Shown: positions 1 through 64,000 of the stretch, in pieces | Layout: the number at the start of each line of letters is the position of its first letter | Position numbering within the stretch: position 1 is the stretch's first letter | Source: Anaerolineae bacterium | Lineage (GTDB): Bacteria; Chloroflexota; Anaerolineae; Aggregatilineales; Phototrophicaceae | Direction: 5' to 3' | Assembly (NCBI GenBank): GCA_016789005.1 | Contig: JAEURA010000254.1 | Location: 37,837-101,836 of the forward strand | Length of the DNA: 64,000 bases | The notes under the pieces: model-generated | Told to the model about the DNA's origin: nothing | Databases searched by the model: none | The model's input: only the letters and a program-made list of their open reading frames with translations | Program-made: the position numbers and the translations under genes

Positions 1-1335
1 CTGCGTCAGGAAATCGCGCTCAGACCGAAGCTGTTTCAGCAGGCTTTGCACCGATCTCTCCAGCATATCCAGCGTGACTTCGGTCTGTCGCTCATGCGCC
101 GCGATCATGCGCGCGTGCAGCGCCACCTCACGCACGAATGCCCCCGGCTGATTCACCAGATCGGGCACGACGGCGGCGTGATTATCCTGCCAGTGTTCTC
201 TCATGTAGTGCCTCAGCATCAGGATCGCCTGTTCTTCGTCCTCAATGGTGGGGATGACGAAGATGCGGTCAAGCCGCCCCGGTCGCTTGGAGATACGCTC
301 ATCTATCGCCTCTGGATAGTTAGTCGTCGCCAGCAGCAGCGCCCCCTTGGGGTTGTTCGGTGACTCGATGCCGTCCAGCACGTTCAGGACTCGCGCCTTG
401 TCATCGCCCCGCAGATAGGCGTCGAACTCCTCGACGATCAGCAGCACCGGAAAACGCGCCGCCGCTACTGCCTGAAGCGCGCGCTGAATCTTTTCGAAGG
501 AGGCACCGTCGCGATCTGAACCGGAGACGTAGACAACAACACGACCATGCCGAATAGCCAGGCGTGCCAGCGCCGCGCACAACATCGTCTTGCCAGTGCC
601 GGGTACGCCGGCAAGGAGCAGTTTGCGGAACGGCGGCAGCTTCAATTGGCGATAGATATCGACACCTTCATCGAAGAACGCCTCGATATCCTCCAGGATT
701 TTGGTCTTGAGGGCATCAGGAAGTATGACATCGGTCCATTCGACGGTTGGATCGAAGAAAGCATCGGTGCCACCGATGATGTAGACATCGCGGCGGCGGC
801 GAATGCGTGGGCGGACGGCACGGGCGCAGGCAAGCTCGAACGCCGCCCATGCCTGAAGCCGGTTTTCCGGGACGATTGCTACGGCGCTCAACTCCTGGGC
901 ATCGTCGCTCATATACGCGCTGGCATAGACGACTTCGAAGGGAGAGTCGCCCTCAGTGAAGTGAAAGATATAGGCTCCGGCACTGGCGGTCAGCACCATC
1001 TTCCGACCGCGTGCGCCGTAGTCGCTGATCGGAACTATCAGCGGGCAGTCCAGGTGCTCCATACCGACATAACGCGCCTTCGCCCGCAGCCTGCGCCCGG
1101 CTTTCACCTGTTTCTGCGCGACTCGATTGCTGCATTCCGACGATGCCCAGATTGTCACTGCTTCGACGCCGGGGTGGCGCTTGTCCCAGACTTCGCGCGC
1201 CCAGCCCACCAGCTTCTCGTAAAACATCCTGTCCACCTTTACGCGACGCCGCGCCGGGGCGAAAAGAGTCTCCAGCTCGCGTCGCGAGGTCGCAGAACGC
1301 GGCTTTTCTTGCGCAATTCGCTTCAGGAGACTCAT
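1..1335 (-). CDS. AAA+ family ATPase (3' end runs off window)
   Basis: Not in the ORF track; translated by hand from ATG at 1335, open to position 1. Walker A GVPGTGKT, Walker B-like LLIVEEFD, SRH TTNYPEAIDERISKRPGRLDRIF. Confidence 0.9.
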   Translation of the reverse strand, partial: MSLLKRIAQEKPRSATSRRELETLFAPARRRVKVDRMFYEKLVGWAREVWDKRHPGVEAVTIWASSECSNRVAQKQVKAGRRLRAKARYVGMEHLDCPLIVPISDYGARGRKMVLTASAGAYIFHFTEGDSPFEVVYASAYMSDDAQELSAVAIVPENRLQAWAAFELACARAVRPRIRRRRDVYIIGGTDAFFDPTVEWTDVILPDALKTKILEDIEAFFDEGVDIYRQLKLPPFRKLLLAGVPGTGKTMLCAALARLAIRHGRVVVYVSGSDRDGASFEKIQRALQAVAAARFPVLLIVEEFDAYLRGDDKARVLNVLDGIESPNNPKGALLLATTNYPEAIDERISKRPGRLDRIFVIPTIEDEEQAILMLRHYMREHWQDNHAAVVPDLVNQPGAFVREVALHARMIAAHERQTEVTLDMLERSVQSLLKQLRSERDFLTQ

Positions 1336-1352
1336 CAGCGGTCGTTCGTCCC

Positions 1353-1360
1353 ATTATAAT
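1353..1360. promoter_or_regulatory. Overlapping TATAAT -10 hexamers on both strands between divergent genes
   Basis: ATTATAAT reads TATAAT on + (1355-1360) and on - (1358-1353), inside the 55-bp gap between the AAA ATPase and deacetylase genes. Confidence 0.4.
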
Positions 1361-1390
1361 TGTTTCGATGATTCTCTATTCGAAAGTCAT

Positions 1391-2443
1391 GTGAAGGGTC
1401 AGCGCCTCGTGTCCGTTCTGTTCGTCACTCACCCCCGGTACGTAGAACATGATCTTGCACAACACCCCGAACACGCCGGACGCATTCGCGCCGTCTGGCG
1501 CGCTATGGAAGACACAAGCGCCAGCGACGTGGTGCAGTCGGTCGAGGCTCCGTCTGCCGATTTGCAGACTCTTCGCGCTGTACACACCGACGAATATCTT
1601 GAACTCCTGCGGTCGCTCGAACGCTTCGACCGGACCGTTCGGCTCGACCCGGACACCTATGCTAACCCCATCTCCTACGAAATCGCCAGAGTTTCAGCGG
1701 GCGGCGTCCTGCGCGCCGTCGATGGTGTGCTGAGCGGCATGAGCGCGTCAAGCCTGGCGGTCGTCCGTCCGCCGGGGCACCACGCCCTCCCACAGCGCGC
1801 GATGGGTTTCTGCCTGCTCGGCAACGTCGCCGTCGCCGCGCGTCACGCGCAGCGCATTTACGGGTTAGAGCGAATTCTGATCGTGGATTATGACGTGCAT
1901 CACGGAAATGGCACAGAGGCGGTTTTCTACGACGACCCCGGCGTGCTGTTCATCTCGACCCATCAGGTCAACATCTTTCCGGGCACAGGAGCCGTGCGCG
2001 ACACCGGAAGAGGGAAGGGTGAAGGTTTCACCATCAACATTCCCATGCCGGGTGGGTGTGGCGATAGCAGCTATGCGCGCGTATTCGAGGAAGTCGTCGA
2101 ACCGGCTGCGCGGCGTTTTCAACCGCAGCTCATCCTGGTCTCGGTAGGGCACGACGCCCACTGGGCAGATCCGCTGGCGTCGATGCAGCTCAGCCTGCGG
2201 GGTTACGCCGACCTTGCTTCCAGGCTTCACACGCTGGCGGGTGAACTATGCGGCGGGAAGATCGCCTTCGTCATGGAGGGCGGCTATCACCTTGATGCGT
2301 TGGGGTACGGCATCGCCAATATCGCACTCCTCCTCGCCGGCAAACCAATTCACGACCCGCTCGGTGCGCCACCCCAGGCTTTCCAAGAACCGGACATCAG
2401 CCGCCTGATCGCCGAGGTCCGACGAGTCCATCATCTGACCTGA
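1391..2443 (+). CDS. Histone deacetylase / AcuC family Zn-dependent deacetylase
   Basis: HPEHAGRI, RPPGHHA, GFCLLGN, DYDVHHGNGT, GHDAHWAD and EGGY motifs. Confidence 0.95.
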   Translation: MKGQRLVSVLFVTHPRYVEHDLAQHPEHAGRIRAVWRAMEDTSASDVVQSVEAPSADLQTLRAVHTDEYLELLRSLERFDRTVRLDPDTYANPISYEIARVSAGGVLRAVDGVLSGMSASSLAVVRPPGHHALPQRAMGFCLLGNVAVAARHAQRIYGLERILIVDYDVHHGNGTEAVFYDDPGVLFISTHQVNIFPGTGAVRDTGRGKGEGFTINIPMPGGCGDSSYARVFEEVVEPAARRFQPQLILVSVGHDAHWADPLASMQLSLRGYADLASRLHTLAGELCGGKIAFVMEGGYHLDALGYGIANIALLLAGKPIHDPLGAPPQAFQEPDISRLIAEVRRVHHLT

Positions 2444-2460
2444 CGGCGCGCTGCGAGCAT

Positions 2461-3213
2461 CTATATGTAGCGATACTGACCGCCGGCAAGCTGCCGGTCA
2501 ATCCAGCGGCTGATGTACGGATAGCGGAAATCTCGCCCGCGGAAGCTTTCAACTGCACCGAGGGTGCCGTAAAACACCATGATCAGCGGCAGCAGGATGA
2601 CCACCAGCAGCAGTCCGAGTCCGACCAGCCCCCAAAGCGGCACCAGGATGAAGCCTACCAGCGCCAGCACCGCCAGCAGCGCCACAATCATGCCAACGCC
2701 CCACACAACGCCGCCCACCGCCAGCAGCGCGGCAGCGCCGACGGTCCCGATCAGCTGCAGCACGAAGGCTTGCAGCGCATGAAAGGCGATGTAGTCGGAT
2801 TTCTTGCGGAAGATGAAATAGATCACCAGCGGGATGAAGATGCTGAGCGGCAGCACCGCGCCGACGCTGACGATTCCGCCAAAGAGCGTGATCCACGCGC
2901 TCGCGTGGGCAACTGCCGCCCACAGACGTTCATCGTCAGTGACCCGCATGGTGCTGTAACTGCGCGGCGCACGCGACCAGCTTCCTCCGCCGCGGGCGGC
3001 GTCTGGTCGTGGATTTCGCGGCGCATAGACCTCGTCATCTCGGAGCGATCCCTGTACGGTCAACCGCCTGGAGCGGTCGGTCTCTTCAGCGCTCTGTCTT
3101 TCAACCGCTTCACCACCGCCGGACGACAAACGAGTTACCCGGTCGATGTCGTCATGGGGCAGTATTGGTTCGTCCGTCACGTCGTTCTCTCCTCGGTCAA
3201 GCAGTTTCCTCAT
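2461..3213 (-). CDS. DUF4870-like membrane protein
   Basis: DDERLWAAVAH, a 3-TM core with FHALQAF, and C-terminal FRYPYI. Confidence 0.8.
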   Translation of the reverse strand: MRKLLDRGENDVTDEPILPHDDIDRVTRLSSGGGEAVERQSAEETDRSRRLTVQGSLRDDEVYAPRNPRPDAARGGGSWSRAPRSYSTMRVTDDERLWAAVAHASAWITLFGGIVSVGAVLPLSIFIPLVIYFIFRKKSDYIAFHALQAFVLQLIGTVGAAALLAVGGVVWGVGMIVALLAVLALVGFILVPLWGLVGLGLLLVVILLPLIMVFYGTLGAVESFRGRDFRYPYISRWIDRQLAGGQYRYI

Positions 3214-3306
3214 TGACAGTGTACGCAGCGACGCGCAAGATCGTTGCAGTCAGCGCGATCTGGTTGATCTGCGAGGCGTACTGATTATGAGCAGTGATTA
3301 CGTAAG

Positions 3307-3522
3307 ATGATCTCAAAACGTTTCACATTGAGCAAGCGCCTTCTTGGGGTTCTCATGATGGCCGGGGGCATCGGTGCATTCGCGGCGATCATCGGCATCG
3401 ATATCGTCGACGTTGGGCGTGAAGGCGGCATCGGACCCGCCCAGCAGATAGCGTTGGGTCTTGCGCTGGGGCTGGCAGTCGTCGGTCTGACGCTGATCCC
3501 GCTGGGCGATGCGCCGGCATGA
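3307..3522 (+). CDS. Small two-TM membrane protein
   Basis: 71 aa, two hydrophobic helices around GREGGIGPAQ; co-oriented just upstream of the GT-C gene. Confidence 0.7.
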   Translation: MISKRFTLSKRLLGVLMMAGGIGAFAAIIGIDIVDVGREGGIGPAQQIALGLALGLAVVGLTLIPLGDAPA

Positions 3523-3562
3523 GGCGTTCTAAGCGTCTTTCCTACGCCAGCAGCGCGAACTC

Positions 3563-5179
3563 ATGATCCAGCGAGACAGGCTGCTGCCCACCCTCCACCG
3601 TATGCTGATGGTCGCGGCGCTGGCGACTCTGTTCGCCTATCTGCTGATCTACGTGGTCTACGCCGGCAACCTGATCGCTTTCCCGTTCGACTACGACCAG
3701 GGTGAGGGATTTGAACTGGTCGATACGATCCTGTTCAGCCGAGGCGAGTTCCCCTACAAGGATACAAACCTCTATCCTTTCTATTCCAGCAACTATCCAC
3801 CGCTGTTTCACGTGATCGCTGCGCCTTTCGTCTGGCTGTTCGGACCCGCTTACTGGTATGGCAGGCTGCTCGGCTTTCTCGGCACCCTGATCACTACCGG
3901 AGCTATCGGGCTGGCGGTCTACCGGGAAGGACGCCGCCCCGCAGTTGCGCTGCTGGCAGGGTTGGCATTTCTCGCTTCCAACACCATCTATCACATCGGA
4001 CCGCTGTTCCGCCAGCACATGACGATGGTCATGTTTGAAACTCTGGCGGTTGTGGTGCTGGCGCATGTCAGCGAAATCGAAGACGCCCGCCGCCGCCGCA
4101 GGACGCTGCTGGTCGGGCTGGCGCTGATCCTGGCTGCCGGGTACACCAAACAGTTAGCCTTCGCAACAGCGCTGGCGGTCTTCGTGTTCCTGTTCATTCG
4201 CAATCCGCGCCGATCGATAATCTGGGGCGCGGGTTTTGCGCTGGTCGGAATCGGAATCTTCCTGTGGATGGATTTCGCTACCGGCGGTCAATGGTGGCTG
4301 CAAACCATCAGCGCCAACGTCAACGAATTCATTCCGGCGCAGACGGTGGGGCTATATCGCCTGTGGTTCAGCCTGCACGGCTTTCTGATCGTGCCGGCGC
4401 TCCTCATGGTGGGTTACGAGCTGTATTTCTCACGGCTGTCCATTTACAGCCTGTGGCTCGTCGCCGGCATCGCCGTCGGCGTTCTGAGCGGCAAATGGGG
4501 AGCGGGCGACAGCTACTTCGCTACCTCCATCGCCGGTCTGTGTCTGGTCAGCGGCATCTTCCTGTCGAGGCTCCTGAACGGCGATCTGGCTTTTCCTCCG
4601 ACCAACTTGTACGCCCGGCTGTTCGTCGCCCCGCTGCGGCGGGGCGTGCCGCTCGCGCGCGCCTTCTCCCTCCTGCTGGTCCCGTTGCTATACATCGGCT
4701 ACGGACGCGCCGTCCTGCACCTGCCGACTGAAGGAGTGATCTTTGCGCCCGCTGCCGATCTGCTCGGCGTGTCGGCGAACGCGCTGAACGGCTTTTATGA
4801 CTCGGCGGGACGCATCGCAGGAGGATATGCCGACATCGGTCACCTGACAAAACCATCGGATGTGGACGCCGGATGGCAAATCGTCGAACGTGTTCGAGAG
4901 GCATCAGGACCGGTATTGAGCGAAGAAGCCGCCTTCACGCTGCTGGCAGGCAAGGAAGTCATCACCAATCCGACTCAGCTTCTCAATCTCGCCAACAACG
5001 GGCAGTTCGATTCATCGCAGCTGGTCGAGATGATCCAAAGTCAGGCGTTCGGGTTGGTCGTTCTGCGCGCACAGTTCTACCCGCCGGACGTTCTGATTGC
5101 TATCGCCGAAAACTATCGCCAGGAGGAAGTCATTCACATGAACGGGTTCGATTATCTCCTGCTGCGCCCGATCCCGTGA
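3563..5179 (+). CDS. GT-C fold (ArnT/PMT-like) integral membrane glycosyltransferase
   Basis: First loop with DYDQGEG acidic motif and YPPLF, many TM helices, KQ motif, soluble C-terminal domain. Confidence 0.75.
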   Translation: MIQRDRLLPTLHRMLMVAALATLFAYLLIYVVYAGNLIAFPFDYDQGEGFELVDTILFSRGEFPYKDTNLYPFYSSNYPPLFHVIAAPFVWLFGPAYWYGRLLGFLGTLITTGAIGLAVYREGRRPAVALLAGLAFLASNTIYHIGPLFRQHMTMVMFETLAVVVLAHVSEIEDARRRRRTLLVGLALILAAGYTKQLAFATALAVFVFLFIRNPRRSIIWGAGFALVGIGIFLWMDFATGGQWWLQTISANVNEFIPAQTVGLYRLWFSLHGFLIVPALLMVGYELYFSRLSIYSLWLVAGIAVGVLSGKWGAGDSYFATSIAGLCLVSGIFLSRLLNGDLAFPPTNLYARLFVAPLRRGVPLARAFSLLLVPLLYIGYGRAVLHLPTEGVIFAPAADLLGVSANALNGFYDSAGRIAGGYADIGHLTKPSDVDAGWQIVERVREASGPVLSEEAAFTLLAGKEVITNPTQLLNLANNGQFDSSQLVEMIQSQAFGLVVLRAQFYPPDVLIAIAENYRQEEVIHMNGFDYLLLRPIP

Positions 5180-5221
5180 TGACACGCAGGCAGCGACGTC
5201 AGGTATAAGGATCTGAGCGCC

Positions 5222-6034
5222 TTGGAACAATGGCGGCTGATCGTGGACGTGCCGGCTGCGGGGGCGCGCAATATGGCGGTCGATCATGCCATCCTGGAAG
5301 CCGTGATCGCGGGCACAGCCTCGCCAACCCTCCGCTTCTACCAATGGCATCCCGCCTGCCTGTCGCTGGGCTATGGGCAGCACGCTCACGAAGTCGATCT
5401 TGCCCGCCTGACAGCGCACAGATTCGGGGTTGTGCGCCGCCCAACGGGGGGACAGGCAGTCCTGCACGCCGATGAACTCACCTACAGCATTGCCCTGCCC
5501 GATTCGCACCCGCTGGCGCAGGGCAGTATCGTCGAAAGCTATCGCCGGCTCAGCGACGGATTGATCGCCGGGCTGAAAGCGCTCGGCATCGCGGTCCGCG
5601 CAGAGCCGCGTCAGCAGCGCATCTCTTCCATCTCGCCGGTCGTCTGTTTCGAAAGCACGTCGGACTACGAGATCACCTGCAACGGGCGCAAACTGGTCGG
5701 CAGCGCCCAGATGCGCAAGCGTGGCGGCGTCCTCCAGCATGGCTCGCTGCCCCTGGTCGGCGATGCTGCGCGGATCTGCGAAGTCCTGCGCTACGATACG
5801 GAGACCGCTCGCCAGGATGCCCGAAAGTCCGTACTTGACCGGGCGACAACCCTGGAGGCTGAAACCCACACCGCCCCATTGTTCTATCAGGTTGCGGAGA
5901 CTCTGGCGGAAGCACTGGCGGCTGCCTATGAGGTCCTGTTCGTACGCCGGGTGCTCGACGAAGACGAGCACGCGCGCGCTATCGTGCTGGAAGACCAAAT
6001 CTACGGCAGCGACAGCTGGACTTTCCGCCGCTAA
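5222..6034 (+). CDS. Lipoate-protein ligase / octanoyltransferase (LplA/LipM family)
   Basis: NMAVDHAIL, TLRFYQW, RRPTGGQAVLH, KLVGSAQ, LQHGS. Confidence 0.9.
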   Translation: MEQWRLIVDVPAAGARNMAVDHAILEAVIAGTASPTLRFYQWHPACLSLGYGQHAHEVDLARLTAHRFGVVRRPTGGQAVLHADELTYSIALPDSHPLAQGSIVESYRRLSDGLIAGLKALGIAVRAEPRQQRISSISPVVCFESTSDYEITCNGRKLVGSAQMRKRGGVLQHGSLPLVGDAARICEVLRYDTETARQDARKSVLDRATTLEAETHTAPLFYQVAETLAEALAAAYEVLFVRRVLDEDEHARAIVLEDQIYGSDSWTFRR

Positions 6035-7065
6035 ATCCGCTCATCAAGCGCGACCACCCGGTCGATGGTCATTTCCCAAATCGCCTCGCGGCGGGCGAGC
6101 GCGCCTGCCGCCACCGCACGATCCGCCAGTTGCAGCATTTCGTTGCGCATATGAGCGAAGGCGAACATAGTCCGGCGGCGAAATTCCAGCCGTAGAAAGC
6201 TCACCTCGCTCACCCAGCGCAGCGGGAGGATCATCCCTATCCCCGGCAGCTGAATGCCCCCCCTGTGCCGTGCCGCGCTGCTCGATGAAGCGCCGCCAGC
6301 GTTGTTCATACTGGCGAGGAGTTGCTCCGGCCTCTCAAAGAATCGCGGACTGGCGATATCGACTTCATCCAGCGCGCGGTGTCCCTGCTGATCCAGAACT
6401 TCAGCCCAGAGGCTCTGAAACTCGTCGCGATCGGGGATTCGCCCCTGCTCCAGTGCCTCAGCTGCCGCTGCATCTCCCTGAACGCTCTGGCGCAGCAGCC
6501 TGCGGATCTGCATCTGCATACGAGGCATCGAAAACGTGCTCTGCTGCACCCGATTGGGCGAAAACCCCAGGCGCAGCGCCAGCGCCCCCACCAACGTAAG
6601 GGCAACTTCTAACTCGGTAGACGCGACGGCGAACCTCGTATATGCCGTCTCCATCGCCGCGACCGCCGAGTCAAAGCGCTCGTAGGGCTGGCAGGTATCG
6701 CGTACGATGCCGTGCGCTGCCGCCATCGTCCATCGCGGTGCGCGCAACCGCGCGTGTGCCAATCGCACCGCCAACCACGAGGGGTGCAGCGCCAAGTCAT
6801 CGTCAAGCCTGTCGCCGCCGACCAACCAGGCGACGGGCACACGCCAGCGCCGCGCGAGCGATTCCAGCGCTGTGCCGTTCCATGCCAGGCGTTCCCCCTG
6901 CCGGACGAAGAGCGCCGATTCATACGGCAGACGAGGGTCGAACCGTCGGAATAGCCTGTCATGGATCGGCTCGCCACAGGAAAGGATCAGGCTGCTTGTG
7001 AAGGCTGACGGTTGCGCCGGAAGCGCCAGATTTTCCTTGTCAAATCGAACATTTGTGTGTATCAT
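6031..7065 (-). CDS. Hypothetical protein resembling the central helical domain of rifampin phosphotransferase-like PEP-utilising enzymes (start uncertain)
   Basis: GHRALDEVDIASPRFFERPE and LADRAVAAGALARREAIWEMTIDRV resemble that domain; no ATP-grasp or His-swivel domain. Confidence 0.55.
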   Translation of the reverse strand: MIHTNVRFDKENLALPAQPSAFTSSLILSCGEPIHDRLFRRFDPRLPYESALFVRQGERLAWNGTALESLARRWRVPVAWLVGGDRLDDDLALHPSWLAVRLAHARLRAPRWTMAAAHGIVRDTCQPYERFDSAVAAMETAYTRFAVASTELEVALTLVGALALRLGFSPNRVQQSTFSMPRMQMQIRRLLRQSVQGDAAAAEALEQGRIPDRDEFQSLWAEVLDQQGHRALDEVDIASPRFFERPEQLLASMNNAGGASSSSAARHRGGIQLPGIGMILPLRWVSEVSFLRLEFRRRTMFAFAHMRNEMLQLADRAVAAGALARREAIWEMTIDRVVALDERI

Positions 7066-7071
7066 TAGGGT

Positions 7072-8229
7072 ATGCTGATACGTCCCTCACTTGACCCTGT
7101 AGAGAAAATCGCCCTGATGGGTGATGTCACCAGCGATGAACCGGCTGGTGACACCCCCGCGCAAGAGCGCAAACCACAGCGCTACCAGTCTACCAGCCTC
7201 GAAGAATGTATTTCCAACGTCAGCACGCCCAAGGGCAAGAAACCTGTCCTGAAGACGATGATGACGACAGCGTGCGAGCGCAACTGCTTCTACTGCCCGT
7301 TTCGGGCGGGGCGCGGTAAGACGCAGCGCATCACCATCCGTCCGGAGGAGATGGCGACGGCATTCGACCAGCTTCAGCGGGCGGGCAAGGTCGATGGTCT
7401 GTTCCTGTCATCCGGCATCGTCAGGGGCGGCGTGACAGCACAGGACAAAATCCTCGACACGGTAGACATTATCCGCAGCCGACAGGCTTACCGGGGTTAC
7501 GTGCACCTGAAGTTGATGCCGGGCGCGGAGACAGATCAGATTCGCCGCGCGCTCGAACTCGCCGACCGCGTCTCAATCAACCTTGAAGGTCCGACCAGCG
7601 AACGTCTGCAGGCGCTTGCCCCCAAGAAAGACCTTGACGGCGAGCTGCTGAAGACGCTGCAAACAGCGCATCGACTCCGCCAGGCGATGCCGGGCAAACG
7701 CACGAGTCTGGTAACCCAGTTCGTCGTCGGCGCGGTAGGCGATACCGATCTGGAGCTTTTAAGCCTGAGTACACGCCTGTACCGTCAGATGCACCTGAGC
7801 CGCATCTACTATTCCGGGTTCAACCCTATCCAGGATACGCCGCTGGAAAACACCCAGGCGACCGATCCACTGCGGGAACACCGCCTGTATCAGGCGAGCT
7901 TCTTGCTCCGCGATTACGGATGGGATGTGGAGGACCTGAATTTCGTCGGCGATGGATTCCTCGACCTTGAAGTGGATCCCAAGCGCGCCTGGGCAGAGAC
8001 CCACCTGCGCTTTCAGCCCATCGAAATCAACCGGGCTTCGCGAGAACAGCTGATGCGCGTGCCCGGAATCGGCAGCAAGGGCGCAGAGGCGATTCTGCGG
8101 GCACGTCGGAATGGTCGCCTGGACAGCCTGGACGATCTGCGCAAGATTGGCGTTGTCGGTGCGGAGCGCGCCGCCGAGTTCATCACCCTGTCGGGCAAAC
8201 GTCCGGAACGTCAGATGCGCCTGTTTTAG
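7072..8229 (+). CDS. Putative DNA modification/repair radical SAM protein with HhH motif
   Basis: CERNCFYC (CX3CX2C), GLFLSSG, YVHLKLMPG, REHRLYQASFLLRDYG, VPGIGSKG HhH. Confidence 0.9.
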   Translation: MLIRPSLDPVEKIALMGDVTSDEPAGDTPAQERKPQRYQSTSLEECISNVSTPKGKKPVLKTMMTTACERNCFYCPFRAGRGKTQRITIRPEEMATAFDQLQRAGKVDGLFLSSGIVRGGVTAQDKILDTVDIIRSRQAYRGYVHLKLMPGAETDQIRRALELADRVSINLEGPTSERLQALAPKKDLDGELLKTLQTAHRLRQAMPGKRTSLVTQFVVGAVGDTDLELLSLSTRLYRQMHLSRIYYSGFNPIQDTPLENTQATDPLREHRLYQASFLLRDYGWDVEDLNFVGDGFLDLEVDPKRAWAETHLRFQPIEINRASREQLMRVPGIGSKGAEAILRARRNGRLDSLDDLRKIGVVGAERAAEFITLSGKRPERQMRLF

Positions 8230-8250
8230 CCCGAAGCGCGCCGACCGCCC

Positions 8251-8278
8251 TTGACGCGGCACAGCCTTGCTTTATAAT
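8251..8278 (+). promoter_or_regulatory. Sigma70-type promoter of rpmF
   Basis: TTGACG (8251-8256), 16-nt spacer, TATAAT (8273-8278). Confidence 0.7.
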
Positions 8279-8343
8279 CCCATACTAAATAAGCACGCCG
8301 CCGGTCACCTGGGGACCGGCGTTATCATGTCAGGAGCAATCTT

Positions 8344-8529
8344 GTGGGTCCGCTTCCAAAGCGCAAACATTCCCGCAGCCGCCGTGATCGCCGACGCGCT
8401 CACGATGCGCTGTCGCTCAACCACCTGGTCGCTTGCGAGAACTGCGGTGAGTACCATGTCTCACACCGGGTCTGCCCGAAGTGCGGCACGTATCACGGCA
8501 AGACCGTGGTTGAAGTCAAGTCCGAGTAA
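8344..8529 (+). CDS. rpmF: 50S ribosomal protein L32 (zinc-ribbon type)
   Basis: PLPKRKHSRSRRDRRRAH; CENC and HRVCPKCGTYHG. Confidence 0.97.
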   Translation: MGPLPKRKHSRSRRDRRRAHDALSLNHLVACENCGEYHVSHRVCPKCGTYHGKTVVEVKSE

Positions 8530-8633
8530 TTCTCTATTTCGGCTGCACCTTTGAACGAGCCGCTCTCGCCTTGTCCTGAGCGGCTCGTTCTGTAGTACAC
8601 TAGGTCTGACGTAGATCACGGAGCATTTTCTGC

Positions 8634-9578
8634 ATGGTGGACTGGTCAAAAACCGCATTCCTGTTCCCTGGTCAAGGGTCTCAGGTCGTAGGCATGGGCA
8701 AAGATGCTGCTGAAGCCTACCCGGCGGCTCGGCAGCTGTTCGAGCGCGCGGATGCTTACCTGGGCTTCCCCCTGTCAGCCATGTGCTTCGAAGGTCCCGC
8801 CGAAGTCCTGAACGATACCATCAATACACAGCCGGCACTGTACGTGTGCAGTCTGGCGCTGCTCGCTGCCCTGCGCACTGAACGCCCAGAGGCGACTCCG
8901 CGCGCGGTTGCCGGGCACAGCTTCGGCGAATTCACCGCCCTGGCTGCTGTGGATGCCCTGGACTTCGAAGATGGGCTTCGCCTGGTGAGGGAACGGGGTC
9001 GCCTGATGCAGGAAGCCGGTAAAGCCTCTCCCGGCGCGATGGCGGCGCTCCTGGCGCTCGAAATCGAAGCAGTTCGCGCGCTCTGCGCCCAGGCAGCTGC
9101 TGAGACCAATGGAATCCTGGTGGTCGCTAACGACAACTGTCCCGGTCAAATCGTCATCTCTGGCGAAGACTCAGCGCTGGAACGAGGTCTGGTGCTGGCA
9201 AAGGACGCAGGCGCACGGCGCGCCATCAGGCTGGCAGTGAGCATTGCTGCCCATTCACCGCTGATGGCTCCTGCCGCCGAGTCCTTCGCCGTCGCTATTC
9301 ATGAGACGCGCATCAAGCCGCCCGGCGCACCGGTTTACGCCAACGTCAGCGCCGCGCCGCTGACCGCTGTCGCCGACATCCAGCAGGAGCTGGAAGCGCA
9401 GCTCACACACCCGGTTCGCTGGCGCGAATCGATGAACGCGATGGTCGCCGACGGGTTGGAAGTCTTCGTCGAGATCGGACCAAAAGATGTACTCAGCGGT
9501 CTGATGAAGCGCATCGCCGCCGAGAAAACCACCGTCACGGTGAACAGCATCGACACACTGCGCAGTTTTTTGAACTAA
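8634..9578 (+). CDS. fabD: Malonyl-CoA:ACP transacylase
   Basis: FPGQGSQ, TQPAL, GHSFGE, ANDNCPGQIVISG, AAHSPLM. Confidence 0.96.
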   Translation: MVDWSKTAFLFPGQGSQVVGMGKDAAEAYPAARQLFERADAYLGFPLSAMCFEGPAEVLNDTINTQPALYVCSLALLAALRTERPEATPRAVAGHSFGEFTALAAVDALDFEDGLRLVRERGRLMQEAGKASPGAMAALLALEIEAVRALCAQAAAETNGILVVANDNCPGQIVISGEDSALERGLVLAKDAGARRAIRLAVSIAAHSPLMAPAAESFAVAIHETRIKPPGAPVYANVSAAPLTAVADIQQELEAQLTHPVRWRESMNAMVADGLEVFVEIGPKDVLSGLMKRIAAEKTTVTVNSIDTLRSFLN

Positions 9579-9669
9579 GAATCTTCTTGCGAGCGCGTTC
9601 TTCCCAATTCTTTGGGACTGAACCAGCGATCATTCTTTTCGTTTGCTGCTCGCCTGGAGGAAATAACCC

Positions 9670-10704
9670 ATGAAGTACAGCACAAGAAGCCTGGTTTCCG
9701 TGCTGCTGGTCATCGTGTTGGTGCTGGCGGCATGCCAGCCGGCATCGCCAACGCCGACCGCCACGCCGCTGCCGACTGCGACCGAGCCGGAGCCGACCGT
9801 CGAAGCTACGACTGCCGCTGTCGAGGAAGCGACCGAAGCCGTCGCTGAGGAAACGCCGGTTGAGGCGACCGAGGCGGTTGAAGAAGCGGAGCCAACCGAA
9901 GAAGCTGCTTCCGAGGAAGTGGAGGCAACCGACGAAAGCGCGGCGGGCGCTCTTGCTGCGGAAGCCACCGTTGAAGCAGCCGAAGTGACCGAAGAACCCC
10001 GCGCCGCCGAGGAACCGACTGTCACGTCCGAACCGACCTCGACTGATGTTCCCACCGAGGAGCCGACCGCCACTTCCGAGCCGACTGCCACCGAAGTTCC
10101 CACCGAGGAGCCGACCGCCACTTCCGAGCCGACCGCCACCGAAGTTCCCACCGAGGAACCGACAGCAGTGGCAGAAGTGACAGCCGAAGCAACCGAAGTG
10201 GTGGCTGAAGTGACTGAAGCTGCGGCTGAGGCAACGGAGGAAGCCGCCGAACCAATGACCGTTGCCGAAATCGCAGCGCAGGGTGAGGAATTCACTATCC
10301 TGCTCCAAGCCGTCGAAGCGGCGGGTCTGACCGAAGCCCTCAACGGCAGCGGTCCTCTCACCGTGTTCGCGCCGACGGATGCCGCCTTCGAAGCGCTGCT
10401 GGAGACACTGGACATCAGTGCCGAAGCGCTGCTGGAGCGTGAAGACCTGACCGCTATCCTCCTCTATCATGTGGTGGGTGGCGCAGTGCCTGCTGATACC
10501 CTGCTGGCACTACTGGCGCGTCAGGATGATGGAGCGCTCGATGTTCAGTCGTTGCTGGAAGATCAGGCGCTCGTCTTCACCACCGCTGAAGATGGCAGCA
10601 TCGTCATCAACGGCAGCGCCAAGGTCGTGGTCGCCGATGTGCGCGCCTCCAACGGCGTGGTCCACGTCATCGACACAGTGCTTCTCCCCCCCAGTGCCGA
10701 ATAA
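9670..10704 (+). CDS. Fasciclin (FAS1) domain lipoprotein with long acidic Glu/Thr/Pro/Ala linker
   Basis: Lipobox LAAC; FAS1 motifs TVFAPTDAAF, LLYHVV, NGVVHVIDTVL. Confidence 0.9.
   Translation: MKYSTRSLVSVLLVIVLVLAACQPASPTPTATPLPTATEPEPTVEATTAAVEEATEAVAEETPVEATEAVEEAEPTEEAASEEVEATDESAAGALAAEATVEAAEVTEEPRAAEEPTVTSEPTSTDVPTEEPTATSEPTATEVPTEEPTATSEPTATEVPTEEPTAVAEVTAEATEVVAEVTEAAAEATEEAAEPMTVAEIAAQGEEFTILLQAVEAAGLTEALNGSGPLTVFAPTDAAFEALLETLDISAEALLEREDLTAILLYHVVGGAVPADTLLALLARQDDGALDVQSLLEDQALVFTTAEDGSIVINGSAKVVVADVRASNGVVHVIDTVLLPPSAE
10009..10165 (+). repeat. 48-bp intragenic tandem repeat (EEPTATSEPTATEVPT), about 3.3 copies
   Basis: Units start at 10009 (degenerate), 10057 and 10105 (near-identical), 10153 (partial). 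Confidence 0.9.
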
Positions 10705-10718
10705 GCACCGCACGTCGA

Positions 10719-10752
10719 ACCGGGCAGGCTGAGAGTTATTCAGCCGCCCGGT
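10719..10752. terminator. Imperfect stem-loop between convergent genes
   Basis: ACCGGGC(A)GGCTGA / TCAGCCGCCCGGT with a 7-nt loop. Confidence 0.55.
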
Positions 10753-10769
10753 CTGAATCCTGCGGCAGA

Positions 10770-10808
10770 AAAGATGACGGCGAGCCACTTTGGCTCGCCG
10801 TCATCTTT
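10770..10808. terminator. Perfect 18-bp hairpin, probable bidirectional intrinsic terminator
   Basis: AAAGATGACGGCGAGCCA-CTT-TGGCTCGCCGTCATCTTT, between the convergent FAS1 and BI-1 genes. Confidence 0.8.
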
Positions 10809-10831
10809 CACATCCACCGCACGTCGTCGAG

Positions 10832-11551
10832 CTAGTCGCGACTGCTGCCGAAAAGCCGGAGTAGGAAGATGAACAGGTTCACGAAGTCGAGATAGAGTTC
10901 GAGCGCCATGTAGATGCTCATCTTGGCGACTGCCGAGCCATTCTCCTGAAACTCTGGCGATGCTGCCAGCCGCTTCAGCTTCTGCGTGTCAAAGGCGATC
11001 AGTGCGGTGAAGATCAGGACGCCGACGATGCTGATCAGCCATTCCAGCGCGCCGCTGCCCACGAACATGTTGACCACCATCGCAATCAGCAGTCCGACCA
11101 AGCCGACGAACAGGTAGTTCTGCCAGCGCGTGAGATCGATCTGGGTGGTGAACGCGAATATCGACAGCGCGCCGAACAAGCCCGCGGTCGCCAGGAACGC
11201 TGTCGTGACCGCAGCTTCGGCGTAAACCAGCAGCAGGACCGACAACGTGAAGCCGTTGAGCGCGGCATAGACGATGAACATGACCGCCGCCACACCTGCC
11301 GACAATCGCGGCAGCGCCCACGACAGGGCGATGACCAGGATGAACTCGGCAATGATCGCGCCGAACACGATGCCAGACGAGGCGCGCAGCTGCAGCAGCA
11401 TATCCGTGTTGACCGTCAGGTACGCGACACCCGTGGTGACGACCAGCCCAAGCACCATCCAGATGTACGTCCACTGCATGAGCGGACGCACCTGCTCATA
11501 ACTCACTACCGGGTTATAGTCACGCTTTCGCATGACATCTATAAACGCCAT
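10832..11551 (-). CDS. Bax inhibitor-1/YccA family membrane protein
   Basis: YIWMVLGLVVT, AFDTQKLK, ALELYLDFVNLFIFLLRLFG. Confidence 0.93.
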   Translation of the reverse strand: MAFIDVMRKRDYNPVVSYEQVRPLMQWTYIWMVLGLVVTTGVAYLTVNTDMLLQLRASSGIVFGAIIAEFILVIALSWALPRLSAGVAAVMFIVYAALNGFTLSVLLLVYAEAAVTTAFLATAGLFGALSIFAFTTQIDLTRWQNYLFVGLVGLLIAMVVNMFVGSGALEWLISIVGVLIFTALIAFDTQKLKRLAASPEFQENGSAVAKMSIYMALELYLDFVNLFIFLLRLFGSSRD

Positions 11552-11645
11552 AACGTCATCTCCTCATTACCAGTCTCAACGCATGTCGTAATCCATCATA
11601 CGATGAAACCGGTATGCCGAAGCGACTCCCTTTTTTGAGGGGTTT

Positions 11646-13010
11646 CTATCTGCCCGCCTTCATAGCGTTCAGACCTTCGAACAGGCGCTGCACCGCTCCG
11701 GCGGTCTTCTCCGGCGATTGCGCGTAAGAAAAGCGAATCCAGTTGGCGCCTGGCTCAGAGAAGTACACGCCGGCGACGATGGCGAGACCGTGTTCTCCAG
11801 CGAGATAGGTCAGCACATCCTCGGAATCCTTTTTGCCCGCAGCCTGGATATATGACGTGCAGTCGATGAAGGCGTAGTAGCCATCGCCCATGATGTGACG
11901 GATGCCTGACGCCGCCAGCGCGTCGCGGAGGATTCGGCGGCTGTGGCGGGTCGGCTCGATAATCGTGGCGGCGGCACGTTCAAAACCCATCTCGTAAGCA
12001 GCGATAGCCACCGCCTGCGAATAATAGGCGGGGATAACGCCATGCGATGCCTGCGCAACGATGAAATCGGCGACTGCCCTACCCACCACCAGATGCGCGC
12101 TGCGGACGTTCGACGCACCGAGGCTCTTGGTCAAGCCGTCCAGGAAGATCAACCGCTCGCGCTCTTCCGGGGTGAATGCCTGGAGCATGGCGTTGATGTC
12201 CGAATGCCCACCATCGGTGACCCAGTGATAGATCCAGTCGAAGAGGACGAACGGGAAGCCAGCCTCCAGCGCCGCCTTGCCCAGTTCAATCTGCTCTTCA
12301 ATCGGGATCGTCCGTCCAGTCGGGTTATCCGGCGAGGTGATCACCAACCCGGCGAGCTTGCGCCCCTCGGCGGCGGCGAAAGCGGCAGTCGCTCGAATCG
12401 AGTCCGGCGTAAAGCGCCAGCCTTCTGCCGCGTCGCCGGGCGCGAGCAGGACGTTTGCCCCGACGTTATACGGACCCCAGTTGTAGCTGATCCAGGGCAC
12501 ACGCGAGACGACCACCAGGCTGCCAATCTCCTTTGGACCCAGGGCGATCATCGCGCTGTAGGCTTTTTGCAGTCCGTCACGCCCGCCCTGAACAAAGACG
12601 ATGTTGTTCGGTCCCCAGCCGCTCGCCGCGTCGAACTGCCAGTACAGCTCTGCCGCCGCCTTGCGGAACTGCACGGTCCCGAACGGCTGATCGTATGCCG
12701 AGCCATGCTCGATTTGCAGCGCCAGTGCCCGTTCCAGGATTTCGCGCGGAACGCCGGGCAGACTTGCGCCGCCGTCTCCCTGCGAGGCATCAAATGTCAC
12801 TGCATCCGCACCGTACTTTTCACGATACCCCTTCAGCGCCTCGCGAATCAGAAACATGCGCGACGGGGGCGTCTGTGCCATCTGGGCGGGATAGCCATTC
12901 ACCGGAACGCGCTTCTCCGACGGCACGACATAAAGTGGAGTGTCATTGTTTATTTGCGCCAACAGATTAAGCTCCTTACGATCAGCCTCAATACGGACTC
13001 GCCCAGACAT
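11646..13010 (-). CDS. PLP-dependent aminotransferase class I/II (true start probably TTG at 12962)
   Basis: TSPDNPTG, DWIY, DGLTKSLG (PLP lysine), WIRFSYA; AAGGAG RBS precedes TTG at 12962. Confidence 0.85.
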   Translation of the reverse strand: MSGRVRIEADRKELNLLAQINNDTPLYVVPSEKRVPVNGYPAQMAQTPPSRMFLIREALKGYREKYGADAVTFDASQGDGGASLPGVPREILERALALQIEHGSAYDQPFGTVQFRKAAAELYWQFDAASGWGPNNIVFVQGGRDGLQKAYSAMIALGPKEIGSLVVVSRVPWISYNWGPYNVGANVLLAPGDAAEGWRFTPDSIRATAAFAAAEGRKLAGLVITSPDNPTGRTIPIEEQIELGKAALEAGFPFVLFDWIYHWVTDGGHSDINAMLQAFTPEERERLIFLDGLTKSLGASNVRSAHLVVGRAVADFIVAQASHGVIPAYYSQAVAIAAYEMGFERAAATIIEPTRHSRRILRDALAASGIRHIMGDGYYAFIDCTSYIQAAGKKDSEDVLTYLAGEHGLAIVAGVYFSEPGANWIRFSYAQSPEKTAGAVQRLFEGLNAMKAGR

Positions 13011-13168
13011 CCACCGACCGGGGTCGCGAAGACAGGGACGTTAACGAAAATCCAGGATGATTGTGCCAAATCTCGCCCCGGTTTCCATATGACGATGCGC
13101 CAAGGCGTGTCGTGCAGATCGTACACACCGGCTGGTGCGCCACACATGCCTCTTTGCGTCGCATGTCC

Positions 13169-14122
13169 TCACCGAAGGGATGACATTCCGACCCGCGCCC
13201 GGCATTCATCCAGCACATCCTTCAGGGTTTGCCGCAGATCGATCTCTGGCTGCCAACCCGTCAGGCGCTGCAAACTGCCGGCGTCACCCCAGGTGCGGGG
13301 CTGGCTGTTGGGGCGAAAACGGGCGGGATCCACCTCCTGACTGATACGAACAGTGGACAGCGCCATCAGCGTGTCGAGGATCGCCTGAATCGTGGTCACT
13401 TTTCCGCTGGCGACGTTGTAGACCTGCCCCGGTTCGCCGTGCGCCATGATCAAGACGTAGGCGCGAACCACATCGCGAACATCCAGAAAGTCGCGTTCCG
13501 CCGACAGATTCCCCACCCGCATCACCGGCGGCTGAAGCCCGGCTTCTATTCGGGCAATCTGCGTGGCGAAATCTGGCACCACGAACCCCGTCCGCTGTCC
13601 AGGACCGAAGTGATTGAACGGGCGGGCGCGCAGAAAGGGTATGCCATGACTGCGGAAGTACTGTATCGCCAGCATCTCCTGGGCGATCTTGCTGACTCCG
13701 TAGGGATTGGAAGGAAAAAGGGCCGTCGTTTCCGAGAAGGGCGTCTCGGCGGCGGCTCCGGCATCATAGACCTCTCCAGAGCTGACGACCAGGATGCGGG
13801 GGCTGATCCCGGCATCCAACGCCGCCAGAGTCAGGTTCAGCTGGGGGCGCAGATTGTGTTCGAGGGTGTCCCAGGGTGAATCGAGCGATTGACGGACGTT
13901 TGCCTGTCCGGCGAGGTGGTAAATCTGATCGGGACGGATCTCGCCGATCAGGCGGCGGACTTCTGTTTCATCACGAAGGTCCAGGACGTGCGCTGCTACC
14001 AGGGGATCGTCTATCGGGGCGATATAGACCCCATGCAGATCGGCATTCGGGTGATGGCTTCGAAGTATCTCGACGAGATGCCCGCCGACGAAACCCCCTA
14101 CACCGGTGATAAGAATGCGCAC
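13169..14122 (-). CDS. NAD-dependent epimerase/dehydratase, GDP-mannose 4,6-dehydratase/Rmd-like
   Basis: ITGVGGFVG, YHLAGQA, YGVSK, RPFNHFGPGQ, RDFLDVRDVVRAY. Confidence 0.88.
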   Translation of the reverse strand: MRILITGVGGFVGGHLVEILRSHHPNADLHGVYIAPIDDPLVAAHVLDLRDETEVRRLIGEIRPDQIYHLAGQANVRQSLDSPWDTLEHNLRPQLNLTLAALDAGISPRILVVSSGEVYDAGAAAETPFSETTALFPSNPYGVSKIAQEMLAIQYFRSHGIPFLRARPFNHFGPGQRTGFVVPDFATQIARIEAGLQPPVMRVGNLSAERDFLDVRDVVRAYVLIMAHGEPGQVYNVASGKVTTIQAILDTLMALSTVRISQEVDPARFRPNSQPRTWGDAGSLQRLTGWQPEIDLRQTLKDVLDECRARVGMSSLR

Positions 14123-14187
14123 AGATCACCCCTTGATCGCACTATGCTCGTCGCCTGGGCGATTATAAGGGGCTTCGCCCGCTGCCG

Positions 14188-15396
14188 CTAATCCTTGTCG
14201 GCATAGTAGACTCGACCATGCAGCGCGTCAGGCAAAAGAGAACCATCGTCGTCCTGCTCGGCTTTGCCATAGCCCAGGGATTTCATCAGCGCCGTCGGGG
14301 CGTTGCGCAGCTTCATTGGTATCGGCAGTTCGCCGTGCCGATCCACATCCTCCAGCGCCGCGAAATAGGCGTCGCACGAGGCACGGCTCTTGGGCGCTTT
14401 CGCCAGATAGACTGCTCCATGTGCCAGGTTGATCTGGCATTCGGGATAGCCGATCGTCTCGACAGCGCGAAAGACAGCGTTAGCAACCGTCAGTGCGTTG
14501 GCATCTGCCATGCCGACATCTTCGCTGGCGAAGATGACCATCCGCCGCGCGATGAACTTCGGGTCTTCGCCCGCATGGACCATCCGCGCCAGATAATGCA
14601 GCGCGGCATTCGGGTCGCTGGCACGCATGCTCTTGATGAAGGCGCTGATGGTGTTGTAGTGTTCTTCCGCCTGCTTGTCATAACGCAGAAAGCGCGATTG
14701 CAGTGCGTTCTTGAGGTTCTCGATGCTGACTGCCCCGTCGTAGAGCGTCGCCGTCGTCTCCAGCAGGTTGAGCGCCTGGCGCGCGTCGCCCGACGACATG
14801 CGAATCAGGAATTCTTCGGCGTCAGCGTCGAGGCTTACGTTCAGCACTGCTGCACCGCGCTCGATGATCTGGTGAACTTCGTCCTCGTTCAGCGGACTGA
14901 GGACGAACACGCGCGAACGTGAAAGCAGCGCCGCGATCACTTCGAAAGATGGGTTTTCGGTCGTCGCGCCGATGAGAACGATGGTCCCTGCTTCAACATG
15001 CGGCAGCAGAAAGTCCTGCTGCGCTTTGTTGAAGCGGTGAATCTCATCGAGAAAGAGGATGGGCGCTGTTCGTTCCTGTTTGGGCTGATTCAAGCTGAAC
15101 AGATCGCGAACCGGCTCTTCGCTCGCCAGAGCGATCACTCGGCGCATCTCGTCCTTGCCTGCCGAAACCGCAGAAAGCTCGAAGAATTCGCGACCAGTGC
15201 CATGCGCAATGATGCGCGCCAGTGTGGTCTTGCCGACGCCAGGCGGTCCCCACAAAATCATCGACCCAGGACGATTCGATTCGATCATCTTGCGAATGGG
15301 CTTGTTGGGACCGACCAGGTGCGCCTGCCCGATGAACTCGTCGAGCGTCTGCGGACGAATGCGGTCCGCCAATGGGCTGCGCGCAGCATCAGCCAT
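14188..15396 (-). CDS. rarA: Replication-associated recombination protein A
   Basis: [59 protein letters not shown]. Confidence 0.95.
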
Positions 15397-15413
15397 AAAG
15401 ATGACTCCTGACG

Positions 15414-17573
15414 TTAGGAACCCGACGGTGAGCGTGTGTCCGAAAACACGCGATGGTCGATGACGCCGTCTTCGGCAAAGGCGATGGAGCCTCCGGCGCG
15501 GGCGAATACCGGAATTCGCTCCAGCGGGGCGTCAACCACCACTTCCTGTCCCCCATCATAGACCGCTTCGCTGTAGAAATCGACCCAGACCGATCCGTGC
15601 CCCCCTGCCGGTAGATACACCCGCCGCGAAATCATCCCCGGTTCCAGCACCGGGGCGATCAGCATATCGCCGCCCAGCATGAAATCGAAGGATTCGCCCC
15701 GGCAGCGGGCATCCTCGGCATAGTGATAGACCAGCGGACGCAGAATCGGGTGTCCAGTTTCATGCGCTTCACGCATCAGCGCGGCAAGATGCGGCTTCAG
15801 GCGATAACGTAGCTTGATCGCCTCGCGGATGAGCGGCAGAACGGAGGGGTGCATCCAGGGTTCGTTGACGGTCCCATCAGTATTCCACGAGTGAATGGCG
15901 AATCTGGGGAAGAAGATGCCTGCCTGCACCCAGCGCACAAACAGTTCCGGGTCGGGGGCAGGACCGAAGAACCCGCCAACGTCATGCCCGGTGTTCGGCA
16001 CGCCAGACAGGCTCAAGCCCAGCCCCATCGGCATATTCCAGCGCAGCGTCTCCCAGGATGTGAAGTTATCGCCCGACCAGGTCTGCGCATAGCGCTGAAT
16101 GCCCGGCACGCCGGCGCGGCTCAGCACGAACGGCTTGCGATGCGGATAAAATTCGCGCAGCGCCTCGCAGGATGCGCGTCCCATAAGAAGGGTTTGCAAG
16201 CCGCGTCCCCCCAGTCCAATGCGAAACGGCGCGCCGAAGCCATCGCAGGTAGCGTCGTCGTCATCCATCTCAAACTCGTTGTTGTCGTTCCAGATCGCGT
16301 CCATCCCATAGGAGAGGAGATGCGTCTTGATCTGCGCTTTCCACCACTCGTAGGTCTGCGGATCGGTGAAATCCAGCAGCGCGCCGTCCTCGACTTCGTA
16401 CAGTCCGCCACTCCAGAAAGGATGGCTGGCAGGGTCGCCGCTCTCCGGGTCGCTGATGAACCCGCCCCGTTCAGCGACTTCAGCGTAGCGTGGGTGCGAC
16501 CTCAAGAGGTGGGGCTTGATGTTAGGGGCAACCTGGATTCCGGCATCATGGAATGTTTGTACCATCTTGGCAGGATCGGGTACCCGCTCATGATTCCAGT
16601 TGAAGACGTAGCGTTTCCCGCTGCTTCCGGTGGTATACCCCGACGACATGTGAAATAAGTCGCACGGGATGTCGTGCTCTCGGCAAAGTTGAGCGAACTT
16701 GGCGAGCTGTGCCTGGGCGTCGGGTGCTTCGGTGTAGGTCATGGTCGAACCAAGATAGCCGAGCGCCGACTCGGGCAGGAGCGCCGGGCGTCCGGTCAGC
16801 CAGGTGTACTGCTCGATCACCCGCTCGATACTCGGACCATAGATCAGGTAGTAATCGAGATCGCCATCCTCTGCCTGATAGTAGTGAAATGCCGATCCAA
16901 ACGTACCGTTCAGTTCCCGTCCCATGTCGAACGTTGTGGCAGCAAGGTTGTCGTAGAAGAGACCGTATGCCAGGTGTTGGTCGGGCAGATAGGTGATGTA
17001 AAACGGGATGTGTTTGTAGAGCGGTTCGGTCGTCCGTGCATCGTATACCGCCGCATCGACGTTCGACATACGGATGCGCGACTGACGTTTGTCCAGCGCA
17101 CCGGCAACCTCTCCAAACCCATAGTAGTGTTCATCGGGACGCTGCTTCATGTAGTGATAGATCGAACGCCCCGCGCGATCATACACAAGGGCGCGCTGCG
17201 GCAGGTCAGCGGCGAACTCCGCGCCGCTGCGCCGGTCGATCCAGGTCAGCGCGCCGGTCCGCAGGTCAAGCGCCACGTCAATCTTCTCAGTCCTCAGTCG
17301 GCACACTGCCGACGAAGTCTCGACCTCCGCCGCCAGCGGATCGTAGCCTGCCCGATCCTCTCGCCGCCGCCCTTCGAGCGGCGTATCTGCCTCTCCGGCG
17401 ACAATCGACCAGGTGCGATCCAGGCGGTAGCGCCCTTCCGGCAGATGTTCGACACGAACGAGAGTCGATGTCAGCGCCGAAACTCGCAGATGCTCCCCTC
17501 GCACCCCTCGAAGCGTGAATCCGCTGTCCGTCTGGGACTCGCTGTGAAACGGCGCAGGGTTGGTCAGTCTCAT
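15414..17573 (-). CDS. Glycoside hydrolase family 31 (alpha-glucosidase-like)
   Basis: PLYKHIPF, WNDNNE nucleophile motif, WSGDN, GHDVGGF, RWVQAGIFFPRF; start taken at the second Met. Confidence 0.92.
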   Translation of the reverse strand: MRLTNPAPFHSESQTDSGFTLRGVRGEHLRVSALTSTLVRVEHLPEGRYRLDRTWSIVAGEADTPLEGRRREDRAGYDPLAAEVETSSAVCRLRTEKIDVALDLRTGALTWIDRRSGAEFAADLPQRALVYDRAGRSIYHYMKQRPDEHYYGFGEVAGALDKRQSRIRMSNVDAAVYDARTTEPLYKHIPFYITYLPDQHLAYGLFYDNLAATTFDMGRELNGTFGSAFHYYQAEDGDLDYYLIYGPSIERVIEQYTWLTGRPALLPESALGYLGSTMTYTEAPDAQAQLAKFAQLCREHDIPCDLFHMSSGYTTGSSGKRYVFNWNHERVPDPAKMVQTFHDAGIQVAPNIKPHLLRSHPRYAEVAERGGFISDPESGDPASHPFWSGGLYEVEDGALLDFTDPQTYEWWKAQIKTHLLSYGMDAIWNDNNEFEMDDDDATCDGFGAPFRIGLGGRGLQTLLMGRASCEALREFYPHRKPFVLSRAGVPGIQRYAQTWSGDNFTSWETLRWNMPMGLGLSLSGVPNTGHDVGGFFGPAPDPELFVRWVQAGIFFPRFAIHSWNTDGTVNEPWMHPSVLPLIREAIKLRYRLKPHLAALMREAHETGHPILRPLVYHYAEDARCRGESFDFMLGGDMLIAPVLEPGMISRRVYLPAGGHGSVWVDFYSEAVYDGGQEVVVDAPLERIPVFARAGGSIAFAEDGVIDHRVFSDTRSPSGS

Positions 17574-17690
17574 GCTCGACTCGTCCTTGGTGGGAATACC
17601 AGGCTGCACTTGTCCGCCGAATTATAGCCGGGATCAGCGACGCCCGGAACGTCAAGCAGGTGATCCAGCACAGCGGCGATGATGTGCACC

Positions 17691-18767
17691 CTATCGGTAC
17701 GAGCCGTACTGCCGCGCAGCCTCGTACAGCGCCAGCACATTCTCGACCGGCGTTTCGACCAACACGTAGTCGTGACTGGGCGAAGCGACGTAGCCGCCGC
17801 CCGGTTTCATGATGTCCAGGACCCGGCGCGTCTCTGCGCGAACCGCATCCGGCGTCCCTTCGATGATCAACTGAGTGTCAATGGCTCCGATCATGACGAT
17901 CTTGCCGCCGAATGCCGACTTGAGCGTCGCCGGGTCCATGCCGCGACAGTTGGGCTGCAATGCCTGAAGCCCGTCGATCCCCGCCTCGATCATTGCCGGG
18001 ATCAACGGCGCAAACCCACCGCAGCAGTGCAGCAGCACCTTCAGGTTGAAGTCATGACCGAGATCGATCAGGCGCTTCAGGGGAGGAACCAGAAATCTTC
18101 GGAACAAGGCATCACCAAGCAGGGGACCAGTCTGTGATCCAAAATCGTTGCCGATGAAGAAGATGTCGATCAGGTCCGCCGCTTCCTCGAAGATGCGAGC
18201 GCTCACCGCTTCGTAGTAATCCAGCAGGTGTTCAAACAGCGCGTCAACCAGTTCTGGCGCGTCGAACATCTTGATCATCAGGGTGTCCATGCCGATCAGA
18301 TCGATGGCATCATGCCAGAATGGCGACCATTCGCCGCCCAGAATTGCGTAGTGGTTGCTGTGGGGAAGCGCCTGGGCGCGAAGATCTGTCACGTCGATCC
18401 AACGCGGATCGGGCCAGGCATACCCATGTATCTCGTCCAGCGTCGTCGCCTCTGCCAGGGGATGAGAGACGGGCTGTCCGCCTTCGTAGCCATGCCGCAG
18501 AATGCCGAACGGCGACCGGAACGTAACGCCCGGCGGCAGATTAGCATAAGGCGCGGCGGACTCTGGTCCGGCGAATCGCGCTGTAATGCGGCGAAAGTCA
18601 TCGCCCACCAGCACCGACAGGCTTTCCTCATCCGCCAAGCCAAGCTGTTTGACCGCCTTCTCTCGGAAGCGCGGCGACGCGCCCAACCAGACCGGCACAC
18701 GATCCGGTTCCTGAAAGGCAAAGGTGGTCAGAACCCTTTCTTTCGAATTCATCACACTTGTCTCCAA
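17691..18767 (-). CDS. Uroporphyrinogen decarboxylase / MtaA-CmuA superfamily protein
   Basis: EPDRVP, GNDFGSQTGPL, LHCCG, GIDGLQALQP, GAIDTQ, GGGYVAS. Confidence 0.85.
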   Translation of the reverse strand: METSVMNSKERVLTTFAFQEPDRVPVWLGASPRFREKAVKQLGLADEESLSVLVGDDFRRITARFAGPESAAPYANLPPGVTFRSPFGILRHGYEGGQPVSHPLAEATTLDEIHGYAWPDPRWIDVTDLRAQALPHSNHYAILGGEWSPFWHDAIDLIGMDTLMIKMFDAPELVDALFEHLLDYYEAVSARIFEEAADLIDIFFIGNDFGSQTGPLLGDALFRRFLVPPLKRLIDLGHDFNLKVLLHCCGGFAPLIPAMIEAGIDGLQALQPNCRGMDPATLKSAFGGKIVMIGAIDTQLIIEGTPDAVRAETRRVLDIMKPGGGYVASPSHDYVLVETPVENVLALYEAARQYGSYR

Positions 18768-19032
18768 ATCGTGCGCACTCTATTCGGGGAGAGCATACCG
18801 CAAACGCCGCCGCAGCTCACGTCCTTTTCCGTGTGATCCACACCGTCAGGATCGTCATCATCGATAATATGCGCCTTTTGTCGTTTGCTGCTATCCTCTG
18901 TCTCGTGCATCGGCGCGTCGTGTGGGCGAACCTGTCTACGCCTTTGTGACCAGACGCGACTCTGCACCATTCGACCAAACCGATGTCGTCGCGGATCGGT
19001 TCGACTGCGAGTCAACTGTCACGGAGCGTTTC

Positions 19033-20568
19033 ATGCTGGCAATAGTCCGTGCTTGCGCCATCGTGGGGATTGAAGGACAAATCGTCGATGTCGAAGTGGA
19101 CTTCAACCCTCGTGCGGCGCTGCCCAATTTTACAATCGTCGGTCTGCCGGACAGCGCAGTGCGCGAAAGCAGGGAGCGGGTGCGCGCAGCGATCAAGAAC
19201 AGCGCGCTGAGCTTCCCCAATAAATCCTACGTCGTCAACCTGAGTCCGGCGGACTTGTTGAAGCAGGGACCTGCCTACGATCTGAGCGTTGCCGTCGGCG
19301 TCCTCGCCGCCACCGACCAGGTTCCGCTGGAATCGCTGGACGGCACGCTGTTCGTCGGGGAGCTTTCTCTCGATGGTTCGGTGCGCCACGTCAAAGGGGT
19401 GATGTCGATGACCCTGGCGGCAGCGGCTGCAGAGATCAAGACGATCTTCGTGCCTCTGGAAGATGTTTACGAGGCGGCGCTGGTCGAAGGCATCGACGTG
19501 ATCCCGGTGAGTTCACTGGGGCAGCTGGTCGAGCATCTGTACAAGCTCGCGCCGATTCCACCCTTCACCGTCGATGCCGACCAACTGCTGCGCGCCGACG
19601 GGGCTCTGCCCGCAGGACTGACCGACTTCGCCGACATTCGCGGGCAGGAGATGGCGAAGCGGGCGCTGGAGATCGCCGCGGCGGGCAACCATAACCTGCG
19701 TATGAGTGGTCCGCCGGGGTCGGGCAAGACTCTGCTGGCGCGCGCCCTGCCGGGAATTCTGCCCTATCTTTCACTCGACGAGGCACTGGAGGTCACGCGC
19801 ATCTACTCCGTCGCCGACATGCTGCCGGGCGACCGCTCGCTGATGCGCGTCCGCCCTTTCCGCGCGCCCCATCACACCATCAGCCAGGCGGGCATGGTCG
19901 GCGGCGGGACCATCCCCCGCCCCGGCGAGGTAACGCTGGCGCATCGCGGCGTCCTCTTCCTGGATGAAGTCAACGAGCATGGGCAGCACACGCTTGAGGC
20001 GCTGCGCCAGCCCATCGAGGACAAGATCGTCACCATCAGCCGCGCCAGGGGCGCGCTGACCTTCCCTGCCAATTTCCTGCTCGTGCTGGCACATAACCCC
20101 TGTCCGTGCGGCTTCTTTGGCGACCCGGTCAAGCCGTGCAGCTGCACCCCTGCGATGATCGCCCGTTATCAGGGCAAACTCTCCGGTCCCCTGCTCGACC
20201 GCATCGACATTCACATCGACGTGCCGCGCGTGGAGTATGACAAGCTGCTGGGGAATGAGCGCGCTGAGACATCGGCGCAGGTGCGGAATCGGATCGAGGC
20301 GGCGAGAGCACGCCAGCGGGGGCGCTTCGCCGGGAGCGGATTGGTCGCCAATGCCGACATGGGGGTGAGCGAGATTCAGGCGTTCTGTGCCCTCAAACCG
20401 GACGCCAAGCAGATGCTCGACATCGCCGTGCGCCGCATGAACCTGAGCGCCCGGTCCTACCACCGCGTCGTCAAGCTCAGCCGAACGATTGCCGATCTCG
20501 CCGACTGCGACCTGATTCAGGTCGAGCATGTCGCGGAAGCCATCCAGTATCGCCCGAAGATGCAGTGA
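19033..20568 (+). CDS. comM: YifB/ComM Mg-chelatase-like AAA+ ATPase
   Basis: VGLPDSAVRESRERV, GPPGSGKT, PFRAPHHT, PGEVTLAHRGVLFLDE, SGPLLDRID, LSARSYHR. Confidence 0.93.
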   Translation: MLAIVRACAIVGIEGQIVDVEVDFNPRAALPNFTIVGLPDSAVRESRERVRAAIKNSALSFPNKSYVVNLSPADLLKQGPAYDLSVAVGVLAATDQVPLESLDGTLFVGELSLDGSVRHVKGVMSMTLAAAAAEIKTIFVPLEDVYEAALVEGIDVIPVSSLGQLVEHLYKLAPIPPFTVDADQLLRADGALPAGLTDFADIRGQEMAKRALEIAAAGNHNLRMSGPPGSGKTLLARALPGILPYLSLDEALEVTRIYSVADMLPGDRSLMRVRPFRAPHHTISQAGMVGGGTIPRPGEVTLAHRGVLFLDEVNEHGQHTLEALRQPIEDKIVTISRARGALTFPANFLLVLAHNPCPCGFFGDPVKPCSCTPAMIARYQGKLSGPLLDRIDIHIDVPRVEYDKLLGNERAETSAQVRNRIEAARARQRGRFAGSGLVANADMGVSEIQAFCALKPDAKQMLDIAVRRMNLSARSYHRVVKLSRTIADLADCDLIQVEHVAEAIQYRPKMQ

Positions 20569-20675
20569 TCGCCTGGCGCTATCGTCAGGCTTTGGGGGAC
20601 CAGATGGGGCGTCCTGGGCGACGCCCCTCATCGTAAGAGTTCTGAGACCGGGTTCAGCCCAGTGACGCGGAGGCA

Positions 20676-21776
20676 TCAATCGCCGAGGTTGATCCCCAGG
20701 TTGCGCGCCGTCTCGATCCAGGGATGATCCAGCGGCACGGTCTTGCGCTTGCCGACGACCTCTTCCAGCGGCACTGGCTCGGTCGAATCGCCGCGCGCCG
20801 CAACCATGACGCCAAAAATGCCCTCATTGATGTAGCGAGCGCACGCCGCCCCCAACCGAGTCGCAAGCAGGCGGTCGGCTGGCGACGGAATACCGCCCCG
20901 CTGAACGTGACCCAGGATCGTCACGCGCGACTCCAAACCGGTCAGCCCTTCTAACTGCTGTGTGAGCTTCTGAGTGCTGTTCAGGCGCTCCGCTTCCAGC
21001 GCTTCCAGTTCCGCTTTGACTTCCTTTCCCTTGCCGTTCTTGCTGGCAGCCACGATTCGCTCGTGCAGCTCCTGCGGCACCGCCCCTTCCGAGACGGCGA
21101 CAATGCTGAAGCCCTTGCCATCGCGCACCCGCTGGCGGATCGAGGTCGCCACCTGCTCGGCGCTGTAGGGGATCTCAGGAATCAGGATGACATCAGCCCC
21201 GCCGGCGATTCCCGCGCCCAACGCCAACCAACCGGCGTTGTGTCCCATCACTTCGACCACAATGATGCGGTGATGGCTGTGCGCAGTGCTGTGCAGGCGG
21301 TCGATTGCCTCGGTGGCGATGGTCAGCGCCGTGTCATAGCCGAAGGTGATATCGGTCATCGCCACGTCGTTGTCGATAGTCTTCGGCAGCGTGATGATAT
21401 TCAGGCCCTGTTTCATCAGGTGATATGCGTTCTTCGCCGTGCCGCCGCCGCCCAGGCAGACCAGCGCGTCCAGATGATGGTTGTGATAGGTCTCTACCAT
21501 CACGTCGGTCATGTCCATCATCTTGCTGCCGATGGGCATCTTCTGCGGTTTGTCGCGGCTCGTCCCCAGGATTGTCCCGCCAATGGTGAGGATTCCCGAA
21601 AGCGCAGCGCTGTTCAGGGTCACCGTCCGGTTTTCCATCAAGCCCCGAAAACCGTCACGAAAACCGATGATCTGCATCCCATAGGCATTCAGCCCCGCTT
21701 TGCCCACCCCGCGAATCGCTGCGTTCAAGCCAGGACTATCGCCGCCCGCCGTCAAGATTCCTATGTACTGGGTCAT
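20676..21776 (-). CDS. pfkA: 6-phosphofructokinase (PfkA family)
   Basis: [43 protein letters not shown]. Confidence 0.9.
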
Positions 21777-21880
21777 GATCGTACTCTCTTCGTTATTCGC
21801 CTGCATTGATGATAACACTTTGCCGGCTCCCGCCGACACAAGACGCCAGGCAGGCGCAAATTGAACAGAGCCGGCACACC

Positions 21881-22690
21881 CTACGCCAGCAGGTCCCGCC
21901 TCTGGAAGGCGATGATCGCCAATCCGAGCATCACGAGCGAAATCACGCTCAGCACGGCGAAATCGCCCCAGCGGATACCATCAACCATGATCGGCACCGC
22001 GCGGTGATACGTGAAGATGGACAAATACTTGACCGTGCCCAGCGTATCCGCAGCGACCTGCGCGAGATTGGTCAACATGTACGATCCGATAATGATCACC
22101 CCTGCCAACGCGCCCGCGAGAAAACGCGACCGAAGCGTTGTCGCAAGCAGCAGCGCCAGCGCCGCCATTACGACCAGGATGGGCAGCATGGCGAGAGAAC
22201 CCGCTGCGACACTGCCGAGTGGCACGTCCATCTCCGGGGTGATCAGTACGCCGAAGACACCAAAGACGAAGTTGATCGACAGGAGCAGCCCGGCGATGAC
22301 GATGATGGCGAGGAACTTCTCGACGACAAGCTGCCAGCGTGGGGTGGGTGTGCTCAGCAGCAAATCGATGGTGCTGCGGTCTTCCTCCAATGCGGTCACG
22401 CCCAATCCAAGAAGCACCATGTAGATGGCGATGTACAGCGGAACGAACATGACCACGTAGATGCCGAAGAAACCTGCGGGCGTCATGAAAGCTGCTGCAT
22501 CAGCAGCCTCGCCAAGCAATGCCTTGTAGATCGGCGACTCCAGCAGCTCCCCAAAGCCGCCAAACGCTTTCATCGTGGGAAACAGCAGCACCACGAACAG
22601 CGTGACGGACCCTACGGCAATCCCCCAACCGATGATTCCCCATCGCGCATCGCGAAGGGCGCGTCTGAAAATGACTCCCACGCTCGTCAT
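21881..22690 (-). CDS. ABC-2 type exporter permease
   Basis: About 6 TM helices; [24 protein letters not shown] motif. Confidence 0.85.
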
Positions 22691-23658
22691 GACTTCTTCT
22701 CCCCGTAATATTCCAGGAAGATATCTTCAAGATCGGGTTCGACATACTCCATGTCGATCACGTGATATCCCGCAGCCGTCTTGATGACAGCATCGAGTTC
22801 GCCCGTGACTCGGAAGCGGACGCCGCCGTTTTCGACTTTGACATCCGAAACACCCGGCAGCCGCGCGAATGCCGTCTGCACTGCGAGGTGGTTTTCTACG
22901 TCGGCAAGGTGCAAGGTCATCCAGCGGAAACGAACACTCTTCAGCTCGCTGATGCGCTGAATCGTCTCCAGTTTGCCATCGCGCAGGATGCCCACGCGAT
23001 CACAAATGTGCTCGACCTCCGGAAGGACGTGAGACGACATGAACACCGTCCGTCCTTCATCACGCACTTCCTGCATCATTTTCTGAAACGTCTGCTGTAC
23101 AAGCGGATCCAAGCCGTTCGTCGGCTCGTCGAGGATCAGCACTGCCGGCTTGTGCATCAATGCCTGGAGGAGTCCCAGTTTTCGCTTCATGCCAGAGGAG
23201 TAATCGCCCACCTTGCGGGTCATATCGAGCGCCAGTCGTTCGGCAAGCTCGCCGGCGTAGGCGCGCGGAACATCGCCTCGCAGCCCGCCCAGATACTCCA
23301 CAACATCCCAGCCGGTCAGGCTGCGCCACAAGCCCAGTTCACCAGGAAGGTTGCCGATCTGCCGGTGCACGGCGGCGCTCTGGCGATGAACATCCATGCC
23401 AAGGATTTGTGCGTGTCCGGCGGTCGGGCGTATCAGGTCGAGGAGCAGCCGAATGGTGGTCGTTTTGCCAGCGCCATTGGGTCCAAGATAACCGAAGATC
23501 TCGCCGCGAAAGATGTCAAACCCGAGGTCGTGAACCGCCGGTGTCTTCCCGTAGTACTTGGTCAGTCGTTCCACATGGATAACCACGTTGCCGCTGTTCA
23601 AGATGGGCGCCTTTCTGGGTCTTGCTATGCGGGGCAGCTCCCTAGCTCCACTGGTCAA
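22687..23658 (-). CDS. ABC exporter ATP-binding protein (start probably slightly downstream)
   Basis: GPNGAGKTT, YSSGMKRK, LDEPTNGLD, SSH. Confidence 0.93.
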   Translation of the reverse strand: MTSGARELPRIARPRKAPILNSGNVVIHVERLTKYYGKTPAVHDLGFDIFRGEIFGYLGPNGAGKTTTIRLLLDLIRPTAGHAQILGMDVHRQSAAVHRQIGNLPGELGLWRSLTGWDVVEYLGGLRGDVPRAYAGELAERLALDMTRKVGDYSSGMKRKLGLLQALMHKPAVLILDEPTNGLDPLVQQTFQKMMQEVRDEGRTVFMSSHVLPEVEHICDRVGILRDGKLETIQRISELKSVRFRWMTLHLADVENHLAVQTAFARLPGVSDVKVENGGVRFRVTGELDAVIKTAAGYHVIDMEYVEPDLEDIFLEYYGEKKS

Positions 23659-23916
23659 TTACACTGATTCAACTATAAGCCTGAAGGCGGCTGGAGAAGG
23701 AATTTCCCCTCGGATTTGGGGGATGACGCAAGCGTGCAACGCAAGGGCGAGGACCACCTCGGCGTATCTATTGCCCGAAAACCGAAGATGCATATAATTG
23801 AGATAACGTTAACATGTCGGCGCGCTCTGCATTGTGCGCAGATCAGGAGGTGACGCAGACTTCAACTGGCAGTGATGGTGAAAATTTGCCATTGTGGCAT
23901 CAAGCTGGAGGAAAAC

Positions 23917-25584
23917 GTGAAACGTTCAACGTGTTTGAGCCTCTTAGCCCTTCTCCTCGTCCTGGCGCTCGGTGTTAGCATCGTCGCCGCGCAGGACACC
24001 TTCATGGGTAAAACTGCCGAAGAACTCTTTCCGGGTGCAGCCGACGATCAGGAACGCGCCTCTGCCATGGCTGCCCTTCTCGCTGCCAATCTGCCCGACG
24101 CCACCAGCCGCTTCGCCGGACAAACTCTGACGGTCTCAGTTCAGCAGGCGGGCGCACGCGGCGGCATCTCTGGTCCCTACTACTTCTGGCGTGAAGCCTT
24201 CCAGGCGGCAACCGGCGCAACCCTCGAAATCGTCGAAATTCCGCAAGCCCAATACTATTCAACGACCTCGGCGGACTTCCTGACGAGCCAGAACAGCTAC
24301 GACGTGATGAACATCGGCGCGTGGTTCCTTGCCGACTATGTGGTGAACGGTTGGGTACAGCCTATCGACGCCTTCTTTGAACAAGAAGGTTTCCCGACCT
24401 GGGAGCGCGACGCTGTCTTCCCCTCGCTGGCAAACCTGATGAAATGGGACGGACAGTGGTACGGCGCGCTGAACGACGGCGACGCCCAGATGCTCTACTA
24501 CCGCAAGGATATCCTCACCGACCCAACATGGCAGGAAGCCTTCAAGGCGGAAACCGGCATGGACATGCCTGTTCCGCCAACCACCTGGCAGGAACTCCTG
24601 GCGGTGACCCGCTTCTTCAACGGCAAAGACTGGAACGCCGATGGCGATCCTGATGATGGCATCAGCCTGCACCTACGCACCGGCGGTCAGGGCATGTTCC
24701 ACTTCATGTCCCTATCCGCGCCTTTCGCCATCACGCCCGCTGATGGTGACGACATCGGCAGGATCACCAAGTTCGACAACGTCTATTGGTTCGACCCGGA
24801 CGATCTGACGCCCTTGATCAACCAGCCAGGTCACGTCAAGGCGCTGGAATTCCTGAAGGAATTGGCAGCGACTGGCTCGACGGCGCAGTTCGGTTGGGAA
24901 CTCGCCGAAGCGTGGGCGAACTTCCTGAATGGCAATGCGATCGCCACGTTTTCCTGGGGCGATGTCGGCTCCCTGGCGGAGGACCCCAGCCGGTCGGTGA
25001 TTCAGGGCAAGCTCGGCGGCGCGCGCATCCCCTGCTCTGAAGTGTGGTACGACCGCGAGGCGGGCGCTTTCGTGGAAGACGCCGAAAACCCCAACTGCGT
25101 CGGCAATACGACAGGCGGCTCGTGGTATCCGATCATGTCGGCATTTACCGATACGCCGGAACTTGCCTACTACTTTATGGCGATGCAGGCTTCGCAGCCG
25201 ATCAACTTCTGGAACGTCTACTACGGCTGGACCGGCGTTGACCCCGGCGCGACCTATGACGTGTTCCCGCCCACCGGCACGGCGAGCGTCGAAGATTACG
25301 TCAGTGCAGGATACAACGCCGACGATGCGCTCGAATACATCACCGGTTACGGTGACAATTTCTTCAGCCACCCGATCTATCAGACTTATCTGCGCATCCC
25401 CGGCACGGAGACGATGTGGACGATCCTGGATACTCGTCTGGGGCAAGCCATGATCGATGAACTGCCGCCGCAGGAAGCTCTGGATCTCGTCGCCCAGGAA
25501 TGGGACCAGGTCAACAACGACCTTGGACGGGCTGAACAGCTTAGCGTCTACCAGGCGGGCATCGGCTACACGCCAGGCGGATAA
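23917..25584 (+). CDS. Sugar ABC transporter substrate-binding protein
   Basis: GGAGG RBS with GTG start, signal peptide, LYYRKD motif; followed by two permeases. Confidence 0.88.
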   Translation: MKRSTCLSLLALLLVLALGVSIVAAQDTFMGKTAEELFPGAADDQERASAMAALLAANLPDATSRFAGQTLTVSVQQAGARGGISGPYYFWREAFQAATGATLEIVEIPQAQYYSTTSADFLTSQNSYDVMNIGAWFLADYVVNGWVQPIDAFFEQEGFPTWERDAVFPSLANLMKWDGQWYGALNDGDAQMLYYRKDILTDPTWQEAFKAETGMDMPVPPTTWQELLAVTRFFNGKDWNADGDPDDGISLHLRTGGQGMFHFMSLSAPFAITPADGDDIGRITKFDNVYWFDPDDLTPLINQPGHVKALEFLKELAATGSTAQFGWELAEAWANFLNGNAIATFSWGDVGSLAEDPSRSVIQGKLGGARIPCSEVWYDREAGAFVEDAENPNCVGNTTGGSWYPIMSAFTDTPELAYYFMAMQASQPINFWNVYYGWTGVDPGATYDVFPPTGTASVEDYVSAGYNADDALEYITGYGDNFFSHPIYQTYLRIPGTETMWTILDTRLGQAMIDELPPQEALDLVAQEWDQVNNDLGRAEQLSVYQAGIGYTPGG

Positions 25585-25626
25585 GCGCGGTTTGCCATAT
25601 CTGCTGGCGAAATAGAAATCCTGGAC

Positions 25627-25653
25627 TGGGGAGAGGCGCTTGTCCTCTCCCCA
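25627..25653 (+). terminator. Hairpin after SBP gene (terminator or mRNA-stabilising element)
   Basis: TGGGGAGAGG / CCTCTCCCCA 10-bp stem followed by a T-rich tract. Confidence 0.65.
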
Positions 25654-25689
25654 ATTTCGTTTTGAAAAGTCGTTGATGGGTGAGATGCG

Positions 25690-26562
25690 ATGTACAAGAA
25701 GAATCGTGCCCGCTACTTTTTCCTCTTTCCGGGCGTCATCTGGATTCTGGTCTTCACGATCTTCCCGCTCATTTTTTCGCTGTATCTGAGCTTCACCAAT
25801 GCCAACATGCGAAACTTCACGCGGGCAACCTGGAACTTCGTCGGCTTCGATAACTATGCCTCGATCAGCAGTGATCTGCGCATCGGCGACACAGTCAATG
25901 CCACAATCTTCCTGAGCGCCGGCAGCCTCGTCTCCACTCTGCTACTGGGGACGTTCATGGCTTGGCTGTTCAACCATGACATTCCGGGTCTGCGCATCTT
26001 CCGGTCGATTCTGACGATGCCGTTGTTCGCCGCGCCAATCGCCCTGGGCTTCATGGGGTTAATCCTGTTCAACGAGACCAGTGGTTCCATCAACACCATC
26101 ATCCGAGGTCTGGGAGGCGGGGGCGTGCGCTGGATGACCGATCCCTGGTCGGCGCGGACCGCAGTCCTCATCCTGGATACCTGGCAGTGGACGCCATTCG
26201 TCTTCGTCATCATCCTGGCAGCGATGCAGTCCATCCCGGAGGAGTTATACGAAGCTGCCCGACTCGATACCGGTTCCGGTTGGATCATGTTCCGCCGCAT
26301 CACCTTTCCGCTGATCGCGCCGGCGATGGGAACAGTTGCCCTGCTCCGCCTCGTCGAAACGTTCAAAATTCTGGATATTCCCCTCTCCATGCTCGGCGGG
26401 GGACCAGGGGCGGCGACCCAAACCTACTCATACTACGTGTATCTCACCGGTCTCAGGAGCTTCGACATGGGTTACGCCTCGTCGCTGGCATACATTCTCG
26501 TAATCGTGTCGATTATCATCAGCAGCATTTACTTCTGGCGCGTGCGCGCCCGTTTCGAATAG
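25690..26562 (+). CDS. Carbohydrate ABC permease (MalF-like)
   Basis: WQWTPF and EAA motif IPEELYEAARLD. Confidence 0.92.
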   Translation: MYKKNRARYFFLFPGVIWILVFTIFPLIFSLYLSFTNANMRNFTRATWNFVGFDNYASISSDLRIGDTVNATIFLSAGSLVSTLLLGTFMAWLFNHDIPGLRIFRSILTMPLFAAPIALGFMGLILFNETSGSINTIIRGLGGGGVRWMTDPWSARTAVLILDTWQWTPFVFVIILAAMQSIPEELYEAARLDTGSGWIMFRRITFPLIAPAMGTVALLRLVETFKILDIPLSMLGGGPGAATQTYSYYVYLTGLRSFDMGYASSLAYILVIVSIIISSIYFWRVRARFE

Positions 26563-26581
26563 AGCCGAAGGAGCCGGTTGA

Positions 26582-27472
26582 ATGGCTACTACGAACAAGG
26601 AAGCCGCCTTGCGTCCATCACACGTCACTTCGATCGGACAATCGCGGCTGACGCGCATCTTTATCTGGGCAGCGGTGATTGCAGCGGTGATCTGGGTCCT
26701 CTATCCATTCATCTGGGCGGTCATCACCTCTTTCAAAACCCAGCGAGAGGCGCTGGAACCGACCATCATTCCGTTCCTTCAGTTCCAACCGAGCCTGGAG
26801 AACTGGTCGGCAGAACTCGGCTTGGGCGCGCGTGAGACAACGCTGGCACTCGGCAACAGCATCGCCATCGCTGTTGGTGCAACTATCGTGGCGACGGTCC
26901 TGGGCACACTGACCGGCTACGCGCTGGCACGCTTCCGCTTCGGCATCGGCAACCGCAACATCGTGTCGTGGGTTCTGTCTCAGCGTTTTCTTCCTCCTGT
27001 TGCCACGCTGATCCCCTTCTTCCTGGTCCTTCAGCGGCTTCAGATGATTGACACGGTTCCTGGGTTGATCGTCGTCAATGCCACGTTCACGCTGCCCTTC
27101 GCTATCCTGATCATGCGTGATTTCTTCGCCGACTTCCCGGAGGAAATCGAGGAAGCCGCACTGGTCGATGGCGCAAACCCTCTACAAATCTTCGTGCGGG
27201 TTGCGCTGCCTCTGGCGACCCCTGCCATCACGGCGGCGGCTATCATCTGCTTCGCCTTCGCCTGGAACGAGTATCTTTTCGCCAGTGTCATGGCTCCCAA
27301 GGATGCCAAACCGTACACCTTCCTGGTCGCCAGCACCAGCACCGTCCGAGGCGTGCATTTCGGTTATCTGGCGACGCGCATGTTGATCGCCATTACGCTT
27401 CCGGTCGTCCTGTCCCTTTTCGTGCAGCGCTACATCGTGCGTGGGCTGTCTTTGGGCGCCGTCAAGGGTTGA
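26582..27472 (+). CDS. Carbohydrate ABC permease (MalG-like)
   Basis: EIEEAALVDGA, AWNEYLF, GLSLGAVKG. Confidence 0.92.
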   Translation: MATTNKEAALRPSHVTSIGQSRLTRIFIWAAVIAAVIWVLYPFIWAVITSFKTQREALEPTIIPFLQFQPSLENWSAELGLGARETTLALGNSIAIAVGATIVATVLGTLTGYALARFRFGIGNRNIVSWVLSQRFLPPVATLIPFFLVLQRLQMIDTVPGLIVVNATFTLPFAILIMRDFFADFPEEIEEAALVDGANPLQIFVRVALPLATPAITAAAIICFAFAWNEYLFASVMAPKDAKPYTFLVASTSTVRGVHFGYLATRMLIAITLPVVLSLFVQRYIVRGLSLGAVKG

Positions 27473-27577
27473 AAACCGGACGCCACCGTGTGGGGCATGG
27501 GCGAAAGATTCGATCTTCACCCGAACTGAGGGATAATATGCTCATGCATCAAGACATCCGTTCCCCGGAGAGACTCC

Positions 27578-29224
27578 ATGACTGCGCTCAGTAGTTCGCC
27601 CATCTGGAACCGTTTGCAGGAACATCATCAGGCGATGCGCGCCGTCCACATGCGCGAACTCTTCGCACAGGATCCGCAGCGCTTTGAGCACTTCTCGCTT
27701 CGCTATGGGGATATGCTCTTCGACTATTCCAAAAACCGCATCACCGCCGAAACGCTGACTCTGCTGCTCGAGCTGGCGCGTGAAGCCGGCTTGCCTGCCC
27801 GCATCGAAGCCATGTTCTCAGGGTCAAAGATCAACGTTACCGAGAACCGCGCCGTGCTGCATGTCGCCCTGCGCAACCGAAGCAGCACCCCCATCCTGGT
27901 CGATGGCGTCGATGTCATGCCGGAAGTCAACCGTGTCCTGGGTAAGATGCGCACCTTCAGCGAAGCGGTGCGTTCCGGGTCATGGCGCGGCTACACCGGC
28001 AAGCCGATCACCGACGTGGTGAATATCGGCATCGGCGGTTCTGACCTGGGACCGAAGATGGTCACGCTGGCGCTGGCGCACTATGCCAAGCCCGATCTGC
28101 ACATGCACTTCGTCTCCAACGTCGATGGCACGGACATCGCCGAAGTCCTGAAGCGGGTCAGCCCCGAAACGACGCTCTTCCTCGTCGCCTCCAAGACCTT
28201 CACGACGCAGGAGACGATGACCAACGCCCACAGCGCGCGCCGCTGGTTCCTGGGCGCCGCCCACGACGAGGCGGCAGTCGCCAAACACTTCGCCGCCCTT
28301 TCCACCAATACCGAAAAGGTCAGAGCCTTCGGCATTGATCCGCAGAACATGTTCGAATTCTGGGATTGGGTCGGCGGACGCTATTCCCTCTGGTCGGCAA
28401 TCGGGCTGTCGATTGCGCTGGCGGTCGGCATGGACAACTTCGAAGCGCTGCTCAGCGGCGCGCACCGTGTCGATCAGCATTTTCGGCAGGCTCCCCTCGA
28501 TCAGAACATCCCGGTCATCATGGCGCTGCTGGGCATCTGGTACAACAATTTCTTCGGCGCGGAGACTGTCGCCATCCTCCCCTATGACCAGTATCTCTCA
28601 CGCTTTCCCGCCTATTTCCAGCAGGGCGATATGGAGAGCAACGGGAAAAGCGTCACGCTGACCGGCGAGCGCGTCGACTACAGCACTGGACCGGTGATCT
28701 GGGGCGAATCGGGGACGAATGGGCAGCACGCCTTCTACCAGCTCATCCATCAGGGCACCAAGCTCATCCCGTGTGACTTCCTCGCTCCGGCGCAAACGCT
28801 CAACCCGCTGGGTGACCATCATCCAATCCTGCTGGCGAATTTCTTCGCCCAGACCGAGGCGTTAATGAAGGGCAAGACGCCCGATGAAGCACGCGCCGAG
28901 CTGATCGCCGCCGGCAACCCGAATCCCCCTGAGCGCCTTGTCGCGGCGAAGACTTTCGAGGGCAACAAGCCTTCGAACTCCATCCTGTTCGAACGGCTGA
29001 CCCCACAGACGCTCGGCGCGCTCATCGCTCTTTACGAACACAAAATCTTCACCCAGGGGATGATCTGGCGGATCAATTCCTTCGACCAGTGGGGTGTCGA
29101 ACTCGGCAAACAGCTCGCCAAAGCCATCGAACCGGAACTCAAAGGCGAGATTCCGGTGACCAGCCACGATTCCTCTACCAACGGGCTGATCAACGCTTAC
29201 AAACGGATGCGTGATGTCCGGTAA
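27578..29224 (+). CDS. pgi: Glucose-6-phosphate isomerase
   Basis: [49 protein letters not shown]. Confidence 0.98.
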
Positions 29225-29254
29225 GTGGACAGCGCGCGGAGCTCAGGCATAGTC

Positions 29255-29968
29255 ATGCTTTACGTCAGCATCGCCCTGATCATTTTCGCCGCCATCCTCA
29301 TCCAGAGCATCGCCGGGTTCGGCGTTGCTCTGGTTGCCATGCCCTTCCTGACCAGCCTGATCGCGCCGGTCGAAGCCAGCACCCTGATGGCGATCACCGC
29401 CGTGCCGCTCCAGATCATCATCCTCCGGCGCTACTGGCACGCGCTGGAAGCGCGTTCCCTCTGGCGTCTGATCCTCGGCGCGGTGGCTGGCATCCCGGTC
29501 GGCGTACTGGCAATCGCCCGGATGGACGAACAGGTCATCCTGTTCATCCTGGGCATCGTCCTGATCGTCTATTCGCTTTACAGTCTGGCGCGCTTCCGCC
29601 TGCCCCCCGTCGAGTCGCCTCGCTGGGGATTCGTATTTGGCTTGGCATCAGGGCTGCTGAGCGGGGCGTTCAATACGGGAGGTCCCCCGCTCGTCGTCTA
29701 TGGGACCGCTCGCGAATGGCGTCCCGACGTCTTCCGCGCCAACCTCCAGCTGCTGCTGATGGTCAACAGCCTCGTCGTCATCATCGCCCATCTCGTCGCC
29801 GGTCACATGACCGAGGCGGTGCTCAGCTACTACGTCGTCACGCTGCCAGTCGTATTCATCGGCACGGCGCTGGGTTTTCGCATCAGCAGTCGCGTCAACG
29901 AGGCGGTATTCCGCCGCGTGGTCCTGGTGCTGCTCCTGTTGATCGGCATACGCCTGCTGTTTCCGTGA
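29255..29968 (+). CDS. TauE/SafE family sulfite/sulfonate exporter
   Basis: IAGFGVAL, GLLSGAFNTGGPPLV, about 7-8 TM helices. Confidence 0.85.
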   Translation: MLYVSIALIIFAAILIQSIAGFGVALVAMPFLTSLIAPVEASTLMAITAVPLQIIILRRYWHALEARSLWRLILGAVAGIPVGVLAIARMDEQVILFILGIVLIVYSLYSLARFRLPPVESPRWGFVFGLASGLLSGAFNTGGPPLVVYGTAREWRPDVFRANLQLLLMVNSLVVIIAHLVAGHMTEAVLSYYVVTLPVVFIGTALGFRISSRVNEAVFRRVVLVLLLLIGIRLLFP

Positions 29969-29988
29969 CGGCAGGCACATGCACTTCC

Positions 29989-31395
29989 TCAGGCGAACTG
30001 CGGCAGATACTCGGCGAACTCTGCCAGCAGATCATCCAGCATAGCGCGCGCGACGGCGATGTCGGTCACCATTGGGTCGAGCAGCAGTGCTTGCAGCGCC
30101 AGGGAGCGGTCCCCTTTCACCGCTGCTTCGACGACGATCTCGGTGCGGTGCAGCTCACGGCGGCAGAGTTCGGCAATTGCCGGAGGCAGCGGCGGAAAAC
30201 TCAACCCCTGTATGCCCATTGCCGAGACTACACCAGGCACTTCGATGATGGCATCGTTGGGAAGATTGGGGATCAAGCCGCCGTTGTTGGGGATATTGAG
30301 CTGGTGGCTGTAATAGTCGGTATCCCAGTGAAGCGCCTCGATAATCTCAGGGATCGGCTCCTCAAGGATGGCGAACCGTGACAGATTCGCCAGTTCTTCC
30401 ACCGCCATTTCGCCGTTGACGATGGACCGCGCCAGCGCCCAGCGCTCCGCGCGCCGCTTCCGGTTCCCATCCCAGCTCTGCAATTTCAGGTCATACTTCA
30501 CCCAGGGCTGCGTGACCGGATCATGCGTATAGGCGATGTACTCACACATGTGGCTGTCGCCCGCCGTCGGCATCATGCCGAAGATCTGGAACATGTCGCG
30601 GGTGAGCGGTTCGAACTCGGCGTATTTCTCGCTGAACCAGCGTTCACGCAGCAGCGGATAAAGGTCCTCCCCCGTATGGCGGTCCGTGATGCTGGTGACC
30701 CACGAGAAGTGATTGATGCCGGCAGCCTTAATGTTGAGGTGTTCAAGCCCTGCCAGCGCCACCGGGATGAACCGGGGCATGTTCGAGGCGTCGGTATGCA
30801 CGTGGAAGTGCGCCGGCACTGCCAAACTCCAGCGGTCAGCAAGGACGTATGCCGCCATCGCGTATCCCCACAACAGTTGGTGGCACAACCCCAGCACCTT
30901 GATGCGTGTGTACTTGTGGACGGCATAGCTCAGGCGGATCAGCGGATTGGTGACGTTGAGATACCAGGCATCTGGGCACAGCCTTTCCATGTCACGGGCA
31001 ATATCCAGGATGACCGGCAGGTTGCGCGCTGTGTGCGAGAACGCCCCTGGACCGCCGTTTTCGGCATAAGGCTGCCGCACGCCATGGCGCAGCGGAATCT
31101 GCCAGTCCATCTCCCAGACCGTTTCGCGAGGTCCGACCTGAATGGACACGATCACGAAATTTGCGCCGGGCAGGACTTCTTCCCGGCGGGTGGAACTGGT
31201 GATCGTCATCTGTCCGCCCCACGCCTGGTTCATCTTCTCTGCCAGGCGGGTCATCAACGCCAATCCCTCTTCGTTGATGTCCACCAGTGCCAGTTCCGTG
31301 CCGCGCAAACGCGGATGGCGAATGATCCGCGCCAGCGCTCCCAAACCGAAAATTGCGCTGCCCGCGCCAATGATGACGATCTTTGGTGGCTTCAT
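29989..31395 (-). CDS. Glycoside hydrolase family 4 (NAD+/Mn2+-dependent, alpha-galactosidase-like)
   Basis: IIGAGSA, ENGGPG, LNVTNP, GLCH, AGINHF. Confidence 0.92.
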   Translation of the reverse strand: MKPPKIVIIGAGSAIFGLGALARIIRHPRLRGTELALVDINEEGLALMTRLAEKMNQAWGGQMTITSSTRREEVLPGANFVIVSIQVGPRETVWEMDWQIPLRHGVRQPYAENGGPGAFSHTARNLPVILDIARDMERLCPDAWYLNVTNPLIRLSYAVHKYTRIKVLGLCHQLLWGYAMAAYVLADRWSLAVPAHFHVHTDASNMPRFIPVALAGLEHLNIKAAGINHFSWVTSITDRHTGEDLYPLLRERWFSEKYAEFEPLTRDMFQIFGMMPTAGDSHMCEYIAYTHDPVTQPWVKYDLKLQSWDGNRKRRAERWALARSIVNGEMAVEELANLSRFAILEEPIPEIIEALHWDTDYYSHQLNIPNNGGLIPNLPNDAIIEVPGVVSAMGIQGLSFPPLPPAIAELCRRELHRTEIVVEAAVKGDRSLALQALLLDPMVTDIAVARAMLDDLLAEFAEYLPQFA

Positions 31396-31468
31396 AGTCT
31401 TTCGCGGTTCTCCTCAGCTATCGGGCGGTCACATCGGTATTCCGCCCATCGATTCTCTGCTTCAGGGC

Positions 31469-32509
31469 TTAAGGCTTGATATAGCGGGTCAGCGCATCAA
31501 ACTGAGCGTCGCGATGGGCAGCGGCAGCCGCCGGCGCATCAGCAGCGCTCAGCGAATGGTAGACGATGCCGTGTACTGCGTGGGCGACAGCAGCCGGGTC
31601 TTCCCTGCCGGGATAAGTGACGTTGCGCCCAACCATCACACCGCGCACATTCGAACGTGCCTTCACGCCGGACGCGAAGGAGGCGTACATCATGCTGGGA
31701 TCTTCCTCGGAAGGTCCCCCCAGAAGGATGATCGGCAGCGTCGTCGCCTGGGCTACACGGTCAAACCCCTCACAATACGGCAGCTTGAGCCAGGTGTACC
31801 GTGAAGAATCGCCAAAGGAAGCGCACACGCCAACCAGCTTGATCAGTTCCTCCATCGTGTTTTTCAGGACGTACCTGCCATCGGCTTTTTCGGTGCGAAG
31901 CGGCTCGACGAAGGACGGCAGATGATGCCGATTGAGATCGGTCACGGCGCGCGCGCAGTAATCCACCGTGTCAAGCGTCCGCTCATCGCTCGGATCAAAG
32001 CGCAGCAGCATCTTGCCGCCGTCCAACCGCTGTTCAGCAATGGCTTCCGCGCTGTATGCGCCAAAACGATCATCGATCTCGCCGACGACGCCTGCGACAC
32101 CGCCCCGCTGCATACACCCGATGAGGACCCGACCATCCAGAAACGAGGGTCCCCCACCCTGCTGCACCAGATAATCGACGATCAGGAGTTCGTCGATCAT
32201 GTCGGGCGTGCTCATGAAGCCGTCAAATTCGGTTGCCAGCAGCACGCGCAGAATTCGCCCAAGGTACTGCTGGCGGTCGCCCATCGCGAACGGCTGTCCG
32301 CCGATGTTGGTCACCCCTCGCCCTGGATGATCGGCGGCGAGAATCGTCAGCTTGCCGCGCGGCGCAAGTTGCGGGCGCTGTTTGCGCGACTGCGCCTGTC
32401 GGGTGATGATCGCCGGATCGTCCACCCGCACCCCGGTGATTCGGTCAAAGATGTAATCGGGGAAGAATGCCTTCAGGTCGAAGTGATACGGTTTTGCACC
32501 TTTTTTCAT
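31469..32509 (-). CDS. Class I aldolase-like TIM barrel (Cgl0159/DeoC-LacD superfamily)
   Basis: LAADHPGRG, GCMQRGG, DGGKMLLR, WLKLPY, LLGGP, VGRN; AGGAG RBS before ATG 32509. Confidence 0.75.
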   Translation of the reverse strand: MKKGAKPYHFDLKAFFPDYIFDRITGVRVDDPAIITRQAQSRKQRPQLAPRGKLTILAADHPGRGVTNIGGQPFAMGDRQQYLGRILRVLLATEFDGFMSTPDMIDELLIVDYLVQQGGGPSFLDGRVLIGCMQRGGVAGVVGEIDDRFGAYSAEAIAEQRLDGGKMLLRFDPSDERTLDTVDYCARAVTDLNRHHLPSFVEPLRTEKADGRYVLKNTMEELIKLVGVCASFGDSSRYTWLKLPYCEGFDRVAQATTLPIILLGGPSEEDPSMMYASFASGVKARSNVRGVMVGRNVTYPGREDPAAVAHAVHGIVYHSLSAADAPAAAAAHRDAQFDALTRYIKP

Positions 32510-32588
32510 GAACGTCTCTCCTGTTGAGCCGCCGGATCGGGCAGCCCTCGTTGTGGTGCAGTCGGAAACGCCAAATGACACACAGTCA

Positions 32589-33797
32589 TCAGAACAGCTT
32601 CTTAGGAATCGAACGAGGCGGCAAACGGACCAGAGGCGGCGGCGTCTCGCCGATGAGCGGCGCGGCATAGCTGATGAATTCGGACGTCACCATCGTGCCA
32701 GCCTCGTTCATGTAGGCGCGCGGCAGCCGTTTCTCCCGGTTGAAGACCTGCTCCAGCGGGATCGTGCCCGTGCGCACCAGGTATGGCGCGCTGGAAAGGC
32801 GCTCCAGCGTCACCATGAAATCCGTGCGGTCCTGCGCCAGATGCCGAACCGCCTCGACACCAACCTGCCAGGCTTCGCTCACGTCGCTCTCGCTCAGGCA
32901 GGCGCTCAAGGCGCGTCCGATCAAACCGGGGCGCAGCGTTCGTGCCTGCAGGCTGAGGCGTTCGCGCACCCGCCGGGCAAGGTACGCCGAGACGCCAGCG
33001 CCCAGCGTGAAGATCGGGCGTCCCATGCTGTCCACGGCGACGTTCGCCTCCTGTCCGATGGGCACACCTACCGCGTCGCGCAATCCCTCGGCGATGACGA
33101 CGAAGACGCGCCCCAGACACGAGTAGACCGCGCTCACCGCCTCTAGAAAGCGATCTTCCTCAAACGGGATTTCCGGCACGTAGACCAGATGCGGGGCATC
33201 CTCCGGTTCATGCCTTAACAGCGCCGACGAGGCAGCAAGCCATCCGGCGTCGCGTCCCATGGCTTCAAGGATGCTCACGGAGTCGAAGGTCGCCATTGCC
33301 TCAAGATCGCGCCCGGTGTCGCGCGCTGCCAGCGCCAGAAAACGCGCGGCGCTGCCATAGCCGGGCGAATGATCGGTGCCGGCGATGTCGTTGTCGATGG
33401 TTTTGGGCGCGCCGGCGACCAGCAGGGGATAGCTGAGCGCCTCGGCAGCCTGGGCAATGCGGTGGCAGACGAACATCGACCCGTTGCCGCCGATCTGCAG
33501 GACGAAACGAACGTTGTGCGCCCGGAGCGCCGCGAACAGGCGCTCATAATCCTCATCACGCAGTTTGTGGCGGCTTGCGCCCAGGGCAGCAGCCGGCGTC
33601 CGCGCCAGCGCATTCAGGTCGATTTCACGAGACAGATCGATGAGCGTCTCGCTCAGCACGCCTTCGACGCCATGCCGCGCACCGTAGACGGCGTGGAAAC
33701 AATTGTGGCGCTGAGCTTCGGCAAGCGCGCCGGCAAGGGTCGCATTGATGACCGGCGACGAACCGCCGGACTGCATGATCAGCAGGACGCCGCGCAA
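32589..33797 (-). CDS. Atypical phosphofructokinase-family kinase (Pfp-like scaffold)
   Basis: QSGGSSPVINATL, GGNGSM, PKTIDNDI, EAMGRDAGWL. Confidence 0.88.
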   Translation of the reverse strand: MRGVLLIMQSGGSSPVINATLAGALAEAQRHNCFHAVYGARHGVEGVLSETLIDLSREIDLNALARTPAAALGASRHKLRDEDYERLFAALRAHNVRFVLQIGGNGSMFVCHRIAQAAEALSYPLLVAGAPKTIDNDIAGTDHSPGYGSAARFLALAARDTGRDLEAMATFDSVSILEAMGRDAGWLAASSALLRHEPEDAPHLVYVPEIPFEEDRFLEAVSAVYSCLGRVFVVIAEGLRDAVGVPIGQEANVAVDSMGRPIFTLGAGVSAYLARRVRERLSLQARTLRPGLIGRALSACLSESDVSEAWQVGVEAVRHLAQDRTDFMVTLERLSSAPYLVRTGTIPLEQVFNREKRLPRAYMNEAGTMVTSEFISYAAPLIGETPPPLVRLPPRSIPKKLF

Positions 33798-33855
33798 CCT
33801 GGATACCTCACCCGGAACACATTGAGAGACGATACAGCATTCACCACCTCGCAGA

Positions 33856-34908
33856 TCATTTCATGCCGGTTGTGGCGATACCGCTCGTGATGTAGCGCTG
33901 CAAGAAGGCGAAAATGAAGGTGATCGGCAGCAGCGTCAGGACGGTCATCGCCAGGAGCAGGTCCCACTGGACTTGCAATTCGCCGCCAAACGACGCCAAT
34001 CCCACTTGAAGCGTGAACAGCTCGCTCTTGGAAAGCACAATCTTCGGCCACAAAAAGTCATTCCAGCGCCACATGACCGAAAAGATCGTCAGCACTGCCA
34101 GCGCTGGTCGCGCCAGCGGCAGGATGATTTGCAGGTAGATTCGCCACTCGCTCGCCCCGTCGATACGCGCCGATTCCAGCAGTTCATCCGGGATGGTGAG
34201 CATGTACTGACGCAGCAGGAAGACTCCCGTCGGTGTCGCCGCCGCCGGGATGATGACGCCAGACAGATTGTTGAGCATCCCCATACCCTGAAGGACGAGG
34301 AAGACCGGGATCAGGATGACGGACAGCGGAACGAGCAGCGTGCCGATGGTGGTGACCAACACAGCATCCCGACCAGGAAACTGGTACTTGCTGAGGGCAA
34401 ACGCCGCCATGCTGTTGATCAGCAGCGTGAGCGCAGTCGCCGCGACGGTGACGACGACGCTGTTGCCCAGATACACCCAGAAGTTGAACCGTTCAGTCCC
34501 CAACGTATAGTTTTCGAGTGAAAAATAGATCGTCTCGACGGGCGTGCGCTGATTGATGTTCACACGGATGATCTCCTCTGGCGCGGCAGGATCGACCATC
34601 TGCGCTTCGATGCCGACCCGCCGAACCTGGGCGAGATGCCGTATCGTGCCGTCTTCCAGGGTCACATCGTACAGTGCCAGCGGTTCATCATAGCCGGCAA
34701 CCGTCGCGACCTCCTGCCGATAGGGCATCAGGCGCGGTGGAAAACGAATGAGCTCCGCCTGAGTCTTGAACGACGACATCACCAGCCATATGACGGGACC
34801 AAACATCAGGAACGTCCCAAGCAGCAGGTAGCCGTAGGTCAGCCAGTCGCTCAAAGAGAGGCGCTTCTTACCGCGTGTGTTCGTCAGAAAGGTCAGCACT
34901 GTTCGCAT
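33856..34908 (-). CDS. Carbohydrate ABC permease (MalG-like) with extracytoplasmic insertion
   Basis: ELLESARIDGA, WRWNDFLWP, SGIATTGMK. Confidence 0.92.
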   Translation of the reverse strand: MRTVLTFLTNTRGKKRLSLSDWLTYGYLLLGTFLMFGPVIWLVMSSFKTQAELIRFPPRLMPYRQEVATVAGYDEPLALYDVTLEDGTIRHLAQVRRVGIEAQMVDPAAPEEIIRVNINQRTPVETIYFSLENYTLGTERFNFWVYLGNSVVVTVAATALTLLINSMAAFALSKYQFPGRDAVLVTTIGTLLVPLSVILIPVFLVLQGMGMLNNLSGVIIPAAATPTGVFLLRQYMLTIPDELLESARIDGASEWRIYLQIILPLARPALAVLTIFSVMWRWNDFLWPKIVLSKSELFTLQVGLASFGGELQVQWDLLLAMTVLTLLPITFIFAFLQRYITSGIATTGMK

Positions 34909-34924
34909 GTCGTCGCCTCGCCTC

Positions 34925-35956
34925 CTAGGAGATCTCGCCTCTGCGACCAAGCCGAAGCTGAATCACGGTGAGGATCAGCAGGAAGGCTGCCATCACCAGC
35001 GATGCGGCAGCCGCCAAGCCATATTCTTTCGTCTGGTTGGCAAAACCGGTCGTATAGACGTACTGCACCATATAGGTTGTCGCCGTCCCCGGTCCACCGC
35101 CGGTGAAGTTGAAGACCTGATCGAAGACCTGCACGGCGCGGATGAGCGAGAGCACCAGCACCACGAACAGATTCGGCATCAGCAGCGGCAGAGTGACATT
35201 CCAGAACGACTGCCAGGCAGTCGCCCCATCAATGCCCGCTGCTTCATAGAACTCCGTCGGTATCGCCTGCAAGCCCGCCAGCAGGATCAAGGTGAAGAAG
35301 CCCATCTGCGCCCAGACGCTGATGATGATGACCCAGAACTGCGCCCATTGGGCGTTGAGCAGAAAAGAGATTCGCTCGCCTCCCAGGCTCACCAGAATGG
35401 CGTTCAGTACGCCATCCTGAAGCAGAATCCAGCGCCAGATCAGCGCGACCACGACCGGTGACAGCAGTACCGGGTAGAAGAAGACGCTTCGAAAGAATCC
35501 CCGTCCGCGTATGTTGCGATTCAGCGACAGCGCCGTGATCAACGCCATGAAGACCAGCAGCGCCACCTGCGAAATGACGTAGCCGCCGGTATTGAGCACC
35601 GCTCGCCAGAAGAGGTCTTCCCTGCAAGAGTTCGGACTGAGGAAATCCTCGCAGGTGAACAGCTGATTGAGATTATCCATGCCTACGAAGGGGCGGTTCT
35701 CTGGAAACAACTCGGTGCCGCCGGTGAAGGCATAGTAGAAGTTCAGCAGCATCGGAAAAAGGATGAAGATGCCGAAGACGAGGAGATTAGGCAGAATGAA
35801 GACATACGCCATGCCCCGCACGCCCAGGATATTTTGCAGCGGGCGCATGAGGAGATCGACCAGATCAATGATCAGATGGTAGACCGTCGAAAGCAGCCAG
35901 TTGAAGGGGGACAAAATTCGCTTGATCGCCACCGGATCCTCCAGAAAGGCTGCCAT
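34925..35956 (-). CDS. Carbohydrate ABC permease (MalF-like)
   Basis: WAQMGF, EFYEAAGIDGA, QVFDQV, GGGPG. Confidence 0.92.
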   Translation of the reverse strand: MAAFLEDPVAIKRILSPFNWLLSTVYHLIIDLVDLLMRPLQNILGVRGMAYVFILPNLLVFGIFILFPMLLNFYYAFTGGTELFPENRPFVGMDNLNQLFTCEDFLSPNSCREDLFWRAVLNTGGYVISQVALLVFMALITALSLNRNIRGRGFFRSVFFYPVLLSPVVVALIWRWILLQDGVLNAILVSLGGERISFLLNAQWAQFWVIIISVWAQMGFFTLILLAGLQAIPTEFYEAAGIDGATAWQSFWNVTLPLLMPNLFVVLVLSLIRAVQVFDQVFNFTGGGPGTATTYMVQYVYTTGFANQTKEYGLAAAASLVMAAFLLILTVIQLRLGRRGEIS

Positions 35957-36031
35957 CACGGATAGGTGTACAGCGGACCATCAAGACGGCAAGCTGCGCC
36001 GCAGGGTGTGGAACTCTGTTTCGAAAACAGG

Positions 36032-36062
36032 CAGGGGCATGACGGCATGCGCCATGCCCCTG
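36032..36062 (-). terminator. Hairpin after SBP gene
   Basis: CAGGGGCATG / CATGCCCCTG 10-bp stem. Confidence 0.6.
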
Positions 36063-36073
36063 GGCTGGAATTC

Positions 36074-37363
36074 TTAGCTGGAAGCTGCCGCCGCCAGCGC
36101 ATCATCGACATCCTGCTGGATGCGCGCGACAGCGTCATCCATCGTCAGTTCGCCGGTGATCACCTGCGTCAGACGATCCCGAATGGGATTGTTGATGGCA
36201 AACGCCTGACCGCCGAACTGAAGCTGGTACGCCTGCTCGCTCAGCTTCGGCACTTCGTTGGCGAAAGTGACCAGCGCCGCCTGAGCAGCCGCCGAATCGG
36301 TCTGGAAGTTCAGTTCACCCAGTCCGAGGTGCGCCGGAATGAACAGCGTGCGCTCGGTGAATTCCTTCAATGTATCCACCTGAACCAGGTAGTCCATGAC
36401 GCGCGCCACTTCAGCCGGGTGTTCGGTTTCGGCGAAGGCGACCATCATCGTACCGCCGGGCATGCCAGTGCTGCCGCCAGGACCGGTCGGGTTTGGAACC
36501 GCCTGCCAGTCGAAGGCATCGCCAACATCGCGCACCAGCGCGCCGATCTGCCAGCTGCCCGACATGTACATGACCAGCTGACCGTTCACGAAGAACGGCA
36601 GGCCGGGGCTGTAGGTCCCACCCGCGCCAACCCAGACGTCTGCGGGAGTCAGGCTTTCCTGATGCCAGCGCACCAGCAGGTCCGCCATCGAGCGGAAGCC
36701 TGGTGTATCAATCGTGATACTGCCGTCGTCATTGAACAGCATCGCGCCCTGGCTGAATGCCGGACCGGCAAAGCGGTGACCGCTGCGATCCATCGCGATG
36801 GCATACTGGGTCTCGGTCGCCTCGGCGACAGCCTGAGCAGCCGCGGTCCACTCTTCCCAGGTCACCGCGTCCATGGTGTCGCTCGGCACTTCCACGCCCG
36901 CCTGCTCGAACAGCGTGCGGTTGATGTAGGGACCGGTCACCGTGAACTGATTCGGGAAGCCGAACAGCGCGTCAGCGGGATCATCCGCCGTGCGCAGTGC
37001 CGCCAGGACGGAAGGAGCGAAGCTGGCATCCCAGTAGGCGGCGTCGGCAACGTGGGGGCGCAGATCGAGATAGAATCCCTTATAGGCGTCGAAGTTGGTC
37101 ACGCGCGCCATATCGGGACCTTCGCCGGCTTCCACCTGCAGGGGCAGCTGTTCAAGGATCGACTGATACGCCACCGTGTCGACAATTACCTTGATATCCG
37201 GGTTTTCCGCCTCGAAGCGGTCGAGCAGATCGCGCAGCACCGCGCCTTCGCTGCCGTCGTCATACCAGGTGATGCGTAGTTCGACCGGGGCATCCTGCGC
37301 CGCGACCGAGGTCGCCAGCACGATCAGCGCCAGCAGTGTTACCAGTGTCAGCAGTTTCTTCAC
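36074..37363 (-). CDS. Sugar ABC transporter substrate-binding protein
   Basis: Signal peptide, GEGPDMARV, YINRTLF; directly upstream of two permeases. Confidence 0.9.
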   Translation of the reverse strand: MKKLLTLVTLLALIVLATSVAAQDAPVELRITWYDDGSEGAVLRDLLDRFEAENPDIKVIVDTVAYQSILEQLPLQVEAGEGPDMARVTNFDAYKGFYLDLRPHVADAAYWDASFAPSVLAALRTADDPADALFGFPNQFTVTGPYINRTLFEQAGVEVPSDTMDAVTWEEWTAAAQAVAEATETQYAIAMDRSGHRFAGPAFSQGAMLFNDDGSITIDTPGFRSMADLLVRWHQESLTPADVWVGAGGTYSPGLPFFVNGQLVMYMSGSWQIGALVRDVGDAFDWQAVPNPTGPGGSTGMPGGTMMVAFAETEHPAEVARVMDYLVQVDTLKEFTERTLFIPAHLGLGELNFQTDSAAAQAALVTFANEVPKLSEQAYQLQFGGQAFAINNPIRDRLTQVITGELTMDDAVARIQQDVDDALAAAASS

Positions 37364-37453
37364 GAGTTTCTCCTTGAAGTTTGAATGCCTAAGTATCCTG
37401 AGAGATCGCAGAGGATCGCGTCCTCCCCTTTCAATAAGCAGCCGATATGCCTC

Positions 37454-38782
37454 CTATAACTCTAACACAGGGAGTTCGAGCATCTGCGCCAGCGCCAGCA
37501 GCGCGGGCAGGTGATCGCCATAGGTCAGGGCAATGTGATGTTCTAAGCCCTCAGCAAGAATTGTCCCCAGAACTTCTTGCGCCGGACGCGCGAAACGGAT
37601 CAAGCCAGTTGTCCCGGAAAACGGCTTCTCGCCGCGAATGATTTCGCCGCGACCGAGGACCAACCGCATCTCCCCACCTGCCTCGCTCAGACGCGCCACC
37701 GTGACGGTTCCCGGCTTGAGCATAAAATCCATGAGCAGAGGCAGCCTCCGATTGCTGTGGAGGGTCGCCTTTGGCTGTTCCGCCTTATCCGCCATCGACA
37801 GCGGAGCCAGCCCACAGTGCCATAGCACCAGCGCGTCGCGTGCAGAATCCAGCGACACGATGTCGCTGCCAAACGCCGCTTCACCGCTGGCTTGCGCCAG
37901 GATGACCTGGGTGATCGTCCCATTGACATCCGCCTCGCATGACGCGGGGATGCCGCTGTCTGTCAGCATCGACATGGCGCCACACGCTGCACAGCCCAAC
38001 TCTGTGAAGAATTCGGGCCAGCAGCGCACCGCGCAGCCGTTCAGGGCTTCTTCCCCAGCGATCTTCTCCAGTGCGGCGTAGGTCGCCAGCGTGCCGCGTG
38101 TCGGCGCATCGTCGGTTATCCCCTGCAGACGCCCCTGCATCTCGGTCATCAGCGCATCGACCGCGCCGGCATCGACCGCGCGGGCGTCGGCAAAAACCCG
38201 CTCACGCAGCGGCACCGGCACAACTTCTACACCAAGACGTGCCCGAAGCTCGGCGGCATCGTAACGGCAGGTGTCGAAGCCTGTGGGATGTTCGCCGATC
38301 ACCCCAATCCGGGCAGACGACAGCGCACGACGAATGCGATTCGCCCGCACCAGCGCATCGAGTTGGGCGATCACGGCTGGATCGGATGGATCGGCATAGG
38401 CGGTGTGATAGCGCAGCCCGGCGCGGCGCAGAGCGTGCGCGCCCAGGTTGATTCCACAGAGGGAATTCAAACGAAGTCGCCCGCCGGTGTGTGGTTCAGG
38501 CAGCGCCCACAGCAACAGAGGCACATCGATCTGTTCGGCAATGGCGCGCACCATCGTGCTGTCGGCAAACGTCGCTTGCAGGACGACAACAGCATCGATC
38601 TCCAGCTCAGCAAGCTGATGCCCGCAGCGAATCGCCGCGTCGGCATCCGTCACCGGATCAGCGCCGCCGACCAACCGAAAACCGTGCGACTCCAGGCTGG
38701 TGCGCGCCGCAGCGATCATCTGCTCTGCATAGGGAACATCAAATGTTGTGCGCAGCAGTGCAGCAAATCCAACTGAAAACAT
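37454..38782 (-). CDS. L-fucose/L-arabinose isomerase family protein
   Basis: LNSLCG, RCWPEFF, CEADV, WHCG, HHIALTYG. Confidence 0.85.
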   Translation of the reverse strand: MFSVGFAALLRTTFDVPYAEQMIAAARTSLESHGFRLVGGADPVTDADAAIRCGHQLAELEIDAVVVLQATFADSTMVRAIAEQIDVPLLLWALPEPHTGGRLRLNSLCGINLGAHALRRAGLRYHTAYADPSDPAVIAQLDALVRANRIRRALSSARIGVIGEHPTGFDTCRYDAAELRARLGVEVVPVPLRERVFADARAVDAGAVDALMTEMQGRLQGITDDAPTRGTLATYAALEKIAGEEALNGCAVRCWPEFFTELGCAACGAMSMLTDSGIPASCEADVNGTITQVILAQASGEAAFGSDIVSLDSARDALVLWHCGLAPLSMADKAEQPKATLHSNRRLPLLMDFMLKPGTVTVARLSEAGGEMRLVLGRGEIIRGEKPFSGTTGLIRFARPAQEVLGTILAEGLEHHIALTYGDHLPALLALAQMLELPVLEL

Positions 38783-38873
38783 AAGTCATCCACAAAATCA
38801 ATCGGACACTCATTATGCCGTACCAAGCGGCACTTCGCAAAATCCTTAAAGGTGATAAAGCCGACGAAAGCGG

Positions 38874-40442
38874 TCACCCTTCGAGGGAGTTGAAGTATTC
38901 CTGCCGGATCGGACGAATAAGTTCCATCTGCTCATCGGTCAGGAGCATCCAGAACTGATCGGCGTCGACGATTCGGTTGGCGCCAACCTCGCTATATCGC
39001 CGCACCCAGTCAAAAAAGATCTCGGTCCCCAGAGCTTCACGGAGTTCATGCAGCATCAGCGCGCCGCGCAGGTAGACGGCATTGATATACTCGCGCACGG
39101 TCGCAAACTCGTAGACGGTGCTGTCTACTCGTTTCCCGACATAGCCGGAAGGGACGAACGAAGCCACACGGTAATTCCACCACCATTCCTTCAGATCGGG
39201 GTGGAATTCCTCGTAAAACACATATTCGCTGTAGGTTGCCAGCGCTTCGTCAAGCCAGGGCGTCAGCGCTTGATCATTCCCGACACGCGCGTACCACCAC
39301 TGATGGGCCGCCTCATGCACGGTGATGATCGTCAGATAGGACTCCGCTGTTCCAGGGTTGGTGCGGAACCATTGATCGCTGACGAACACCAGTTGAGTGA
39401 ACTCCATGCCATCGGGAAAATCACCCTGTACGATCACGAAGCGATTGCGACTCATCTCGCCATAGAGATCGGCATACATCGTCAGGCTTTGGATGGCTGC
39501 CTCGAGCGCCTGCTGCGCGCCATCGACCGGACCTGCGGGGGTATTGACCACCGCGTTGTCGAACGTGAAAATCTCAACTTCGACGCCCTGTTCAGTAAAC
39601 GTCGCAGTCCTACGGAAGAAGGGGCTGAAGCTGACGACGAAGTCCCGGCTGGCTTCGAGCATGACGCGCCAGCGCCCATCCGCTTCCTGGGTGACTGTAC
39701 CCGGACCCGCCATCACCAGATTGTCCGGCGCATCACTGACCGTCAGTGTTACATCCCAGTCGGCGATGTCGCTCACAAGCTGCTCGCCGATCACCGTGAC
39801 ATCATGTGTGACCCATCCGCCGCCGCGGTATACCGCGGGCGTCGCCAGCCAGTGTCCCAGATTGAGCTGGCGATTGCTGTAGCCGAAGTAACCGATCAGT
39901 CCGCTGATCCCGGACGAGATCTGCGGCGGCGTTAAGCCGTAAGACAGAATGACCTCGATGGCGCATCCCGGCAGCAGCGGCTCGACCAGGTCGAGTGTCA
40001 TGCGGCGACCGACGATTTCCACCACCTCGAGCGGCTGGCTGGCGTTTGCCGAAACCAGTGTGAAGGCTCCGGGAAGGCGATTCGGCTCGATATTCAGCAA
40101 TATCTCCTCGAACGCATCGTTAGTGCGGTTGACTATGCGTATGGCATGCTGAACATCCACCGTCCGCCGGGCATAGTTCACCTGTGCCTCGACGATATGG
40201 GCAGCAGACGGTGCTCCGGCACTGAGGGTGCAGTCGGCATCAGCCAACGTCGGAGTCGGCTCAGGGATGCGGCTTGGGGCTGCCTGGAAGTCACGAGTGG
40301 GGGCGGCAGCGAGACTCGCCTGTGCCAGGCGGAGACCGGTGGAAGTCGGCGGGACAGCCTCATCCAGGCGTCCCAGGCTGCACGCCGCCAGTACGAAGAC
40401 AATAAGAAGGAACCATCGGGCATTTCGCAGCGTACTAAACAT
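38874..40442 (-). CDS. M1 family (gluzincin) metallopeptidase, lipoprotein
   Basis: Lipobox LAAC, GMEF, HEAAHQWW, WLDEALATYSE, Y.RG. Confidence 0.9.
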   Translation of the reverse strand: MFSTLRNARWFLLIVFVLAACSLGRLDEAVPPTSTGLRLAQASLAAAPTRDFQAAPSRIPEPTPTLADADCTLSAGAPSAAHIVEAQVNYARRTVDVQHAIRIVNRTNDAFEEILLNIEPNRLPGAFTLVSANASQPLEVVEIVGRRMTLDLVEPLLPGCAIEVILSYGLTPPQISSGISGLIGYFGYSNRQLNLGHWLATPAVYRGGGWVTHDVTVIGEQLVSDIADWDVTLTVSDAPDNLVMAGPGTVTQEADGRWRVMLEASRDFVVSFSPFFRRTATFTEQGVEVEIFTFDNAVVNTPAGPVDGAQQALEAAIQSLTMYADLYGEMSRNRFVIVQGDFPDGMEFTQLVFVSDQWFRTNPGTAESYLTIITVHEAAHQWWYARVGNDQALTPWLDEALATYSEYVFYEEFHPDLKEWWWNYRVASFVPSGYVGKRVDSTVYEFATVREYINAVYLRGALMLHELREALGTEIFFDWVRRYSEVGANRIVDADQFWMLLTDEQMELIRPIRQEYFNSLEG

Positions 40443-40597
40443 CACAGGTAAAGCAGACCTCAAGCATTTCAACGGAACGCCAGCAGCGCGTCGAAATATT
40501 GCACCACAGAAACCACCGTAACACAAGCAATCGAGTTATGCTATTCTTGTTTGAAGCTCATCTCGTTCTCATTTAGTGGTCAGCATGGAGGATTCCA

Positions 40598-41518
40598 TTG
40601 CAGCAGCGAGGCTATTCCGACTCATTCTTCGGTCTCATTCAGCTCACGCGATGGAAGGAGTATATTCCTTTTGTAGTTCCCCTGACGCTTCTCGGCGCAC
40701 TGCTCGCCGCTCGTCCACACGGTATTCATCTTGACCTGCGGCTGGCAGCCGTCACTATCGCCAATATCCTGGCAGTCGCCTATGCCTTCATGATCAACGA
40801 CATCGAGGATGCGCCCGACGATGCGCTTGACCCGGCGCGTGCTGCCCGCAACCCCATCACCAGTGGTCGCATCAGCGCGCGTGTCGGTTATGCGGCATGC
40901 CGGCTCGTCGCGGCGATCACGCTGATCCTCTACGCGCTGGGCGGTGTCTGGGTGCTGCTCATCGGCGTCCTCACCATCCTGCTTTCGCACCTTTACTCCT
41001 GGCGTCCCGTGCGCCTTAAAGCCTGGCCCGTCACCGATATCCTGTCCCACTCGCTGATGCTCAGCGGACTGCTGCTGCTCGCCGGCTATTTCCTCTATGA
41101 CAGCAGCCCCGGCATTGTCTGGTTCGTCGCGCTGGCGGCTACGCTTGTCTCGGTCTACGGACAGCTTTACAACCAGCTTCGCGACTACGATATGGATCGC
41201 GCTGCCGGACTCTTCAACACGGCGATTGTCCTGGGTGAGGCGAATACCAAGCGCGCGATGTACCTCGCCATTGGTTTGGCGCTCACCTGCCTGATCGCCG
41301 CCGCAGTTCAGGGGGTATTCCCGCTCTGGCTCGGCTTGGTTGTTCTGGTGAGCATTCCGATCAGCATGTTTTTCCGCACCAAGACCGATATGCGCGGCGG
41401 CGGTGGTGTCGTCGTTGATGCCAGCGGTGCGATGCAGCTGCAATCTCTTGTCATGCTGAACATCATCATCGCCGCATGGATGATCGAGTCCTTGTATATC
41501 CAGACGTTCCTGGGGTAA
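40598..41518 (+). CDS. UbiA family prenyltransferase
   Basis: NDIEDAPDD, NPITSGRI, NQLRDYDMD; multiple TM helices. Confidence 0.88.
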   Translation: MQQRGYSDSFFGLIQLTRWKEYIPFVVPLTLLGALLAARPHGIHLDLRLAAVTIANILAVAYAFMINDIEDAPDDALDPARAARNPITSGRISARVGYAACRLVAAITLILYALGGVWVLLIGVLTILLSHLYSWRPVRLKAWPVTDILSHSLMLSGLLLLAGYFLYDSSPGIVWFVALAATLVSVYGQLYNQLRDYDMDRAAGLFNTAIVLGEANTKRAMYLAIGLALTCLIAAAVQGVFPLWLGLVVLVSIPISMFFRTKTDMRGGGGVVVDASGAMQLQSLVMLNIIIAAWMIESLYIQTFLG

Positions 41519-41531
41519 GACTGCAAAAACT

Positions 41532-41921
41532 GTGAACGACATTCACGGCATCCTGTTCAACGCGCACATCCTGTTCTCGATCATTATGGGCGTGTGGTCA
41601 GCGTTGATGGCAGCGCGCAACCACACCATTTCGGGCAACTTCTGGGGCGCCGTTGCGACACTTACGATAATGGCGGCGCTGGTGATGGTCGTTGGCGTCG
41701 TCATGACGATTCAGGGTCTGCGCCCGGAACGTCTTCTGACCTACTATCTCTACATGGCATGGCTCGTCGTCATCATGCCCGGATTATTCACCCTGCTGCG
41801 CGGTCGCGATGATCGCAGTGCTGCCATCGCCTTTTCACTGCTGAGCTTCTTCAACGCTACAACCTCGATCAGCATGTGGCAGCGCAATATCATCGGACCC
41901 TGGCTGCCCGGCAATGCGTAG
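41532..41921 (+). CDS. Hypothetical 4-TM membrane protein
   Basis: 129 aa, hydrophobic, GGAG RBS, in operon context. Confidence 0.7.
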   Translation: MNDIHGILFNAHILFSIIMGVWSALMAARNHTISGNFWGAVATLTIMAALVMVVGVVMTIQGLRPERLLTYYLYMAWLVVIMPGLFTLLRGRDDRSAAIAFSLLSFFNATTSISMWQRNIIGPWLPGNA

Positions 41922-42666
41922 CACGCTGGGTATTGCGGCGCTGCTGCTGGCTCTGGCGGGATGCGAGTCAGCAGCAACGCCGCTCCCGGCGGCGCTGCTG
42001 CCCACTGCGTCCCCACCGTCGGCGACAGTCATCCCCAGCCTGCGTTATGCTTTTTCACCGGAGGCGTTTGCCTACTGGAGATCAGAACTGCCAGCCGGTG
42101 CAGTTCAGTTTCAGCCCGGCGTCGACGATCTGGCGCAGGTGGATATCGCGGTGGCGTTCGGAAGCCTGCCAGAGATGTCGCCGGCGTCGATGGCGCTGGT
42201 CGTCGGGCTGCACTTGAACACGGAATCCCCGCCGCTGGACGAACCACAGATCGCTAACTTAGTGGTTCAGACGTTCCAACCGCACATCATCGCCACTGCG
42301 CTGGCGAACCTGGGCGCAGTGCCTGCAACCTCAGCTGCACCGGGCGAAGTGGTATCGCCCGGGTCACTGCGAACGGCGCTTGCCAACGCGGGCTACCCCG
42401 ATGGACTGCCGCTGACGCTGACAGCGCGTCTGCCCGGCGCGGAGAGACTGCCGCAGATCGTGCAGCCTTACGGCATTGACCTACGCCTTGTCGAACCATC
42501 CGCGGTTTCATCGTTGAGTCTGGTTCACGGCGAAATCACTGCGGGGACAGCACAGCGAGTCGGAGACGACTGGATCACCCTGGTGCAGATCCCGATCAGC
42601 ATACGGGTGCGTGACGGGCTGAATGTTCGCTTTGACGACTCCGGCTTGCCCAGAATCGGGGAATAG
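41914..42666 (+). CDS. Substrate-binding (PBP superfamily, PstS-like) lipoprotein
   Basis: Lipobox LAGC, VNPAN, ITNWS.FGG, VYGPSA; no cognate permease nearby. Confidence 0.7.
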   Translation: MRSTLGIAALLLALAGCESAATPLPAALLPTASPPSATVIPSLRYAFSPEAFAYWRSELPAGAVQFQPGVDDLAQVDIAVAFGSLPEMSPASMALVVGLHLNTESPPLDEPQIANLVVQTFQPHIIATALANLGAVPATSAAPGEVVSPGSLRTALANAGYPDGLPLTLTARLPGAERLPQIVQPYGIDLRLVEPSAVSSLSLVHGEITAGTAQRVGDDWITLVQIPISIRVRDGLNVRFDDSGLPRIGE

Positions 42667-42679
42667 CGTGAAGACCGAA

Positions 42680-45283
42680 ATGCATGTCGTCCTGTGCCAC
42701 GAGAATGCTGACTTCGATGCGATTGCTGCTATGCTCGCGGTCACGCTGCTCAAGCCGGATGCGCTGGCGATCCTGCCGGAACGGCTGAATCGGAATGTGC
42801 ATACCTTCCTGACTCTGTACGGTAACGGTCTGCCTTTCATCACGCGCGAAGAGATCAAGCGCCGCCGTGTCCGCCATGTGACGCTGGTTGACACTCAGAA
42901 ACTGCCAACGCTCAAAGGACTGCGCGAGACTACGCCGGTGCACATCGTCGATCACCACGCAGCGGCGCGCAGTTTTGCCGATCATGAATCCGTTCAGATC
43001 GAGCCGGTCGGCGCAACCACCACGCTGCTCGTCGAAGCGCTCCAGGAAGCGGGGCTTCCTCTCGAAAGCCTTCAGGCGACCCTGTTGGCGCTCGGAATCT
43101 ACGAAGATACCGGTTCGCTCGTCTACGGTCAGACCACGCCTCGCGACATTCGCTCTGCGGCATGGCTGGTCGAAAACGGCGCGGTGCTGGACAACGTGCG
43201 CCGCTTCCTCGAGCCGCCGCTCACTGAAGATCAGCAGGCGCTCCTGGAAGTGCTCATGCAGCGGGCAGAAACCCGCGTGGTGCAGGGCTATTCAATCCTG
43301 GTGGGCACAGCGTCGCTCGGCGTGGTCATGCCAGAGATCAACGCCGTAGCGCACCGCCTGCGCGACGCGCTTGACCCGGCGGCGGTGTTCTTGCTGGTGG
43401 AAATGCCCGGCATGATCCAGCTGGTCTGCCGCTCCACCGAGGATGCTATCGACGCCGGCGCGGTCGCCAGGGCATTTGGCGGCGGGGGGCACATTCGCGC
43501 CGCCGCCGCGCTGGTTAAGGACCACAGCCTCGGCGATGCCCTCGATGCGCTGTGGCGGCTGATTCTGACCAGCACTCAGCCATCGGTGCGCGTCTCCGAT
43601 CTGATGTCACGGGGCGTACATACTGTACATCCCGACGCCGAACTCAGCACGATGGTCAGTAAGCTGCGACGGATCGGACACGAAGGCTACCCGGTCGTCG
43701 AGACGGGACGGGTGATTGGGCTGCTGACCCGGCGCGACATGGACCGCGCCGTCGAGCATGGGCTGGGCGAGCTGCAAGTGCGCGATGTGATGAATGCCGG
43801 CGAGGTAATCCTGCATCCGGAAGAGCCGGTCGCCCTGCTTGAACAGAAGATGGTCGAGAGCGGTTGGGGGCAAATCCCCGTAGTCAGCAAAAACGGCGAT
43901 CTGATCGGCATTGTCACCCGCACAGACCTGATCAAGCACTGGGCGAAAAGCCATCCCAACCAGACGCCGACTCCGCCGCAGCAGGTCCCGCTCAGTCTGA
44001 TCGAAGGCGTGCTTGGACAGCGCGCCGCACGATTAATCGCCCTCGTCAGCGACGCCGCGCGCGCCAGAGGATCGAACGTCTATCTGGTCGGCGGTGTCGT
44101 GCGCGATCTGCTGTTGGGACGAACCAATCTGGACATCGATTTCGTCGTCGAGGGCGACGCCATCGCCTTCGCCCAGGTGCTCAAGGCGGAATTCGGCGGT
44201 GGTTTGACGCCCTTTCGCCCGTTCGCCACGGCGAAGTGGCTGCTGCGGGATCTGAAACTACCCCTGGGGGGACTGAGCGGAGACCTGCCCGATCATATCG
44301 ACTTCGCCACCTCGCGAAACGAATTCTATGAACGTCCCACCGCCCTGCCCAACGTCTACAGCGGTTCGATCAAGCTGGATCTGGCGCGGCGCGATTTCAC
44401 CATCAACACGCTGGCGGTGCAGATCAGCCCGACGCTGGGCAGCCTCCTGGATTACTTCGGCGGTTCAGCCGATCTTGATGCGCGACTGATCCGCGTCCTG
44501 CACAATCTCAGTTTCGTCGATGATCCGACACGTATTCTGCGTGCCGTGCGCTTCGAGCGGCGGTTGGGCTTCACGCTGGAGCGGCGCACCGCCGAACTGA
44601 TGCACACCGCCCTGCCGATGCTGCGACGGGTCAGCGGGGAGCGAGTCCGCAATGAACTGACCCTGATCCTGCAAGAAGCCGAACCGGTGGAGGCGTTCGT
44701 CCTGATGCAGGAACGCGGCATCCTGAAGGCGATTCATCCCGATTTTGTGCCGGACGAGACGTTGCCTGCGAAGCTGCACCTGCTGGAGATGCCGCTGCCC
44801 GCCGAACTCGCATCGGTCCGGCGCGACGATCTGCGCTGGATGCTCTTTCTCGCCGCGCTGCCGCCCGGCACTGCTGCCGGCATCTGCGACCGGATGATGT
44901 TCGGCAAGACATTCACCGAATCGGCGCTGGCGCTGAATGCCCTGCGCGATCCACAGGATGTCCTCCACCAGCGCGAAGCGAGACCCAGCGCACTCGACCG
45001 CCGGTTGTCGGGGATCAGTGATGAAGCGCTGGGCGCTGCTTGGCTCTTGTTCGGCGATACCCCCGGAAGAACCCACATCGAGCAGCACGTCGTCCGCTGG
45101 CGGAACATTCGTCCGGCAGTCGATGGCAACACCTTGCAGGCGCGCGGGCTGCGTCCTGGACCCTGCTTCCGCATCCTGCTGGATCGCCTCCGATCGGCGT
45201 GGCTGGATGGCGAAGTCCAGGATGCCGCAGGTGAAAACGCCCTGCTGGAGTCGCTCATCGCCACAGGAATCTGTGACGAATAA
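42680..45283 (+). CDS. DHH-DHHA1-CBS-tRNA nucleotidyltransferase (CCA/A-adding type)
   Basis: HENADFDA, IDHH, GGGHIRAAAA, CBS pair, VGGIVRD..DLDFV, RRDFTIN, DDPTRILRA. Confidence 0.9.
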   Translation: MHVVLCHENADFDAIAAMLAVTLLKPDALAILPERLNRNVHTFLTLYGNGLPFITREEIKRRRVRHVTLVDTQKLPTLKGLRETTPVHIVDHHAAARSFADHESVQIEPVGATTTLLVEALQEAGLPLESLQATLLALGIYEDTGSLVYGQTTPRDIRSAAWLVENGAVLDNVRRFLEPPLTEDQQALLEVLMQRAETRVVQGYSILVGTASLGVVMPEINAVAHRLRDALDPAAVFLLVEMPGMIQLVCRSTEDAIDAGAVARAFGGGGHIRAAAALVKDHSLGDALDALWRLILTSTQPSVRVSDLMSRGVHTVHPDAELSTMVSKLRRIGHEGYPVVETGRVIGLLTRRDMDRAVEHGLGELQVRDVMNAGEVILHPEEPVALLEQKMVESGWGQIPVVSKNGDLIGIVTRTDLIKHWAKSHPNQTPTPPQQVPLSLIEGVLGQRAARLIALVSDAARARGSNVYLVGGVVRDLLLGRTNLDIDFVVEGDAIAFAQVLKAEFGGGLTPFRPFATAKWLLRDLKLPLGGLSGDLPDHIDFATSRNEFYERPTALPNVYSGSIKLDLARRDFTINTLAVQISPTLGSLLDYFGGSADLDARLIRVLHNLSFVDDPTRILRAVRFERRLGFTLERRTAELMHTALPMLRRVSGERVRNELTLILQEAEPVEAFVLMQERGILKAIHPDFVPDETLPAKLHLLEMPLPAELASVRRDDLRWMLFLAALPPGTAAGICDRMMFGKTFTESALALNALRDPQDVLHQREARPSALDRRLSGISDEALGAAWLLFGDTPGRTHIEQHVVRWRNIRPAVDGNTLQARGLRPGPCFRILLDRLRSAWLDGEVQDAAGENALLESLIATGICDE

Positions 45284-45416
45284 CTTAGAGGGTCTGTGAC
45301 AATCGGCGCTGGCGAAGCGACCTTCTCTCGTGCGATGATGAAATGGTCTTGGCAGAGACTCGCCGCTGCGCTACAATGCCTATTGCTGTGCCACAAAATT
45401 ACGAGGTCGTAATCCT

Positions 45417-45746
45417 ATGGCAATTCAACAAGACACTGTGCGGGTCGTTCGATGGACGGGAGGGCAGCACCCTACCCTTTCGAACATCACCCGCCAGATG
45501 CAGCATGAAGGGCTTCGTCCTTATGCCTGGGACAACCGCCCGAATTACCGCTATGCCGTTCGCAGCCACGGTTTCTCCAAAATCATGTACGTCGTCGATG
45601 GGATGCTGGAAATCACCCTCCCCGACAGCAACCAAAGAGTCAAACTGCGCGCCGGAGACCGCATCGAAATCCCCGCCGGCATTCGTCACGGCGCGATCAT
45701 CGGCAGCAGCGGCGCGAAATGCGTCGAAGCCGCAGCGCAGCGCTAA
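45417..45746 (+). CDS. Cupin domain protein
   Basis: HSH and LRPGDRIDIPRG.RHG cupin motifs. Confidence 0.8.
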   Translation: MAIQQDTVRVVRWTGGQHPTLSNITRQMQHEGLRPYAWDNRPNYRYAVRSHGFSKIMYVVDGMLEITLPDSNQRVKLRAGDRIEIPAGIRHGAIIGSSGAKCVEAAAQR

Positions 45747-45860
45747 GCGCGGCATGGTGGTCCCTCTCTGCCGGTTCGCTGCCGGGTTTCGTCCGGCGGT
45801 GCACACATCCCCTCAGTTCTTCGCGCTCAAGCCCATCTTAGAACCGCGCATCCACTGAAG

Positions 45861-46649
45861 ATGGCGATCCGCCAGCGCATTGGTGCGCCGACCATCGTAC
45901 AGACGCAGTTCTGGTCCTTCTCCATCATCGGGATGGTACAGCACGTCGCCATCTGGTCGCATGCCGAGATCACAACGCTCCCCCGGCAGTCGGTCACGGC
46001 GCTGGTGGCGTGCAGCGCAGAGTCTCATCCCACTCAGGAAGTCAGAGTTTCGGTCTGGCGAGGTGTCCCTCTGAGCACGCTTCTCTCTTCAGTGCAGATC
46101 GCCCCGGCGGCACATTTCGCCCGCCTGCACTGTGCCGACGGTTTCACGAGCCTCCTTCCGCGCGAGATGCTTGATCGGGCTGTGCTGGCGCTCGAACCGA
46201 TTGACGTGCCTCCTTCCCCGGATGATGGATGTCCCGCGCGCCTTGTGGTTCCGGGGTGCTGTGGCTACAAGCAGGCAAAATGGCTCGAACGGATCGAGAT
46301 GATCGCTGCGCCAGTCGGTGGCATGTGGGAAGAACGTGGGGCGTCACTCGACGGGCGGCTTCAGGCGACAAGCTCTTTTCGTTCTGCGCCGGAGGGGGAC
46401 CGTCTGCGTTTGAGTGGAACGGCGTTCGCCCTGGGCGGATTCAGCGAGATTCAGATGAGTATCGGTGACGGCGGATGGATGCCGCTTAGCATCGCCCCAG
46501 TGCTGACGGACGATGGCGGCGTGTCGGCGGTAGACTGGAATGTCGTCTGGACGCCGCCCCACACAGGGAACCATACCGTTCGCCTGCGTCTCTGTCCGGC
46601 GCAGGGTGGCGCACCTCGTTCGATAGTCAGGAACGTTACCGTCCCATGA
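45861..46649 (+). CDS. Sulfite oxidase-family molybdopterin-binding oxidoreductase, divergent
   Basis: W.F.I.G, ACS (Mo-ligand Cys position), WRGVPL..LL, ADG, PARLVVPG..GYKQAKWLERIE, C-terminal dimerisation-like domain. Confidence 0.75.
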   Translation: MAIRQRIGAPTIVQTQFWSFSIIGMVQHVAIWSHAEITTLPRQSVTALVACSAESHPTQEVRVSVWRGVPLSTLLSSVQIAPAAHFARLHCADGFTSLLPREMLDRAVLALEPIDVPPSPDDGCPARLVVPGCCGYKQAKWLERIEMIAAPVGGMWEERGASLDGRLQATSSFRSAPEGDRLRLSGTAFALGGFSEIQMSIGDGGWMPLSIAPVLTDDGGVSAVDWNVVWTPPHTGNHTVRLRLCPAQGGAPRSIVRNVTVP

Positions 46650-47527
46650 CCCTCTCGCGTCGCGACTTTCTAAGGATTTTCGGCGGCTCTGCGGCAGCTG
46701 CCGTCGGTGGATTCGCCCTGGCATTTTCGCCGACGGGTCCGACGGCAAGCGATGCAGACCTGAAGAGCTTTCAGGCGCGCGCGCTGCACACCGCCCCGGT
46801 TCGAGAAATGCCTTCCCCTGAGTCACCGGTCGTAAAGTACCTGTGGGAAGACGAGATCTTCGACGTTCAGGCGGCAGTCGGGCGGTGGATGCAGTCGTCC
46901 GAAGGATTCATTGCCGCGCATGATGCTCAACCGATGCTGGTGACTGCGTTGCTGGAGATGCACGATACTCCCCACTGGGCGGCGGTGGTCGGTGCAGCAG
47001 CGGCAGTGCGCGCCTGGGCGTGCGACTCTGCGCCACTCATCGAAAAGATCGGTCATGGCGGCGTGATGCGAGTCCTCGACCGCCTCGCACCGAGGGCGGC
47101 GTGCGATGCCTGGGTCGCCATCGCCGACGAACACGACAGAGTGATTGGTTGGTCGCGGAATACGCTGTGGTCCGCGATTGGCTGGCGCACGACTGCCGAC
47201 GCGGATCTGATCGTCGATGCTGCTCTGCGCCGCGCCGAATTGTGGGAAGCCGGAGCTGCACGCCTGTGCGCCGACGTGGCGCTGGGACGAGCGCTGGTTC
47301 CCGGCGAATATCCGGTCACGCTGTACCAGCCAGGGACAACCATTGAGGCAGCCGGACACACCCGACTCGGAGTCCCCTATGTTCAGCGCGCAGGTAATGA
47401 ACTGAGCCTCGGCGGCGTCTATTGGCATAATCAATTCGGCGCTGCACTGGACGGGCTGGATATTCAACTTCCTGTACAGATCGCGCGGGCGTGGTTCGGA
47501 CGCCTTCGTCGCGTCATCGTTCGTTAA
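46646..47527 (+). CDS. Tat-exported protein with SH3-like repeats and degenerate YkuD (L,D-transpeptidase) domain
   Basis: SRRDFL Tat motif; GVPY...GGVYWHNQFGAALDGLDIQL lacks the HG..SHGC catalytic residues. Confidence 0.65.
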   Translation: MTLSRRDFLRIFGGSAAAAVGGFALAFSPTGPTASDADLKSFQARALHTAPVREMPSPESPVVKYLWEDEIFDVQAAVGRWMQSSEGFIAAHDAQPMLVTALLEMHDTPHWAAVVGAAAAVRAWACDSAPLIEKIGHGGVMRVLDRLAPRAACDAWVAIADEHDRVIGWSRNTLWSAIGWRTTADADLIVDAALRRAELWEAGAARLCADVALGRALVPGEYPVTLYQPGTTIEAAGHTRLGVPYVQRAGNELSLGGVYWHNQFGAALDGLDIQLPVQIARAWFGRLRRVIVR

Positions 47528-47582
47528 TCAATTGCCGCTACACTCGATATACGATCAGGCGTAGCAAGAGCAGCAGGTCATT

Positions 47583-49196
47583 ATGGAAGTCACATTAGCA
47601 CTGGCATTCATCGCGGGTCTGGCGTCGTTCCTGTCGCCCTGCGTACTCCCTCTCGTCCCGGCATATATCGGCTACATGGGTGGTCGGGTAGCGTACACCG
47701 TCGCGGCTCAGACCACGTCTGGCGGAACAGCCGTGCTGAAACCTTCGCTTGGCGCACGTTTCAGCACGCTCCTGCACAGCCTCGCTTTCGTCGCCGGTTT
47801 TTCGCTGGTGTTCGTCAGCATCGGGCTGCTCAGCACTGCCTTCGTATCGGTCATCGGCAGGCAGAACGTCAGCGCCGTCACCGGCATCATCAGCCGTGCC
47901 GGTGGGGTGCTGATCATCTTCTTCGGGCTGCACTTCATGGGCGTCATTAATCGCCTGTTCACGGTAATTCTAAAACGCCCGAAATCGCTGAATACTCCCA
48001 TCATCGGTATCGCGATCATTGCCGTGCTCAGCTTTCTGACCCTCTGGATCTTCGAAGACTGGCTGCCAGCACTGCCCGTCGCGGCGCTGTTGACGGTGTG
48101 GCTGGTGCTCTCCGGCGCATTCACTGAGCCTGGGACGTTTTGGACCGCCGCCATTGGGAAGGTTCAGGCTTGGCTGTATACCGACACGCGCCGGCAGATG
48201 GTGGCGCAGGGTCAGCAAAGCTACCTGAGTTCGTTGGTGATGGGTGTCGTCTTCTCCGCCGGGTGGACGCCCTGCATCGGACCGATCTACGGGACTATTC
48301 TGACGATGGCTGCCGCCGGCGGCGATGTGGGTCAGGCTGGCAGTCAGCTCGCCGCTTACTCGCTCGGTCTCGGCATCCCCTTCATACTCGCGGCGCTCAT
48401 GCTTGACAGCGCCCAGGGCATACTGCGCCGATTGCAGCGCTATCTGCACGCCATTGAGCTGGCGGCAGGCACTTTCCTGGTTGTGATCGGCATCCTGGTG
48501 GCAAGCGGGCAGCTGCAATCGCTGAGTCAGAATTTCGCCAATCAGTTCGCCGATTTCTCCTATCGTCTGGAGGAGTGCGCAGTTGATCTCTACGAAGGAC
48601 GCTTGAACTTCGGGGGGTTCGTGAGCTGCGCAAGCGCCGCGCAAGCGGCTGAAACCGATCCGGTTGACGGTACCAGCAGCGACACCGCCGCGCCGCTGGA
48701 AGTCGTCAGTATCACCGACCTGGCGGGCAGTATCCCATCTGCCGATCCCTCAGCGGCGCTTCCGCAGCAAACTGGCACCGCCATCGGCAGTCTTGCGCCG
48801 CTGTTCAGCGCTCTCGACGATTCAGGACAGCCCTTTACCTTGGAAGATGTGCGCGGTCAGACGGTGCTCCTCAACTTCTGGGCGACCTGGTGCGGACCCT
48901 GCCGCATCGAAATGCCGGAGCTGCAACGGACCTACGAGATGTATTCGGAACGCCAGGTGCTCGTGGTCGGGGTCAACAATCGCGAGACGCTTGAAGACGT
49001 CGCTGGTTTCCGGCTGGAACGAAGCCTGACCTTCCCGCTGCTGATGGACGAGGCAGGCAGCATTCAGGATGCCTACGGCATTCAGGCGTATCCGAGTACA
49101 TTTGTGATCGACCGCACGGGCGTCATTCGGGGAATCCATTATGGTCCGCTGACCAGAGGGCAGATTCAGGCGCTCCTTGACGAAGCGCTCTCGTAA
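47583..49196 (+). CDS. CcdA (DsbD TM domain)-thioredoxin fusion, DipZ-like
   Basis: SPCVLPLVP and WTPCIGP cysteines; C-terminal NFWATWCGPCRIEMP. Confidence 0.88.
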   Translation: MEVTLALAFIAGLASFLSPCVLPLVPAYIGYMGGRVAYTVAAQTTSGGTAVLKPSLGARFSTLLHSLAFVAGFSLVFVSIGLLSTAFVSVIGRQNVSAVTGIISRAGGVLIIFFGLHFMGVINRLFTVILKRPKSLNTPIIGIAIIAVLSFLTLWIFEDWLPALPVAALLTVWLVLSGAFTEPGTFWTAAIGKVQAWLYTDTRRQMVAQGQQSYLSSLVMGVVFSAGWTPCIGPIYGTILTMAAAGGDVGQAGSQLAAYSLGLGIPFILAALMLDSAQGILRRLQRYLHAIELAAGTFLVVIGILVASGQLQSLSQNFANQFADFSYRLEECAVDLYEGRLNFGGFVSCASAAQAAETDPVDGTSSDTAAPLEVVSITDLAGSIPSADPSAALPQQTGTAIGSLAPLFSALDDSGQPFTLEDVRGQTVLLNFWATWCGPCRIEMPELQRTYEMYSERQVLVVGVNNRETLEDVAGFRLERSLTFPLLMDEAGSIQDAYGIQAYPSTFVIDRTGVIRGIHYGPLTRGQIQALLDEALS

Positions 49197-49206
49197 CGAC
49201 ACGCCT

Positions 49207-49749
49207 ATGCGCAAGCCGCTGCTGCTGCTGGGATCCCTCGTAAGCTGGCTCATCGCGCTGCTGGTGATCGTCAGCTCAGGACTGCCAGAGCGGGCGTTTT
49301 ACACCGGAGTCTCTCGGAGCGGCGGTCTGCTCGTAGCGCCGGAAATCGGCTCCCTGGCTCCTCCTTTTCAGGCGGCGACGCTAGACGGCAGCATCGACTC
49401 GGCACGACTGCTGGGGCAACCCGTCCTGCTGAACTTCTGGGCGACCTGGTGCGCGCCGTGCGTCCTCGAAATGGTGGAGCTTCAGCGTATCCACGAGACC
49501 CACCCGTCCGTCGTCGTGGTCGGCGTCAACCTCGGAGAGTCCGCATCGGCGGTCAGCGCCTGGGCGAAGGCGCACCGCCTGACTTTCGACCTGGTGCTCG
49601 ATCCTGCCGGCAGCGTCGCCCGTCTTTACGCCCTGCGGGGTCAGCCGTCAACCTATGTGATCGCGCCTGATGGTACAATTCGACAGATATTCTTCGGCGC
49701 GGCGGATGCGGCGGCGTTCACAGGAGCGCTGCTTCCGCTGATCCGCTGA
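49207..49749 (+). CDS. TlpA/ResA-like membrane-anchored thioredoxin
   Basis: N-terminal TM helix, NFWATWCAPCVLEM, PSTYVI. Confidence 0.9.
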   Translation: MRKPLLLLGSLVSWLIALLVIVSSGLPERAFYTGVSRSGGLLVAPEIGSLAPPFQAATLDGSIDSARLLGQPVLLNFWATWCAPCVLEMVELQRIHETHPSVVVVGVNLGESASAVSAWAKAHRLTFDLVLDPAGSVARLYALRGQPSTYVIAPDGTIRQIFFGAADAAAFTGALLPLIR

Positions 49750-49798
49750 AGAGGCTGACGGACATGCCGGACGACGCGACAAAGGATACGCCGCTCGT

Positions 49799-50599
49799 AT
49801 GACGACGCCAACATCTGAACGCCGCAGCGCCGCGCTGCGCCTGAACCTCTGGCTGCTCTGGCTGTCGCGGCATTGGCTGCGCGTCGCCCTGATCGTCCTC
49901 GGCATCTACGCCGCCCTGCCCTGGGTTGCGCCGACTTTGATGCACTTCGGGCTGGCAGGTCCGGCGCGGGTGCTGTACTTCGTCTACGGTCCCTTCTGCC
50001 ATCAGTTTGCCTTCCGGTCCGTCTTCCTGTTTGGCGATCAAGCCGCCTATCCCCGTGAGATTGCCGGGACCGATCTGACGCCCTACGAGGTGTATGTCGC
50101 AGACTCGCCGGAGTTCGACGACGCGCTAAAGAACTGGATCGCGCGTCCGCAGAGCCGATACGACAGCATCGGGGCGTTCGATCCCAGGGAGTGGACGTTC
50201 GATCTTCAGTTTGCCTCCAAGGATTTCTTCGGCAGCCCGCAAATGGGTTACAAGACCACGCTCTGCCAGCGCGACCTGGCGCTGTACGCCGCGATGTTCG
50301 CCGGCGGGTTGATCTACAGCCGTCCGTTCATCCGGCGTCGCCTGCGTCCGATTCCTCTGCTGCTCTACATCTTCGCCGGCGGGCTGCCCATCGCCATCGA
50401 TGGCTTCAGTCAGCTCCTAGGCTATCCCCCGATTTCGCTGTGGGAACCGCGCGAGACTACACCGGCATTCCGCATCATCACCGGAGCAGTTTTCGGGTTG
50501 ATGACCGCCTGGCTGGCTTTCCCCTATCTGGAAGAGTCCTTCAGGGAGACGCGCCGGGAATTGGAGGCGAAACTGCGGCGGGCTGGCATCGACGTGTAG
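49799..50599 (+). CDS. DUF2085 family membrane protein
   Basis: FCHQ and LCQRD motifs, PIAIDGFSQL, RIITGA.FG. Confidence 0.8.
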   Translation: MTTPTSERRSAALRLNLWLLWLSRHWLRVALIVLGIYAALPWVAPTLMHFGLAGPARVLYFVYGPFCHQFAFRSVFLFGDQAAYPREIAGTDLTPYEVYVADSPEFDDALKNWIARPQSRYDSIGAFDPREWTFDLQFASKDFFGSPQMGYKTTLCQRDLALYAAMFAGGLIYSRPFIRRRLRPIPLLLYIFAGGLPIAIDGFSQLLGYPPISLWEPRETTPAFRIITGAVFGLMTAWLAFPYLEESFRETRRELEAKLRRAGIDV

Positions 50600-50613
50600 T
50601 CCTGCCGCTGTGC

Positions 50614-53106
50614 TCAACGCCATCCCCGCCAGGCGGTCGTCATCTGAGCGATTCGTGCAGCAGCGGCATCGCGCTGTGTCTCTACAATCCGCGACGCCGT
50701 CAGCAGCAGCACGCCGCCAGCCAGAGGGATCAGCCAGGGGTTGAGGCGCGCCGTCAGGAACAGAATACCGAAGAGCAGCACGATGGTGCCCGACAGGAAA
50801 GTGCGCCGGCGGTGGAAGATCGTCCCATGCAGCGCCAAACCAACCGCAGCCGCTCCGCCAGTGAGCCAGATCAACGCGCGGTCGGCAGATGGTGCGTCCG
50901 CCGGGGTCACAGCGGATTGAGCAGCGGTCACGTACGCCAGTAGCCCAATCGCCAGTGTCTCAAGTGAAGCCCTTCCCGCCTGATCGAAATGGGCGATCAG
51001 CAAGAGCGTCAGCGCAACCGGGATGTTTTGCAGCGCCACGCCATCCAGCTTCACCCCATAGAGCGTCAGCCACCAGGCACACCAGATGACGACAACTGCG
51101 CCCAACCGCCAGAGCGGTTCGCGGAGGAAAACGATCAGGACCAGACTCGCCAGAAAAAGTACTTTGGCGATCTGATTCACATAGGCAAATCCACCGCTGG
51201 GACCGAAGAGGTGCACAGCTGCGACAGCGATCAGCGTCCCAGCGATGACAACGGGCCGGGGTGACCCTTTCTGCTGACGCGCCAGCGCCAGGGCGACGAT
51301 ACCGATGGAGAGCAGTCCGAGCAGTGTGGCGGGCGGCAGGCTGAGCAGTCGGCTAGCTTGCAGCACCACAAACGCGGTCTGCATCAGAGCGACCGGCAGC
51401 CAGTAGCCGCGTCCGGTGCGGAAAAGCTGTTCGGCGCTGATCCCCAGCCCGAATATGGCGGCGATCACCGCTTCGCTCGGCGCGAAGAATACTTGCAGCA
51501 GCCCAATCCCCCAGAGTAACCAGCCCGCCGAGTGTACCGTCCACCCGGCGACATCCGGGATGCGATCCAGCAACCACCCTACCATGAACCAGGCGCTCGA
51601 GATCAGGACAAGACCCAGCCCCTGACGCTGGGCGGGCAGTCCCAGCGCGCCGAGGATGATCTGAAACCAGATGGCGGCGAGCCACGCCCCAAGGAGCAGG
51701 AAGGCGCTGCGAATCACGCGGTGCGCATAAGGTCGCCGTGCCGGCGGCGCAATCCAGGCGGCGAAGCCGTCCCAGAGCGGATGTTTCCCAAGCAGGACGA
51801 GCGCCGCGCTGATCAGGCTTGCCAGCACGGCGATCCCTAGATGGAGCGGCATCGTCCGCTCATCGGCGAGCGCCAGCCCGGCACCGATCAGCGCGTATCC
51901 CACGACGAAAAACGGAGCGCGCACCCCCGTGCGGAGTCGCGTCATAGCGTGACCGATGACCAGCAGCAAGACGCCGACCGCCTGCCAGACAAGACCAAGT
52001 ATCGGCAGAGATGTGAAAATGAGGTTACTGCTAATCAGCCCCATGCTCAGCGGGAATGGTGCGACGTAGAGCGCCAGGTGGGCGAAGATCGGCAGACGAT
52101 AGACGATGCCCTGCGCCAGCCACAGCGCCGTCAGCGCCAGCAGTGTCAGCGTCAGGGCGGCGTGATCCATCGTCGCCAGATTGGCAGCGGTGGCGAGCAG
52201 GCTGACGATGCTCAGACCGACGGAAACATCGGCTGTCGTCCAGCGAAACATTGCCCCCAGCATGCCCTGGACTTTTTTGCCCTTCCCTCCGCCGGAGCGG
52301 GTTACCTGACCTATCAGCACCGCCAGCGCCGCCGGCAGGATGATCCAAAGGGCAAACGTTTCTGGGCTGCCGACCCAGGTGCGGTGCGCAAATGTCCACA
52401 CACCGGCGAAGCCCCAGGCGGAGAGATGCGCCAGTACTCTCAAGCGGGTCACAACCCCCAGAATAGCGATCAGCGCTGATGCGGCAAGCCAGGTCAGGAT
52501 CGCCGCCGCCGGGAAATCCGTCGCCAGAAGCAGCATTTGTGCCGAAACCGCCATCAGAAGCAGAAAAGCGCCTGTACGATAGACCCGACGCCAGAATGGC
52601 GTGGCATGGGGAAACAGCAGCCACACGGCAGCGGCGCATGGGATGCCAAGCGCCGTCAGGTAAGGCTGTGCCAGCGCCGGAAATGTGCTGATGGCGGCGG
52701 CAGCGAAGTTCAACTGAAGGAGCAGGATCATCGGCGCGATCAGGAGATTTCGCGTGCGCCCTCCAACGATTGTCACCGCTACAGCAGCGATCAGCGAGGC
52801 GAACAACCAGAAGGCGTTCGACCAGCCGTCAGAAAGCGCCGAGCGGAGGTCGAGAAGCTGAACCAGCGCCACGCCCACCAGCCAGGCGGCAGCCGTCGAA
52901 AGCGCGCCGGTCACCAGGGGCGCATTGCCTGCCCGGCGCGAAAGCACGCTTAACCCCAACAGCGTCGCGGGCATACTGATGGCGGCGGTGACGCGAACCA
53001 GAAAGGAATCCGTCTGCAGATCCTTCCCCAGAAACAGCAGAGAGATCACCAGCAGGGCGCTGCCGGCGTAGGTCGTCAGCGCCAGAGTCCACCGTGAGCG
53101 TTCCAT
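50614..53106 (-). CDS. Large polytopic membrane protein (about 830 aa), SCO7613 C-terminal-like
   Basis: Almost continuously hydrophobic; C-terminus WLIPLAGGVLLL...E.QR...W; GGAGG RBS before ATG 53106. Confidence 0.7.
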   Translation of the reverse strand: MERSRWTLALTTYAGSALLVISLLFLGKDLQTDSFLVRVTAAISMPATLLGLSVLSRRAGNAPLVTGALSTAAAWLVGVALVQLLDLRSALSDGWSNAFWLFASLIAAVAVTIVGGRTRNLLIAPMILLLQLNFAAAAISTFPALAQPYLTALGIPCAAAVWLLFPHATPFWRRVYRTGAFLLLMAVSAQMLLLATDFPAAAILTWLAASALIAILGVVTRLRVLAHLSAWGFAGVWTFAHRTWVGSPETFALWIILPAALAVLIGQVTRSGGGKGKKVQGMLGAMFRWTTADVSVGLSIVSLLATAANLATMDHAALTLTLLALTALWLAQGIVYRLPIFAHLALYVAPFPLSMGLISSNLIFTSLPILGLVWQAVGVLLLVIGHAMTRLRTGVRAPFFVVGYALIGAGLALADERTMPLHLGIAVLASLISAALVLLGKHPLWDGFAAWIAPPARRPYAHRVIRSAFLLLGAWLAAIWFQIILGALGLPAQRQGLGLVLISSAWFMVGWLLDRIPDVAGWTVHSAGWLLWGIGLLQVFFAPSEAVIAAIFGLGISAEQLFRTGRGYWLPVALMQTAFVVLQASRLLSLPPATLLGLLSIGIVALALARQQKGSPRPVVIAGTLIAVAAVHLFGPSGGFAYVNQIAKVLFLASLVLIVFLREPLWRLGAVVVIWCAWWLTLYGVKLDGVALQNIPVALTLLLIAHFDQAGRASLETLAIGLLAYVTAAQSAVTPADAPSADRALIWLTGGAAAVGLALHGTIFHRRRTFLSGTIVLLFGILFLTARLNPWLIPLAGGVLLLTASRIVETQRDAAAARIAQMTTAWRGWR

Positions 53107-53216
53107 GAAAGCGCCTCCTATACGCGCATCCTCTGCCTTCAGCATAGAAGGAACGCCGGACGGATGGAGTAGGCGCTGCGTACGTCGCCTCCATGACAAA
53201 TGTCCAGAGGTGAGAC

Positions 53217-54467
53217 TCAGGATGTGCGGTTCACCGGAAGGTCGAGCGTGAAGGTTGAGCCAATACCAGGCTGACTGCTCAGATGGATGTCACCGCCGTG
53301 CAGACGAGCGATCTCCAGGGCGATCGCCAGTCCCAATCCTGCGCCGGGGGAATCGGTCGACAACCGAACGAATGGCAGGAACACCAGATGCGCCTGGGAT
53401 TCGGCGATGCCTGTGCCGGTGTCCTGCACTTCGATGCGCGCGTGATCTTCGCGCAGCACGGTGCGAATCGTGATCTGCCCCTGCCGCGTATACTTGGCAG
53501 CATTGGTCGCCAGGTTGCTGATCGCCTGTCGCAGTCGCAGCGGATCGCCGTCGATCTCGATCAGGGCGGGATCGAACTCCGTCTCCAGCCGTACTCCGGC
53601 GTGGAGCATCTGCCGCGCCTCATCCGCCGCCTGTGCGCACAGGGCGTTGATCGAACAACGCGCATAGTTCAACGACAGGCTTCCTGAACTCAGGCGCGCG
53701 CTGTCCAGCAGATCGCCCACCAGCCGGTCGAGATGCTCTCCCTCGCCGATGATCTGTTCCAGATAGGCGCGCTGAGGTTCTGCCGATGCGCTGCGGCGCA
53801 GCAGTTTGGCAAAACCCAGCACCGAATTCAGCGGCGTCCGCAGTTCGTGGCTGACGCGCGCCAGGAAGCGATGGCTCTGCTGACGCACTTCTTCTGCGAC
53901 GTGCGCTGTGCTGATGTCGATGGACAGATGACTGAGAAAGCGGAGCGTCTGGAAGGTGTAGGCGGCGAGCAGGATGTCGTAACTCACCAGGATGGAGCGG
54001 CTGGGTTCCAGCCGGGGCGCGCCGGGCAGCACCTCGAACACGAGGTTGACCCAGAAGGCAGCGATGCACAGGACCTGCACAAAACCGCGCTGCCGTCCCG
54101 AATACAGCATGCCGCTGATCGTGTAGGGGATGAGCGTGGTCAGCGCCGTCACCGGTCCCAGCCCCAAGATGACCATCCCCTGCAAGCCAAAAACGGCGAC
54201 GAGAGAGATCATCCAGAACAGTGATGCGCCGCCAAACCACCCCACCCCATAGATGAACGCCACAGCGCCTGCCAGAATGCCATATGCCCAGGGATGCGGC
54301 ACGTCCTGAAAGACCGCCGCCGCCCACAGGACGACCTCGCCCAGCACGAGCTGCCAGCCGCGCGTGCGCCAGTAGCGGTCGATCTGCGCCTGCGCCGTCG
54401 CCTGGACCGGTGGTGGGAGGAGGTTATCTTTGTCCGGAAGCAGCCCGCTGAAGAGTTCGCGCCACAT
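53217..54467 (-). CDS. Membrane sensor histidine kinase (HisKA-HATPase)
   Basis: SHELRTPL, NLATNAAKY, DTGTGI, F.PF, GAGLGL, GSTF; N-terminal TM bundle. Confidence 0.95.
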   Translation of the reverse strand: MWRELFSGLLPDKDNLLPPPVQATAQAQIDRYWRTRGWQLVLGEVVLWAAAVFQDVPHPWAYGILAGAVAFIYGVGWFGGASLFWMISLVAVFGLQGMVILGLGPVTALTTLIPYTISGMLYSGRQRGFVQVLCIAAFWVNLVFEVLPGAPRLEPSRSILVSYDILLAAYTFQTLRFLSHLSIDISTAHVAEEVRQQSHRFLARVSHELRTPLNSVLGFAKLLRRSASAEPQRAYLEQIIGEGEHLDRLVGDLLDSARLSSGSLSLNYARCSINALCAQAADEARQMLHAGVRLETEFDPALIEIDGDPLRLRQAISNLATNAAKYTRQGQITIRTVLREDHARIEVQDTGTGIAESQAHLVFLPFVRLSTDSPGAGLGLAIALEIARLHGGDIHLSSQPGIGSTFTLDLPVNRTS

Positions 54468-54783
54468 CGTCGGGGTCCAGGGGCTTTCTCAGATAGATGA
54501 ATTCGAAACCCGTCTGTCGCAGCGCGCAGGTTTGGTCGAAAGCGGAGGTGATGATCGTCGGAGCCTCGTGCAGGGCGCGAAGATCCTTCGCCAGACTGTA
54601 GCCGTCGCCATCCGGCAGGTCGAGGTCTATGATGTAGACATCCGGTGGATCGCTCGCTGCGCGCTGGCGCGCTTCGGCGCATGATGCGGCAGTCACCAGC
54701 CGGTGCGGAGTCAGATCGCGAATGATCGCCTCCATCAGGAAGCGCGCCGGGGGATGATCCTCGACGTAGAGGATCAGGCTCAT
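54424..54783 (-). CDS. Single-domain response regulator (REC only)
   Basis: YVEDH, IIDLDLPDGDG, ITSAF, RKP; 119 aa. Confidence 0.92.
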   Translation of the reverse strand: MSLILYVEDHPPARFLMEAIIRDLTPHRLVTAASCAEARQRAASDPPDVYIIDLDLPDGDGYSLAKDLRALHEAPTIITSAFDQTCALRQTGFEFIYLRKPLDPDDVARTLQRAASGQR

Positions 54784-55592
54784 CGTGTGACCTCATCGAT
54801 CAGGCGGTCCACACGCTCCGCCTCGGCGATAATCTGCTCGATCAGCTCCTCGGCGTCCGCCTGTTCCAGCCTGCCCTGCCGTTCCAGCCGTCCCGCCAGC
54901 AGACGCGCCAGCCCCATGAGCGTATGCAGCGGCGTGCGCAGTTCGTGGCGCACATGGGCATCAGCGCGCGGAAGTTCGCGCAGCGCTTCGGCGGCGCGCA
55001 GTGCACCTTCGCGATGATCAACATTGAGCTTGGCGTAGATGTTCGACCAGTGATTGCGCACCGTGCCGTGAGAAATGCCCAGCGCTGCTGCCGTCGCCTG
55101 GTTATCGTGACCGCTCGCCGCCAGCCGCAGAATAGCGCGTTCGCGATCGGTCAGGCGGCGCTGGCGGCGCGCCTGCGTCATGCCCAGGATCGCCGTCTGC
55201 GACAGGAATGGGCGTCCCTGGGCGACGGCACGCACGGCATCGACCATATGCAGCGAGAAGTCGTCGCTTTTCACAACGTAGCCGTGCGCTCCGGCGTCGA
55301 GCAGATCGTCGATCCAGACCGGATCGTCATAGGCGGTGAAGATCAGGATCTTCATCTGAGGTGAGCGGGCGAGCGTCTCGCGGACGAAGCTTGCCGGGTC
55401 GAACGCTGCGCCGGCAAACGCCAGATCGAGGACCAGCACATCCGGCGGAAACTGCTGAACCAGCCGGGGCAGCGTCGCAGGCTCCCCGGTTTCCCATAGG
55501 ATAGTCACATCCAGCGCCCGCGTCAGTTCCTGCCGCAGCACCTTCAGGATGAGGGGGTGATCATCTGCCAAACCGATTTGGATCGCCGCCAT
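54780..55592 (-). CDS. NarL/LuxR response regulator with C-terminal HisKA (DHp) domain
   Basis: ADDH, VLDL, FTAY and VVKS receiver motifs; LTDRERAIL...TVRNHWSNIYAKL HTH; then HELRTPL...EAERVDRLIDE. Confidence 0.9.
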   Translation of the reverse strand: MAAIQIGLADDHPLILKVLRQELTRALDVTILWETGEPATLPRLVQQFPPDVLVLDLAFAGAAFDPASFVRETLARSPQMKILIFTAYDDPVWIDDLLDAGAHGYVVKSDDFSLHMVDAVRAVAQGRPFLSQTAILGMTQARRQRRLTDRERAILRLAASGHDNQATAAALGISHGTVRNHWSNIYAKLNVDHREGALRAAEALRELPRADAHVRHELRTPLHTLMGLARLLAGRLERQGRLEQADAEELIEQIIAEAERVDRLIDEVTR

Positions 55593-55644
55593 GCCCGCAT
55601 CATTTCGTATCATCTGTCCGCGATTGTACCCCGTAAAAACAACA

Positions 55645-55676
55645 GAGGGGGGAGTCGTTCTGGCGACTCCCCCCTC
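55645..55676 (-). terminator. Rho-independent terminator of the tad cassette
   Basis: Perfect 13-bp stem GAGGGGGGAGTCG/CGACTCCCCCCTC followed on the - strand by TGTTGTTTTT. Confidence 0.85.
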
Positions 55677-55733
55677 CGCTTGATGGTGACTCAACCTCAC
55701 CCCTGGAGCACAGGAGTGAGGCTGTTCCTCTGG

Positions 55734-58718
55734 CTAGCCGCCCGCGCCGCTGTCCGTCGGAAGCGGCGGCAGCGTGTTCGTCGGCGTCCGTGTCGGCGAT
55801 GGCGTCGGCGTGTTGGTCCGCGACGGTGTCGGCGACGGCGTATTCGACGGCGTATGCGTGGTCGTCGGCGTGTTCGACGGCGTGAAGGTCTGCGTCGGCG
55901 TTCGCGACGGCGTCCGCGACGGCGTGTTCGTCGGCGTGTTGGTGATCGTCGGCGTCCGCGACGCCGTGTTCGACGGGGTGAACGTCGGCGTATTGGTGAT
56001 CGTCGGCGTCCGCGATGGCGTATTCGTCGGCGTCCGCGATGGCGTATTGGTGATCGTCGGCGTGTTGGTCCGCGTCGGCGTATTCGACGGCGTATTGGTG
56101 ATCGTCGGCGTCCGCGATGGCGTGTTCGACGGTGTATTCGTCGGCGTATTGGTGATCGTCGGCGTGTTGGTCCGTGACGGCGTCGCCGTGATCGTCGGCG
56201 TGTTGGTCCGTGTCGGCGTCCGCGACGGCGTCCGGGTGATCGTTGGCGTGCGCGACGGCGTGATCGTCGGCGTGTTCGACGGCGTCCTCGTGATTGTTGG
56301 CGTCCGCGATGGCGTGCGCGACGGCGTCAAGGTGGTCGTCGGCGTCTGCGACGGCGTGTACGTCTGGGTCGGCGTGCGCGATGGCGTGCGCGACGGCGTC
56401 AGCGTGGTCGTCGGCGTGTTGGTCGTCGTGCTGGTCGCCGTATTCGTCGGCGTCGGCTGGACGGTCGAAACGTCGGTCACAATCGGAGTCGGGCAGGACG
56501 GCGCGTCAATGTAGAAGACACTGCCGTCGAAATCCTGCGGAAGCGATCCGAAATCGACCGCCACCGTATTGCCCGCGCCGCCACTGAAGATGAAGAAGAG
56601 CGATTCCGTCGCGCCCGGCGGGATGGTGATCACGCTGAGCCACGTCCCCTCAATCGGCGACACGCCCGATGTGGCGCTGCCGCTGGTTGTATCGGCGGCG
56701 GTATCCGGTCCCGCCCACATCTGCACGCTGCTGGAGTCGCCCGGTGCAGCGCCAAGCCCCCAGACCTGCGCCAGCGTCATCGCCGGAGCGCGTGTATCAG
56801 CAGCGGACCACTCCAGTCCGAAGCCGAGCACGGTCGCCGGGCTGAGCACACGGTTGTTGGTGATGTCGAAGCGAACGATGTCGAGATTCTGGAAGATGAC
56901 CGACGACACGCTGACCAGATCCGGTTCGCAGGCGGGCGTGCTCGTCGCCGTTGGTGTCGGTCCCGGCGTGTTGGTTGGAACCGTCACGTTGAAGACGGTC
57001 GCGCAGTCGGTCGTGCCGTTCAGGTCGTCGTAATAGAACGTCGTGCCATTGAAACCAACCTGCGGCATCACGCTCGGATTCAGCACCAGCGGAGCGTTGG
57101 CAAACTGCACCAGGAAGGCGTTCGCGCCCGGCTGGATGAGCAGGTTCGCACCCACCGCGAAGTCATACTCAGGCGTCCCGGATATCGGCGTCGGCGTCCC
57201 GGAACCAACCGTGACGATGTAGCCGACATCGGTCGGCGATGGGTTATCGGACCCAGTCCAGACGACCGAACCCGGCGTCCCCAGCCGGAACAGCTGAGTC
57301 GACAGGTCAGGGTAGCCCGCAATCGAGGGCCAGACCAGCTGAACGCGGCGAAGCTCGACGGAGTACGGCAGGCTGTTGGTCAGCGTGAAAGTGACCGTTC
57401 GGTTCACATAGTTGATGGTGCTGCCAACCGTCACGTTGCTGCACTGGAACACCGGCGTCTGCGATGGCGTCCGCGATGGCGTCACCGAAGCAGTTGTGGT
57501 CGGCGACGGGGTGTCTGTTGGAGTCGGCGAATGATTCGGCGTATCCGTATAGGTCGCCGTGTCCGTTGGGGTCGCCGTGTTGACGCCCGGAGCCGTCGGT
57601 GTTTCGTAGGAAGCATCAATCGGCTGGGGAGCGCGGAAGGCTTCATTGACAGCGATGCGCCGCGCCTGAAGCGGGACAAACGGCGCCAAGCCCAGCGGGG
57701 TCACCAGCGGATGGTTGAAGGTCACGACCACCGCGATGGTATCTCCCGCGCCACCGGCATCCCAGAAGGACACGCCTTCGTCAATCGAACCGCTGCCCTT
57801 GTAGGCGTTATCAGTCCATCCGTCCGCTTCCAGATCGCCCCCAGCGGTGGGGTATTCGCGCAGGAGGCAGACAGGTGCACGGGGATCGGTATTCGCGCCA
57901 AAACCGCCCTGGTTCAGGATAGGCGGGAAGCGGAAGCGCTGCGCATAATTGTTCGCCGACGGCTCGTTCGCCTGGCGAAGCTTTGGTCGGCTGCTGCAAA
58001 CCATCACGTCGAACCAGCCCGGTTCATCAGAGAAGCGCTGCCGATAGTATTGGGGCGGCGTCAGCGCGTCGCTGTCGTGGTCGCCCGGAAGCGGGCGATA
58101 CCAGGGATAGAACCAGGGGAGGTTCGCGAAGTCGGGATAGCTGGCGTCGAGAGTCCCAGGAACACCCACAGGCGGCAGGGGCAGCTGCTGCGGTCCAAGC
58201 GCCAAGCCGGCTGCGCCGAGACGCGCCTCATCGTAGATGGAAAGGATGCGTGCCAGGTCTTTGCGGCGATTCTGATCTTCGGTGTCGCCGGGGTCGCAGT
58301 CGTCGCCGCCATAATAGGAGGCGTACAGGCTTTCAACGCCCCCCACGAAGACTTCGATGGCGCGCGCTCCGGTATAGGGAGTCATCGTCGTCGCTGTGCC
58401 GCGCTGCGCCAGATCGACCACGATATCGCCCGTATTCTTGGCGCAGGGCACGATAGAATTCAGGTCGCCTGTGTAGACCGGATCGGTCTGATCGTACAGG
58501 CGAAGATCCAGCTGATATTTCACTTCATCGTACTGACCGGTCGCCGCCAGGCGCGCCGCCGCTCGCGCCGAGTTCTGGAGCGTCACCCAGGCTTGAAAGA
58601 TGCGTCCGAACTCGATCACGCCGAACAGCAAGATCAGCAGTATCGGCAGAGTGAGCGCAAACTCCACCAGAGTCTGCCCTCTTCGACGTGTACGTACCTC
58701 AATGACTTGTTCTGCCAT
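55734..58718 (-). CDS. tadE: Giant TadE-family pseudopilin with two repeated extracellular modules and Pro/Thr tail
   Basis: [27 protein letters not shown] prepilin motif; TadE C-terminal strands [12 protein letters not shown]; PT-rich segments. Confidence 0.85.
55737..56492 (-). repeat. Low-complexity Pro/Thr repeat region ([10 protein letters not shown])
   Basis: About 250 aa dominated by TP, TPT, NTP and SRTP units. Confidence 0.9.
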
Positions 58719-58772
58719 AGCTCCCCCGGCGCTAGACTAGACCCACTGACGCAGCCATAATGCAGCGCGGCG

Positions 58773-61616
58773 TCATCCTGACAGCCTCGTAAACATCCTC
58801 GAAGCGATTTCATGGAACACTTCGGCAAGCTCAGCGCCGCCTGAAGCGTTGAAGTAATTGCCGCAGTCCTGCTGCGGCGCGACCGGCTGGAACGTGCCAC
58901 CCGGATTCGCCGGGCTTACCGGCGTCGTCTCTTCGCAGGCGCCACGCGCGCCCCAGTCGGGCGGCGCATTGCCGATTCTGCCGCTGATCTGCGCCTGCCA
59001 GTAATCAGCATCGATCTGGAAGTTGTCGCCGACATCGGCGATGTAGCGCAGCAGCTCTTCGCCCAGATAATCCTGGCGCAGAATCTCCTGATGTGTCTTA
59101 TTCGTCCGCGGGGTCGTACCACGCATACAGGCAGCGTCACCGCCGCAGGAGACGGCGGTCCCGGCATCGTAGTTCAGCCCGAAGCCGATGGTGAAGATCG
59201 TCGGCAGAAGCTGATCCGAAAGGCGCGACGTCCCCGCATCATCGACGACCGCGCCGGGGAGATCGGACAGCCCGATCCAGTCCGCCCAGTCGCGGGCGTA
59301 GTCGTCCACGTCGTAAAACTGATAGCAGTTCAGCGGATAGTCATCCATGCGCAGCAGCGCCGGATTCACCGCCGTCGTGCCGCACTGCGTGCGGGTAGAT
59401 GGCTCCAGGTCCATGCAGTAAGGCGGAACGGTGTCGATCAGCAGTTCGCCATTGACGGCATCAGAGCCATAAGGACACACGCCATAAACGCCGTATGCTT
59501 CGTTCGGCAGCGGATAATCGGCAGGCGTATTCAGCGGGCTGTTGTTGCCCAAGGCGTTGAGCGGGTTGTTGTAGAAATTGCCGCTCACTTCGACCAGATT
59601 GTAGGGCTGCGGTTCAGACAATCCGGCATAGTCTCCGGTGCGGGTGACCGGGTCGCTCGCGCCTGCCGCACCGTCGCTCAGCAGCACCATGACCCAGACT
59701 GCGCCTTCACGGCGGGCGGTGGCATAAAGCGCATCCGCGCCGGCGCGCAGCGCTCCGCCAATATTCGTCCCTCGGCAGGAGCCGCGAAACTCATAGCTGA
59801 CGGAAGGCTTGCTGGTGGAACCAGTGTACCAGTGCGGAACTGAGTGAATGTCCGTCAGGAGCATCTGATCGTAGGGACGCGCCGAACCATCGGGCAGTGT
59901 ATCGTGCAGCGTCCAGAAGTTCCAAAGATTTGCCGAGTCGAATGGACAGGCGCCGCGCACCGGATTGTCTTTCAGATTGCCGATGAGCGTACCGTCGAGT
60001 CCATCATAGGTCTTGGGTGTGCCGTAATCGAGCAGGCTGTCCCACTGTCCGTCGTTGTCGGCGTCGTAGTAGGTGGAGTCTTCGGCGCGTACGCCAACCA
60101 TCGCGTTGAGCACGTTGTTCGCCCCGCGGCGCAGCAGCGTCGTGCCATCCGTATCGAACAGGTCGAATTCCGTCTCGATCATCGCCGACTGCAACCCATT
60201 GCCGTCCGGGTCGATGATGGTGGCAAAGCGGTCGAAGGTGACGAACGCCACACGGTCGCCGCGCAGGAAATCGAGGCGCGCCAGAAATTCCTCGGCGGCA
60301 TCGCGCGCTTCGCGGAAGGGCTGGCAGACCAGATCATCGAAGTTGAAATCGCCGTCGGGGTCGTTACAGCAGCCAAAATAATCGTACTGCGGCACGAAGC
60401 CGCTGAAGTTCTTGCTGAGCGACGGGTCATCGGCGTCTGCTGATGTTCCGCCGAACTGCTCGGCGTAGCTGGTGCCGAAATAGCCGTACAGCTCGGTGCG
60501 GAAATCCGCCTGCGCCGGTGAGCGCCCGCCGATGACGGAGTTCGGATACGCCCGGACGCGGCAGAATTCGCGCGGCTCCTCACGCCCGACCGGAGAACTC
60601 CCCGCGCCGGTGTACGCCTGCCACGTCCCCGCCGTCGCCCCCGGCTCGAACTTGACGACCGGATCGTAGATCGCCCAGCCAACGTCGTCGTCGCCATCGA
60701 CCAGGGTCCGGTCACAGTTAGCAGGATCGGCGGGAGCCGAAAGTGCCGAATAGATTGAAGAGTTCAAACCATCCACGCCACCCTGCGTGCTCAGAAGGAT
60801 CATCTCCCAGGGGTTGCACCGGCCCGGGGTGAGCGCATTGCCATCGGGATCGCTTTCGCCGCCAAAATCGTAGGCTTTGACGTAGGGCGGCATATAGCGC
60901 ACGCCCAGTCTGTCTCGACCGGCGTCACCCGTGTATTCCGGGATCATGTCCCAGTCATCGTAGGTCGTTTCATTGAGCATGGACTCCGAAACGTCGAAGA
61001 CCAGGACGACATCAATGACGGCGGTCTGCGACAGCGCCGACTCAGTCAGGGTGATCGTGTCGTAGCCCAGCAGCCGCATGAAGATGGTCGGCGCTTCGAT
61101 CTGCGCCGTCACACGCACGACTTTCAATTCATCTTCGGTGCACAATTCGCGATAGCGCCGCACATCGTCCTGGTTCGCGGCGAGGTTGGGCGTCCCGTCA
61201 GAATTGAACAGCGCCGTCCCGTCCCGGTCCAATGGCGCCTCGGTCACCGCATCGCGCGGGACCTGCTGGAAGCGGCAGGTCTCGACCAGCACGTCGGTCG
61301 GGCTTAAGCCGTACAGCTCGATGAACTCGCGCGCGGCAAGGCTGAGCTGGGCGACGCTTTGCGCTTCATCCTGGGCGATTCCATCGGTGGGAGTCTCATC
61401 GATGACGCGCCGCATCTGCCCCGCAGCCGCAACCGACGCCGCGTCGACCGCGCGCCGCATCGTGCTGTAGCGGATGAACAGCAGCGATACGTCGGTGACG
61501 ATGCCGACAAAACCAAGCAGCCCGATAAACCCAATCGCCAGCACAACGAGCGCCTGACCGGTCTGCCCTCTTCGGACAAAGTGCCTGGTTATCGCTGACA
61601 GAAAACGCTTCATCAT
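58773..61616 (-). CDS. tadG: TadG-like pseudopilin with vWA domain
   Basis: GQALVVLAIGFIGLLGFVGIVTDV prepilin motif, MIDAS DVSES, TNIGGAL, VLLSDG, FTIGFG. Confidence 0.85.
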   Translation of the reverse strand: MMKRFLSAITRHFVRRGQTGQALVVLAIGFIGLLGFVGIVTDVSLLFIRYSTMRRAVDAASVAAAGQMRRVIDETPTDGIAQDEAQSVAQLSLAAREFIELYGLSPTDVLVETCRFQQVPRDAVTEAPLDRDGTALFNSDGTPNLAANQDDVRRYRELCTEDELKVVRVTAQIEAPTIFMRLLGYDTITLTESALSQTAVIDVVLVFDVSESMLNETTYDDWDMIPEYTGDAGRDRLGVRYMPPYVKAYDFGGESDPDGNALTPGRCNPWEMILLSTQGGVDGLNSSIYSALSAPADPANCDRTLVDGDDDVGWAIYDPVVKFEPGATAGTWQAYTGAGSSPVGREEPREFCRVRAYPNSVIGGRSPAQADFRTELYGYFGTSYAEQFGGTSADADDPSLSKNFSGFVPQYDYFGCCNDPDGDFNFDDLVCQPFREARDAAEEFLARLDFLRGDRVAFVTFDRFATIIDPDGNGLQSAMIETEFDLFDTDGTTLLRRGANNVLNAMVGVRAEDSTYYDADNDGQWDSLLDYGTPKTYDGLDGTLIGNLKDNPVRGACPFDSANLWNFWTLHDTLPDGSARPYDQMLLTDIHSVPHWYTGSTSKPSVSYEFRGSCRGTNIGGALRAGADALYATARREGAVWVMVLLSDGAAGASDPVTRTGDYAGLSEPQPYNLVEVSGNFYNNPLNALGNNSPLNTPADYPLPNEAYGVYGVCPYGSDAVNGELLIDTVPPYCMDLEPSTRTQCGTTAVNPALLRMDDYPLNCYQFYDVDDYARDWADWIGLSDLPGAVVDDAGTSRLSDQLLPTIFTIGFGLNYDAGTAVSCGGDAACMRGTTPRTNKTHQEILRQDYLGEELLRYIADVGDNFQIDADYWQAQISGRIGNAPPDWGARGACEETTPVSPANPGGTFQPVAPQQDCGNYFNASGGAELAEVFHEIASRMFTRLSG

Positions 61617-61642
61617 ATCGATGCCCACTCAACTCGACTGGA

Positions 61643-62818
61643 TTACGGGTCAGGGAAAACGATGAACGGCTCGACCGCGGGAAGCGGGAACGCCGCCCAT
61701 ACGTAGATGATCATCTTGCCGTCTTCGTTGCCCACCGCAGTGAAGACGGGCGACAGCACCGGAATCTTCAGCAGCATCTCGTGTTCCCAATACATTTCGA
61801 CCAGCGAAATGCCCTGCCCCGGAATCATCGTGCGTGCGTCGTTATCGAGAATTTCGTAATTCGGAAGGTTGACCAGGTCCTCGATCCGGCGCATCGTCCA
61901 TTCCGAACCGACGCAGGCGGTTCCGGGAATCCTGTGGTTTCCGAACAGCGAAAAACCGACCTGCTTCTCGGCAGCGGCGACGCTTCCGGCAGGAACGTCG
62001 AAATCGCCTAGATCGCCGTGTTCGGTGAAGTCGTTGGAGCTGTCCAGGACCAGCGTCGCTTCGCGTTGGTCCCACTGATTGTTGTCATTGAGATCAAAGG
62101 GATCGCGCGGTTCGCGCGGCACAACGGCATAAACGCCGGGGGAAGTTTCGGCGACATCGCATTCATTAGTCTCTGCCGGGTAGCGTCCCACGACGACCAG
62201 CTGAGGGATATCACCGGCGACCGGGCGATCCACAGGGAGCCAACCGGAGAACGTGCGCGGATCGACGTTTTCCACCGCGTAGCCGGTCACAATAATGTCG
62301 TCAATATCGTTAGCCTCGTTGAGCGACAGCGGTTCCAGGGAGATCAGCATGGTGCAGATCACTTCATTGAAGAAGAGACGGTCCACCGAAGTGGTGTCGC
62401 ACGCGCCAGTACCAGCTGCCGCATCGACGGCATTCCAGCGATACCGCTCGCGGTAGGTGTCTTTTGATTTGGGTGGTATTTCCAGCGCCAGCGCATCTTC
62501 AGCGGCGGTGTACGCCATCTGGTAAGGCAGGTCCAGCTTGCTCCAGGGGACGAAGCTGAATTCACGGAACCAGGCATCGGCGATTGGCGACTGCTGGTCG
62601 ACCAGCGCGGTACCGCGGCGCGCCCCAGCGCGGGTCACATCCAGGATGGACAGGTAATTGTTGGCGAACCAGCCGATTTCAACCAGCCCGGCGAGCAGAA
62701 TGATCAACAGCGGCGTGACGAGCGCCAGCTCCACCATGCTCTGCCCCGCCTGCCGACGACCATACTCGGCGGGTGTGCCATCGAGGACCTGCAGGATTTT
62801 CTTCAGGATCGTGCGCAT
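61643..62818 (-). CDS. tadE: TadE-family pseudopilin, enlarged
   Basis: AGQSMVELALVTPLLIILLAGLVEIG, DATRVGARYG, C-terminal GMVLVELFWEHELL. Confidence 0.85.
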   Translation of the reverse strand: MRTILKKILQVLDGTPAEYGRRQAGQSMVELALVTPLLIILLAGLVEIGWFANNYLSILDVTRAGARRGTALVDQQSPIADAWFREFSFVPWSKLDLPYQMAYTAAEDALALEIPPKSKDTYRERYRWNAVDAAAGTGACDTTSVDRLFFNEVICTMLISLEPLSLNEANDIDDIIVTGYAVENVDPRTFSGWLPVDRPVAGDIPQLVVVGRYPAETNECDVAETSPGVYAVVPREPRDPFDLNDNNQWDQREATLVLDSSNDFTEHGDLGDFDVPAGSVAAAEKQVGFSLFGNHRIPGTACVGSEWTMRRIEDLVNLPNYEILDNDARTMIPGQGISLVEMYWEHEMLLKIPVLSPVFTAVGNEDGKMIIYVWAAFPLPAVEPFIVFPDP

Positions 62819-62877
62819 CACCAGTTCGCTCGTCTTGTGGAGATAAGCCGGGGAATCCTAGGGCTTCCCGCAGTTTC

Positions 62878-62888
62878 ATCATACCACA
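62878..62888 (-). promoter_or_regulatory. Possible extended -10 promoter of the tad cassette
   Basis: TGTGGTATGAT on the - strand (TGn-TATGAT) about 60 nt upstream of the first tadE; no clear -35. Confidence 0.4.
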
Positions 62889-62952
62889 GGCATCTCTGGC
62901 TTTGCGTCGTGCTTCTGTGCAGAAGTTGATAGAGAATTGTGTATAACGGAGG

Positions 62953-63654
62953 TCAGGCTTCGTCGTCCACCAGCACGCGCGCCTTGACCACATAGCCCCT
63001 ACCATGACGTGACTGAATGACCGCTGGACGTTCCGGGTCGTCCTCGATCTTGCGGCGGAGGTTGTGAATGTGATTGCGCACCAGCGCCGCATCGCCGACG
63101 CCTTTAGGATACTGCCACACGCCGGCAAGCAGGTCTTCCGTCGAATGCAGTTTGTGCGGGGCGCTGCACATATACTTCAGAAGGTCGAACTCGACACGGG
63201 TCAGGGTAAGTTCTCGGCTCTCCATGAATGCCCGAAACTGCGTAGGAACGATACGCAGGATCGGAACACTTTCTTCACCGTAGAGTGCCGACCGGCGGAT
63301 GTGCGCGCGGACCCGGGCGATCAGTTCGCGGGGCACGAATGGCTTGCGGATGAAATCGTCACCGCCAGAATTGAGTGCATCCACCACGTTATTGGAGGAT
63401 GTATTCCCTGTCAGGAAGATGATCGGCGTATTGGATGTCTGCGGGTGCGCCCGCAGTTTCCGGCACAGCGTGATGCCATCCATCTCTGGCATCATGGCGT
63501 CGATCACGAAAAGATCAGGCGTCTGGTCAGCAGTCTGCTCAAGCGCATCAAACCCCGAAGAGGCACGTTTTACCGTGAACCCTTCGCGGCGCAGCACAAG
63601 CTCCACCATATCCAACATCTGAATATCATCATCGACAATCATGATTTCGTACAT
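62953..63654 (-). CDS. OmpR/PhoB family response regulator
   Basis: IVDDD, IDAMMPEMDG, FLTG, KPF, LTRVEFDLL, VRNHIHNLRRKIE, GRGY. Confidence 0.95.
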   Translation of the reverse strand: MYEIMIVDDDIQMLDMVELVLRREGFTVKRASSGFDALEQTADQTPDLFVIDAMMPEMDGITLCRKLRAHPQTSNTPIIFLTGNTSSNNVVDALNSGGDDFIRKPFVPRELIARVRAHIRRSALYGEESVPILRIVPTQFRAFMESRELTLTRVEFDLLKYMCSAPHKLHSTEDLLAGVWQYPKGVGDAALVRNHIHNLRRKIEDDPERPAVIQSRHGRGYVVKARVLVDDEA

Positions 63655-63789
63655 TGTGCTACCCGACTTCGTAGTTCGAACTTGTATGAAGTATAGCTGG
63701 TCCAATGCAATTGCAGCATGGCGCTACCGTGAATAATTCATGAAATGCGCGGCGCTGAAAGGCTTCACCAGGAGGCAGTCGAAGCGCTT

Positions 63790-64000
63790 TCAGGTCGAAA
63801 TCATATAGCCGACCCCGTGAATTGTGCGGATGTAGCGACGCTGCGCGCTGCGCTCCAGCTTCGCCCGCAGGTTGCGCACGTGTGCGCGAACCAAATCGGG
63901 GTCGCCCGTGTTCGGCGGATACTCCCAGACTGCCTGGAGCAGGTGTGAAGGCGATAAAGCCTGGTTCGGATGTTCCATCAGATAGCGCAGCAGACGGTGC
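63790..64000 (-). CDS. OmpR/PhoB family response regulator, C-terminal winged helix (5' part outside window)
   Basis: HRLLRYLMEHP...VW.Y...DLVRAHVRNLRAKLE...IRTIHGVGY. Confidence 0.88.
   Translation of the reverse strand, partial: HRLLRYLMEHPNQALSPSHLLQAVWEYPPNTGDPDLVRAHVRNLRAKLERSAQRRYIRTIHGVGYMIST

Follow-up and report, generated by a model that had tools for sequence, protein, structure and literature searches.

A conserved operon of three enlarged Tad pseudopilins, encoded apart from the pilus machine in a filamentous Anaerolineae bacterium

The operon and its signals

The window analysed here, a stretch of 64,000 nucleotides, belongs to an uncultured filamentous Anaerolineae (Chloroflexota) that is placed in the order Aggregatilineales, in a genus near Ca. 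Flexifilum. Inspection of its open reading frames reveals three genes of the minor-pilin type, all on the minus strand. The first, tadE1 (61643-62818), codes for a modular TadE-type pseudopilin of 391 aa, identified by the Pfam TadE family and 64 orthologues. It is followed after 14 bp by tadG (58773-61628), whose product of 946-951 aa is a TadG-type pseudopilin with a putative vWA domain, again supported by Pfam and orthologues, and after a further 54 bp by tadE2 (55734-58718), encoding a TadE-type pseudopilin of 994 aa (Pfam TadE, PF07811). The reading frames and Pfam matches thus bear out an earlier sequence-only reading, which had described three enlarged Tad pseudopilins in the order TadE, TadG-vWA and TadE. 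The G+C content of the cassette is that of the genome (63%).

The three genes are predicted from their sequence to form one co-transcribed operon. It is closed by an intrinsic terminator on the minus strand (55680-55641), 54 nt past the tadE2 stop codon, with a 17-pair stem containing 11 G-C pairs, a 6-nt loop and a following GTTTTT; the strong terminator claimed previously is therefore real. The promoter claimed along with it fares less well: a minus-strand promoter scan called none, and what can be picked out by eye is a weak candidate extended -10 (TGgTATGAT, 62878-62886, minus strand) accompanied by a poor -35, 60 nt upstream of the tadE1 ATG. Transcription may also reach tadE1 by read-through, since no terminator-like site was found in the stretch that separates it from the upstream regulator.

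The three pseudopilins

The frame of tadE1 (P0001) extends over 61643-62821, and the 64 orthologues identify the ATG at 62818 as its true start. With hmmscan the protein matches Pfam TadE over 43 N-terminal positions at E 8.7e-11 and 42.2 bits (curated cut-off 22.9), and in a six-frame search of the genome with PF07811 it scores 47.3 bits. A conserved leader of 25 aa is followed by the processing site G|QSMVE, a hydrophobic helix and a globular part of about 320 aa. Both the prepilin site (G26|Q27) and the glutamate at position +5 (E31) are present in 64 of 64 aligned orthologues. The globular part has no Pfam or PDB match in profile and sequence searches and, among 300 sampled genomes of the phylum, was seen in the same genus only.

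TadG is 951 aa long when read from a GTG and 946 aa when read from the second ATG. Its match to Pfam Tad (PF13400) lies just below the cut-off of 22.3 with hmmscan (20.6 bits) and above it in the six-frame genome search (25.4 bits), and 36 of 39 orthologues match the family at E <= 0.01. The putative vWA domain is split by large insertions, and its matches in the protein itself are below cut-off (PF00092/PF13519, 18.7 and 17.2 bits), while among the 39 orthologues VWA_2 is matched by 23 (best 4.8e-9) and VWA by 19. A MIDAS-like site can be traced as D212-x-S214-x-S216, T621 and D652. Judged from an alignment of 55 orthologues, these residues appear largely conserved (D212 in 55, S214 in 44, S216 in 48, T621 in 30 and D652 in 53). 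The prepilin site (G24|Q25) is invariant; position +5, however, is occupied by I, V, L or F, and a glutamate occurs there in none of the 55 sequences.

The second TadE-type protein (P0003) matches the TadE profile at E 1.7e-16 and 60.5 bits (same cut-off of 22.9) with hmmscan and 66.5 bits in the six-frame search; a weak match of TadE2 to TadE_Rv3655c is the sole NCBIfam match. Its pilin module (residues 1-360; 57639-58718, minus strand) carries the site G14|Q15 and Glu19, again at +5, which are found in 46 of 46 aligned orthologues; the rest of the module is a long N-terminal helix that leads into a globular part of alpha/beta type. Gly|Gln is hence invariant in all three orthologue alignments; the sequence-only reading had noted a prepilin motif in each protein. 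Homology between TadE1 and TadE2 is confined by hhalign to the first ~75-90 residues. Homology of their globular parts was considered and rejected after a negative profile-profile test.

Downstream of the pilin module, AF2 predicts two tandem beta-sandwich modules in TadE2 (residues ~425-585 and ~600-740; 56499-57446, minus strand), consisting entirely of strands, with pLDDT mostly 82-96. Each starts with a conserved Cys, and the modules are joined by Pro/Thr linkers. The protein ends in a tail of about 250 aa (55737-56486, minus strand) that is 39% T and 20% P, is built from degenerate tandem repeats with periods of 12-156 nt and has a Gly-rich end; Pro/Thr-rich C-terminal tails of 84-531 aa are present in all 45 TadE2 orthologues listed.

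In the AF2 models of TadE2 and TadG, long N-terminal helices precede the globular parts, residues 4-60 being helical before the first strands in TadE2 and residues 3-71 forming the N-terminal helix of TadG (pLDDT 77.7, pTM 0.79). When the TadG model was compared by Foldseek, the top matches were vWA pilus-tip adhesins, none of them significant (E >= 0.16); they include PilB (7b7p, 7ba2), likewise below significance (E 0.3-1, TM 0.32-0.34). For TadE2 there is a likeness at the level of fold class only to tandem beta-sandwich adhesins and CBMs (ClfB, FnBPA, CBM22, RbmA; TM <= 0.24). A homologue search with the beta-sandwich region returned four proteins, all of them TadE2 orthologues, and other domain contexts consequently offer no clue. 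Searched against PDB chains, the orthologue alignments of TadE1 and TadE2 matched nothing, and that of TadG gave nothing usable, its best match being a vWA protein at E 0.013.

Location of the Tad machine

Neither the window nor the rest of its contig (117 kb) contains any assembly gene. When the whole genome was searched for T2SSE, T2SSF, peptidase A24 and Flp, all matches fell on other contigs, in agreement with the previous statement that the window holds no flp, peptidase, ATPase or TadB/C. The genome does encode a complete machine, comprising cpaB, REC-cpaE, cpaF, tadB, tadC, three flp genes and one A24 peptidase. In a relative that is 90-92% identical, the next contig follows directly (C177, then C81 reversed, then C282), and from this order a divergently transcribed cpaB-cpaE-cpaF-tadB-tadC operon is located some 26 kb upstream of the cassette, with about a dozen unrelated genes in between. 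Further contigs carry the flp genes and the one prepilin peptidase gene (C315). The sequence-only reading had named a single locus, in which the core tad genes would directly adjoin the regulators, as the finding that would speak against it; the core genes are instead distant and divergently oriented. That the cassette is not co-transcribed with the machine was counted against a role at the pilus tip.

A similar separation is seen in relatives. In all of 72 related loci, the 10 kb around the cassette are free of core tad genes. All ten of the long-contig relatives checked carry cassette and cpaF on the same contig, nine of them at a distance of 21-37 kb and the tenth at 190 kb. The linkage can thus be described as loose but mostly conserved. 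No secretin was found in the genome, which assigns the Tad machine to the monoderm type. A giant Flp-fusion protein is encoded in the genome as well; it could be another adhesin and was likewise counted against the tip reading.

Copy number and conservation

Genome-wide, PF07811 has two matches only and PF13400 one further match, and all three fall within the cassette. Paralogous cassettes, which the sequence-only reading had proposed to count, therefore number none in this assembly; it is 90% complete, and a second cassette may lie on unassembled DNA. Gene order is identical in 72 of 72 related loci, each with one cassette, and the full-length orthologues share dozens of invariant residues, including Cys pairs. 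Within the genus, TadE1 has a homologue in 23 of 24 genomes. Between two genomes that are 90-92% identical, the cassette diverges no faster than its neighbours. The cassette is a single fixed copy in this assembly, which does not support the idea of a swappable module.

Five genomes devoid of a TadE1 homologue were inspected. Loss of the Tad motor along with TadE1 was rejected, as cpaF is kept in all five; four of them have other large TadE pairs. With cpaF present throughout, the pattern of absence is not informative.

Conserved regulators and glycosyltransferases upstream

Directly upstream of tadE1 and on the same strand lies a gene for an OmpR-family response regulator, RR1 (62953-63705; Pfam Response_reg and Trans_reg_C). 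A second one, RR2 (63790-64000, minus strand, also identified by Pfam), runs past the window end, and next after it, just outside the window and in the same direction, comes a GAF histidine kinase (Pfam). Among 50 loci with full flanks, an RR1 homologue is found upstream in 48, starting <=1.3 kb from tadE1 in 46, RR2 is kept in 48 and the GAF kinase in 45. On the strength of this conservation the upstream regulators are to be seen as conserved partners of the cassette rather than incidental neighbours. Farther out, past the kinase and regulators, follow GT-C-type glycosyltransferases, and the co-directional block from glycosyltransferases to pseudopilins is conserved across the order. According to Pfam annotation, regulators do flank the cassette on both sides, as had been noted. 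The kinase/receiver/regulator trio downstream was rejected as a part of the cassette, since among the 48 loci whose downstream flank is long enough it occurs in only 3.

A probable role at the pilus tip

In Myxococcus xanthus, TadE/F/G-like triplets form pilus tips, are needed for polymerisation and are partly encoded in stand-alone clusters (PMC12075869), and for Chloroflexales 'rcpC-tadZABC, tadEEG and flp' have been given as separate gene sets (PMC7332563). The cassette described here probably encodes the organism's only minor pilins of the Tad (type IVc, Flp) system, which would form its one fixed tip and priming complex. The single prepilin peptidase would cut off the three leaders, and the three hydrophobic N-terminal helices could then form a bundle within the membrane, on the platform of TadB and TadC. 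The resulting complex is expected to prime the CpaF-driven polymerisation of Flp and, for this reason, to end up at the distal pilus tip. Having no Glu+5, TadG is likely to be the outermost subunit, presenting a metal-dependent vWA (MIDAS) adhesion domain; lack of this glutamate is the known pattern of tip-capping minor (pseudo)pilins such as GspK. TadE2 would contribute the two beta-sandwich modules and the long, probably glycosylated Pro/Thr tail, and the tip may attach the filaments to surfaces, floc material or other cells. The GAF kinase and the two OmpR regulators conserved directly upstream probably control expression.

One can also imagine, with rather low probability, that the three proteins are not pilus parts at all, their N-termini serving as membrane anchors or as a short pseudopilus for a surface adhesin complex; the upstream block would make, glycosylate and regulate this complex, and Flp filaments would play no part. 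In favour of this, the operon and the machine occupy separate places in the genome and are separate in transcription, and the genes most tightly conserved with the operon are not tad genes but those of a two-component system and of GT-C membrane glycosyltransferases. The Pro/Thr tail, with its 250 aa, is also similar to the regions that span the envelope in surface proteins of monoderms. However, this tail is C-terminal and does not stand between the anchor and the functional domains, and a simple anchor would need neither the invariant peptidase site nor the invariant Glu+5. Moreover, a complete Tad machine with flp would be left with no minor pilins, which are required in the systems studied (PMC12075869).

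The sequence-only reading had seen in the cassette an interchangeable tip module for machinery encoded elsewhere. The second half of this proposal stands, as the machine is encoded at a distance of about 26 kb and on other contigs and the tip remains the most plausible place for these proteins on sequence grounds. The idea that the cassette is one of several adhesin-tip modules exchanged on a common machine, like the four Kil Tips of Myxococcus, has a precedent (PMC12075869) and would suit a cassette encoded at a distance from the machine, possibly with a promoter and terminator of its own, but it has become very improbable: the genome contains no second TadE or TadG gene, order and neighbours of the one cassette per locus are fixed in 72 loci, its G+C is normal, and its divergence between two close genomes equals that of the flanks. 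That the genes are decaying or mis-called, long spurious frames being common at 63% G+C and the tail being a low-complexity repeat, is effectively refuted by the conservation of full-length orthologues with invariant residues, including Cys pairs, in 72 loci, and by Pfam matches that hold and AF2 models that are confident.

The tip complex could be part of something larger. The GT-C/PMT-like glycosyltransferases, a PspA-like protein, the GAF kinase, the two OmpR regulators and the three pseudopilins might constitute one functional unit, in which the tip is controlled by a signal and the TadE2 tail is O-glycosylated by the neighbouring PMT-like enzymes to give a mucin-like sticky brush that governs floc or epibiont binding. 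We regard this extension as speculative and on balance unlikely; if true, it would mean a glycosylated and separately regulated tip on a constitutive pilus machine.

Comparison with known systems

No new kind of system is revealed by the operon, three-gene operons of this kind being already known. A TadE protein usually has about 150-200 aa. With TadE, TadF and TadG of the Tad pili of Aggregatibacter actinomycetemcomitans, Pseudomonas aeruginosa and Caulobacter, the present proteins share the Pfam families (TadE PF07811, Tad PF13400), the Gly-1 prepilin site, the Glu+5 of the TadE types and the organisation as a set of three genes; classical TadG is likewise large, with a C-terminal module. 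In contrast to the classical loci, the cassette lies outside the tad locus (~26 kb away, divergent) in the order E-G-E, both TadE proteins are modular and 2-5x the usual size (391 and 994 aa), the globular parts are of no known family and a long tail of Pro/Thr repeats is found in one TadE. A further difference is that the machine is of the monoderm type and devoid of a secretin.

The Kil 'Tips' of M. xanthus (KilL/KilM/KilN and Tip1-4) are likewise three-gene TadE/F/G-like sets, some of them located away from the machine. A role in priming the pilus and in decorating its tip has been both proposed and demonstrated for them, and their large subunit forms a backbone that bears an exposed module (Nat Commun 2025, PMC12075869). 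Yet Myxococcus has four partly redundant, interchangeable sets that serve predation, whereas here a single set is vertically conserved, with no sign of predation and with a conserved dedicated kinase and two regulators upstream. The operon extends the 2025 idea of a 'functional tip complex' to a Tad system of the monoderm type, where modularity is not limited to TadG but is shared by all three minor pilins.

Modular minor pilins are also known from the type IV pili of Streptococcus sanguinis, where PilB bears a vWA module and PilC a lectin module. There, too, a monoderm type IV filament carries adhesion modules grafted onto pilins, with vWA/MIDAS on a minor pilin as is predicted here. However, that system is type IVa and not Tad, and several large insertions break up the putative vWA domain of the present TadG.

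In wastewater plants, floc structure is shaped by filamentous Anaerolineae, Ca. Flexifilum among them, whose mode of adhesion is unclear (PMC10746286). Judged from sequences and models, the operon puts names to the most likely adhesive parts of the Tad pilus, namely a putative MIDAS/vWA head, the pair of beta-sandwich modules, both unclassified, and the mucin-like tail, and would place them under their own putative sensor kinase and two regulators. It thereby offers concrete targets for antibodies, proteomics and expression studies.

From the same phylum comes tadEEG of Chloroflexales (Gaisin et al. 2020, PMC7332563), with the pseudopilin genes again listed apart from rcpC-tadZABC and flp. That report gives tadEEG without sizes, domain analysis or neighbourhood; the two-component and glycosyltransferase link is worked out here. 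New are the tie of the GAF kinase and two OmpR regulators to the cassette, with GT-C glycosyltransferases beyond, the absence of Glu+5 from all aligned TadG orthologues and its presence in all of those of both TadE proteins, the make-up of TadE2, with its pair of beta-sandwich modules and a Pro/Thr repeat tail of 250 aa, and the contig join that puts the core operon 26 kb away.

Organisation of the cassette

The window corresponds to G000:C177:37837-101836 of the source assembly, a metagenome-assembled genome (MAG) of 5.45 Mb in 352 contigs with 63% G+C and 90% completeness. All three cassette genes are read from the minus strand. TadE1 (P0001; 61643-62821; Pfam TadE, E 8.7e-11) truly starts at the ATG at 62818, because Met2 is invariant across 64 orthologues, which gives a product of 391 aa. 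TadG follows (P0002; 58773-61628; 951 aa if begun at a GTG, 946 aa if at the second ATG), placed weakly by Pfam in Tad (TadE/G-like) and vWA, and then TadE2 (P0003; 55734-58718; 994 aa; Pfam TadE, E 1.7e-16). The intergenic gaps are 14 and 54 bp, and a terminator with a 17-pair stem lies 3' of tadE2. By profile and motif, the proteins are assigned to the TadE and TadG families, although they depart from the norms of these in size and in lying outside the tad locus. The sequence-only reading thus described the cassette correctly, save that the promoter is weak: a scan of the minus strand called none for the cassette, and an extended -10-like TGgTATGAT was seen by eye 60 nt 5' of the tadE1 start. 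Since no terminator separates the upstream regulator from the cassette, transcription might read through from there.

The Tad machine lies elsewhere in the genome

In whole-genome profile searches for machine components, the two TadE matches and the TadG-type matches were confined to the cassette. The CpaF-type ATPase is on contig C81, TadB and the end of TadC are on C81 and C282, and a single A24 prepilin peptidase is on C315; no secretin was found. On C81, a LuxR regulator and a HisKA_3 kinase accompany cpaB (SAF+RcpC), a receiver-domain cpaE, cpaF, tadB and tadC, the last cut off by the contig end. Alignment to 60 kb from a relative with 90-92% DNA identity orders the contigs as C177, reversed C81, C282 and C255, the C177-C81 gap being only ~36 bp in the relative. 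By this order, tadE1 has the start of cpaB ~25.9 kb and cpaF ~28.5 kb upstream, both pointing away from it. All ten relatives with long contigs have cpaF and the cassette on one contig, 21-37 kb apart in nine and 190 kb in one; cpaF, tadB and cpaB were within 10 kb of the cassette in none of the 72 related loci.

Two identical 48-aa flp genes (MLYMPREEGQG/LVEYALIL...) lie on the minus strands of C207 (G000:C207:52491-52598) and C344 (G000:C344:7865-8011), and a divergent flp on that of G000:C221; none of the three adjoins the tad core or the cassette. One of the identical copies has a receiver/LuxR-type regulator directly after it. The earlier proposal that the minor pilins are encoded apart from their machinery therefore holds, with the core operon ~26 kb off and flp and peptidase on other contigs. 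Taken together, the genome searches, the contig order and the flp locations mean that the cassette stands genuinely apart from the machine, yet has a loose and stable linkage to it. In this 90%-complete assembly, it is the machine's sole minor-pilin set.

One fixed set of minor pilins

The same reading saw in the cassette an interchangeable tip module, to be checked by counting paralogous cassettes. No second one was found in the 90%-complete genome. Moreover, the TadE1-TadG-TadE2 order is the same in 72/72 loci, all from Anaerolineae MAGs in genome collections and mostly labelled Aggregatilineales or Phototrophicaceae. A TadE1 homologue occurs in 23 of the 24 genomes of the genus and in most of the order. 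The G+C content is normal, and the cassette proteins of the two closest genomes are 90-98% identical, with neighbours at 80-99%. Single copy, fixed order, genus-wide presence, normal G+C and neighbour-like divergence argue against interchange; the cassette is one fixed set, vertically inherited. The two order-level genomes lacking a detectable TadE1 homologue retain cpaF and have TadE frames of large size, one genome with 376 and 1281 aa, the other with 1848 aa adjoining a 76-aa TadE-like frame. Of the related loci, the closest is from an Anaerolineae MAG (95% identity) and the next from Ca. Flexifilum affinis (76%). Ca. Flexifilum grows as long filaments within the flocs of activated sludge, and its MAGs are recorded as containing Tad genes (PMC10746286).

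The upstream block

Conservation upstream was counted in the 50 loci with a full 10-kb flank, for genes co-directional with the cassette. The OmpR regulators RR1 and RR2 are each present in 48/50, the GAF histidine kinase in 45, a PspA-like protein in 40, a 576-aa polytopic membrane protein in 37 and a PMT_2-type glycosyltransferase in 36; RR1 starts at most 1.3 kb from tadE1 in 46 loci. The kinase and the two regulators may thus control the cassette. From tadE1 to cpaB, the interval holds the two regulators, the kinase, the PspA-like protein, a GT-C-like run, Bac_transf and a HEAT/NACHT protein. The polytopic GT-C-like run (PMT_2, GT87, YfhO-like and three unnamed proteins of 576, 482 and 647 aa) lies in the stretch from the upstream regulators to the core tad operon, with the 576-aa protein and PMT_2 nearest; together with the Bac_transf phosphoglycosyl transferase it occupies G000:C177:105000-117110 (L001:7769-19817) and C81:13334-15178.

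Downstream, a minus-strand trio of kinase, small receiver and LuxR regulator with an extra HisKA-like piece (window 53217-55700) was considered as a partner; it occurs in just 3/48 loci and is therefore a neighbour by chance of lineage. Called at its longest, from a GTG at 55700, the first gene of the trio would overlap the cassette terminator, so that the true start must lie further downstream.

Prepilin sites and domain anatomy

In TadE1, the G26/Q27 site, S28 and E31 are kept in 63-64 of 64 orthologues, and TadE2 has G14/Q15 and E19-F20 in 46/46. TadG keeps G24/Q25 in 55/55, with Ile, Val, Leu or Phe at +5 and Glu in 0/55. In type II secretion and type IV pili, minor subunits without Glu5, such as GspK, cap the filament; by analogy, TadG would be the distal subunit. 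The TadE1 leader (residues 2-25; window 62744-62818, minus strand) is unusually conserved for a prepilin: across 64 orthologues L13 and D14 are, like M2, invariant and G15, P17 and G21 at least 90% conserved, unlike the variable leaders of TadG and TadE2.

TadG shows a vWA strand pattern interrupted by long insertions, with a mostly conserved MIDAS-like set at D212 (55/55), S214 (44/55), S216 (48/55), T621 (30/55) and D652 (53/55). VWA_2 is matched by 23 of 39 orthologues (best 4.8e-9) and VWA by 19. Its AF2 model (pLDDT 77.7, pTM 0.79) has an N-terminal helix of 69 residues, and the best fold matches, all non-significant (E at least 0.16), are the vWA pilus-tip adhesins RrgA, GBS104, S. sanguinis PilB, Mfa5 and SpaC.

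The AF2 model of TadE2 (residues 1-745; pLDDT 77.8) starts with helices (4-60), continues as alpha/beta up to ~360 and, after a Pro/Thr linker that is disordered, ends in two confident beta-sandwich modules (~425-585 and 600-740). These have similar sequence patterns, each opened by an invariant Cys (C426, C597); their fold matches (ClfB, FnBPA, tandem CBM22, RbmA) are class-level only, at TM 0.24 or less. Thr makes up 39% and Pro 20% of the last 250 residues, whose coding sequence is a series of degenerate tandem repeats, and a Pro/Thr tail of 84-531 aa with a Gly-rich end is found in all 45 listed orthologues. In many (loci L023, L030, L031, L042, L049, L050, L054, L057, L065, L066, L084 and others) the Gly-rich stretch is followed by a C-terminal C-x3-5-C mini-motif, e.g. 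GGGCTDNCG; the window's own TadE2 ends in DSGAGG, without Cys.

TadE1 resembles TadE2 only over the first ~90 residues. No Pfam or PDB entry matches its globular part (~320 aa). Among 300 genomes sampled evenly from the phylum, only the one further member of the genus had this part; sequence comparison thus marks it as lineage-restricted.

A probable priming and tip complex

Family membership, motifs, the single-copy argument and published precedent make it probable that the cassette encodes the only minor-pilin complex of a monoderm-type Tad pilus, with roles in priming and at the tip. The lone A24 peptidase would remove the three leaders, the N-terminal helices would bundle on TadB/TadC, and the complex would prime Flp polymerisation by CpaF. 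At the pilus tip it would then expose its vWA head, beta-sandwich modules and Pro/Thr tail to serve in adhesion. That the proteins are processed, assemble, sit at the tip, mediate adhesion, are regulated and carry glycans is what we infer from the genes. The main rival, in which they form a membrane-anchored adhesin complex independent of pili and linked to the block of glycosyltransferases and regulators, is improbable: the peptidase site and the Glu+5 are invariant, and it would leave the machine without minor pilins.

Precedent for a priming and tip complex comes from Myxococcus xanthus, where pilus formation requires TadE/F/G-like triplets that form tips, three of the four sets being stand-alone clusters (PMC12075869). 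The cassette is proposed to work like these Kil Tips, but lacks their defining feature of several interchangeable sets. Chloroflexales genomes have been described with 'rcpC-tadZABC, tadEEG and flp' (PMC7332563), and in Litorilinea aerophila, a filamentous member of the Chloroflexota, thin pili were observed and interpreted as Tad pili (bioRxiv 10.1101/2025.08.19.671072). New here are the contig join that places the machine 26 kb from the cassette, the conserved upstream block of kinase, two regulators and glycosyltransferases, the Glu+5 pattern over orthologues, and the domain anatomy of TadE2 and TadG.

Other pilus-related genes

A second T2SSE ATPase, PilB/GspE-like and 584-589 aa long, lies on the plus strand at a contig end (G000:C127:15559-17313 = L003); no matching PilC-type platform gene was found in the assembly. 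Relatives have a second CpaF paralogue, 52-62% identical, which is absent from the source assembly. Finally, a minus-strand gene on C144 (G000:C144:3-2252 = L093:3-2252) encodes the N-terminus of a Flp-type prepilin, ...KPARG/QALVEYALILVLL..., to which at least 716 more residues are joined: first a Pro/Thr linker, then an extensive region without Pfam match. The gene runs off the contig end, and its product may be a 'modular Flp' adhesin.

Follow-up and report, generated by a model that had tools for sequence, protein, structure and literature searches.

Why should a protein that begins as a pilin carry, well beyond its pilin end, two modules of like build, each bracketed by Cys residues? The question is raised by a giant TadE-type prepilin encoded in a 64,000-nucleotide stretch of DNA from an uncultured Anaerolineae bacterium of the Chloroflexota (the window). 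A sequence-only reading of the window had proposed that the modules are duplicates, that they may constitute an undescribed domain family, and that each is a disulfide-closed beta-sandwich, perhaps an adhesin or lectin-like repeat. It had also named two outcomes that would speak against it: a non-significant alignment of the modules or a confident match to a known Pfam domain.

The giant TadE protein

The gene and the parts of its product lie in the window as follows:
55734..58718, minus strand: giant TadE-type prepilin gene (P0001), 994 aa, from the open reading frame list and translation
58551..58679, minus strand: class III signal peptide and hydrophobic pilin helix, aa 14-56 (RRRG/[24 protein letters not shown]..., the slash marking the cleavage site), Pfam TadE PF07811
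57603..58550, minus strand: N-terminal globular region, aa 57-372, with conserved Cys at C92, C141, C241 and C284
57444..57602, minus strand: PT-rich linker 1, aa 373-425, read from sequence
57003..57443, minus strand: module 1 (m1 type), C426-C572, 147 aa, from translation, hhalign, AlphaFold2, column conservation and the m1 clade
56931..57002, minus strand: PT-rich linker 2, aa 573-596, flexible by AlphaFold2 prediction
56493..56930, minus strand: module 2 (m2 type), C597-C742, 146 aa, from translation, hhalign, strand order and the m2 clade
55737..56492, minus strand: C-terminal tail, 252 aa, rich in Pro, Thr, Ser, Arg and Asn, with [10 protein letters not shown]-like repeats and a Gly-rich tip at the end

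When the whole 994-aa protein was run against Pfam, PF07811 matched aa 14-56 at 60.5 bits (cut-off 22.9) with an E-value of 1.7e-16. The N terminus has the elements of a TadE motif: a short charged leader, a Gly, and a hydrophobic helix with Glu at +5 (RRRG/QTLVEF). This helix (aa 14-32) is the sole hydrophobic segment of the protein. The globular region that follows, presumably an enlarged pilin head, matches no family in Pfam or NCBIfam; its four Cys residues are kept in five orthologues, and its FNHPL(V/I)TP motif is common to the family. The architecture as a whole recurs in orthologues. Within the gene segment encoding the tail, degenerate tandem repeats extend over 55764-56453. Most of the family members of about 800 aa are too short for a tail of 252 aa. 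In a tip adhesin one would not usually expect so long a PT tail behind the modules, which could mean that the modules are internal spacers.

Homology of the two modules

The translation bears out the duplicated, Cys-bracketed module: C426-C572 and C597-C742 each begin and end with Cys, and both linkers around them are PT-rich, as had been described. The six motif pairs listed in the sequence-only reading ([66 protein letters not shown]) are all present, in the order claimed and in matching alignment columns. Plain BLASTP of one module against the other aligned the final motif alone (14 residues, E 0.044), and this pairwise comparison was judged too insensitive, its place being taken by shuffle tests and profile-profile comparison. 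Smith-Waterman and global scores lay 3.2 to 5.9 SD above those of 2000 shuffles, with 0 to 18 shuffles scoring at least as high as observed, depending on gap cost. Profiles of first and second modules, built from five orthologues, were aligned by hhalign over 128 of 147 columns with a probability of 96.8% and an E-value of 2.6e-10, so the alignment that might have proved insignificant is significant.

The Cys residues tell the same story. Not one of the four bracketing Cys varies among 28 diverse two-module sequences, and in 111 of the 112 complete modules the only Cys are the two at the ends. On these comparisons the duplication is judged real and not an effect of composition. The idea that chance or a shared Thr/Ser/Gly-rich composition produced the resemblance has the short BLASTP alignment in its favor, but its probability is practically nil in view of the profile, shuffle and Cys results and of the strand order common to both modules, described below; a low-complexity artefact is rejected on the same evidence.

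In a tree, first and second modules form separate clades (m1 and m2, support 100/98), and the duplication is therefore older than the protein family. A search of the genome found no further copies of the module beyond these two. The signature of m1 reads C426, N448, W463, W487-x-G-x-D491-x-x-x-P-T496, E517, F520, F539, F556-N-G-T559, C572. Column conservation also places an indel-rich loop at about residues 500-516, adjoining Trp, Asp and Thr residues that are strictly conserved. The F-N-G-T element was considered as an N-glycosylation sequon; the sequon is found in only about 70% of modules, and a structural role is as likely.

A domain family and its distribution

Neither window module matched anything in Pfam or NCBIfam at E <= 10, and the whole protein matched only by its N-terminal TadE motif. 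When 44 diverse modules were run against Pfam at E <= 1, there were scattered single matches, the best at E 0.015 (DUF4232, two members), and none to the models of fn3, PKD, DUF11, Big or CARDB. Two profiles found nothing significant among PDB sequences. The confident match to a known Pfam domain that might have undone the earlier proposal did not appear, and the proposal of an undescribed family holds for the libraries searched. We read the module as a new, previously unnamed domain family with respect to Pfam-A, NCBIfam, PDB sequences, PDB folds and BFVD. It resembles fn3, PKD, DUF11, Big and CARDB domains in size, in belonging to the beta-sandwich class, in its extracellular tandem use on PT linkers, and in occurring in the same surface proteins. 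It differs from them by the signature C...N...W...W-G-D-PPT...F...FNGT...C, with its presumed terminal disulfide, which is specific to the module family.

An exhaustive HMMER search of 1.84 billion proteins returned 102 cluster representatives at E <= 1e-3, 29 of them at E <= 1e-10, and most of the 102 have two matched stretches. About 60% are giant TadE proteins with the module pair. Among the remainder are fragments and, with one to five copies each, surface proteins that have signal peptides and single-pass TIR membrane proteins. Outside TadE proteins the module follows signal peptides and adjoins fn3, PKD, DUF11, beta-propeller, subtilase and beta-helix domains, and in three single-pass TIR proteins it is the N-terminal ectodomain, the only one there with a recognised fold. 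These occurrences in other surface proteins and TIR membrane proteins had been overlooked in the earlier reading. Homology among members, an independent fold (pTM 0.90) and the presence in several architectures together describe an autonomous mobile domain.

Predicted fold and disulfide

AlphaFold2 modelled module 1 by itself as an all-beta domain of about 10 strands (pLDDT 95.6, pTM 0.90). In a model containing both modules (pTM 0.68, pLDDT 89.6), module 2 has the same strand order as module 1, and pLDDT falls to 58-69 between them. The confident models suggest that each module is an autonomous all-beta domain, and the linker between the copies is predicted to be flexible. Since the linker is flexible, Foldseek was uninformative with the two-module model, matching merely other proteins with two sandwiches (TM 0.13-0.20, rmsd 14-21 A), and for that reason the single module was modelled next. 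With the single module, Foldseek found nothing in PDB or BFVD at E <= 0.001.

The proposed disulfide-closed beta-sandwich is supported by these models as to the sandwich, and its closure is probable: the nearly universal Cys pair is what a closing disulfide in an exported protein would lead one to expect, and such a bond would probably staple the first strand to the last. The genome has genes for disulfide machinery, with two copies of VKOR and five DsbA-like genes over cut-off.

Gene cassette and Tad machinery

Upstream of the giant TadE gene are three further genes:
58773..61628, minus strand: TadG-like minor pilin, 951 aa, Pfam Tad PF13400 (E 5.6e-4)
61643..62821, minus strand: TadE-type prepilin, 392 aa, Pfam TadE (E 8.7e-11)
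62953..63705, minus strand: OmpR-type response regulator at the head of the cassette, Pfam Response_reg and Trans_reg_C

Related loci, located by means of a 10-module alignment, come from Anaerolineae-type genomes, and the order regulator, TadE390, TadG950, giant TadE is the same in every one with enough flank. Taken gene by gene, the TadG-like gene is upstream of the giant TadE position in 12 of 12 loci, the TadE of the 392-aa type is present in 11 of 12 (the twelfth, L004, is too short to show it), and the OmpR regulator is present in all 10 with enough upstream flank. The 951-aa TadG-like protein also gives weak VWA and VWA_2 signals, both below the Pfam cut-offs; this neighbour could supply adhesion.

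No Flp pilin or assembly gene lies beside the cassette. Genes for Tad machinery are found elsewhere in the genome: a Peptidase_A24 prepilin peptidase on contig C315, a T2SSE ATPase gene adjoining a T2SSF platform gene on contig C81, and small Flp-like open reading frames on contigs C207 and C344.

Discussion

With slightly more confidence than doubt, we regard the modules as tandem copies of an unnamed extracellular domain of about 145 residues, carried by a modular Tad minor pilin and most likely serving as the part of the pilus that contacts a ligand. According to this model, prepilin peptidase would cut the class III signal peptide after the Gly of RRRG/QTLVEF, and the hydrophobic helix would enter the pilus core together with the 392-aa TadE and the 951-aa TadG-vWA, the three proteins most likely forming a priming or tip complex. 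Flexible Pro/Thr linkers would tether the two modules to the pilin head as a string of beads, and behind them would come the Pro/Thr-rich tail of about 250 residues, which is probably glycosylated. By contacting a ligand the modules may serve in cell-cell, cell-matrix or polysaccharide attachment in filamentous, floc-forming Anaerolineae, an adhesin or lectin-like role that is suggested by context.

Type IV minor pilins onto which adhesive modules have been grafted are known; a tip location and a part in adhesion have been proposed for them, and many of their modules have no database signature (PMC8179133, PMC9934059). Streptococcus sanguinis has PilB, with a vWA module, and PilC, with a concanavalin A-like lectin module, while CofB of enterotoxigenic E. 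coli has beta-repeat and beta-sandwich modules, and a host that has no outer-membrane secretin could still make use of such pilins (PMC8179133, PMC9934059). The giant TadE shares with PilB, PilC and CofB an N-terminal pilin moiety, a class III signal peptide and extra domains on linkers. However, its pilin moiety is of the TadE kind (Tad/Flp, type IVc) rather than type IVa or IVb, and what is grafted, known here from sequence and models, is an unnamed family in the form of two ancient paralogous copies, with a 250-residue PT tail behind them. By its build it is a modular pilin, with a TadE N terminus joined to two predicted autonomous beta domains of a kind that also occurs in proteins other than pilins.

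With the TadE/TadF/TadG pseudopilins (PF07811, PF13400) it shares a TadE motif over the Pfam cut-off, linkage to a second TadE and a TadG-like gene, and a genome containing the prepilin peptidase, ATPase and platform protein. Classical TadE and TadF proteins have about 150-200 residues, whereas the giant TadE has 994, including two extra domains and a tail. A further difference is that the three genes stand in a separate cassette, headed by a response regulator and apart from the assembly genes.

Perhaps the modules are instead inert Ig-like spacers, extending or stiffening the subunit or holding the glycosylated PT tail off the filament, while the vWA of TadG, or the tail, does the binding. 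We think this unlikely, albeit with an appreciable share of belief. The Foldseek neighbours are generic sandwiches, such as transglutaminase barrels, arrestin, RbmA and fn3-like domains; those closest to the single module are Ig-like and take in domains that act purely as spacers or stators. The company that the module keeps in other proteins includes fn3, PKD and DUF11, often spacers themselves. The partner TadG, with its weak vWA signals, could be counted on the same side. A pure spacer, however, makes little sense as the sole ectodomain of recognised fold in three TIR membrane proteins. Against it also are the two distinct subtypes, held in fixed order throughout the family, and the indel-rich loop, which by its position next to conserved Trp, Asp and Thr more resembles a recognition surface.

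FlaF and FlaG, the stator proteins of the archaellum, are pilin-like and combine an N-terminal helix with a beta-sandwich. The soluble domains of both, together with an archaeal type IV pilin, are the best Foldseek matches of the single module (PDB 4p94, 5tuh, 6pbk, 8fk7; E 3e-3 to 1e-2, probability 0.92-0.97), and the likeness extends to a sandwich on a filament-like N-terminal helix. One might therefore suppose that the giant TadE stays out of the filament as a membrane-anchored, pilin-like component of the envelope, its modules touching wall or sheath as FlaF and FlaG do and its PT tail spanning the thick Chloroflexota envelope. We consider this very unlikely. The matches have a TM of 0.28-0.39 and an identity of 11-15%, with no E-value better than 3e-3, and neither Pfam searches with the 44 modules nor the PDB-sequence profile search linked the module by sequence to any archaeal pilin or Fla family; membership in the FlaF/FlaG type would require a TM above 0.5 or significant sequence similarity. 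Moreover, the module sandwich is an appended repeat and not a pilin head, and the gene is linked to TadE and TadG, the usual minor-pilin set.

Just as improbable, in our estimation, is that the modules are true carbohydrate-binding modules (CBMs), or lectins, for plant or microbial polysaccharide. Similarities of this sort can be found, to CBM-Cthe_0271, CBM2 and CBM3a by Foldseek (E 0.04-0.1, TM 0.22-0.37) and to cellulosomal CBMs by the module profile (E 0.76-3), but none of them reaches significance. It is equally conceivable that the conserved aromatic residues belong to the core, and most partner domains are unrelated to glycans. One homologue of the module has a sub-threshold CBM_4_9 domain. 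One report describes Anaerolineae as adhesive, cellulolytic community members (PMC4877987), which would suit the idea.

The ligand-contacting modular pilin, which we prefer, could also be extended. Conceivably the module is a dedicated recognition domain of the Anaerolineae, used at Tad pilus tips as well as in the ectodomain of single-pass membrane proteins whose TIR domains are cytoplasmic, so that one ligand is both grabbed and signalled; we hold this to be quite unlikely. The ligand might then be another filament nearby, a polymer of the matrix or a phage-like particle. In a related reading, the module might be descended from the beta-sandwich head of archaeal-type pilins and of FlaF/FlaG. 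An archaeal ancestry has been proposed for Tad systems, and such a descent would fit.

What is gained is a real but modest addition to the catalogue of modular pilins, and since no new principle is involved, its impact is moderate. The idea of the modular pilin, framed for type IVa and IVb pili, now takes in Tad pseudopilins as well, and a family is added to the unannotated pilin modules that had been predicted (PMC8179133). Reuse of the module as the ectodomain of TIR membrane proteins provides a lead for bacterial surface sensing. Filamentous Anaerolineae form the framework on which flocs and granules are built in wastewater and anaerobic digesters, and little is known of their attachment because few have been cultured. 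The domain, small and modelled with confidence, is a marker of a conserved minor-pilin cassette headed by a regulator and offers a practical handle on the matter: a signature for HMM searches, boundaries within which the domain can be expressed, and a candidate for the adhesive tip.

Architecture of the giant TadE

The sequence-only reading had described two Cys-bracketed modules, separated by a Pro/Thr linker, in a giant TadE; the protein, still called that here, is a TadE-type prepilin of 994 residues. Translation confirmed the observation: the positions and lengths given for both modules are correct, as are all six motif pairs quoted from them, and the residues between the modules are indeed Pro/Thr-rich.

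Features of the giant TadE and its neighbours
55734..58718 (-): ORF of the giant TadE, 994 residues
57603-58550 (-): large N-terminal region that follows the pilin helix, aa 57-372
aa 373-425: Pro/Thr-rich linker before module 1
57003-57443 (-): module 1, 147 residues, Cys at both ends (C426-C572)
aa 573-596: Pro/Thr-rich linker between the modules
56493-56930 (-): module 2, 146 residues, Cys at both ends (C597-C742)
55737..56492 (-): C-terminal tail, 252 residues (Pro/Thr/Ser/Arg/Asn), with degenerate tandem repeats at 55764-56453
upstream, same strand: OmpR-type response regulator
upstream, same strand: TadE protein of 392 aa (TadE390)
upstream, same strand: TadG-like protein of 951 aa (TadG950), with weak vWA signals

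The N-terminus carries the TadE motif (PF07811, E 1.7e-16 in Pfam). The region that follows (aa 57-372) matches no family in Pfam-A or NCBIfam and is probably an expanded pilin head; it bears four Cys (C92, C141, C241, and C284) kept across five orthologues and a strongly conserved motif of ten residues. The repeats of the tail range in period from 12 to 156 nt. The tail differs in length between orthologues, and most of the family's roughly 800-aa members lack room for one of 252 residues. The strand opposite the tail yields a spurious Gly/Val-rich ORF of 246 aa (55774..56514).

An old duplication

Comparison of the two modules by BLASTP aligned only the 14 residues of the last motif (E 0.044). 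Local and global alignment scores (BLOSUM62, two gap settings) lay 3.2 to 5.9 SD above those of 2000 shuffled versions of module 2. Among 5.8 billion proteins, a word-indexed search found four full-length homologues, 43-56% identical across the module region and all sharing the eight Cys of the giant TadE. When profiles of the first and second modules were built from these homologues, hhalign related them over 128 columns (probability 96.8%, E 2.6e-10). These results show the duplication to be real, and also old, with 23-30% identity between the copies. Chance is refuted as the source of their similarity.

A family of two-Cys modules

The sequence-only reading had suggested that the modules may form an undescribed domain family and that an HMM search could check it; the search found a family. 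A1, a profile built from ten modules, was searched with HMMER through about 15 billion proteins clustered at 50%, one representative per cluster. It matched 102 representatives at E <= 1e-3, 29 of them at E <= 1e-10, and most of the 102 in two stretches; on re-scanning, proteins carried from one to five copies. Of the 105 proteins examined, about 63 have the TadE N-terminal motif or the family core FNHPL(V/I)TP, and the remainder include fragments and other architectures. One 90% identity cluster, that of P0006 from Candidatus Flexifilum, includes an 87-aa partial record from Vibrio parahaemolyticus (WP_256424045.1, from a contig of 263 nt), probably a contamination of that assembly.

In 111 of 112 essentially complete modules there are precisely two Cys, lying within 30 residues of opposite ends (the sole exception being an N-terminally truncated fragment), and all four Cys are invariant across 28 diverse two-module sequences. 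The signature that column statistics yield is C...N...W...W-x-G-x-D-x-x-P-P-T...(indel-rich loop)...E-G-x-W...F...F-N-G-T...C. The F-N-G-T/S before the last strand is near-invariant, and about 70% of the 112 modules have an N-x-S/T sequon there. It is a sequon in module 1 (FNGT, 57045-57056 (-)) and not in module 2 (FDGS, 56517-56528 (-)); the motif could be an N-glycosylation site or merely a structural turn.

In a maximum-likelihood tree built from these 112 modules, the root split separates an m1-type clade of 24 rows from an m2-type clade of 88 rows, both supported at 100/98. The first modules of TadE proteins all fall in the former and the second modules all in the latter, one row automatically labelled a second module being really a fragment's first module. 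The family must therefore have diversified after the duplication. Module pairs of some non-TadE proteins (e.g., P0011) adjoin the corresponding TadE modules, indicating that the pair was shuffled whole.

Outside the pilins, the module comes after a signal peptide and is partnered with DUF7948, SBBP propeller, DUF11, PD40, fn3, PKD, subtilase S8, beta-helix, or PMP repeats, and at a sub-threshold level with CBM_4_9. It clearly serves as a building block outside the cell. Three independent representatives (P0065, P0068, and P0107) have one m2-type module near the N-terminus, later a predicted transmembrane helix, and a TIR_2 domain. P0065 and P0107 open with a signal peptide, and in both a Gly/Pro/Thr linker is visible or likely after the module; a scan of P0068 found no N-terminal hydrophobic segment. 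In these three the module seems to be the ectodomain of a single-pass membrane protein whose TIR domain is cytoplasmic, and it is an obvious candidate for the sensing part.

Predicted fold

An AlphaFold2 model of both modules (residues 420-748, 28-sequence alignment) has a mean pLDDT of 89.6 and a pair pTM of 0.68. Both modules are all-beta with identical strand order, and the linker between them has a pLDDT of 58-69. Module 1 modelled alone from 44 aligned modules (pLDDT 95.6, pTM 0.90) has about ten strands and one short helix, with the first Cys directly ahead of strand 1 and the second within the last strand.

The modules match nothing in Pfam-A or NCBIfam even at E <= 10, and neither library holds a family model for them. 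Scanning 44 modules singly against Pfam gave no recurrent match (the best was DUF4232, E 0.015, in two members), and profiles A1 and A3 found nothing significant among PDB sequences. Source databases name the family's proteins only "pilus assembly protein" or "TadE family protein". With Foldseek, the two-module model recovered just other two-sandwich proteins (TM 0.13-0.20), and module 1 alone found no PDB entry at E <= 0.001. Its best matches were the archaellum stators FlaG and FlaF (E 3.3e-3 to 5e-3, TM 0.27-0.39), followed by an archaeal type IV pilin, an Als adhesin, TasA, an ApaG-like protein, and several CBMs (TM <= 0.42); a BFVD fold search gave nothing better. The module is thus predicted to be a beta-sandwich of the broad Ig-like class without a close solved relative. 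The earlier interpretation was largely right on structure and on the missing annotation, and the adhesin or lectin-like function that it proposed is a putative one.

Distribution and genomic setting

From a pattern scan that took one genome per species came 12 loci; they are labelled Anaerolineae, Aggregatilineales, Candidatus Flexifilum, or "Chloroflexia" MAGs, with one exception, Pleurocapsa minor. By tblastn, the order regulator, TadE390, TadG950, giant TadE holds at every locus with enough flank, and the ORF layout of one (L007) bears it out. The exception (L014:1-16414, JAHHHY010000001.1) has the whole cassette and both modules on a 1.02-Mb scaffold, with 58-62% GC across the 16 kb fetched; gene transfer seems a less likely explanation than mis-binning of a Chloroflexota scaffold. 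In an even phylum sample, with only the top candidates per genome scored, just 9 of 401 genomes and 4 of 217 genera had a match at E <= 1e-5.

The window's own genome has no module copies beyond these two. Its Tad-type assembly genes lie on contigs other than that of the minor-pilin cassette: an A24 prepilin peptidase (C315), two T2SSE ATPases (C127 and, beside a T2SSF platform gene, C81), and two Flp-like ORFs of about 60 aa each (C207 and C344). It also encodes at least five DsbA-like proteins and two VKOR. With this gene set the organism could plausibly process pilins, assemble pili, and form disulfides outside the cytoplasm.

A proposed modular minor pilin

We propose that the giant TadE is a Tad-type minor pilin of modular build. 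Cleavage after Gly (RRRG|QTLVEF) would let the helix join the filament alongside both cassette partners, probably in a priming or tip complex. Two putatively disulfide-stapled sandwiches, with whatever binding they may possess, would be shown on flexible PT linkers, followed by the PT-rich tail. Of this picture, the analysis establishes that the modules are homologous, their class of fold, their pattern of Cys, how the family is distributed, and that the genes are linked; entry into a pilus, a place at its tip, the disulfide, and any binding are inferred.

Perhaps the modules are instead an inert spacer, which we consider unlikely. More doubtful still is an envelope-contacting component like FlaF/G, suggested by stator matches of low TM. 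That the modules are a true lectin or CBM, a special case of the main reading suggested by the CBMs among the fold matches, is comparably improbable.

On this reading, the giant TadE fits the modular-pilin concept drawn from PilB and PilC of S. sanguinis and CofB of ETEC; the authors of that work stress that many grafted pilin modules lack signatures (PMC8179133, PMC9934059). The finding introduces no new principle; its novelty lies in a new domain family and in a Tad-type version of an established design, that of modular pilins.
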